A stretch of 31,383 bases of DNA from Chiloscyllium plagiosum. Taxonomy: Eukaryota. How positions within the stretch are numbered: position 1 is the stretch's first letter; every line of letters begins with the position of its first letter. Of the stretch, positions 1-31,383 are shown piece by piece. The translations under genes were made by a program, and so were the position numbers. Below the pieces are notes generated by a model. It was given only the letters and a program-made list of their open reading frames with translations, was not told where the DNA came from and ran no database searches. The stretch is from the NCBI RefSeq assembly GCF_004010195.1, contig NC_057718.1, positions 57,489,023-57,520,405 of the forward strand, in the 5' to 3' direction.

Positions 1-1028
1 TGCTTTGCAGAGGGGCCTGGATGTCCTTGTGCATGAATCACAAAGTCTGCAGGTACAACAAGTAATTAGGAAGGTAAGTGCGGTCATGGTGGCTCAGTGG
101 TTAGCACTGCTGCCGCACAGCACCAGAGTCCCATGTTTGATTCCAGCCTTGGGCGACTGTCTGTGTGGAGTTTGCACATTCTCTGCGTGGGTTTCCTCTG
201 GGTGCTCCGGTTTCCTCCCACAGTCCAAAGATGTGCATGTCAGGTGAATTGGCCATGCTAAATTGCCCATAGTGTTAGGTTAATTAGTCAGAGGGAAATG
301 GGTCTGGGTGGGTTACTCTTTGGAGGGTCGGTGTGGACTGGTTGGGCCGCTGGGCCAGATCCCACACTGTCGGTAATCTAATCTAATCTAATCTAATCAT
401 TACTAAAGGGATTGAGTTTAAAAGCAGGGAGGTTATATTGTAGCTGTATAGGATGCTGTCGAGGCCACACCTGGAGGAATGTGTGCAGTTTTGATCTCCG
501 TATTTGAGAAAGGATGTACTGGCACTAGAAGTGTGCAGAGGAGGTTCACTAGGTTGATTCCGGATTTGAGTGGGTTGGCTTATGAGGAGAGACTGTGTAG
601 ACTGGGATATATTCATTGGAATTAATAACAATAAAGGTAGAATCTCATAGAAACATATAAAATTATGAAGGAAATAGATAGACTTAGAGAGGATGTTTCC
701 ACTGGCGGGTGAAACTAGGACAAGAGGGTTTAGCCTCAAAATTAGGGAGCAGATTTAGAACTAAATTGAGAATGAACCTCTTCACCCAGAAAGTTGTGAA
801 TCTATAGAATTCCTTGTCCAGTGAAGATGCTACTTCAGTAAATATTTTTAAAGCTAAGAGATTTTTTTGAATGATAAAGGAATTAAGGGTTACGGTGAGA
901 GGGCGGGTAAGTGGAGCTGCGGCCACAAAAACATCATCTGTGATCTCTATGACCTTATTGAATGGTGGAGCAGGTTCAAAGTGCCAGACGGCCTACTCCT
1001 GCTCCTAGTTCTTATATTCTTATGTTCT
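1..1028 (+). mobile_element. CR1-clade LINE 3' fragment (RT C-terminus and 3' tail), split by a SINE at 80-398
   Basis: Decayed CR1 ORF2 C-terminal motifs (RPHLEECVQF*SPYLRKD; LFTQKVVNL*NSL). It ends in a CR1-type tail GGCCTACTCCTGCTCCTAGTTCTTATATTCTTATGTTCT. Confidence 0.85.
80..398 (+). mobile_element. tRNA-derived V-SINE (HE1-like), full length
   Basis: A box TGGCTCAGTGG (90-100), B box GTTTGATTCC (135-144), V-domain-like core (CTGTGTGGAGTTTGCACATTCTC...GGTTTCCTCCCACAGTCCAAAGATGTGC), CR1-like 3' part and (TAATC)5 tail at 374-398. Confidence 0.9.
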
Positions 1029-1924
1029 CAATTCTTGATTTTGTTGCATTTTCAGGGAATGATGTTTTTGAACCAAAATGTTGCTGGGTCGCTTCTGGCT
1101 ACATTGAAAACTGACATATTGCCCATCTGTCATGAGACTTCTTTGCACACTTATTAGCCAACTTCAACAATTTCTTACATGTGACTGTCATAATCAGATG
1201 TCAAAGAATTCCATTGTAAGTGATGATCCTGGAATGATACTTTTCCCACTAATATGCAAGTCAAGTTAAAGCTTAGGAATGCACTTAATAGATGTACACT
1301 TCATTGAAATGACATTGTAAAAAACAGGAAGCACCATTTTCTTTACACAGTGAGCTGTTAACATCTGGGATACACTGCCTGAAAGGATGGTTGAAAGTGA
1401 TTTAGTGGGAATGTTCACACAAATTGAAAAGACCTGGTATGTTATCGTAGTGATTAATGATTATTCATATGTGAAAGACAGTTGAATCCAGTAGAGCTAA
1501 CAAACATAAAATATATACTTTACAAATTTTCTGCATCACTGCAGTATCCTTTTTTGTGGTTCAATTAACATCTTCAGTCATCACTGATCGTCTTATGGGG
1601 TGGCTCCAGAAGACTGGATTGCAAATGTTACACTTCTGTTTTAAAAAAAGGAGAGAGGTAAATCTGCAAACTACTGGATGTTTGTGGTCCGATAACTTTT
1701 GGACTTAATAATCTGACACAAGCTTATGTAGAGAACAATGAACTAGCAAACTGTATTCAGCACAGATTTGTTAAATACAACTTGTGTTTGATTGACTGGA
1801 TCAAATTCATTGATGTAACTGAGAATGATGATTAGGTAACGTTGGACATATAGACTTTCAAATGGCATTTGACAAAGTACTACATAATAAATTTGCTCGT
1901 TATTTTAAATTCCATGAGATTTGT

Positions 1925-2083
1925 CAGATACATTAGGGACATTTAAGTGACTCTTGGATAGGCACATGGAAGATAGTACAATGAAGGGTGTGTAGGTTAG
2001 TCTGATCTTAGAATAGGATAAAAGGCCAGCACAACATTAAAGGCTGAAGGGCCTGTACTGTGCTGTACTGTTCTATGTTCTAT
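1925..2083 (+). mobile_element. Short, 5'-truncated CR1 3' end nested in the older CR1
   Basis: GGCTGAAGGGCCTGTACTGTGCTGTACTGTTCTATGTTCTAT tail, preceded by ACATTTAAGTGACTCTTGGATAGGCACATGG. Confidence 0.8.
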
Positions 2084-2450
2084 TAAAGAAGTAGTGGCAG
2101 CATTGAAATGAAATTGGTAAAGGCGCCGCAAGCAGAAAGCAATGGTGGATAGTTTATTTCAAATGTGAGGGAAGAATAGTGTGTGTTCCAAAAGTTTGAA
2201 TTAGACAATTTTTTGTTACATTTTAAGGTCCTTAGTTTAAAGCTCACAAATGGCATTAATTTCTGAAATGTAATGAACAGTAAGGAACATAACAACCAAA
2301 GAGAATGCTTATAGATAAAATGAGTAGACACATTAAGGATGGAATTTGAGTGTAGTGTGAAGTAATACATTTTTAGTAGGCAGAATGAGCAGAGACATAT
2401 AAGCACTAAGTAGTGTGTACAGGGACAGAGAATCAATGCAGAATAAGTTG

Positions 2451-3188
2451 TGTTACAACACGGGGTAAACCCTTCTGCTAATTTGAACCAGACCCACAAA
2501 AAAGCTCATCTTGCCTCGTAATCTGTTAAAGTATGAGTGACAAATAACAACAAAAATCCCTTTATGTAAAGAAGAAAATTTAACAATTTATTCTTTAACT
2601 CTAAGAAACACAGGAATATTAAACACCAACTATTTACAGTGTAATCCGCCTTTGTCTGATCAATTTATCTACCTCCCACTCTGCAACAATATACCTATCT
2701 GATAAAACCCCCCAATTAAGTTTAATAAAAAATTCAAATTTCAAAACCAGCCAGTTGTCACTTTTCCCTTCATCTGTACTTTCCTGGGTCTTTTTTTCAG
2801 TCTTCTGTTTCATAAATTTCATATAAAAAGGTACATTTCAGAGAGTGATTCTGCAGGCTATCTGTGTATGTTGGTGCTGTTTGCTGCTCTGGCTAACTGT
2901 TCAAAATACCAAATTCTGTATACCCCAAAACATCAGGCCATCTCATTGGTTTGATGTCATCAAAACATTAAAATGCAAATTCAATTGGATTTTGGTATCT
3001 TGGTGTGTAATTTAAATTGATTCGCCAAATTTGAATTTGTTGTGTGCCATGGCAATGCATCTCCAGCTATTTATTTCACAACCAAATGTTACATTTTAAA
3101 ATTTTGCAGCATACTCTGTGCCTTTCTAGGTCTGTGACAGCTTCCACTCTCTCTTCAAGGTACAGTACACACCTGCACCTTTATAACT
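2451..3188 (-). mobile_element. Solo LTR, 738 bp, with 4-bp TSD
   Basis: Termini TGTTA...TAAC(T), with the last base mutated. GTTG is duplicated at 2447-2450 and 3189-3192. On the minus strand a CCAAT (2949-2945), a TATA-like TATACA (2922-2917) and an AATAAA (2592-2587) occur in LTR order. Confidence 0.8.
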
Positions 3189-5395
3189 GTTGAGAAGGCT
3201 GTTTAAAGTATATATGGATCTTTGGATTTATTAATAAAGTACTAAAGCAAAAATACAAGTTCAGACATCAGATCCAGACTTCAGGAAAAATGTTGAGGCC
3301 TTTTTGAGAGGAGATATGAGATGTACTGGAATGCCACTAAGGATGAGAGACTTTGGTTCTGGTATTACGATTGTTGTACTTAGAACAGTGAAGGTTCAGA
3401 CAAAATTTGATTGTTTTCATAATTATGAAGGGTTTTGATAAAATCATGAGAAAGAAACTATTTCCAGTGGGAGAAGGTTTGATAACCAGAGAAAGTGATT
3501 GACAAAAGAATGGTGACTTTATTTATACAGCAAGGTTTTCGTAATACACATTGTGTGAAAAGCTGGAGAGTAGGTTCAACAGTAACACTTAAAGAAAAGT
3601 TGAAAAATACTTGCAATTGTAAATACTTGAAAAGAGAAAACAAAAGCTTTGTGAAAAGGGAAGGAAAGTGAGATCAATTAGATTACTTTGTCAATGATCT
3701 GGGATGGGCACTATGGGCCAAGTGACCTCCTTATATACAATATCATTCTATAATTCTGGTACTCTGAGAAGCTGAGGATGTGATCAGCAAGACCAGTGGC
3801 AAGTCTCAATTGATTATATTTCTGCTGCTCAGATTTTTAAAAGTCGCACTGAAAGCCTTCTCTCTACTGGGAAATGGTCTTTGACAGCATCCAGTAGCAT
3901 TAGACAAGATTTGTACTTTTGGCTTCCCTTTGTGGATTAAGTGCAGATAGGTTCTTTGTGTGAATAATATTAAGGAACTTCTCTTGCATAAATGTCACCA
4001 AGTTAAACAGACAGTTGCAGATATACTTAAACTGTTCCTATTGGTCCTGCAATTGTGTGTCCTAGAAAGCAACCTGCTTCCTTTACTGAAGGCACTGATA
4101 CTTTCCAAAAAGATGTAAGGATTGCATTCAGGATATCAAGTCTCAACAGCACTTGTAATTTCTCCTTCATGGCTGCTAGAATGCTAACTCAAGCAACTAG
4201 CTATATCTGCTTCTCCTTGACTTTGCTTTATCAATAAAGCAATCAGAATTTGTATACCTTTTTTTATAATTTAACTGGAATTCACTTTGTTCTGGCAATG
4301 ATATACCCCTTAAGACATCTTCAGAGAGTGAAAATTGTAATGCAGTAGGAAAATTTTAACCTGATGAATGTGTAGGTGGTATGTGATTCTGCGTGTAAAA
4401 TTACCGATCTGGTAGCCAAGTTTCCAAGTTCCTGTCATGATTCTAACTAGTTCTGCTTTGGCTGGGATCTGAAACTGGAATGAGATCATAGAAAAGTAGA
4501 AAACTTTAGTTATTAAATTTGGAACTTTCAGGGGTGGCTTTCGTGATTTGGCCTTGTTTTCTGTTGTAAAGTCTGTAAGGACCCAGCTGTATTCTGCCCA
4601 TCATCTGTCTGTGTATAATTACGTGCATTATTTTGCATGTTAAAGAAGTTTCTTAAAAGCACACTTCAGAAGACATTATGCAAAGAAAAGCATATTTTTG
4701 GCAATATTCAACTGTTCCAAATTTTAATATACGTATTAATGTTGCAATGAGGTGTAAATAGCAACGCTGGTGATCTGGTTTGTCTAATCAGTTGTGACTT
4801 TTGTGAAACAAACATTCATGATTGCAACCTCATGTGAAGAAATGAGAATGTAAGACTTTCTACATGCCATGAAGAACTAGATAGATAAGGAATGGTACAA
4901 TATGAGAATAAGTGATTAATCTAGAGCACTGCTCATACAATTAATTAATACCTGTTCCAAATGCCAGGACTCCAGTGCAATTTAAGCATCATTTTATGTA
5001 TGATTTGAACTATCAATTTCAGAAAAGACAACCAGCAATGTTTAATTGGTTCTCATACAAATAGTACAATTCTGAGAAAATTCACAACGTATTTAGAAAG
5101 CAACAAATGACAATTATGCCCTATGAGATGAGGAAGACATTCAAATGGGTAGCAATGAAAATCGTATTTATGATTGTCTACGCTAACTAATTGAATTGTT
5201 TTTCACCACTCCCGGAAGCCATAAGTGGATTTTGTGGTTGTCAGAGAGTCAACATCCCCTATCCAACCCCTTCCATGTAGGAGAATGTCCTGCCTCCAAG
5301 AGCTGCCTGCCAATCAATAGTTGGCTGCAGTGATTGAAAGGCTTGCTGATGATAAATGGAGAAGAGTTTTGTTGTAGAGCCATGGGTGCCCTGTA

Positions 5396-5614
5396 CAGTC
5401 AGTTCTGCTATAACGTACGTTTCGTTAGTGCGAATTGGCTTTAACACGATTGAAAAATTTAGGCCATTATTTGTAGAATGAGATCTTTCCTTACCTGTAT
5501 TGGCTATAATGTGATTCCGGCCCCAGTAATTTAAGTACCACCAGTATTGTGTGAGTTTCTTAAAGCATGAGATTGCACGGAAACAGAACAAGTGTGCTAT
5601 ATCAGAACCGAATG
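5396..5614. mobile_element. Tc1/mariner-superfamily (pogo/Tigger-like) MITE, 219 bp
   Basis: TIRs CAGTCAGTTCTGCTATAAC (5396-5414) and the reverse complement of 5596-5614, CATTCGGTTCTGATATAGC (15/19 match). TA on both sides (5394-5395, 5615-5616). No coding capacity. Confidence 0.85.
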
Positions 5615-5947
5615 TATTAGACACAAGGCCCACACCCTCATGCCTATTACTAGGCAGTTTGTTCACAAGGTATGGACATCATTCCCCCCCCCCTCCCCAT
5701 GATAAAATATCTGTAGATATTGGAAGAGGCCATTAAATAGCCTTTAAATTGCCACTTAAGTGTCTTGATTTGCTCATGTAGCAGTAGGTTAACCAATGAC
5801 TACATTTTCACTGGCAAAATCTTAGCAGATGCAGGTAGGTAATGAGCAGAGTACCTCCTGCTATGACATCAAAATTTATCTGTCCCACTCACTTGCCATA
5901 TACTCCCAGGAGATACTTAAAGTATCAACCATTGACATGCAGCAGAC

Positions 5948-5983
5948 ATTCCTGATGAAGGGCTTTTGCCCGAAATGTTGATT
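5948..5983 (+). ncRNA. Minimal type I hammerhead ribozyme motif, slightly decayed
   Basis: CTGATGA (5952-5958), A, perfect stem II GGGC-TTTT-GCCC, GAAA (5972-5975), then TGTT, consistent with CpG decay of CGTC. Confidence 0.75.
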
Positions 5984-6049
5984 TTCCTGCTCCTCGCATG
6001 CTGCCTGACCTGCTGTGCTTTTCCAGCACCACTCTAATCTTGACTCTGC
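5949..6049 (+). mobile_element. Mini Penelope-like insertion (HHR-bearing terminus only) with 13-bp TSD
   Basis: Homologous to 8972-9066, the 3' end of the PLE in this window. TSD CATGCAGCAGACA (5936-5948) / CATCCAGCAGACA (6050-6062). Confidence 0.85.
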
Positions 6050-6777
6050 CATCCAGCAGACAAACTTGCCTTTTGGAGTTCTTTTGCTGTTAATCTTAAA
6101 GCTCTCTTATTACTATATTATTGACCAGTGAAATTTGCTTTTGCCTAGTCACCTTATAAAATCTATCATAAGTCTTCCTTAGATTTGGGAAAATTCAGAG
6201 TATTAGAAAATTACCAATGTAACACCTTTATTTAGAAAGGCAAGAAGACAAAAAAAAAACTATAGGCCAGATCACTTTACATCTGTCACTGGGAAAATGC
6301 TAGATTCTATTATAAAGGATATAATGGCAAAGCATTTCGAAGTATATGATAAAATCAGGCAGAGTGACTTTATGAAGGGTAAATCATGCCTGACATATTT
6401 ACTAGAAATGTTTTTATGATGTAACAGGCATGATAGATAAATATGAAGCAGTGGATGTAATATATTTAGATTTCCAAAAGACATTTGATAACATACTGCA
6501 CATAAAATTACCTAATAAGATAAGAGCCATCGTGTTGGTGGTAGTATGCGAACATAGATAGAGGATTAGCTAACTAGTAGAAACCAGAGAGTTTAGATCA
6601 AGCTGGCATTTTCAGGATGGCAACTTGCAATGAGTAGAGTGACCCAGGGATCAGTGCTGTGGCACCAGTTATTTAGCTTATATATTAATGGCTTGGATGA
6701 CTGAAGCAAATGTGCGATCACCAAATTTGTGAATAAAGTGAGAAGACAAGTAGTGAAGATGACACAAAGAGTCTGCA

Positions 6778-9066
6778 CTTACTCACCCATCCTCCGAGGA
6801 CCCCTTCTCCCACTCAAACATATTCCATCTACCTGGGCACCCCGTGCTGGTCTGTTACCTGCTCTCGACCTTTTTACCTCACTGCCGCCGTGACATTGAC
6901 CACCTCAACCTGTCCATCCCTCTAACCCACTCCAATTTCTCACCCTCACAAAACACAGCCGTCCACTCTCTCCGCTCCAATCCCAACCTCACCATTAAAC
7001 CAGTGGACAACGCGCAGTGGTAATTTGGCGCACTGACCTCAACATGGCTGAAGCTATGCGCCAACTCACGGTCACTTTCTTCTACTAGCCCCTCACCCAT
7101 GACCTCACCTCCCATCACAAACCATCATCTCTCAGATTATCCACAACCTCATCATCTCAGGGGATCTCCCATCCACAGCTTCCAATCTCATAGTCCCGGA
7201 AACCCCCCGCCACCCGGTTCTACCTCTTACCCAGAATTCACAAACCTGACTGCCTCAGTTGACATATTGTCTCTGCCTGCTAGTGCCCCATCGAACTTAT
7301 CTCCTCAAAGCTTGACACTCTCCTGTCCCTCTTGGTCCAGGAGCTCCCCACATACATTCAGAGCACCACCCATGCCCTCCGCCTCCTCCATGACATTTGT
7401 TTCCCTAACCCCCAATGCCCCATCTTCACCATGGACACCCACTCTCTGTACATGTCCATCCACCATGGCGAAGGCTTCTAAGACTTTCATTTCTTCTTCT
7501 TTGCCGATCCAACCAGTATCCCTCCACTGACACACTCATTCAATTGGCGGAACTGGTTCTCAATCTCAACAGTTTCTACTTCGAATCCTCCCACTTCCTT
7601 CAGACCAAGGGATAGCCGTGGGCACCCGCATGGGCTCCAGCTATGCCTGCCTAATTGTGGAACGGTCCATTTTACGCAGCTACACTGGCACCATTCCCCA
7701 CTTTTTCCTCCGTTACTTTGATAACTGTATTGGTGCCACTTCATACTCCCACAAGGAGGTTGAACAGTTCATCGACTTCACAAACACCTTCCGCCCTGAC
7801 CTCAAGTTCACCTGGACCATTTCAGAGACTTCCTCCCCTTCCTGGGCCTCTCCATCTCCATCCTCGGCAACCATCTCAACACTGACATCTACTTCAGACC
7901 CACCGACTCCCACAGCTACCTGGACGACACCACCTCCCACCCCTTCTTCTGTAAAAATGCTATCTCTTACTCCTAATTCCTCTGCCTCTGCCATATCTGC
8001 TCCCAGGAGGAGCAATTCTACTCCAGGACATCCCAGATGGCCTCCTACTTCAAGGACCGCAATTTCCCCTCCCACGTGATCAACAATGCCCTCCAGTGCA
8101 TCTCTTCCACTTACCGCACCTCCACCCTTTAACCCCACCCCTCCAGCTGCAACAAGGATAGAATGCTCCTGCTCATCACCTTCCATCCCACTAATCTCCA
8201 GGTACTGCACATTATTCTCTGCCATTTCCGCCACCTACAATCAGACCCCACCACAAGAGATATATTTCCCTCCCCACCCCTATCAACATTCCCTCCATGA
8301 ATCCCTTGTTTGGTCCATGCCCCACCCATCAAACCACCCTCCACTCCTGGCACCCTCTGTTGCCACCACAGGAGATGTATAATCTGCGCCCACATTTTCC
8401 TTCTCACCTCTGTCCAAGGCCCCAGTGGATCCTTCCACATCCGGCAGAAGATTTTCCTGCATCTCCAAGCATGTCATTCACTGTATCAGTTGCTCTCAAT
8501 GTGGTCTCCTCTACATTGGGGAGACAGGGCGCCAACTCGTGGAATATTTCAAGGAACATCTCTGGGACACACGGACCAAACAATTCCATTGCCTTGTAGC
8601 CGATCACTTCAACTCCCCCTCCCACTCCGCCAAGGGCATGCCAGTCCTGGGCCTCCTCCACCGCCAAATTAAAGCCACCCGATGCCTGGAGGAAGAACGC
8701 CTCATCTTCTGCCTTGGGATCCTCCAATCAGATGGCATCAACATCAATTTCACCAGTCTCCTCATTTCCCCTCCCTTTACCTTCTCTCAGATCCAACCCT
8801 CCAACTTGGCACTTCTTGAACTGTCCTCCCTGTCCATATTCCCACCCACCTATCCACTCCACCCTCCCGTCTGATCCATCACCATCACCCCCGACACTGT
8901 AACTACCTATTACATTTCCAGCTACCTTCCCCCAGCCCCAACCCCATCCTGTTTATCTTCCCACCTCACATATTCCTGATGAAGCACAAATACTCGAAAC
9001 ATCAACTTTCCTGCTTCTCGGATGCTGCCTGACCTGCTGTGCTTTTCGAGCGCCATACTTTTCGAT
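6778..9066 (+). mobile_element. Penelope-like retroelement (Neptune-type linker), 5'-truncated, frameshifted RT plus GIY-YIG endonuclease
   Basis: RT motifs FTMDTHSLY, QTKGIAVGTRMGSSYACL, FLRYFDNCIG (decayed YxDD) and PTDSHSYLD; Cys linker CCHHRRCIICAH; GIY-YIG segment VIHCISCSQCGLLYIGETGR...EH...VADHFN...LEEERLIF...GIN. Short TGCA duplication at 6774-6777 / 9067-9070. Confidence 0.92.
8972..9007 (+). ncRNA. Decayed minimal hammerhead motif in the PLE 3' end
   Basis: ATTC-CTGATGA (8976-8982), disrupted stem II, GAAAC (8996-9000), ATC. Homologous to 5948-5983. Confidence 0.6.
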
Positions 9067-9244
9067 TGCAGAGGGATATAGACAAGTTAAGCAAGAATTT
9101 GGCAGATGAAATATAATGTGGAGAATTGTTAAGTTATATACATTAGCAGGAAGAATAGAAGATTATTAATTAAATGTGAAAAGACTCCAACACAGGGGCA
9201 TTTAGGCGTTCTCAGACATGAGTCGCAAAAAGTTAGGATCTTAT

Positions 9245-9670
9245 GTGATTCAATAAAATCATCTCTCCTTCTAAACTCCAAAGGATACAGTCTCAGTTGT
9301 CCAATCTTTCCTCATAAGATGACTCCAACCCCTATCTCAGATATCAGTTAAGTGAACTTTCTTTGAACTGCTTCTAATGCAGTTATATCCTTTTCTAAAT
9401 ATGGAGGCCAAAATTGTACATAGTATGCCAGATGTAGTCCTGCTGATGCTCTGTGAAACTGTAGCAAAACACCCCACATTTCTATTCCATTCCCCTTGCA
9501 ACAAGTGACAATTTTTTTATTGGCTTTCCACTCACTCGCTCTATCTGCATATTAACTTTTTGTGATTCATGTATCAGGGTACCAAAGTGCCTGTTTACCT
9601 CAGAGTTCTATAATTTCGCTCTCCTTTTTACAAAAAGTACTGCTTTACTATTATTTGTGCTGAAAATGTC
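9245..9670 (-). mobile_element. CR1 ORF2 C-terminal fragment, reverse orientation
   Basis: The reverse complement reads LHLAYYVQFWPPYLEKDITALEAVQRKFT*LISEI...SYEERLDN, the same region as 460-620. Confidence 0.8.
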
Positions 9671-9788
9671 AACGTTCCTGTGCCACTGTCGGGAGAGGAG
9701 ATTTGCCTTCATGATGGTATTGTGTCAGTCCAGCTGGCTGCAGCAAGTGCCACCTCAGATACACTTCCTGGCATAATGTTGACTTGAA

Positions 9789-10757
9789 CATCAAGTGTCA
9801 CTACATACTGAGGTTCTACCTGTCCCCGGTGTTGCGAAGGATGGGCCTGGCCCCGCTGCTGCGGAATGCTCTGAGTAGTTGGACCGTTCCGTATCACCTG
9901 TCCTTTGTGGAGATGTTTATGAAGAAAAACACCTTTGACCACAAGTCCATCAGGAAGTGGTCAGCACGTAATGTCCTTGAGGAAAAGGAGAGGGCGGATC
10001 CTATCGAGCGGTTCCCTGAGCAGACTGTCAAAGTCATTTGGCAGAATGCCTCATCGCCAGAACTTTCCAACAAGCACCAAGACACAGCTTGGCTGGTGAT
10101 GAGAAGGGCTCCGCCTGTGAGATCCTTTATGCACGCCCGGACTCTCTTCTGCACCACACGCTGCCCTCAAAGCGGCTGTGGAGGGGACGAGACTGTCACA
10201 CACCTTCTGGAATGTGCCTATGCAGAAGAAGTCTGGAGCGGAATGCAGTGGTGTTTGTTGAGGTTCGTCCCGAGCAACTCCATGACGCGGGACTCTGTGC
10301 TCCACGGTGTGTTCCCCGGGACACACACCGAGACGAACATCAACTGTGCCTGGAGGATCATCAACTCGGTGAAGGACGCTCTCTGGGCGGTCCGACACCT
10401 GTTGATCTTCCAGCTGAAGGAGTTGACCCCGACTGAGTGTTGCAGACTGGCACGTTCCAAGGTCCAGGACTACATGTTGAAGGACGCGCTGAAGCTTGGG
10501 GCAGCTGCCGCCAAGGCCCGGTGGGGAAAGACCACCATGTAACATCTGCTTGCCTAAGCACAGGGGTCCGACGCAGTAAGGGGGCTCCGCAGACCCCCCT
10601 GCTAAATATGTGGATAGTAATCGTACAGACCTGTATATATGAATGATTACTCTGTCTCTGTATGCCAAGAAATGGAACGTTTACATATGTATGGCATGAC
10701 CAATTGTACAGATCATCAAAATATTTATGAATAAAGTATATTTTTGAAATAAAAAAA
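9789..10757 (+). mobile_element. Tx1/L1-clade LINE, 5'-truncated, with poly(A) and perfect 14-bp TSD
   Basis: TSD AATGTTGACTTGAA at 9775-9788 and 10758-10771. AATAAA signals and an A-tail precede the right TSD. Many CpGs are retained. Confidence 0.9.
9790..10542 (+). pseudogene. Open 3' part of LINE ORF2 (zf-RVT / CCHC C-terminal domain); no RT or endonuclease
   Basis: About 250 stop-free codons with W...LSNKHQDTAW...CPQSGCGGDETVTHLLEC...VW, typical of the L1/Tx1 C-terminus. The ORF-track start (TTG) lies inside the TSD and is not a real start. Confidence 0.85.
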
Positions 10758-11058
10758 AATGTTGACTTGAAAATATAGTTTAGATGAGGAGTCTTTAAGG
10801 AGGCACAAATATGCAGGATCCAGGAAATGGAACTGGTCACATAGCCAGACAGTGAGACCGCATACTAACTCTGGTAGAGATTTGCAGGCTTTTGAAGAAG
10901 GTTGGTGGACATGCTCCTGGCAAGGCTGGGAGCACTGACCAGTTTGCAAGAGAGCTTACATACAATGGATGAGAGCATGGAGGAGGCAAGCTGTAACTTG
11001 TGTTCAAAGTTAAAAATCACACAACACCAAGTTATAATCCAACAAGTTTATTTGGAAG

Positions 11059-11093
11059 CACAAGCTTTTGGAGCGCTGCACTTTCATCAGGTG
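11059..11093 (-). ncRNA. Decayed minimal hammerhead motif (left PLE arm)
   Basis: Minus strand CAC-CTGATGA-A-AGTGC-AGC-GCTCC-AAAA-GCTT-GTG. G12 is lost and stem II has mismatches. Confidence 0.7.
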
Positions 11094-11474
11094 GTTGTGG
11101 ACAATAAGATTGTAAGACACAGAATTTATAGCAAAAGTTTACAGTGTGATGTAACTGAAAGTCTATGTTGAAAAAGACCTGGATTGTTTGTTAATCTCTC
11201 ATCTTTTTAGAATGACCATGTTGGTTCCAGTTCTTTCATATGTTATACGCAAAACTTTTTAAAAAAACGTCAGATTCTCAAATGAACTTCAACAATTGGT
11301 GTCATGTCGGCCCAGACAATGTATTGAAGGTGTTAGTTCCCTGTGAGGTGTCTGTGCCACAATGGTCAGACTGATTGTAATCTAAAAACAGATTTACAGA
11401 ATCTTACATGGATTCATGCAGTTTTTGAGCAAAGTAAAATGTAATTCTGCAAGTACATATTCACCCCACAAACT

Positions 11475-11672
11475 TGTGTGTGTGTGTGTGTGTGTGTGAG
11501 AGAGGGGGTGGGATGGGGGGTGTATATGAGTATCTGTGAGGGTGTGTGTGTGTGAGAATGTAAAAGGGTTTAAGTCTGTGAGAGGGTGTGTGTGGGAGTG
11601 CATATACGAGTGTATGAGAGTGTGTGTGTCTGTCTGTCTGTCTGTCTGTCTGTGTGGGTCTGTCTCTGTGTG
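11475..11672. repeat. (TG)n and (TGTC)n microsatellite tract inside the PLE 3' UTR; CA-rich counterpart at about 12605-12760
   Basis: (TG)12 at 11475-11498, (TGTC)n at about 11627-11652, with degenerate TG/AG repeats between. Confidence 0.9.
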
Positions 11673-13126
11673 AGTATAGTGCAATGGGGTCACCTGTAGT
11701 GTGACATGAACCCAAGGTCCCAGCTGAGGCCATCCCTATGGGTACCGAACTTGGCCATCAGCCTCTGCTCAGCTACTTTTCGTTGTTGCCTGTCCCGAAG
11801 CCCATTTTGGAGTACGGTCACCCGAAGGTACGAGGTCGAATGTCCCGGACCACTGAAGTGTTCTTCAACTGGGAGGGAACACTCTTGTCTGTTGATTGTT
11901 CTGCGGTGTCCATTCATCTGTTGACGTAACCTCTGCTTGGTCTAGCCAATGTACCATGCCTCAGGACATCCTTGCCTGCAGCGTACGAGATAAATAATGT
12001 TGGCTGAGTTGCATGAGTATCTACCACGTACATGGTGGGAGGTGTCCCCACGTGTATGGTGGTAACTGTGTTGACATTCTGACACATCTTGCAGCATCTA
12101 CCATGACAAGGTTGGATGGTACTGTCCTGAAAACTGGGCATTTTGCTATGAACAATGATCTGTTGCGGTCTGGTGGCTGTTTCGAGGCAAGGAGTGGAGG
12201 TGTGGGGAAGGTCTTGGTGAGATGCTCATCTTCATTGATAATGTGTTGCAGGCTGCGAAGAACATGGCGTAGTTTTTCAGCTCCTGGGAATTACTGGACA
12301 ACGAAGGGTACCCTCTTGGTTGCAGCTCGGTTTGTCTCCGGAGGAGGTCGTTATGTTTGCTCACTGTGGCATGTTGGAACTTGCAGTCAATGAGTTGAGC
12401 ATCATATCCCCGTTCTTATGAGGGCATCTTGGACAACACTTCAGCGATCTGGGACATTCGACCTCAGACCTTTGGGTGACCGTCCTCCAAGGCGGACTTT
12501 GGGACAGGCAATAACGAAAAGTGTCGAGCAAAGGCTGATAGCCAAGAAATGGCCTTCCCTGGGACCTTGGGTTCATGTCACACTACAGGTGATCCCATTG
12601 CACGATATACACACATGGACAGAGACAGACACACACACACACCTCATACTCTCACACATACACTCTCACACACATCCCCTTTACACTGACACATACATAT
12701 ACACACACCCTCTCACAATCATAACCCCCGCGCATGCACGTGCGCACACATACACATATAAGTTTGTGGGGTAAATTTGTTCTTGCAGAATTACTTTTAC
12801 TTTGCTCAAAAACTGCATGAATCCATGTAAGATAATGTAAATCAGTTTTTTAGATTAGTATCAGTCTGACCATTGTGGCACAGACACCTCACAGGGAACT
12901 AACACCTTCAATACATTATTTGGGCTGACATAACACCAATTGTTAAAGTTCACTTGAGAATGTAACTTTTTAAAAAGAGTTTTGTGATTTACATATGAAA
13001 GAATTGAAACCAACATGGTCATTCTAAAAGATCAGAGACTTAACAAACAATCCAGGTCTTTTTCAATATATAATTTCAGTTACATCACACCGTAAACTTT
13101 TGCTATAAATTCTTAATTTCCACAGT

Positions 13127-13161
13127 CACCTGATGAAGGAGCAGCGCTCCGAAAGCTAGTG
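13127..13161 (+). ncRNA. Intact minimal type I hammerhead ribozyme motif (right PLE arm)
   Basis: CAC / CTGATGA (13130-13136) / A / GGAGC-AGC-GCTCC / GAAA (13151-13154) / GCTA / GTG. Helix I is CAC:GTG, a palindromic AGCT replaces helix III, and the predicted cleavage is after CUA (13158). Confidence 0.85.
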
Positions 13162-14748
13162 CTTCCAAATAAACCTGTTGGACTATAACCTGGTGTGTGA
13201 TTTTTAACTTTGTACACCCCAGTCCAAGACCGGCGTCTCCAAATCATGACTTGTGTACAGGACTACATGCAGAGTATGACAGCATTTAATCCAATATGAA
13301 TTGAGTAGCCAGCTTGATCAACATCACACTGAAGCACATCATCATAGAATCTTTCTTGAAAATTTTCACAGAAGCTCAAATTGCCACTGCTTTAGATTAG
13401 GAATCCATGTTGGCATAGGTTATGTTCCTGCAGTGTTTTTCAACAGAGGTCAGGAGTTGCTGAGGCACTGTCCCACGAGAGTGCCCTCCTTAAGTACAAT
13501 AGCATTGGGTTAGAGTTAGGGCTAACCCTACTCCTAAACCACCACCCATGCTGCTACTGCCCTTCTCAGTGCTGCAGAGCCAGCTGGGCTAGTCTGCACT
13601 GGCCCATGCAAAGATGCTGCTGTCCACAACAGAGTACTAGAGACTCTGAGTTGTTGAGGATCACCTATCATGGACATTGGAATTGCAATGTTAAAAGCTC
13701 AGCAGCTTTTCACCTCCCAAGTTGTCACCACGAAGAAGACTCTATAGGGACATTGGAAACAACAATGGAGCACATAGAATAGAGACAAAAAATATTATTT
13801 TTGAGTATTATGTACACACAGAATAGAGCTGTTTAAGCAAATTTTCCCAAGGCCTGGAACCTGCTTTGAAATTGCAACAAACATCAATGAAATTTGAATG
13901 GTGGAATAACTGGGCTGCTGTACTAGAACAAAAATCCTCAGGTCAGTGGGCACTATTTAACTGCAATTCTGAAAACTCTAGGTAAATGAATAGAAGAGGT
14001 CAGATTAAAAGTAGTAGTTTTAAAGATTATGTATTAATTTTGTAAACCTTGATTTTGCAAATCATGTTGTTCAGAATACTGATTATTCTAATTGAAATGC
14101 ACAATATTAATCATAATTAATAAAACAATGAACAAAAACATTATTAGTATATCCATTAGCACAACTAATACAGACTAGCCCACTCTGACATATGCCTAAA
14201 TTAGAAGCACATTTGGACTTTGTATAGATCTGTCACTATTCATGCAGAACTAAATTTGTGATCATTACAAGCTGTTTAGTTTATGTGGTCATTGTTTCCC
14301 AGCTGCATGGTATCGTCTGTGAGCTGTGATGACTTTGCACGCTTTCAATCTCTGCCACATTAATCACCTATTAACTATGCAGGGTGAGTCTCAGAATGTG
14401 TCTCAATATTCTTTTTATGAACTTAACAATAAACCAGTGTGCCATCTTATTTCAATAGTTTCTGCTTATGTGGCTTCATCCTTATTGTCTTTTGAATGAT
14501 AGTATCTCTGTTGGTAGAGGCCTCTTTATTTAGAAGCTTGTGTTTTTCTCATCCCACTTCTGCTTCAATCAAATCACATTAATCAGATATCAATATTGTT
14601 GTAAAATTGAACCCTATTCTTAGAGGAAAGAACTCGAAAGATGGCACATAAGTTTTGTTAGTGACTCATAATGTTTGACCTCAAACTGTTTTGAGAAGAC
14701 TTGAGATCCTAGTTCTTAAAATATGGATCCAATGCCCTTAATGACAAT

Positions 14749-14888
14749 AAAAAAGAAACCTGAAAGAACTGTAGATGCTGGAAATCAGAGACAAAAACAG
14801 AAATTTCTGGAAAAACTCAGCAGGACTGATAGCATCTGTGGAAAGAAATCAGAGCTAATATTTTGGGTCCAGTGACTGTTCTTCAGAA
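14749..14888 (-). mobile_element. Mini Penelope-like terminus with decayed HHR and 12-bp TSD
   Basis: Minus strand (AG)TT-CTGAAGA-ACAGTC-ACTG-GACCC-AAAA-TATT-AGCT...GATGCT...CCTGCTGAGTTTTTCCAG. TSD CTTAATGACAAT (14737-14748) / CTCAGTGACAAT (14889-14900). Confidence 0.75.
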
Positions 14889-15029
14889 CTCAGTGACAAT
14901 CTTGCCATAGACTCAGACCAACCTCTTAGGGAAACCCATTTTTGACTAGCTTTACCACATCAAACCCATTTTTAATCAGGTTGCCAGTGAATCCATTTGA
15001 TCAGTACATTAGGAATGGAAGATAGGAAG

Positions 15030-15590
15030 CCAGAAAAGGAGAAAAGCTGATCATGGAGATAATGATTGGTGAGAAACAGTTGCCTGAAAGCAGCCCATAT
15101 CATGACAGGGCCTGGAGAGTAGGGTTTGGTAAAGGAATTTATAAGAAGTACTCAGGCTCTAACATTATTGAACTTGATATTGACTCTTGAAATCTGCAGG
15201 GTCTCTAAGCAGAAGATGAAATGCAGTTCTTCCAGTTTGGGCTGAGCCTTACTGGAGTCTTGCAGCAGGCTTGAGCCAGAGATGTTGGCATGGGAACATG
15301 GTGATATGTTGAAGAGGCAGGCAACTGGAAGCTTGGGGTCACTTTTATGGACACAAAGTAGGTGTTCTGCATGGTGTTCACCCAGCTTGCTTCTCATCTC
15401 CCCAGTGTAGAGAAGACAAAGTGTGAGCAGTCAATACAGTAGACTAGATTGAGTGAAGTGCAGATAAATCATTGCTTCACCTGGAAGATGTGTCTGGAGC
15501 CTTGAATGGGAAGGAGGGAGGAGATAAATTGGAAAGTTTTGCACCTTTTGTGATTACATGAGAAGATGCTGTGGGGAAATGTTGGGACAC
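15030..15590 (-). mobile_element. Penelope-like GIY-YIG endonuclease fragment
   Basis: FICTSLNLVYCIDCS...KLGEHHAEHL...LPVACLFN...KLEELHFIFCLETLQISRVNIKF, parallel to 8425-8760. Confidence 0.85.
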
Positions 15591-16592
15591 TAAACTTGGA
15601 AGAATTGTAAACTGAGAAGAGAACAGTATGGACTCTAAAAGGGCATTGATCAGTTGTTAGAGTGGACAGATAGGTGACACATAAAGTTCAGTGCAGAAAG
15701 CTGATGCATTTTGGTTGGAAGAACTTTGACAGACAGTAGGGAGTACAATTCTAAAAGGGTGGAAGCGCAGAAGGACTTAGGTATAGGTATGTGCGGATCA
15801 TTGAAGGTGGCAAGACAGGTGGAAAGAAGAGTTACTAAAGTATACAGTGTCCACATCTTTATTAATAGAGGCATAGAATACTAGAGCACGAAGGTGATCT
15901 TAACCTTTTATAAGACACTTGATGTACCACAGCTGGAGTGTTATGTAAATTTGTGAGTACCACCTAATAATTAAGGTGTGAATCCATTGGGATGAGTGCT
16001 GAAGTGATTTACAAGTAAGGTTCCAGGAACGAGAAACTTCAGTTCGGAGGGTAGATTGAAAAAGTTGGAACTGTTCTCTAGAGAGAGAGAGATGAAAGCT
16101 GAGTGGAGATTTAATAGAGACTTTCAAAATCATAGATAGAATGAATAGGGAGAAGTTGCTCCTGTTTGTAAAAGGAAAAAGAGAATCAGGGGACATAGAT
16201 TTAAAGTGATGTGCAAGCAATGCAAGAATGGTGAAAAAAAAACTCAGGCAGTGTGTTGATAAGTTGTGCAATGCATTGCCTGGAAATGTGGTAGAGGCTG
16301 GTGTAATTGAGGCATTCAAGAGGGCTTTGTATGACAATTTGGATATAAATGATATACAGAGATGGGGGATCAAAGGTAATGGGAAGAAGGCAGAAGTTTG
16401 GGGTTGAGAAATGTATCAGCTATGATCAAATGGCAGAGCATACTTGATGGGCTGAATGGCCTAATTCTGCTCCTGTATCTTATGGTCCATCTTATAGAAA
16501 AGAGATTGGCATTAAGTAATAGAACTGGAGTGGGCGTGATAGGTCAAATGGCTTTTTTCTGTGCCATAACAGTTCTGAAATGTTGTGATTCT
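15590..16592 (+). mobile_element. CR1 3' fragment with a younger CR1 3' end nested at about 16367-16495
   Basis: EWTDR*HIKFSAE, LWNALP-like motif (TTGTGCAATGCATTGCCTGG), and two successive CR1-type tails (...GGCCTAATTCTGCTCCTGTATCTTATGGTC; ...GGTCAAATGGCTTTTTTCTGTGCC). Confidence 0.75.
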
Positions 16593-17929
16593 GGTTGCAT
16601 GAAAGCTTCAGAAGCCAATGTTAAAGGATACAACAGTGTTCTTATGATAGTTCCTAACACCTGTGTTAGCCTAAAGTCTGTGTCAGTAATTGGAGGGGGA
16701 TTGACAGAACATTGTGAAAAACCCGTTGTAAATGCACATCTGGTCAATCGCCATCGGGAAGCGGAAGACAGATAGTTTCGGGGAGAGCCTTCAACTTTTC
16801 GATTTCCAGCATTGTGTGGTGATGTCAGTTTGTTCCGTGGGAACCAAGATGTAGCATCTGCAAAAATGGAACAAAGTACTTAAAGAATTGGCAGTGACAG
16901 GTAATATTAGAGTAAGCAATAATAAACTTTGTGTTGTGTATGTTTTGAGGTTTTGAGGTATTAGCTCTTTTATTAAAAACTCTAAGTTCCAAATTTGTAA
17001 GAATAAGGACCTCAGTTGTATCAACCCAGCAAGGTACGAATAATCATGAATAAAATAGAATTTTTCAACCAAGATATTATTGGAACTGAACAAATAAACA
17101 GTGAGGAAAACAGAAACTTTTTTTATCCCCCAAGACCCAGGATTTATTGAACATTGCCTGTACAGGTGATGCCATTATTTTCCTGTTCTTGTAGTTTTGG
17201 TATGTTGAACTGAGTTACACCATACAGAACTGCCACAAAATACATACATTCTGCCACAAAAGACTCATGATTCTGAGGGTGTCCTGTCCATTATTATGAA
17301 ATGGTTTCAAATTAACTTTTCCCATTGGCTTAAGATGAGGATCATAAGGTATCACGGCACCTCTGTAACTGTTGTATAAGGTAATGGCGCTGAATTCAAT
17401 AATGTTGGAGACTGCAATAAGCTCCACTTAGTCTCATTATGTCGTAATGAGTTGGGTAGCAAAGAGGCACAATGGCTTAGAATCTTTTTGAGTATTAGCG
17501 AGTTTTGAGAAATTTTTAGAGTATAAATCTATTTCCTATGTCTCCTATAGCCCTAATAGTAATGTCTATCATACTGTTGTAACTTGTACCTGAGTGCTAT
17601 TAAGCTACATCTTATCTAAGATATGAGCCTCTTCAGATTAAGACTCACTTGACAGCAGCAAACTCCCACAATCACAAGCTATTAGTGATTGGCACCCCAA
17701 AACATAACTATATTAGTTAAATAAGTGTACAGCTTATGTGACCACAAGGTCACATTTTATTGTGTGAACAAGTGAGGCATCCTTTTAGATACAGAGAACT
17801 TTTTAGGCATTGACTTTTTAACGTCAACTATCCTGAAAATATTCATCTAATATACCCAGGAATGCTATGCAATTGAGGACAATTGTTCATCATAGAATAT
17901 CAGGATTTTCTTTTTAAAATATAGTTTTA

Positions 17930-18794
17930 TATAGCAATAGAAGCATGGAGCAAATGAATGTGTTGCTGGAGAGATGATGCAGGAGGGAAGGCTTTAGATT
18001 TCTAAGGCATTTTGATGATTTCTGGAGGGGTGGGACCTATACAGGTTAAATAGGTTACATTTGACAGAAACAGAACCAACATTCCCTTGGGGAAGTTTGC
18101 CCAGAGAGTCCAGGGATGTGCAGGCTAGGTGAATTAGCCATGGGAAATGCAGTGTTACCTGGATGGGGTTGGCTCTAGATGGGATGCTACTTGGAGGGTT
18201 TAAACTAAACTGGCTCGGGTATGGGATTCTGACAAATAGTTCAAAGGGTAAAGAAACCGAGATGGAATTAAAATGCTAGGATGTAAATCTGGAAGTCGGA
18301 GGAAAATTGGGCTGGAATACAATGAAGTGAATTTAACAAGGCTAACTGAAATATATTTTAGTGCAAGGACCCTGAGGAGTAAGACAGATGAGCTGAAGGC
18401 ACAGCTTGGTAATGTGGGAGTATGATATCATAGCTATGAACAAGACTTGGCTGACAGATGGAAAGGATTGGCAGCTCAATATTCCTTGTTGCAGGCTCTT
18501 CAGATGAGATGAAGAGAGGGATGGATGGTTGGGGGGTGGGGGGAAAGCAGGGATGCAGGTGTCACAATATTGTTAAGGAATCAATTATAGCATTGAACAA
18601 GGATGATATCTTGGAGGGATCATGAAATGAGGCCATATGGGTAGAAGTAGCAAACACAAAAAAAGGCCATGACACTATTGGGCATGTACTGTAGACTCCC
18701 AGTCAGGGAGAGATATAGAATCAAATATATAATCAAGTTTCAGAGAAATGTAAGAATAATAAGGCAATACAAGTGATGATTTTAACTACCCAAA
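17930..18794 (+). mobile_element. CR1 fragment: end of ORF1 esterase and start of ORF2 AP-endonuclease
   Basis: Homologous to 30790-31383: CRREGFRFL, YFSARTLRSKTDEL, EYDIIA...TWL, DDFNYP (GDFN motif). Confidence 0.8.
18097..18199 (+). mobile_element. Internal V-SINE fragment with no head or tail, embedded in CR1
   Basis: TTGCCCAGAGAGTCCAGGGATGTGCAGGCTAGGTGAATTAGCCATGGGAAATGCAG...TTGGAGGGT matches the SINE body (reverse complement of about 18850-18940). Confidence 0.8.
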
Positions 18795-19113
18795 TCATAG
18801 ATTCCCTACAATGTGGAAGCAGCCCATTCAACCCATCAAGTACACACTAAACCTCCAATGAGCATCCCACCTAGAACCACCCCCATCCCTGTAAACCTGC
18901 ATTTCCCATGGCTAATCCACTTAGCCTGCACATCCCTGGTCCATTCACCATGACCAATCCTCCCTAATTGTCAAATCTTCAGACTTTGGGAAAGACCCCA
19001 TACAGACAGGGGGGAATATGCCAACTCCACACAGGCAGTAACCCGAGGGTGGAATCGAACCTGGGTCTTTGGTGCTGTGAGGCTGCAGTGATAACCATTA
19101 AGCCACTGTACCA
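18795..19113 (-). mobile_element. V-SINE (HE1-like) variant with an internally duplicated module
   Basis: Minus-strand A box TGGCTTAATGG, B box GGTTCGATTCC, V core, two AGG..GGATT.G.CATGG modules, and tail GTAGGGAATCTATGA. Confidence 0.88.
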
Positions 19114-19116
19114 CTC

Positions 19117-19497
19117 TGGGTGACCTTGTAAGGTTTATAAAATCATGGGGTGCCTAGATAAGGTGAATAGCAAAGGTCTTTTTCCTAGGGTAGGGAATTC
19201 AAAACTTTGGGGGCATATTTTTAAGGTGAGAGGAGAAAGACTTAAAAGGGACCTGAGGGGCAACGTTTTCACAGGGAGGATGGTTTGTATATGGAATGAA
19301 CTGCCAGAGAAAGTGATGAATACAGGTACAGTTACAACATTTAAAAGACATTTAGGTAAATACATGAATAGGAAAGATTTAGTGGAATATGGGCCAAACA
19401 CAGGCAAATTGAACTAGTTTAGTTTGGGAACATGGTTGATGTGGACTAGTTGGACCGAAATGTCTGTTTGCAAGCTATGTGATTCTATGACACTATA
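19117..19497 (+). mobile_element. CR1 3' end
   Basis: VYKIMGCLDKVNSKGLFP...GHIFKVRG...FTGRMVCIWNELP...FKRHLGKYM; tail CTATGTGATTCTATGACACTAT. Confidence 0.9.
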
Positions 19498-19639
19498 AAA
19501 GGATAAGGAAGGATCAGTAATAAAAATTCTAAACTGTAGAAAACTTATTTTACTAAGATAAGATACTGTTTTGCCCAAGAGGATTGGAGGCAGCTACTTG
19601 CAGATAAAACAGTGTCAAACGGAACTTGATGGACATATC

Positions 19640-20312
19640 CACAGATTCGGGAAGGTATCAGGGCAGGTAAATGAGGTGGTTCAGAAGACATTTGTGATCC
19701 TTGCCTTAATTAGCTCATGCATAGACTACAAGAACAGGGAGGTTATGCTAGAATTGTACAAAGTACTGGTTAGGCTATAACTGCAATACTGTGTGCAATT
19801 GTGGTCACCACAAAGTAGGAAGGATGTGTTTGCACAAGAGAAGGTGCAGAGGAGATTTATCAGGACGCTGCCTGGGCTGGAGGTTCTGAAATTTGAAGAT
19901 TGTTTTTTTTCCTTGCAGTAGCGAAGCTTGAGAGGGAACCTGATAGAAGTATATAAGATTATGAGGGGCATAGATAGGGTGAATAGGAAGGCACTTATTC
20001 CATTTGTAGATGGGTCAACAATCAGAGGATATAGATTTAAGGTAAGAGATAGAAGGCTAAGAGGGAAGTTGGGAAGAAATATTTTCACCCAGATGGTGGT
20101 GGGAGTCTGGAAATCACTGCCCGAAGAGCTGGTTGAGTCAGGAACTCTCGAAGCATTAAAGCTGCATTCACTTTTGGTTCCACCTCCAGGGCTAAGAGCT
20201 GGAAAATGGAATTAGTGTAGTGAGATTGTCATTGACTGATGCAGACATGATGGGCTGAATGACCACATTTCGCACAGTAAATATTTATGGGTCTATGAAA
20301 CTATGAGTCTAT
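19640..20312 (+). mobile_element. CR1 3' fragment
   Basis: LELYKVLVRL*LQYCVQLWSP...LRGNLIEVYKIMRG...FTQMVVGVWKSLP; tail GGTCTATGAAACTATGAGTCTAT. Confidence 0.88.
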
Positions 20313-20689
20313 TACTGTTTAGGATCCATACCACACAGCTTACCTGTTCATATTTCTATTCCAGCTTACAACCCTGTCAAAATCAGTGTTACTCTTTCAC
20401 CATGCAAGTGTAACCCAAATTTATCTCATTGCTCATTGTGGGGCCAACATAAGTAGGAAAGCCTTCAAATAGTTCACATCATTCACCAGCAGCAGAATTG
20501 AACAGTAAGCAACAAACAGAAGTTGCATTTGCCTCTCCAAACAGAACTGGATTGCTTGACTTCTGAGCAACAACAAATTTACAGTCACTGAATGATCACT
20601 GTATCCAGCTTGTATCTATTGGAAACGGGTATCAATTACATCCGGTCTGCCTTGTAGCACACAATACTGCTGCTGTGCTCTATCATGTG

Positions 20690-21396
20690 AAAAATGATAT
20701 TCCTCCTGCTCAAAGTTTTCATCTTTCAACTTGGATGACTACTGCTGCTCTCCCAGCTTTTCAGCCTCCACCATATCTCCTCTCTGCATGTTCCACTTGT
20801 GCAAAGCACATCATTCAAGAATTATGTAGCACACTCTGTTTAGGATGTACCACAATGCACTGTGATCCAAATATCAGAACGTCATCTTCAAGAGTTCAAT
20901 TGTCTGCTTCACCTTGGCTCTTATCAAAGAATGTGTTGATTTGTATCTGTTTTGCCTCAGTCAGGGGGTTTGCACAACAGAATCATCAGCCACAGTCACG
21001 GAAGATAGCTCTTGTTTCCTAGTAAACTCCACATAAGGCATCTGGCTCTTAAAATGCAGCAAGAAAATGAAAGATCTCAAGGATATAGTCATCAAGACAC
21101 CTTCCAAAGTATCTGGCACAGATTTCTTTGATGTGGTACCAAAGATTGCAGATGACTTATACTTTAATAAATGGAATGCTTTTTGTTAACAAAGTCTGTT
21201 GTGTGATGATATGGCTATCTGAACACAATGTGTGTGCCTTCTTTTGGTGTCTTCCACCTGGGGAAAGCCAGCACTGTTGACAAAATCCACCAATTGGGAT
21301 CTAGGATTGACTTTGTTATCAGGAAATGAGCGGTGTGATCTGCTACAACTCGCTTCAGGAGCAGGTTTGGTGCATTTGTGGATTGAGAATTGAGAG
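20690..21396 (-). pseudogene. Decayed PIF/Harbinger (HARBI1-like DDE) transposase
   Basis: Collinear motifs across frameshifts: SQFSIHKC, AGFPQV (21272-21255), GTHI (21238-21227), FVNKK, ICARYFGRCLDDYIL, LLGNKSY (21025-21005), WLM, YKSTH...KQTIELLKMTF*YLD, CALH, then an acidic tail. These match the family motifs GFP, IDGTH, NRKG, PGSxHD, GDxGY, WLMTP, IEQTIGxLKxRF and CCxLHN. Confidence 0.85.
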
Positions 21397-21404
21397 AACC
21401 CTAG

Positions 21405-21930
21405 TCATTAGAAATAGAAGCACAGAGTACAAAAGCAATGAATTTATGAAGAGTCTACATAAGACACAGATTTGGCCTCATTTTGTTCAATTCTGATCAC
21501 TGCGTATTTGAAAGGAGGTAAAGGATTTAGAGAGGTTGTAAAGTTGGGACAATATTTTATAGGAATGTTGAAAGTCATGTGGGATGTAGACAGTGTAGTT
21601 TGAGAGAAACTACTCGTTGATAGAATAGTTGAGAACCAAAGGACACATATTGGAGATGATTGATAAAAGAGCAGCGATAGGATGGAAAATGTATTTAAAC
21701 AGTAAGTGGTTCAAATTTGGAATACAATTCCTAAGGGGATGTTGGAGGCAGATTCAACTGTGCCTTTTAAAACAAAATTACAAAAGTGCCTGAAGAGAAT
21801 AATGTGCAGGCATTCAGGGAAAGAACATGGATATAGGACTAGATGCTCCTATGTCAGTCTGCTTTTGTAGACTGTTGACATAGCCATGATGTTCTGTATT
21901 GTAACCATTTTCTAATTCCATGACTCTATC
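21405..21930 (+). mobile_element. Decayed CR1 3' fragment that cuts off the 5' side of the Harbinger fossil
   Basis: TEYKSNEFMKSLHKTQIWP, VVQIWNTIP motifs; tail TTCTAATTCCATGACTCTAT. Confidence 0.7.
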
Positions 21931-22554
21931 AAGGAATGCATGTGGATTTGTGTTATCTTTACCCATTCTGGTGGGCTCAAGTGGAATTTAAAGGTGACTA
22001 TTTGTAAAAGTCAAACAAGTAGTTCAGTGTTTTGACCAACATTCATCCCTCAACTGATGGTATTAAGAAGTAAATTGATTAACCACTAATTGTTATTAAG
22101 ATTCTTGTTTCTATGTTGGATGACTTCATGATTCCATTTCAATACCTTTCAAAAGAAATGAGAATGCATTAATTCAATGTAAAATCTTTCAAGTCTTTTC
22201 TTTCTGATTAGACTTCAGACCACTTTCAAATGTTAGAACGGTCTTGTTCTTATTTAAAATTGCTACAATATAAAATTCCTGGAGTTCATTATGTTCTTAT
22301 GTCCATATATTGATACCATCTGTTAACTTGTTAAGCTATAACATGGAAGAAGGAGTTATCAGGCAAGCACTCCCTGGTGAGACAATATGATGCACTGTCA
22401 GTAAATTATAGATGAAACAATGCCCTTTTGAGCTTTCCTGCCATGGAATGCACATGTCTGGAAAAAGATGAGATTTTCCAAATGATACAACACTTGGCAG
22501 GAGTGACAGAAAAAAGAAAGTGGTATGTTGTCATTGTTGTTCCATTGAAGTGCA

Positions 22555-22810
22555 TTGAAATTACAGCACAGAAACAGGCCTTTCTCCTTGCTAGGTCCAT
22601 AGCAATGTTTATGACTCCGCTGAAATTAACTAATCCTGTCTGTATGTTCTTCTCTTCCTTTCTTACTCAGGTTCTTAAAGCTCGCCCTTAACGACACTAG
22701 TGACATTTCCCTCAGTTATTCCAGCTTCTAACCATTATATTGATGAGGATGTTTTTTTCCTCAAATATTTATTTGTGATTATCTTATATTTATGACACCT
22801 AGTTGTACTC
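22555..22810 (-). mobile_element. Decayed CR1-type 3' end
   Basis: GAAATTACAGCACAGAAACAGGCC is the reverse complement of the GGCCTGTTTCTGTGCTGTA tail motif. Confidence 0.5.
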
Positions 22811-24759
22811 ACTCTGAATTGCTGTGACCCTCCAGTGCCCTTACAGTCTACATCACCCCCTCAAACCTTCTCTGATGCTCCAACCCTCCCCCAATCCACA
22901 CACGTGACCTGATTTCTCCACCTACACCGCACATAGCCAACACCATACTTACCAGAGTGAGCACTCCCCTTAAGTGGAAACATTGACCCAAATCTTTCAA
23001 AGACCTGCAATGACCACCAAATTGTCTCTGCTACCATTTTCCCCCACAGTGTTGGAACTCTACATTTTTGGCCAGGACTTCCAAACCTTACCTCTTTATA
23101 AATGTGGCATAAACCTGAAATCTGAGTCCTTCTTTATGGTGCAGTTTGTTTTTGGGAAGACAAACTATGACCCCTTGTATGGCACTACCTGCCACATTCT
23201 GGCAAGTTAATTTACTAACATGCTGAACTTTAAGTAATCTTTTGGTGTGTTAGTAAAAGAATGTGAGTGAGGTAAATGGGTAAGTGGTTCAGGTGCCAGC
23301 TGGTAGAGCAGTAGAGAGGTAAGGGGTTACAATGACAAAGTGATTGAGCGACAGAGTGGTATAAGGCTTGGTAGGTTAACTAGGTTGGCTGTAGATGGGT
23401 AAGGTGGAGAAATTAGGTCATGTTGAGGCATTGAGGGAAGGTTGGAGCGCCAGAGGAGATTTGAGGGATTTTGGAGATTGAAACATCAGGAAGGGTACTG
23501 GAGGGTCAGGGCAATTCAGCATGAGTCAAAAGGGAATTGGATGGTCAGGGAGGCTTCTGTGGTTGAGGGGTTCAGGAGAGACGGATCAATTCAGGGTCAG
23601 ATGATCAAGGAGTCACTGACATGTATGGTGTCAAATGTTTGAAAGTAGTTGGGAGTCAGTGGGTAGTTAGAGGAACAGGGAGCAAGTCAGGGGTCGGCTG
23701 ACAGGTCAGGGAGGGGAGTTAGGGGTTTTGGTTGTGCACTTCTGTAGAAGTTAGACATTCAGTTCAGGAAGGCAAGTGTTTGAACTCTTTGACTATAATT
23801 TAGAGTTGGAGATTTTTTCAGCAGGTTCTGAAGAACAGGAGAGTTTATGCCAGAAGATCAAACTTCCTGTGCAGGTCCCATGGAGTTAGTGCATTGGGTC
23901 CTCTGGGACAATCCTGACACATATCTTGAGTTTTACACCCATTTGCTGACGATCTGGAAACCAGGAGATCTGGGCTATATTCTTTACATCTACCCTATCA
24001 AAGCTATGAATGATTTTAAAGGCCTCTATTAGGATTACTTTCTAGCATTCTTTTTCATTGAGAAAAGAGCTTCAGGCTGAGCAACCTGACCTAATAGTTG
24101 TAAGCTCTCAGTTCTAGTACCTTCTTTTATGTTTCATGTGATAACTGTGGTTGACTGGCATGCACAATGCATTTGTTGCATCTGCTTTGTTATTTTTAAC
24201 TGGTCCCATGGATAATGTTATATAGTGCTGTTACCCCAGTCTTCTAGATAAGTGCCATACATAGAGAACATTGACAAAATTGATGGAAGTCACAGTACAA
24301 CAAAAGAAATGAGTGAATCCAAAATGAAAACTTGGTAAGCATGAAGGTGGCTCACATATCTATTTGAGATTGAGTTACATGTTAATGTCCATGCTGATTT
24401 GTCTTTAATGATATATGAAAATTGCCCCTTGGGGAAGTTGTACAGTTTAGTTGACTTTCGAGAATCTCAAATACTCAAAACAATAATGCCTGGCTTCACA
24501 TTACCAGCCTATTTGATATGCGATTAGATAATATAATATGAAAATAAATTATAATTAGAACTTGTTTGGATGTGTGTGGCTGAGTTATAAGAAAGAAGAA
24601 TTTGCATGATCCCATTTCTTTGAAAAATCTTGCAGAACTTGCAATAGATATTTACTTTACTATGCAGTGACTATAGCTCTGCTGCATTTGGTATGATTTC
24701 TCAAATTGTCATGATATGAATGATGAGCAGGTTTCAACATTGACAATTGATGAAGAGTG

Positions 24760-25081
24760 GACAAGCACTTGGAATCTTAGCAGGACTCGAGCAATATCAT
24801 GGCGTGGGCTGGTGAAGCCAAGTGTGAGAATCTGGCTGCAGTATGGTATGGGCTGGTGAAGCATTGAACAGACTGTGGTGGCAGTATGGCGTGAGCTAGT
24901 GAAGTCTGGAACAGGACTGTAGCGGCTGAGAAGGAAAAGTAGGACTCTTTTAAAGTTATCTTTCTTTATTTTTTAATTTATTTCAAATTAATGAGAATGT
25001 CACAAATTCATGGCAACAGTATAAGCTCTTCACTGTATTTTGTATTGAATACACTTGACAATAAATGATTCAATTCAATTC
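24760..25081 (+). mobile_element. Non-coding retro-element fragment: three 43-44 bp tandem units followed by a LINE-type 3' tail
   Basis: Units begin ATGG(C/T)(G/A)TG(G/A)GCT(G/A)GTGAAG at 24799, 24843 and 24886. Tail AAGCTCTTCACTGTA...TACACTTGACAATAAA then (ATTCA)n, resembling Rex1/Babar-like ends. Family uncertain. Confidence 0.55.
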
Positions 25082-25679
25082 TTGAGGCCATTTACTCTAC
25101 TTTGATACACTCTGTTTGTTTGTTTTTTGAAACATCTCTGTCTGCTTAAAACTGCTACAGCACTTGAAGGTTGCTTGTCTATAAAATATAAATGAATCTC
25201 ATCCAGCAGTAAAAGTTTGGGTCAACATGCTAATGTTTGGTCATTGATAATGCATAGCGTAAATTAATTCCAATAGAGGTCCCACAAAAGTTGTTGTTCC
25301 TAAAATATGTCACAAAGCAAGTAATATATTTCAAAATTCCAACAAAGCTCTCTGGCAGTCTGTAGAGTTGAGAAATAATGACAAGGTGATAGTGAGTTCT
25401 CCTGTTATTTGGTGGTAGAATGAGCATCACCTCAGTTCCCAAGTATTATTGACTCTGGACATATTTCATCTTTGCTCACTCAATTAAGGCCTGCAAAATG
25501 TTAATGCTGATCCATTTTGGTTTTGGGTGTATGGGTGTGGACACTTTGTCAATTTTGCTTCCATTTTGGTCAGAAGTCTAACATCACCACTAACTATTTG
25601 ACTTGACCTGTTTTGCCGTAATTTCTTAGATCCTTATGTCCTGGTCCCTTGTCTCTCAGTCATAGAGCACCTCCTGTTA

Positions 25680-25895
25680 TCCCACTAAAGCTCACTTGGC
25701 TGGGCAATAAGTTTGTGATGCAAAGTAATACGAACAATATAGCTTCAATTGCTGCGCTGGGTGAGGTCACCATGAAGGACTCGCCTTCTCAATCTACCTC
25801 TTACCTGAGGCATCATGACCCTCAGGTTAAACCACCACCAGTCTTCTCTCTCTAATGAGAGAACAGCCCTATGGTCTGCTGGTTCTGTGACTTTG
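25680..25895 (+). mobile_element. Decayed tRNA-derived SINE of a non-V family
   Basis: Degenerate A box (AGCTCACTTGG) and B box (GCTTCAATTGC), with an internal hairpin CCTGAGG...CCTCAGG followed by TTAAACCACCACCAGTC. Confidence 0.6.
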
Positions 25896-25905
25896 ATGAT
25901 TAACT

Positions 25906-26643
25906 TGTCAGGATTTCAGGAGCCATGTTTTTTAATCCAGTATGAGAGAGAGAGTTCTTGAATGACTATAGAAATTTGTTTACATTGTGATAGTTTTATG
26001 AGTGGACTAAACAAACATTGATGAGTGTTAGTTTGTTTTCAGTATAGAAGGTTCAAGACTTTTATTTTGCAGAGGGTAAAAATCTATTGTTTTTCAGAAA
26101 TTAGTTGTGTGACTAGCTTCTCCTAGAGAAAATAATTACTCAGAAAAGTTAGGAAATATATTACTTCAGTGTAAGGATTTTATTTTGAAGATTCCAGACT
26201 AGAAATGTTTGGTTAGAACCCGAAAGGAGATTTTTGAAGTGGAGAAAGTCTTTAGTTGTATGACTAATCAAGGAAGAAGCTATCAAACCCAAGGCCAGAA
26301 TTGAAAGAAACAGTTAAGTTAAACCTATAGCTGTCATAGAGAAGCGAACTGTCTCTTGTATTTAAGGACTGTAACGTTGGCAAAGATGCGATTGTATTTT
26401 TACACTGTGGTGTTTAAAAATCTATAATAAATTGTGTTGGATGTAAATAGCTTGATTCATTCTATTTTATCATCATTTCGTTGGTGTAATAAACTTCTGT
26501 ATTGTAGTTAAAACCAATTCCTAAGCATTGGGTGTTTGTGTTTCAGAGAAAAAAAACCTTGTTAATTAAAATATGATCTGTTAAGCTGGAATTCAGTCTG
26601 AGATCTGATTTGTTATGTAATAACATCAGCTGGGATCATAATA
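25906..26643 (+). mobile_element. Possible solo LTR
   Basis: Starts TGTCAGGAT and ends GGGATCATAATA (near-inverted ends), with AATAAA about 155 bp before the end. No convincing TSD. Confidence 0.5.
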
Positions 26644-28639
26644 ATACAATACCTAACTTGATTAATACTGTAATTAGTATTGAGCTGAAGACTCTTTTTC
26701 TCAAACAGGTTGGGATAGCTGATTTGCAATGGTATTATTACATACGTGATTACTTAATTAACCATTAGATGGTTCCTCATCATGGTATACTTCCACTAGT
26801 ACTGCAATTAAGAGCTCACATTGTTTGACCAGTAGCAGTTACTGATTGTTAGCGACTCTTAGTTGCTTTTTTCTCTTGCTTCAGAAAAGGCTGCTTATGA
26901 TTATACATGCTGTTAGAGACTATCCAAAGTTTTTCAAATTATGTTTTCAAATTGTAACAGCCCCCTCTTCTACACATATCTCTTTGATTAACATTTACAA
27001 ATAGTTTTTCACTCCTATTTGTTATTGCAATCTCTACACCAACCTGAAATGTATTTGTAACTGTACTAGAAATCGCAGAAAATGTGATATACGCACTACT
27101 ATTTAATTTCAACCTGTCTAAAACTAATCAAAAGTAATTCTGCTACAAATGTTAATAAGTATTTATTTATCTGACATGACAAACAGAGGGACAAAATACT
27201 CAGAAATATACTGAGAATCTGAAATCTAAAGACAGATTCAGTTTTGTTGAAGGGAAATAATGCTATGTTATTGGGAAATTAAAATTATAAGAAGTGATGC
27301 TGAATGAGCTGTATTGATCCAGGCTGGGTACAAATATTGGACTTCAGGATTGACTGTGTTGCCTCAAAAGATCATCAAATGATAACATGCAATTTTAGAG
27401 CTGCTCAATCTAACTCTCTTGAAATGGGGATTACCAAACACTGGGCATTTTTTTGCTATGGAGTCATATCCACCGGGACTGAATTCTAATTGTCAGCAAC
27501 TTTTTCTTGTAACCCTTAACAGCCATCTGGGGAGCTAATCTTCATTAACTGTCCCCTGGCTCAATTTGAACTTGAATCTCCAGAGGTGATACATTTTTGA
27601 TTTAGATCACTTCTTTGCTGGTCTCCATATTGAGCAGATTTGTGCAACATGGAAAATGTAACTCAAAGTCTCTGATGGCTGTATGATTCACATCTAAACA
27701 TCCCAATGGAACTTCCATGTAAATTACTTTCGTGGTGTTAAACAAAGCTGTTCACTGTTCTAATTTCATAAATAAATATTGTAAATCCCTGACACTCCCT
27801 TACTTCCCATCATCTTGAAAAATTTTTGTTTTTTTTTCAGTGTTGACTGTATGATTGATGGGAAATAGGGTCCAAGGCAGTTTGAGGCTAAGAGTGTAAT
27901 TGTTGTTAGGTTGTTCACTGACATTGGGGAGGTGAACTATGTTTCTTAGTGGGAAATAAAATTGGAAGACAGCCATTCTGATTTCAGAGGAAATGAATAC
28001 CACTGCTGTTATTTCTGATGAGTGGCAGGGTGTTGACATTCTTCTGAGTGAAAAATGCAATAACATTTTTAACTCTGCTATGTTAGGCAACTTAGTCTCT
28101 ATTTGTAAGACTATAAGACTCAACTTGGCTCTGTAGTGTTATGGATATCCGGAACTTAAGGAAATATTGGCTATAAAGCTTCTCGCTGCTGTGAACACAA
28201 TGCACCTTTGATTGACAGGGTGCCAGAGTGAGAGGTACCATGTGCACTGGAAGCATTTTAGGTGGATCATGGCACCAGAATAATGTTGATTTGGCACTGA
28301 TTTGCCAATTTGAACTGACAGATCCACACAACAACTGTTATCATTTCTTATGCAGCAGGGGACCGACAAACATCCCTCCTGCCCCCACCCCCTAAGGTGC
28401 AACAGACCAATTTGCTGTTTTTGACTTGTTTTTGTTCTGGTGCAATATTAATGTCCGCACTATTTCTGTCTTATTGGAGGAACTTTGCAAACTGTTTGCA
28501 TTGTCAAGAAGTGGTGCTTGACCTTGATAAGGACACAGAAGTTGGTTGATGTCCCATGAGGAAGTCTGTTTCAGTAATGAAACTATTTGTTGTCTTTCTT
28601 GGGCTGCAGGATAATTTGGGATTGGAACACTGGTGGAGA

Positions 28640-29335
28640 GCAGGAAGGTAGTGAGCAGAAGGAGAAGGAAGAGGAGGGCTCTCAATACCATTAGAGTATA
28701 TTTTAATAGAGCCCTACCCACTGGTGATCAAACTGCTCATCTGGCACCTGCAACTGCACAGTAGAGTGAGGACGGCTTTGTTGGTAACTTTCATGCATTT
28801 CATTAACCTACATTTCTATATCAGATGAGTCCTGTGACATCAACAGCATCTGAAATTTCTATGTCAATGACTGCACAAGGCAGATGACAAAGGCCCTGTG
28901 CAGAAGAGAAGCCTTCATCATCTTCTCACTGACTTGGCAGAAGAAGGAGAAGAGTGCATGAACTTACAAGGTTAGTGGTATTCCTAATCATGCAAGGTGT
29001 TAATCAACTGTACACATATAATTCTGCAAGCTGTACATTTTCATAGGGAGATATTATATGATCATAGCAGCAACCACTCTGTTAATGACCAAGAGATTTC
29101 AATAAATGTCTGTATTTCTGACAGCCATCTTGGGCTTGCCATACCAAATAAGAGCTGTTTGCTCTGGCTAATGCCTGGCTAATCACTGCCTCTGCCACCC
29201 CAATCAAATGGGGATAATGTTCCTGTAATGACGTCAACCAGGAGTGTTGTGGAGCAAATCATTGGCAATGGTTCTACTATTTGCACTATCTGGGGGATCC
29301 ACCAGTGTGTCTCAAGTTCCTGGTGGCCTGCTGAG
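28640..29335 (+). pseudogene. Second decayed PIF/Harbinger transposase
   Basis: RRRKRRAL, HLQLHSRVRTALLV, LHFY, DINSI...CTRQMTKAL...FIIFSL, MQGV-INCTHI (29003-29020)...NHSVNDQ, WLIT, TRSVVEQIIG (29237-29266), WFYYLHYLG, KFLVAC. The central part appears deleted. Confidence 0.82.
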
Positions 29336-29349
29336 TTCTCTGTAGAATT

Positions 29350-30165
29350 GTTACCATGAGGGCATGGCCCGTCCACAACCAAGAATACAGCAGTCTGAGC
29401 TTTTGTTGCAACAAGTTGGGCTTTTATGGCAACAAGCTTCCACTGCTGCACTGGGAGTTGGTTGCCTTGCCAGTGCAGCAGTAGAAAATGAGATATTGGC
29501 AACCAGTTGTTGCATCACAGGTAAATCCGTAAATGCTCCCATGCAGTTGACCATTACTTCTATACAAAAAAAGTTGGGCTCCAAACTCTGTACAGAATTT
29601 TGTGTCAAGTTGAAGCCAAATTCCTCTATGCTTCTTGCCAGTGGTAGGTCTGCCAGTACGCTAAGAATTTTGGCTTGTATGGCCATCAGCATCCTCTTAC
29701 AAGCTAGTTCATTGCAATCATCATCTGTGTTTCCTGTAGAAAAACTTGTCTGTGATCTTATCCTCCATTGACCTGGGCATATCACTTCCCATGGCAGATC
29801 CAGCCCACTTATGTCTGGTGACTCACCACATTTTGATTCTGACTGTATCCTATCTTCTATGATTTGATTTGGAGGTGCCGATGTTGAATAAAGTTAAAAA
29901 TCACCAGGTTATGGTCCAACAGGTTTATTTGGAAACACCTGTTTAAGGAGCAGCTCTTGGAAAGCTAGTGCTTCCAAATAAACCTGTTGGACTATAACCT
30001 GGTGTTGTGTGATTTTTAACTTCTAAGATTTGAACAGCATCAGAGTCTAAGCTGATGACTACAATTCTTAGATCAAGATGTAGGTTACCTTCATTTGAAA
30101 CTCGCAACCTTTCTCATATGGCTGCACTGCCTGTTCATGTGGCAGTCCTTGGGAACCTGAAAGTA
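29350..30165 (-). pseudogene. Decayed convergent partner ORF, probably the Harbinger accessory gene
   Basis: 144-codon open stretch (29785-29351) similar to the 10890-13300 remnant and tail-to-tail with the transposase fossil. No Myb/SANT domain seen directly. Confidence 0.5.
29868..30019. mobile_element. Palindromic mini-PLE (two inverted termini around one decayed HHR) with 14-bp TSD
   Basis: Both arms match 13127-13248. TSD CTTCTATGATTTGA (29854-29867) / CTTCTAAGATTTGA (30020-30033). The HHR at 29936-29970 has a mutated core, CTGTTTA. Confidence 0.88.
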
Positions 30166-30169
30166 GCTC

Positions 30170-31383
30170 CTGCTCCTCACAGAACGCGTTAGGGAAGTGG
30201 AGCTGGAGTTGGATGAACTGAGGATTATTCGAGAGGCTGAGAGGGTGATAGATAGAAGCTACAGGGACATAGTTACGCCAGAGAACAGAGATAGCTGGGT
30301 AACTGTTAGAGGTGGGAAGGGGAGGAAGCAGGCAGTGCAGGGATCCCCTGTGGTCATTCCCCTCAACAATAAGTATACCGCTTTGGATACTGTTGGGGGG
30401 GACAGCCTATAAGGGGTAAGCTGCAGTGACCGGGTCTCTGGCATGAGGTCCGGCTCAGAAGGGAAAGGGGGAGAGGAGGAGAGCGCTAGTTATAGGAGAC
30501 TCTATAGTTAGAGGGACGGACAGGCGGTTCTGTGGACATGGGCGAGACTCTCGGATGGTTTGTTGCCTCCTGGGTGCCAGGGTCCGAGACGTCTCGGACC
30601 ATGTCTTCAGAATCCTTAAGAGGGAGGGTGTGCAGCCAGAAGCCGTGGTGCACGTTGGCACCAACGATATAGGTAGGAAGAGGGGTGGGGAGGTCATTCA
30701 GGAGCTCAGGGAGTTAGGCTGGAAGCTAAAAGCTAGGATGGACAGAGTCATCATCTCTGGGTTGTTGCCGGTGCCACGTGACAGTGAGGCAAGGAATAGG
30801 GAGAGAGTGCAGTTGAACACGTGGCTGCAAGGATGGCTTCGGAGAGAGGGCTTCAGGTATTTGGACAATTCTGGGGTAGGTGGGACCTCTACAAACAAGT
30901 AGGTCTTTAGCTGAACCAGAGGGGTACCAAAATCCTGGGGGGATATTTGCTAATGCTCTTTGTCGGGGGGGTTTAAACTAATGCAGCAGGGGAATGTAGT
31001 TCCAGTGTACGGGAGGTTGAAGGTAGTGAGGTCAGAGATAGGTTTACAAGGTCGCGAGATGGCACCTGCAATCAGGATATTGGATTGAAATGTGTGTACT
31101 TCAATGCCAGGAGCATCTGGAATAAGATGGGTGAACTTGCAGCATGGGTTGGTACCTGGAATTTCGATGTTGTGGCCATTTCAGAGACATGACTCAAGGA
31201 GGGACAGGAATGGTTGTAGCAGATTTCAGGAATTAGATGTTTCAGTAAGAGTAGAGATGATGGTAAAAGAGGTGGGGGGGAGCGGGGTGTGGCATTGTTA
31301 ATCAAGGGTAGTATTAGAGCAGCTGAGATAACATTTGAGGACTTATCCGCTGAGGTAGTTTGGGCTGAGGTTAGTAACAGAAA
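30170..31383 (+). mobile_element. CR1 LINE 5' region: ORF1 (coiled coil plus SGNH esterase) and start of ORF2 AP-endonuclease; runs off the window
   Basis: ELELDELRIIREAE, IPLNNKYTAL, LVIGDSIVRG, VVHVGTND, WLRREGFRYLD; then CVYFNARSI...FDVVAISET*L. Contains stops and frameshifts. Confidence 0.92.

What the first reader, a model, noticed from the sequence alone, without database searches (positions are those of the whole stretch)
5936..6062. 101-bp TSD-flanked insertion that starts at hammerhead helix I
Seen: the insert is only the HHR plus about 65 bp of downstream terminus of the PLE family at 6778-9066. It has a 13-bp TSD (one mismatch) and begins 3-4 nt before CTGATGA. The inserts at 14749-14888 and 29936 (plus arm) start at the same structural position despite different sequences. 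Inference: the boundary is set by ribozyme structure rather than random 5' truncation, so these may be a class of short HHR-headed, PLE-mobilised units. Short HHR repeats are known in animals, so novelty would lie in the precise boundary rule.
Basis: partly seen in the sequence, partly recalled or inferred. Interest (0 to 1): 0.7.

Follow-up and report, generated by a model that had tools for sequence, protein, structure and literature searches.

The report
Penelope stub beginning at transcript start
This 101-base insertion is a real, old end-piece of an abundant Penelope-type jumping gene in a shark-like genome, and it begins at the front edge of a small ribozyme motif likely because the element's messenger RNA starts there and the copying enzyme ran off that end, rather than because the ribozyme's shape sets the boundary.

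Summary
Real: insert 5949-6049, 13-bp TSD (12/13), minimal hammerhead from 5952, present in three species. It is the terminus (pLTR) of a Neptune/Nematis-type Penelope-like element, 81% like the end of the copy at 6778-9066. The comparison cases are weaker than stated: the second insert runs to 14891; 29936 is an inversion join with 3-nt helix I microhomology. For this family hundreds of contigs with unique flanks begin at -4 from CUGA, the A of an initiator-like motif, with G as majority letter before it in 3 of 3 DNA runs (cap hint, confounded). Against a helix I rule: family B shows no sharp pile-up there, and 0 of 28 hammerhead hits in two unrelated families start there. Family B RNA is polyadenylated 22-60 nt short of the genomic ends, so copying starts internally. 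Best reading (0.6): run-off cDNA of the uncut 5' end of the mRNA. The scan noted this before in this and other genomes; those notes led me to it. Not found in 7 literature searches.

The parts
5936..5948 (+). Left TSD copy; its last 1-2 letters also match the element (5' microhomology)
5949..6049 (+). 101-bp stub of PLE family A terminus (start may be 5948, the A at -4, or 5947)
5948..5951 (+). Helix I 5' strand; 5948 is also the A of an initiator-like motif in the family's native context (predicted transcription start)
   Evidence: sequence; loose-end consensus; inference
5952..5983 (+). Minimal type I hammerhead: CUGAUGA 5952-58, unpaired A, helix II 5960-63/5968-71, GAAA 5972-75, decayed palindrome 5975-78, predicted cut after 5979, helix I 3' strand 5980-83
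   Evidence: not found by Rfam
5984..6049 (+). Downstream terminus, ending at the nearer of two family 3'-end zones about 33 nt apart (no tail)
   Evidence: loose ends behind 6032, 6047, 6058
6050..6062 (+). Right TSD copy, 7 letters in register with the element terminus (3' microhomology)
6778..9066 (+). 5'-truncated, broken RT + CX4CX2C linker + GIY-YIG PLE copy of a related subfamily; hammerhead at 8976; 4-nt repeat TGCA at its edges
14749..14891 (-). Family C stub, 143 bp, TSD 8 of 9; starts G-AGTT before a degenerate box (A at -4 after a G)
29868..30019 (.). Family B inverted stub in a 14-bp TSD; join at 29936-38 uses the self-complementarity of helix I
11007..13248 (.). Family B inverted long insertion, TSD 10 of 11, about 35-bp tail on one arm only; both hammerheads (11090 -, 13130 +) keep long upstream sequence
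11125..11130 (-). TATAAA, 32 nt before the A at -8 of the family B hammerhead (predicted TATA box)
   Evidence: spacing rule recalled
11032..11052 (-). AATAAA (11052-47) and poly(A) site near 11032-33 in the family B terminus
   Evidence: 269 + 242 of 2103 RNA reads carry poly-T loose ends here

Best explanation
The insert is a TSD-flanked end-piece of a Penelope-like retrotransposon, likely made when the element's reverse transcriptase started inside its RNA about 100 nt from the 5' end and ran off the predicted transcription start, which in this family would lie at the A four bases before the CUGA box, so that the hammerhead was copied uncut. Steps. Shown: TSD, hammerhead motif, kinship to an RT/GIY-YIG element, age (shared by three species), copy spans the predicted cut site. 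Taken from papers on other PLEs: the endonuclease nicks the target and RT starts at two internal RNA sites that bound the 'tail', on unprocessed RNA (PMC11167929); the promoter and start lie in the pLTR (PMC2377424, PMC3846280, PMC8557442). Inferred: the template is the pLTR at the 5' end of a transcript; the cDNA runs off the capped end like a retroviral strong-stop product and is joined to the target (here through 1-2 nt of microhomology, with no extra G); long copies would need a jump to the 3' pLTR. Helix I coincides with the edge because the hammerhead sits at the very start of this family's RNA. The stub is a dead by-product, not a self-spreading unit.
For: (1): contigs whose match begins at 5948 (-4) number 606, 670 and 657 in runs X1, X9, X15, with loose parts of median 255 nt, agreement 0.30-0.31 and AT-rich consensus, i.e. 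mostly unique flanks; no place inside the insert reaches the six rows shown per DNA run (lowest shown 264, 303, 270). (2) The family's native context from the 5947 class gives TCATTCC, a 7 of 7 match to YYANWYY with the A at -4 (consensus recalled). (3) The majority letter before that A is G in 3 of 3 DNA runs; with C excluded and window composition this happened in 0 of 20000 draws and needs at least 10% forced G; an extra G marks cap copying at L1 5' junctions (PMC11702581, passage). The family C stub also reads TSD-G-A(-4). (4) Family B RNA is polyadenylated about 14 nt after AATAAA, at +59 (511 of 2103 reads), whereas the three arms measured end at +81, +84 and +119 without an A tail: priming cannot be at the mature 3' end. 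(5) Family B has TATAAA 32 nt before an A at -8, outside the 3-bp helix I; TATAWA occurs once per 1250-1500 nt in the window. (6) Two 3'-end zones about 33 nt apart in family A match the two RT start sites of PMC11167929. (7) 0 of 28 hits in two unrelated hammerhead families start at helix I, as expected if the edge follows a family-specific start and not the fold.
Against: No RNA 5' end was mapped. The reference has no family sequence upstream of 5947, so the two classes pool true starts, copies ending a little further up and long copies; in the RNA run the letter before -4 is T, from a long subfamily, and a subfamily with a native G would mimic the cap signal; the three species share old insertions and are not independent. 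This insert itself has no extra G. YYANWYY is loose (once per 34 nt in the long copy's 3' region, 78-90 nt window-wide), and the long copy at 8972 matches only 6 of 7 and shows no TATA at -31. One search shows no sharp pile-up at -8 for family B either: depth roughly halves between +9 and -12 (792 to 422 reads in RNA), but reference mismatches at 11102-03 and subfamilies with other upstream sequence confound it. Poly(A) reads may come from host genes ending in a B copy, and no poly-T ends were listed for family A. In D. virilis Penelope the start lies 46 nt before a 75-bp intron that ends at helix I, so start = helix I edge is not general. PMC3846280 argues for antisense templates and self-priming for inverted ends.
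Confidence: 0.6

Rival explanations
1. One reading: the ribozyme fold sets the edge, e.g. a 5'-3' exonuclease stops at the foot of helix I in a protein-bound or dimeric hammerhead, and RT then runs off that trimmed end.
For: Starts at -3/-4 (A), -5 (C), -3 (B join) each equal the helix I length; X9 shows low-agreement loose ends at -2 and -3 for family B, 112 and 142 contigs, and the class clipped at 11079 turns AT-rich after -3 in X9 and X15; the PAc hammerhead is protein-assisted.
Against: Helix I pair probabilities 0.001-0.014; X1 and X15 list no loose ends at -2/-3, and the X9 consensus strings look partly like other subfamilies' upstream sequence; 0 of 28 in outside families; a trimmed RNA has no cap, so no G excess is expected; the B join is explained by microhomology.
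Confidence: 0.13
2. Ordinary random 5' truncation plus bias: subfamilies share sequence from helix I onward and differ just upstream, so alignments end there, and a reader looking for hammerheads picks copies that begin with one.
For: Subfamilies with different upstream sequence exist for A and B; only 2 of 5 free ends in the window are at helix I, P up to 0.08 at high truncation rates; the C TSD is weak; most PLE insertions are described as 5'-truncated.
Against: The edge here is fixed by a 13-bp TSD, not by alignment; the -4 class has long unique flanks and outnumbers any internal position at least twofold; tandem joints return to 5948 in 14, 10 and 14 contigs.
Confidence: 0.14
3. A SINE-like or retrozyme-like non-autonomous family: short masters that start at helix I are transcribed and copied by PLE enzymes in trans.
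For: pLTRs suffice for mobilisation in trans (PMC3846280); retrozymes derive from pLTRs and have dispersed monomers (bioRxiv 2026.07.22.740005); head-to-tail joints 6032 to 5948 exist.
Against: Single, non-tandem; starts about 30 nt before the predicted cut, where a processed monomer would start at it; RNA reads that best fit this copy run on upstream into shared sequence (agreement 0.47-0.48); a stub starting at the transcription start would lack upstream promoter sequence.
Confidence: 0.08
4. The edge is a splice acceptor or template-switch point at helix I, copied from a spliced RNA.
For: The D. virilis intron ends at helix I; locus L063 lacks a 43-nt GT...AG segment ending 3 nt before CUGA.
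Against: No AG directly before -4 in family A's native context or before -3 in B; no exon-like piece between TSD and helix I; no RNA joints listed.
Confidence: 0.05

Closest known systems
5'-truncated / solo pLTR insertions of EN+ Penelope-like elements, Neptune/Nematis type (Craig et al. 2021, PMC8557442, passages; Arkhipova et al. 2013, PMC3846280, passages and sections 6 and 11)
   Same: RT + Cys linker + C-terminal GIY-YIG parent, TSD, inverted truncated arm, one-sided 30-40 bp tail, TATA/initiator in the pLTR
   Different: These papers describe variable truncation and ascribe solo pLTRs to recombination or deletion; the parts read give no preferred 5' edge or run-off model
[quoted passage not shown]
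   Same: Core boxes, unpaired base before helix II, short helix I, palindromic helix III, thousands of single motifs thought to be truncated PLEs
   Different: No boundary analysis, no shark; proposes cleavage and circular templates, whereas this copy spans the cut site and starts 30 nt before it
Poseidon of Anolis carolinensis, PAc (Frangieh et al. 2024, PMC11167929, parts 1-2 of 4)
   Same: Internal RT initiation at two sites about 110-150 nt behind the hammerhead, unprocessed RNA as template, no RNA ends at the cut
   Different: Other clade; addresses 3' ends only; ORF starts in the hammerhead, which was not shown here
Non-LTR retrozymes (Cervera and de la Pena 2020, PMC7229834, passages; Li et al. 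bioRxiv 10.64898/2026.07.22.740005, parts 1-3 of 5)
   Same: Short, non-coding, type I hammerhead, PLE-derived, one chondrichthyan included
   Different: Defined by tandem units, mostly canonical hammerheads, and circular RNA; this is single, minimal and does not start at the cut
Full-length L1 5' junctions with cap-derived extra G (PMC11702581, passages); retroviral minus-strand strong-stop DNA (recalled, no call)
   Same: Run-off at the capped RNA end
   Different: L1 primes at the poly(A) tail; strong-stop DNA is tRNA-primed and not integrated on its own

Membership tests
EN+ Penelope-like element (Neptune/Nematis type) | Parent ORF with RT and C-terminal GIY-YIG | tested here: met
   tblastn of shark and invertebrate RT/GIY-YIG proteins covers about 6780-8750; Pfam GIY-YIG on the window frame only E 0.021, below cut-off; the link from stub to parent is 68 of 84 bases
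EN+ Penelope-like element (Neptune/Nematis type) | CX2-5CX2C linker between RT and EN | tested here: met
   CHHRRCIIC in window frame 8301; same motif in P0002, P0010, P0017
EN+ Penelope-like element (Neptune/Nematis type) | Placement in the Neptune versus Nematis clade by RT tree | not tested
   no reference set at hand
EN+ Penelope-like element (Neptune/Nematis type) | TSD, partial tandems, inverted arms, optional 30-40 bp tail | tested here: met
   TSD; tandem and fold-back joints and two 3'-end zones for family A; one-sided tail and inversions for family B
Minimal type I hammerhead | CUGANGA and GAAA boxes, unpaired base, helix II, NUH | tested here: met
   helix II pair probability 0.99
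Minimal type I hammerhead | Helix I of 4-5 bp | tested here: inconclusive
   3 of 4 positions can pair; probabilities 0.001-0.014
Minimal type I hammerhead | Palindromic helix III for dimer folding | tested here: not met
   ATGT in this copy, ACAT in the long copy; the pair points to a decayed CpG palindrome (inference)
Minimal type I hammerhead | Self-cleavage | not testable with these tools
   needs an in vitro assay
Non-LTR retrozyme | Tandem units each with a hammerhead | tested here: not met
   single copy between TSDs
Non-LTR retrozyme | Unit bounded by the cleavage site | tested here: not met
   starts about 30 nt before the predicted cut at 5979/5980
Non-LTR retrozyme | Circular RNA | not testable with these tools
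   only a poly(A) single-cell run was laid
SINE-like non-autonomous family | Own subfamily with diagnostic changes, separate from long copies | not testable with these tools
SINE-like non-autonomous family | Structural-RNA head or A tail | tested here: not met
   no Rfam match at the insert; no A tail in the sequence

The most novel reading that the evidence does not exclude
Shark PLE families place the hammerhead at the first bases of a capped mRNA whose start and poly(A) site bound a repeat at both RNA ends; RT primes at the target from an internal site behind the 5' repeat, makes a strong-stop-like cDNA, and either integrates it (the abundant 100-140 bp stubs), folds back through helix I (inverted stubs) or jumps to the 3' repeat (long copies and pLTR tandems). 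Stubs would then be a fossil map of start sites and a record of an LTR-like first-strand transfer in a target-primed element.
Probability: 0.4. Interest if true: 0.65.

Novelty: new variant of a known kind. Interest (0 to 1): 0.4.

Why it matters
How Penelope-like elements make their pseudo-LTRs, inverted arms and tails is an open question; the first in vitro work (PMC11167929) explains only the 3' ends. If the short stubs are run-off copies of the capped RNA start, they give base-precise start sites for each family from DNA alone, show that the uncut hammerhead RNA is the template in a vertebrate germ line, and make a strand-transfer model testable. This one insertion is old, decayed and most likely inert.

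Tried and rejected
Rfam found no hammerhead in the window (2 weak unrelated matches). No RNA holder was listed for the locus. Neither lay listed a place where many RNA molecules begin or end; the library is poly(A) single-cell, not a 5'-end method, so this says nothing on start or cut. No empty site was seen: contigs of organisms B and C run from both flanks into the insert. Family A motif scans: 5 hits in viral contigs, all chance by inspection, 0 in metagenome contigs, 0 in prokaryote genomes; no PLE relative in viral contigs. One search gave 68 loci; 26 fell into the two repeat families used (28 hits), 42 were left out as single loci, repeats of one locus or chance matches; 11 of 16 M1 hits and 1 of 12 M2 hits are cut by contig ends, some M1 loci repeat across samples, and PLE identity rests on structure plus one weak GIY-YIG match (E 0.011). 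The idea that the terminus encodes the ORF start (MLPDLL...) failed: 0 of 120 proteins. That the C stub is the 3' end of the PLE remnant at 15612-15194 was considered; a TSD-like pair and unrelated-looking sequence between argue against it, but the TSD is weak, so it is not excluded. One search's microhomology test was one base out of register and was redone. The bacterial promoter scan was irrelevant. An RT stall at the hairpin was rejected because it would stop at the 3' foot. Supplements of all papers were not seen and may hold boundary alignments; Lunse et al. 2017 on dimeric PLE hammerheads is recalled only.

Full report
Observation. The insert is real. A 13-bp repeat with one mismatch lies at 5936-5948 and 6050-6062; 3 of 1000 random placements in the window do as well. 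Between them are 101 bp: three bases, CTGATGA at 5952, an unpaired A, a 4-bp helix II, GAAA, a four-base spacer with the predicted cut after 5979, the 3' strand of helix I, and 66 bp more. Contigs of two other species run from both flanks into the insert, with 10 of about 370 and 18 of about 375 differences in the left flank, so it is old and no empty site is available. Both edges carry microhomology with the element: 1-2 bases at the 5' side and 5-7 in register at the 3' side, against backgrounds of 0.9% and 0.06%.

What it is. The stub matches the end of the copy at 6778-9066 at 68 of 84 bases. That copy is a broken RT, CX4CX2C linker, GIY-YIG element whose best named matches are shark and ray proteins, i.e. 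an endonuclease-positive Penelope-like element of the Neptune/Nematis type as defined in PMC8557442 (passages). The family is very abundant: 140,000-165,000 contigs per run lie on the 3.8-kb stretch. Loose ends show two 3'-end zones about 33 nt apart; the stub ends at the nearer one. Joints show head-to-tail returns to 5948 (14, 10, 14 contigs) and a fold-back from 5947 to 5985 (1, 6, 3 contigs).

The second stub is 14749-14891 with a weak 9-bp TSD (61 of 1000 random placements reach 9 or more) and starts 5 nt before its box. The arm at 29936 is an inversion join: the minus arm ends on the complement of the first three bases after the predicted cut, which by helix I complementarity are the same letters as the start of the plus arm. 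This is a microhomology join and not a third free end. Three other hammerhead copies in the window run far upstream. Two of five free ends in a 5-nt zone has P 0.001-0.08 depending on truncation rate.

Is the edge preferred? In one search, contigs whose match begins at 5948 (-4) number 606, 670 and 657, with long, low-agreement, AT-rich loose parts; those at 5947 number 792, 887 and 746 and show family sequence. No internal position reaches the rows shown. This suggests a real preference for family A, but the reference has no family sequence upstream, so near-upstream ends and long copies are pooled in, and only 24 of 9921 rows are visible. In one search the reference (family B, 11030-11230) did include upstream sequence: low-agreement loose ends were at -2 and -3 in X9 (112, 142), -9 in X1 (78) and -11 in X15 (88), several resembling other subfamilies; depth roughly halves between +9 and -12, with reference mismatches as a confound. 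There is no sharp, shared pile-up at helix I. As an outside control, a metagenome scan gave two unrelated minimal-hammerhead repeat families with PLE-like features; 0 of 12 and 0 of 16 hits begin at helix I (12 of the 28 are cut by contig ends 11-75 nt upstream).

Mechanism. My reading before one search was an RT stop or RNA end at the structure. Earlier notes of this scan proposed run-off at a capped transcription start, and I tested what I could. For: the native context gives a 7 of 7 initiator match with the A at -4 (consensus recalled; such matches occur every 34-90 nt); the majority letter before that A is G in 3 of 3 DNA runs, which composition alone did not give in 20000 draws, and an extra G marks cap copying in L1 (PMC11702581, passage); family B has TATAAA 32 nt before an A at -8. 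My own addition: 511 of 2103 RNA reads on family B carry poly-T loose ends at 11032 and 11038, about 14 nt past AATAAA and before a GT-rich tract, while the genomic arms measured end 22, 25 and 60 nt further on with no A tail. The DNA copies therefore were not primed at a mature 3' end; this fits internal initiation on unprocessed RNA as shown for PAc (PMC11167929), and the one place a mature transcript holds that sequence is behind its 5' pLTR. Copying from there to the RNA start gives a 100-140 bp stub with an uncut hammerhead. Against: no RNA start was mapped, this insert has no extra G, a G-bearing subfamily could mimic the signal, the RNA run shows T, the poly(A) reads may be host transcripts, read-through RNA would also hold the tail, and in D. 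virilis the start is about 120 nt upstream of helix I. A structural cause is weak: helix I pairs with probability 0.001-0.014, the stub folds no better than shuffles (76 of 200).

Comparison with what is known. Single minimal hammerheads from truncated PLEs are described (PMC4209133, parts 1-2); so are TSDs, inverted arms, tails, solo pLTRs and TATA/initiator motifs in pLTRs (PMC3846280; PMC8557442; PMC8969392, passages) and PLE-derived retrozymes (PMC7229834, passages; bioRxiv 2026.07.22.740005, parts 1-3). PMC6155905 (passages) added nothing on sharks. The insert fails the retrozyme tests. Seven searches of the open-access library showed no paper on a preferred 5' edge of PLE stubs or a run-off model; subscription papers, repeat databases and supplements were not seen.

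Verdict. Observation partly confirmed; interpretation partly supported. A stub of a known kind of element, with a probably preferred 5' edge that is better explained by the transcription start (0.6) than by ribozyme structure (0.13), chance and bias (0.14), a separate short family (0.08) or splicing (0.05). Interest 0.4; 0.65 if the strong-stop model holds.

Noticed in passing
window 11032-11052 (-): Family B terminus holds a working poly(A) signal: AATAAA, a site about 14 nt on, then a GT-rich tract; 511 of 2103 RNA reads end there in poly(A), about 30 nt behind the uncut hammerhead site.
   Followed up: partly
window 6005-6026, 9030-9051, about 14826-14805 (-): The block best conserved between families A and C (CTGAC, pyrimidine run, TTTCCAG) looks like a branch point and 3' splice site; no RNA joint was listed.
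   Followed up: partly
L063:441-500 against L043, L053: A copy of an unrelated marine hammerhead family lacks a 43-nt GT...AG segment ending 3 nt before CUGA, like the D. virilis Penelope intron that ends at helix I; possibly a spliced retrocopy.
   Followed up: partly
L006:about 394-465: About 70-bp hammerhead stub with a 14-bp TSD that starts 20-22 nt before CUGA; L042 is an inverted pair and L016 a tandem of such repeats.
   Followed up: partly
window 15612-15194 (-) and 12317-11603 (-): Two more PLE ORF remnants (linker and GIY-YIG); the first ends 300 bp upstream of the family C stub, the second lies inside the family B inverted insertion.
   Followed up: partly
joints 5947-5985 and 6032-5948: Family A also forms helix I fold-back joins and head-to-tail repeats that return to -4, in all three species.
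   Followed up: partly
window 9715-10542 (+) and 30447-30902 (+): LINE remnants: a zf-RVT 3' ORF and a GDSL/esterase-type ORF1 (Pfam).
   Followed up: no
window 22807-23526, 18110-18939, 89-181 with 19014-19106: Other inverted repeat pairs (76-87% alike); the last pair looks like a tRNA-headed SINE (recalled, not tested).
   Followed up: no
window 17636 (-) and 30052 (+): Two look-alike 40-nt stretches with a CTGANGA box but no hammerhead helices; blastn found no match between them.
   Followed up: partly
L040, L067, L014, L015 group: Further hammerhead-like motifs in metagenome contigs, one with an inverted copy just upstream.
   Followed up: no

Follow-up and report, generated by a model that had tools for sequence, protein, structure and literature searches.

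The minimal hammerhead ribozymes of metazoan Penelope-like elements (PLEs) are reportedly treated by Lunse, Weinberg and Breaker (RNA Biol 14:1499). The motif, its location in the PLE pseudo-LTR (pLTR) and the model in which it cleaves as a dimer are already known, with the kind described in 2014 (Cervera and De la Pena 2014, PMC4209133) and the dimer model restated in PMC6765202 and PMC6155905. The Schistosoma monomer was found not to cut and its dimers cut weakly (PMC4209133), one of nine dimer elements from Xenopus cut (bioRxiv 10.64898/2026.07.22.740005), and the Anolis hammerhead cut only with the element's protein, was dispensable for insertion in vitro and had no RNA-seq read ends (PMC11167929). 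The in vivo role of the PLE hammerhead is an open question (PMC8557442, PMC11167929). For cartilaginous fish, no literature on PLE hammerheads was found besides the single chondrichthyan genome in which the same preprint reports non-LTR retrozymes; the group is unnamed in the main-text sections of PMC4209133 that were covered, the supplementary metazoan alignment of which may list a shark family.

The window analysed here is the whole 31,383-nt stretch of the Chiloscyllium plagiosum contig NC_057718.1. Read position by position, its plus strand carries a 35-nt minimal type-I hammerhead at 13127-13161. Helix I is open and short (13127-13129 with 13159-13161, three of three pairs), which at 3 bp is inside the 2-5 bp range of PMC4209133, and is followed by the CUGAUGA box (13130-13136), an unpaired extra A inserted between positions 9 and 10.1 (13137), stem II (13138-13142 with 13146-13150, five of five Watson-Crick pairs and a 3-nt loop, with G10.1-C11.1 as the closing pair), the GAAA box (13151-13154), a self-complementary AGCU palindrome in place of a helix III hairpin (13154-13157), and A17 at 13158, after which the sequence pattern predicts cutting. 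The invariant core is intact at 11 of 11 positions (C3, U4, G5, A6, G8 and A9; G12, A13 and A14; A15.1; U16.1), and the cut triplet, CUA, conforms to the NUH rule (PMC3884650). The original prediction had listed the full core, the 5-bp stem II, the 3-bp helix I, the extra A and the AGCU, all of which were found as placed, and its identification of a minimal, dimer-type hammerhead of the PLE kind is borne out by the agreement of anatomy and pLTR context with the published features; read from the sequence, the motif is confirmed as a PLE pseudo-LTR minimal hammerhead of the dimer type.

The motif resembles the metazoan PLE minimal hammerheads of PMC4209133 in its type-I form, full core, inserted base at 9/10.1, G10.1-C11.1 pair, palindromic positions 15.2-16.2 and loopless helix III, and also in its pLTR position, its occurrence as thousands of scattered single copies left by truncated elements, and its opposite-strand pairs. 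The stems, with 5 bp in stem II and 3 bp in helix I, differ from those of Schistosoma (7-8 and 4-5 bp) and D. virilis (6 and 2 bp) in the same source (PMC4209133), as do two further traits from the minimal hammerheads described there: the cut triplet here is CUA, and 2 kb, not 100-700 bp, separates the opposite-strand copies.

Two kinds of scan had been proposed with the original prediction and they gave different outcomes. The full minimal descriptor matched once on both strands of the window, compared to an expectation by chance of 0.0033 per window (300 dinucleotide shuffles), and a looser pattern of core plus stem II matched twice (the 13127 motif and 5952) compared to 0.28 expected for the window from shuffles. 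The covariance models of Rfam, at E up to 5, gave the window two weak matches, both away from the motif and neither of them to a hammerhead, and the bare 35-mer is unexceptional in fold stability against shuffles (z -1.14), so that recognition depends on sequence pattern and context. These last two results are what would be expected if the match were a chance arrangement of letters. Against such an origin, only 0.0033 matches are expected per window, the motif is located where published PLE hammerheads are found, and the window contains another PLE family whose hammerhead combines the same core with different stems; chance is already refuted by the descriptor count and the comparison of motifs, and is vanishingly improbable.

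The hammerhead sits in a single insertion at 11004-13248 that consists of head-to-head arms, a one-sided tail and an 8-bp target duplication. The main copy (11004-12430, minus strand) is a 5'-truncated PLE, of Neptune type by its motifs, in which the remains of an ORF are followed by the pLTR. The second copy (12429-13248, plus strand) is inverted, likewise 5'-truncated, comprises the end of the endonuclease region plus the pLTR, and bears the hammerhead near the outer end of the inverted repeat that the two arms form (11000-11868 against 13217-12429 by blastn). Over 12761-13217 the arms differ by 51 mismatches in 456 aligned columns (11.2%), and the rate is the same inside the hammerhead (4 of 35) as upstream of it (43 of 365). 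An optional extension of the pLTR, the 'tail' (31-35 nt; 13214-13248, plus strand), is confined to this end of the insertion; an exact 24-nt pattern derived from it had no matches among metagenome contigs and none among viral contigs. Target-site duplications of 8 bp, exact on both sides, occur at 10996-11003 and 13249-13256 (a shared 8-mer has a background of 0.015 in windows of such size), contigs of the family end at 13247 (510 loose ends in the DNA run X11), and depth is single-copy from 13264 on. Because the exact 8-bp flanks and the point at which the family contigs end coincide, the structure is read as one insertion with an inverted 5' arm, a layout of inverted arm, one-sided tail and target duplication that has been described for such elements (PMC8557442, Fig. 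2 legend; PMC3846280).

The ORF remains of the main copy are broken by four stops in one frame and by frameshifts. A GIY-YIG-like endonuclease at about 11723-12022 includes a CCHH motif read in translation and matches the endonuclease of a neighbouring element (tblastn E 1e-6), the neighbour's own Pfam match to GIY-YIG being weak (E 0.021, below the cut-off), while Pfam found no family in the ORF remains of the 11004-12430 element itself. Just upstream of the endonuclease domain, in one frame, is a C-x4-C-xx-C linker; linkers of the form CX2-5CxxC are absent in Penelope and Poseidon, present in Naiads and reduced in Nematis (PMC8557442). The element is therefore assigned to a putative Neptune type by these motifs and one tblastn match rather than by a tree, the RT core having been lost by truncation. 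The copy at 11004-13248 cannot be autonomous, because that core is lost and a tandem upstream pLTR is lacking.

Compared to Neptune-type insertions (Craig et al. 2021, PMC8557442; Arkhipova et al. 2013, PMC3846280), the locus shares the C-terminal GIY-YIG-like domain with CCHH and the CX2-5CxxC linker, as well as the head-to-head inverted arm, the tail at one end and a target duplication of 8-10 bp, and differs in the loss of the RT core and the absence of a tandem upstream pLTR. As in PAc, the Poseidon of Anolis carolinensis (Frangieh et al. 2024, PMC11167929), the pLTR hammerhead is followed by an optional tail, of 30-40 nt in that element, and RNA-seq ends do not pile up at the cut site; PAc is an intact Poseidon that was tested in vitro, whereas the element here is broken and has the Cys linker that Poseidon lacks. 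Non-LTR retrozymes (bioRxiv 10.64898/2026.07.22.740005) also have a type-I hammerhead derived from PLE pLTRs, but consist of head-to-tail tandem units, and here there is no tandem array: none of the six tandem repeat rows of the window covers the hammerhead. A non-LTR retrozyme was rejected, as head-to-tail tandem units are absent at the motif.

Several related hammerheads are found in the window. That the sisters at 11059-11093 and 29936-29970 carry core mutations had been predicted correctly. The first, in the main-copy pLTR, has G12A, three of five stem II pairs and U17, and its minus-strand orientation, which had been omitted, makes it antisense to 13127-13161 when read on the plus strand; the second, of the same family, has A6U, G8U and three of five stem II pairs. 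A hammerhead of a second PLE family (5949-5982, plus strand) has an intact core, a 4-bp stem II, a damaged palindrome and U17, and has a decayed sister at 8973-9006 (plus strand), behind a broken PLE ORF at about 7000-8760. The helix III 4-mers of these two second-family copies carry opposite CpG-type changes, which implies a palindrome other than that of the 13127-13161 family. Within the latter family none of eight pairs changed on both sides, a count of uninformative size from four rows, one of which is the inverted arm. Against the 5949 copy, both partners are replaced and pairing is preserved at stem II pairs 3 and 4 and at helix I pair 2, in what is a comparison of two families with no statistic. 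Decayed PLEs apart from the 11004-13248 insertion were noted at two places in the window, a long one at about 7000-9056 (plus strand) with remains of RT and GIY-YIG and a strongly C-rich strand, and a third, more decayed PLE endonuclease at ~14805-15403 (minus strand; tblastn E 2e-5) with a faint pLTR match at 14805-14887.

The repeat family to which the motif belongs is very large and very common. In the DNA run X1 (organism A), 81,055 of 23,619,928 contigs match the 751-nt stretch 12900-13650, as do 63,930 of the 20,052,824 contigs of X11 (organism B); summed contig depth was not taken as a copy number. The majority letter of the family differs from the window at 19 or more of 349 positions (5.4%, a lower bound, with 34 element positions among the variant rows listed), placing this copy about 5% from the family majority. 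Features private to this copy are a 14-nt deletion near 13113 and the bases at 13125-13126. At that divergence, the 15 core positions would survive with a probability of 0.42-0.43 and the whole 35-mer with 0.13-0.14, and at least one of the three family copies in the window would keep its core with a probability of 0.81. An intact core is thus expected by chance, given a probability of about 0.43 at ~5% divergence, and nothing calls for selection to account for it. A contig from organism B crosses the right junction (13205-13541) with 10 other letters and stops short of the motif, from which it follows that the insertion predates the split of the two organisms.

An age great enough for the insertion to be common to organisms A and B, together with identity of the hammerhead to the family majority at 13143, 13145 and 13150 (the three inside positions among the rows listed), could be explained if selection had kept the motif intact for a host role, as an intronic or 3'-UTR ribozyme that has been domesticated. 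This explanation is highly improbable: the intactness equals the chance expectation, and no host coding exon was detected in the window. Pfam matches occurred in three of 22 frames (GIY-YIG, zf-RVT and GDSL-like), all of them mobile-element-like, and in none of 142 further reading frames, a set without the eight frames that overlap the ORF of the element; a scan of this kind could miss a small exon or an intronic location.

The original prediction held that this copy could still be catalytically competent. That stands for the bare sequence, which is intact; at the locus it is opposed by the want of an intact same-strand partner in the window, by the antisense sister, by flanks that disfavour the fold, and by an intactness that neutral decay would already produce. 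The sister at 11059-11093 was rejected as a dimer partner, being on the opposite strand, and the closest motif of the family on the same strand is mutated and lies 16.8 kb off. In the energy model, plus-strand RNA through the whole insertion would form a long hairpin in which 33 of the 35 motif nucleotides pair with the antisense of the sister (duplex -58.2 kcal/mol). Stem II is predicted to pair with a probability of 0.88-1.0 in six contexts, while helix I forms in the prediction for the bare 35-mer alone (0.84-0.89, compared to 0.02 or less with flanks), since, once flanks are included, the cut site is taken up by a rival hairpin at 13151-13166. The probability of the hammerhead monomer fold is 0.11 for the bare motif and 0.0003-0.003 in five longer contexts with at least 10 native flanking bases. 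Energies were -16.3 to -17.3 kcal/mol for the active dimer topology, -18.2 to -24.8 kcal/mol for two monomers and -25.5 to -32.1 kcal/mol for the best cofold. An active dimer is not favoured by these modelled energies, which are not decisive and weigh little, as the model ignores Mg2+, core and tertiary contacts, help from protein and pseudoknotted dimers, and has no means of scoring a dimer whose strands swap via the self-complementary stem II. By analogy with the Schistosoma motif (PMC4209133), an engineered tandem dimer of the motif might cut slowly.

Taken together, the most probable history begins with an active parent element, the partial-tandem transcripts of which would carry two hammerheads, with the AGCU palindromes pairing mutually to supply the missing helix III of 4 bp, and with cutting after A17 that would be slow and probably aided by the element's protein; for the PLE family these steps are those of the literature, and for this subfamily they are presumed. 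A single event placed the copy in the genome as the inverted 5' arm of an element truncated at its 5' end, as the head-to-head arms, the one-sided tail and the 8-bp target duplication show, and its hammerhead would have escaped mutation by chance during the ~5% decay since. It would most likely be silent at the locus, having no intact same-strand partner, and full read-through RNA would pair the hammerhead with the antisense of the sister at 11059-11093. Overall, it is very probable that the motif is a standard PLE pseudo-LTR hammerhead left in a dead insertion and predicted to be inactive in place.

Transcription of the family was evident in a single-cell poly(A) run, X21, in which 4,423 of 12,955,460 reads match the family stretch; 65 of the 4,423 are at least 99% alike, so expression of this copy is possible. 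The RNA evidence comes from this one run, as X22, from the same sample, gave 0 reads and constitutes no test. Of the reads over the hammerhead, 86% have one orientation, which is the sense strand according to the position of the A-runs. No RNA reads of X21 fell on the unique flank at 13264-13650; a sense transcript with poly(A) added at 13186 would end before it. No pile of RNA starts or ends was reported around the cut site in X21, and read depth across it was 2314.7 compared to 2494 (ratio, 0.93), so that uncut polyadenylated family RNA is shown to exist; a poly(A) run is unsuited to seeing the 3' product, which would be about 30 nt plus a tail. A GT insertion behind 13158 in 504 of 2,973 RNA reads (17%) was rejected as an RNA-level event at the cut site, because it also occurs in DNA contigs (64 in X1 and 28 in X11, along with loose ends behind 13161), which makes it a subfamily variant, a GT duplication at 13158-13159.

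The poly(A) signals of the family lie just past the hammerhead. A hexamer, AATAAA, at 13168-13173 (plus strand) is followed 12-15 nt later by family-level poly(A) addition points at 13185 and 13188 (plus strand), about 28-30 nt after the cut site, and then by a GU/U-rich stretch (to 13206). Reads running into A-stretches numbered 715 behind 13185 and 950 behind 13188 (1,665 of 4,423 in total, mostly from other copies). A common variant at 13169 (32% of X1 depth) changes the hexamer to ATTAAA, the second commonest poly(A) signal. On balance, the family poly(A) site at 13185-13188 is probably in real use, with genomic A-runs possible in a few copies. No report of a poly(A) site in PLE pLTRs was found in the literature, including the covered parts of PMC2377424, with most sources judged from listings.

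These data also bear on whether the copy is cut in vivo, in which case a sense transcript would begin within the right arm, receive its poly(A) tail near 13186, and lose that tail through cleavage in trans with another family RNA or with help from PLE protein. Silence at the locus is countered by two considerations: a transcript with its start within the right arm would not include the antisense arm, and abundant family sense RNA means that trans partners exist. In favour of cutting, mutations are absent from core, stem II and palindrome; transcripts of the family are plentiful, largely sense, and carry poly(A) 28-30 nt past the cut site; and the PLE hammerhead of Anolis depends on addition of the element's protein for cleavage (PMC11167929). 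However, RNA starts and ends do not pile up and depth is nearly level over the cut site (a weak test, as a 3' product of 28-30 nt would hardly be retained), reads 99% alike to this copy amount to 65 of 4,423, published rates are low (none for the monomer and low for the dimer; PMC4209133), eight of nine Xenopus dimer elements were without cutting (bioRxiv 10.64898/2026.07.22.740005), and no read ends were found at the Anolis site (PMC11167929). Cutting of this copy in vivo is quite unlikely, and inactivity in place remains the preferred reading. It is very unlikely, and depends on a hypothetical cleavage, that the pairing of pLTR hammerhead and poly(A) site acts as a repeat-borne deadenylation switch, in which copies would end many host or read-through transcripts and trans dimers or PLE protein would cut off their tails.

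The single copy is of little weight, as motif, location and dimer model were already published, but the abundance and strong transcription of the family make it a sensitive test bed for in-cell hammerhead cutting. Two leads are offered by the family, the poly(A) site just past the cut site and fold-back junctions that cluster at helix I. One such junction in the window belongs to a separate fold-back insertion of ~160 bp (29865-30022), in which an inverted pLTR end with tail and a direct pLTR end, both of the 13127-13161 family, meet at helix I; the insertion contains the mutated sister at 29936-29970 and is flanked by a 14-bp repeat with one mismatch (29854-67 and 30020-33). In its inverted arm, the terminal base is the one directly past the cut site, and helix I is lengthened to about 50 bp (z -12.3). 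Strand-switch joints that connect 13126-13129 to 13159-13166 also recur among the DNA contigs of the two organisms, in at least four of the 15 joints listed, with 1-6 contigs each; these resemble the 29865 junction and may mark either the cut site or just microhomology at helix I.

Other mobile-element remains were observed elsewhere in the window. A zf-RVT domain at 9715-10542 (plus strand; Pfam E 1.6e-6) is followed by an A-run, to 10758, as in a LINE-type 3' end, and a GDSL-like lipase/esterase domain is found at 30447-30902 (plus strand; Pfam E 4e-8), GDSL-like domains being known from ORF1 of CR1/L2-type elements. Further inverted repeat pairs (18110-18939, 22807-23526, and 89-181 with 19014-19106) are 76-87% alike and had no hammerheads in the scans.
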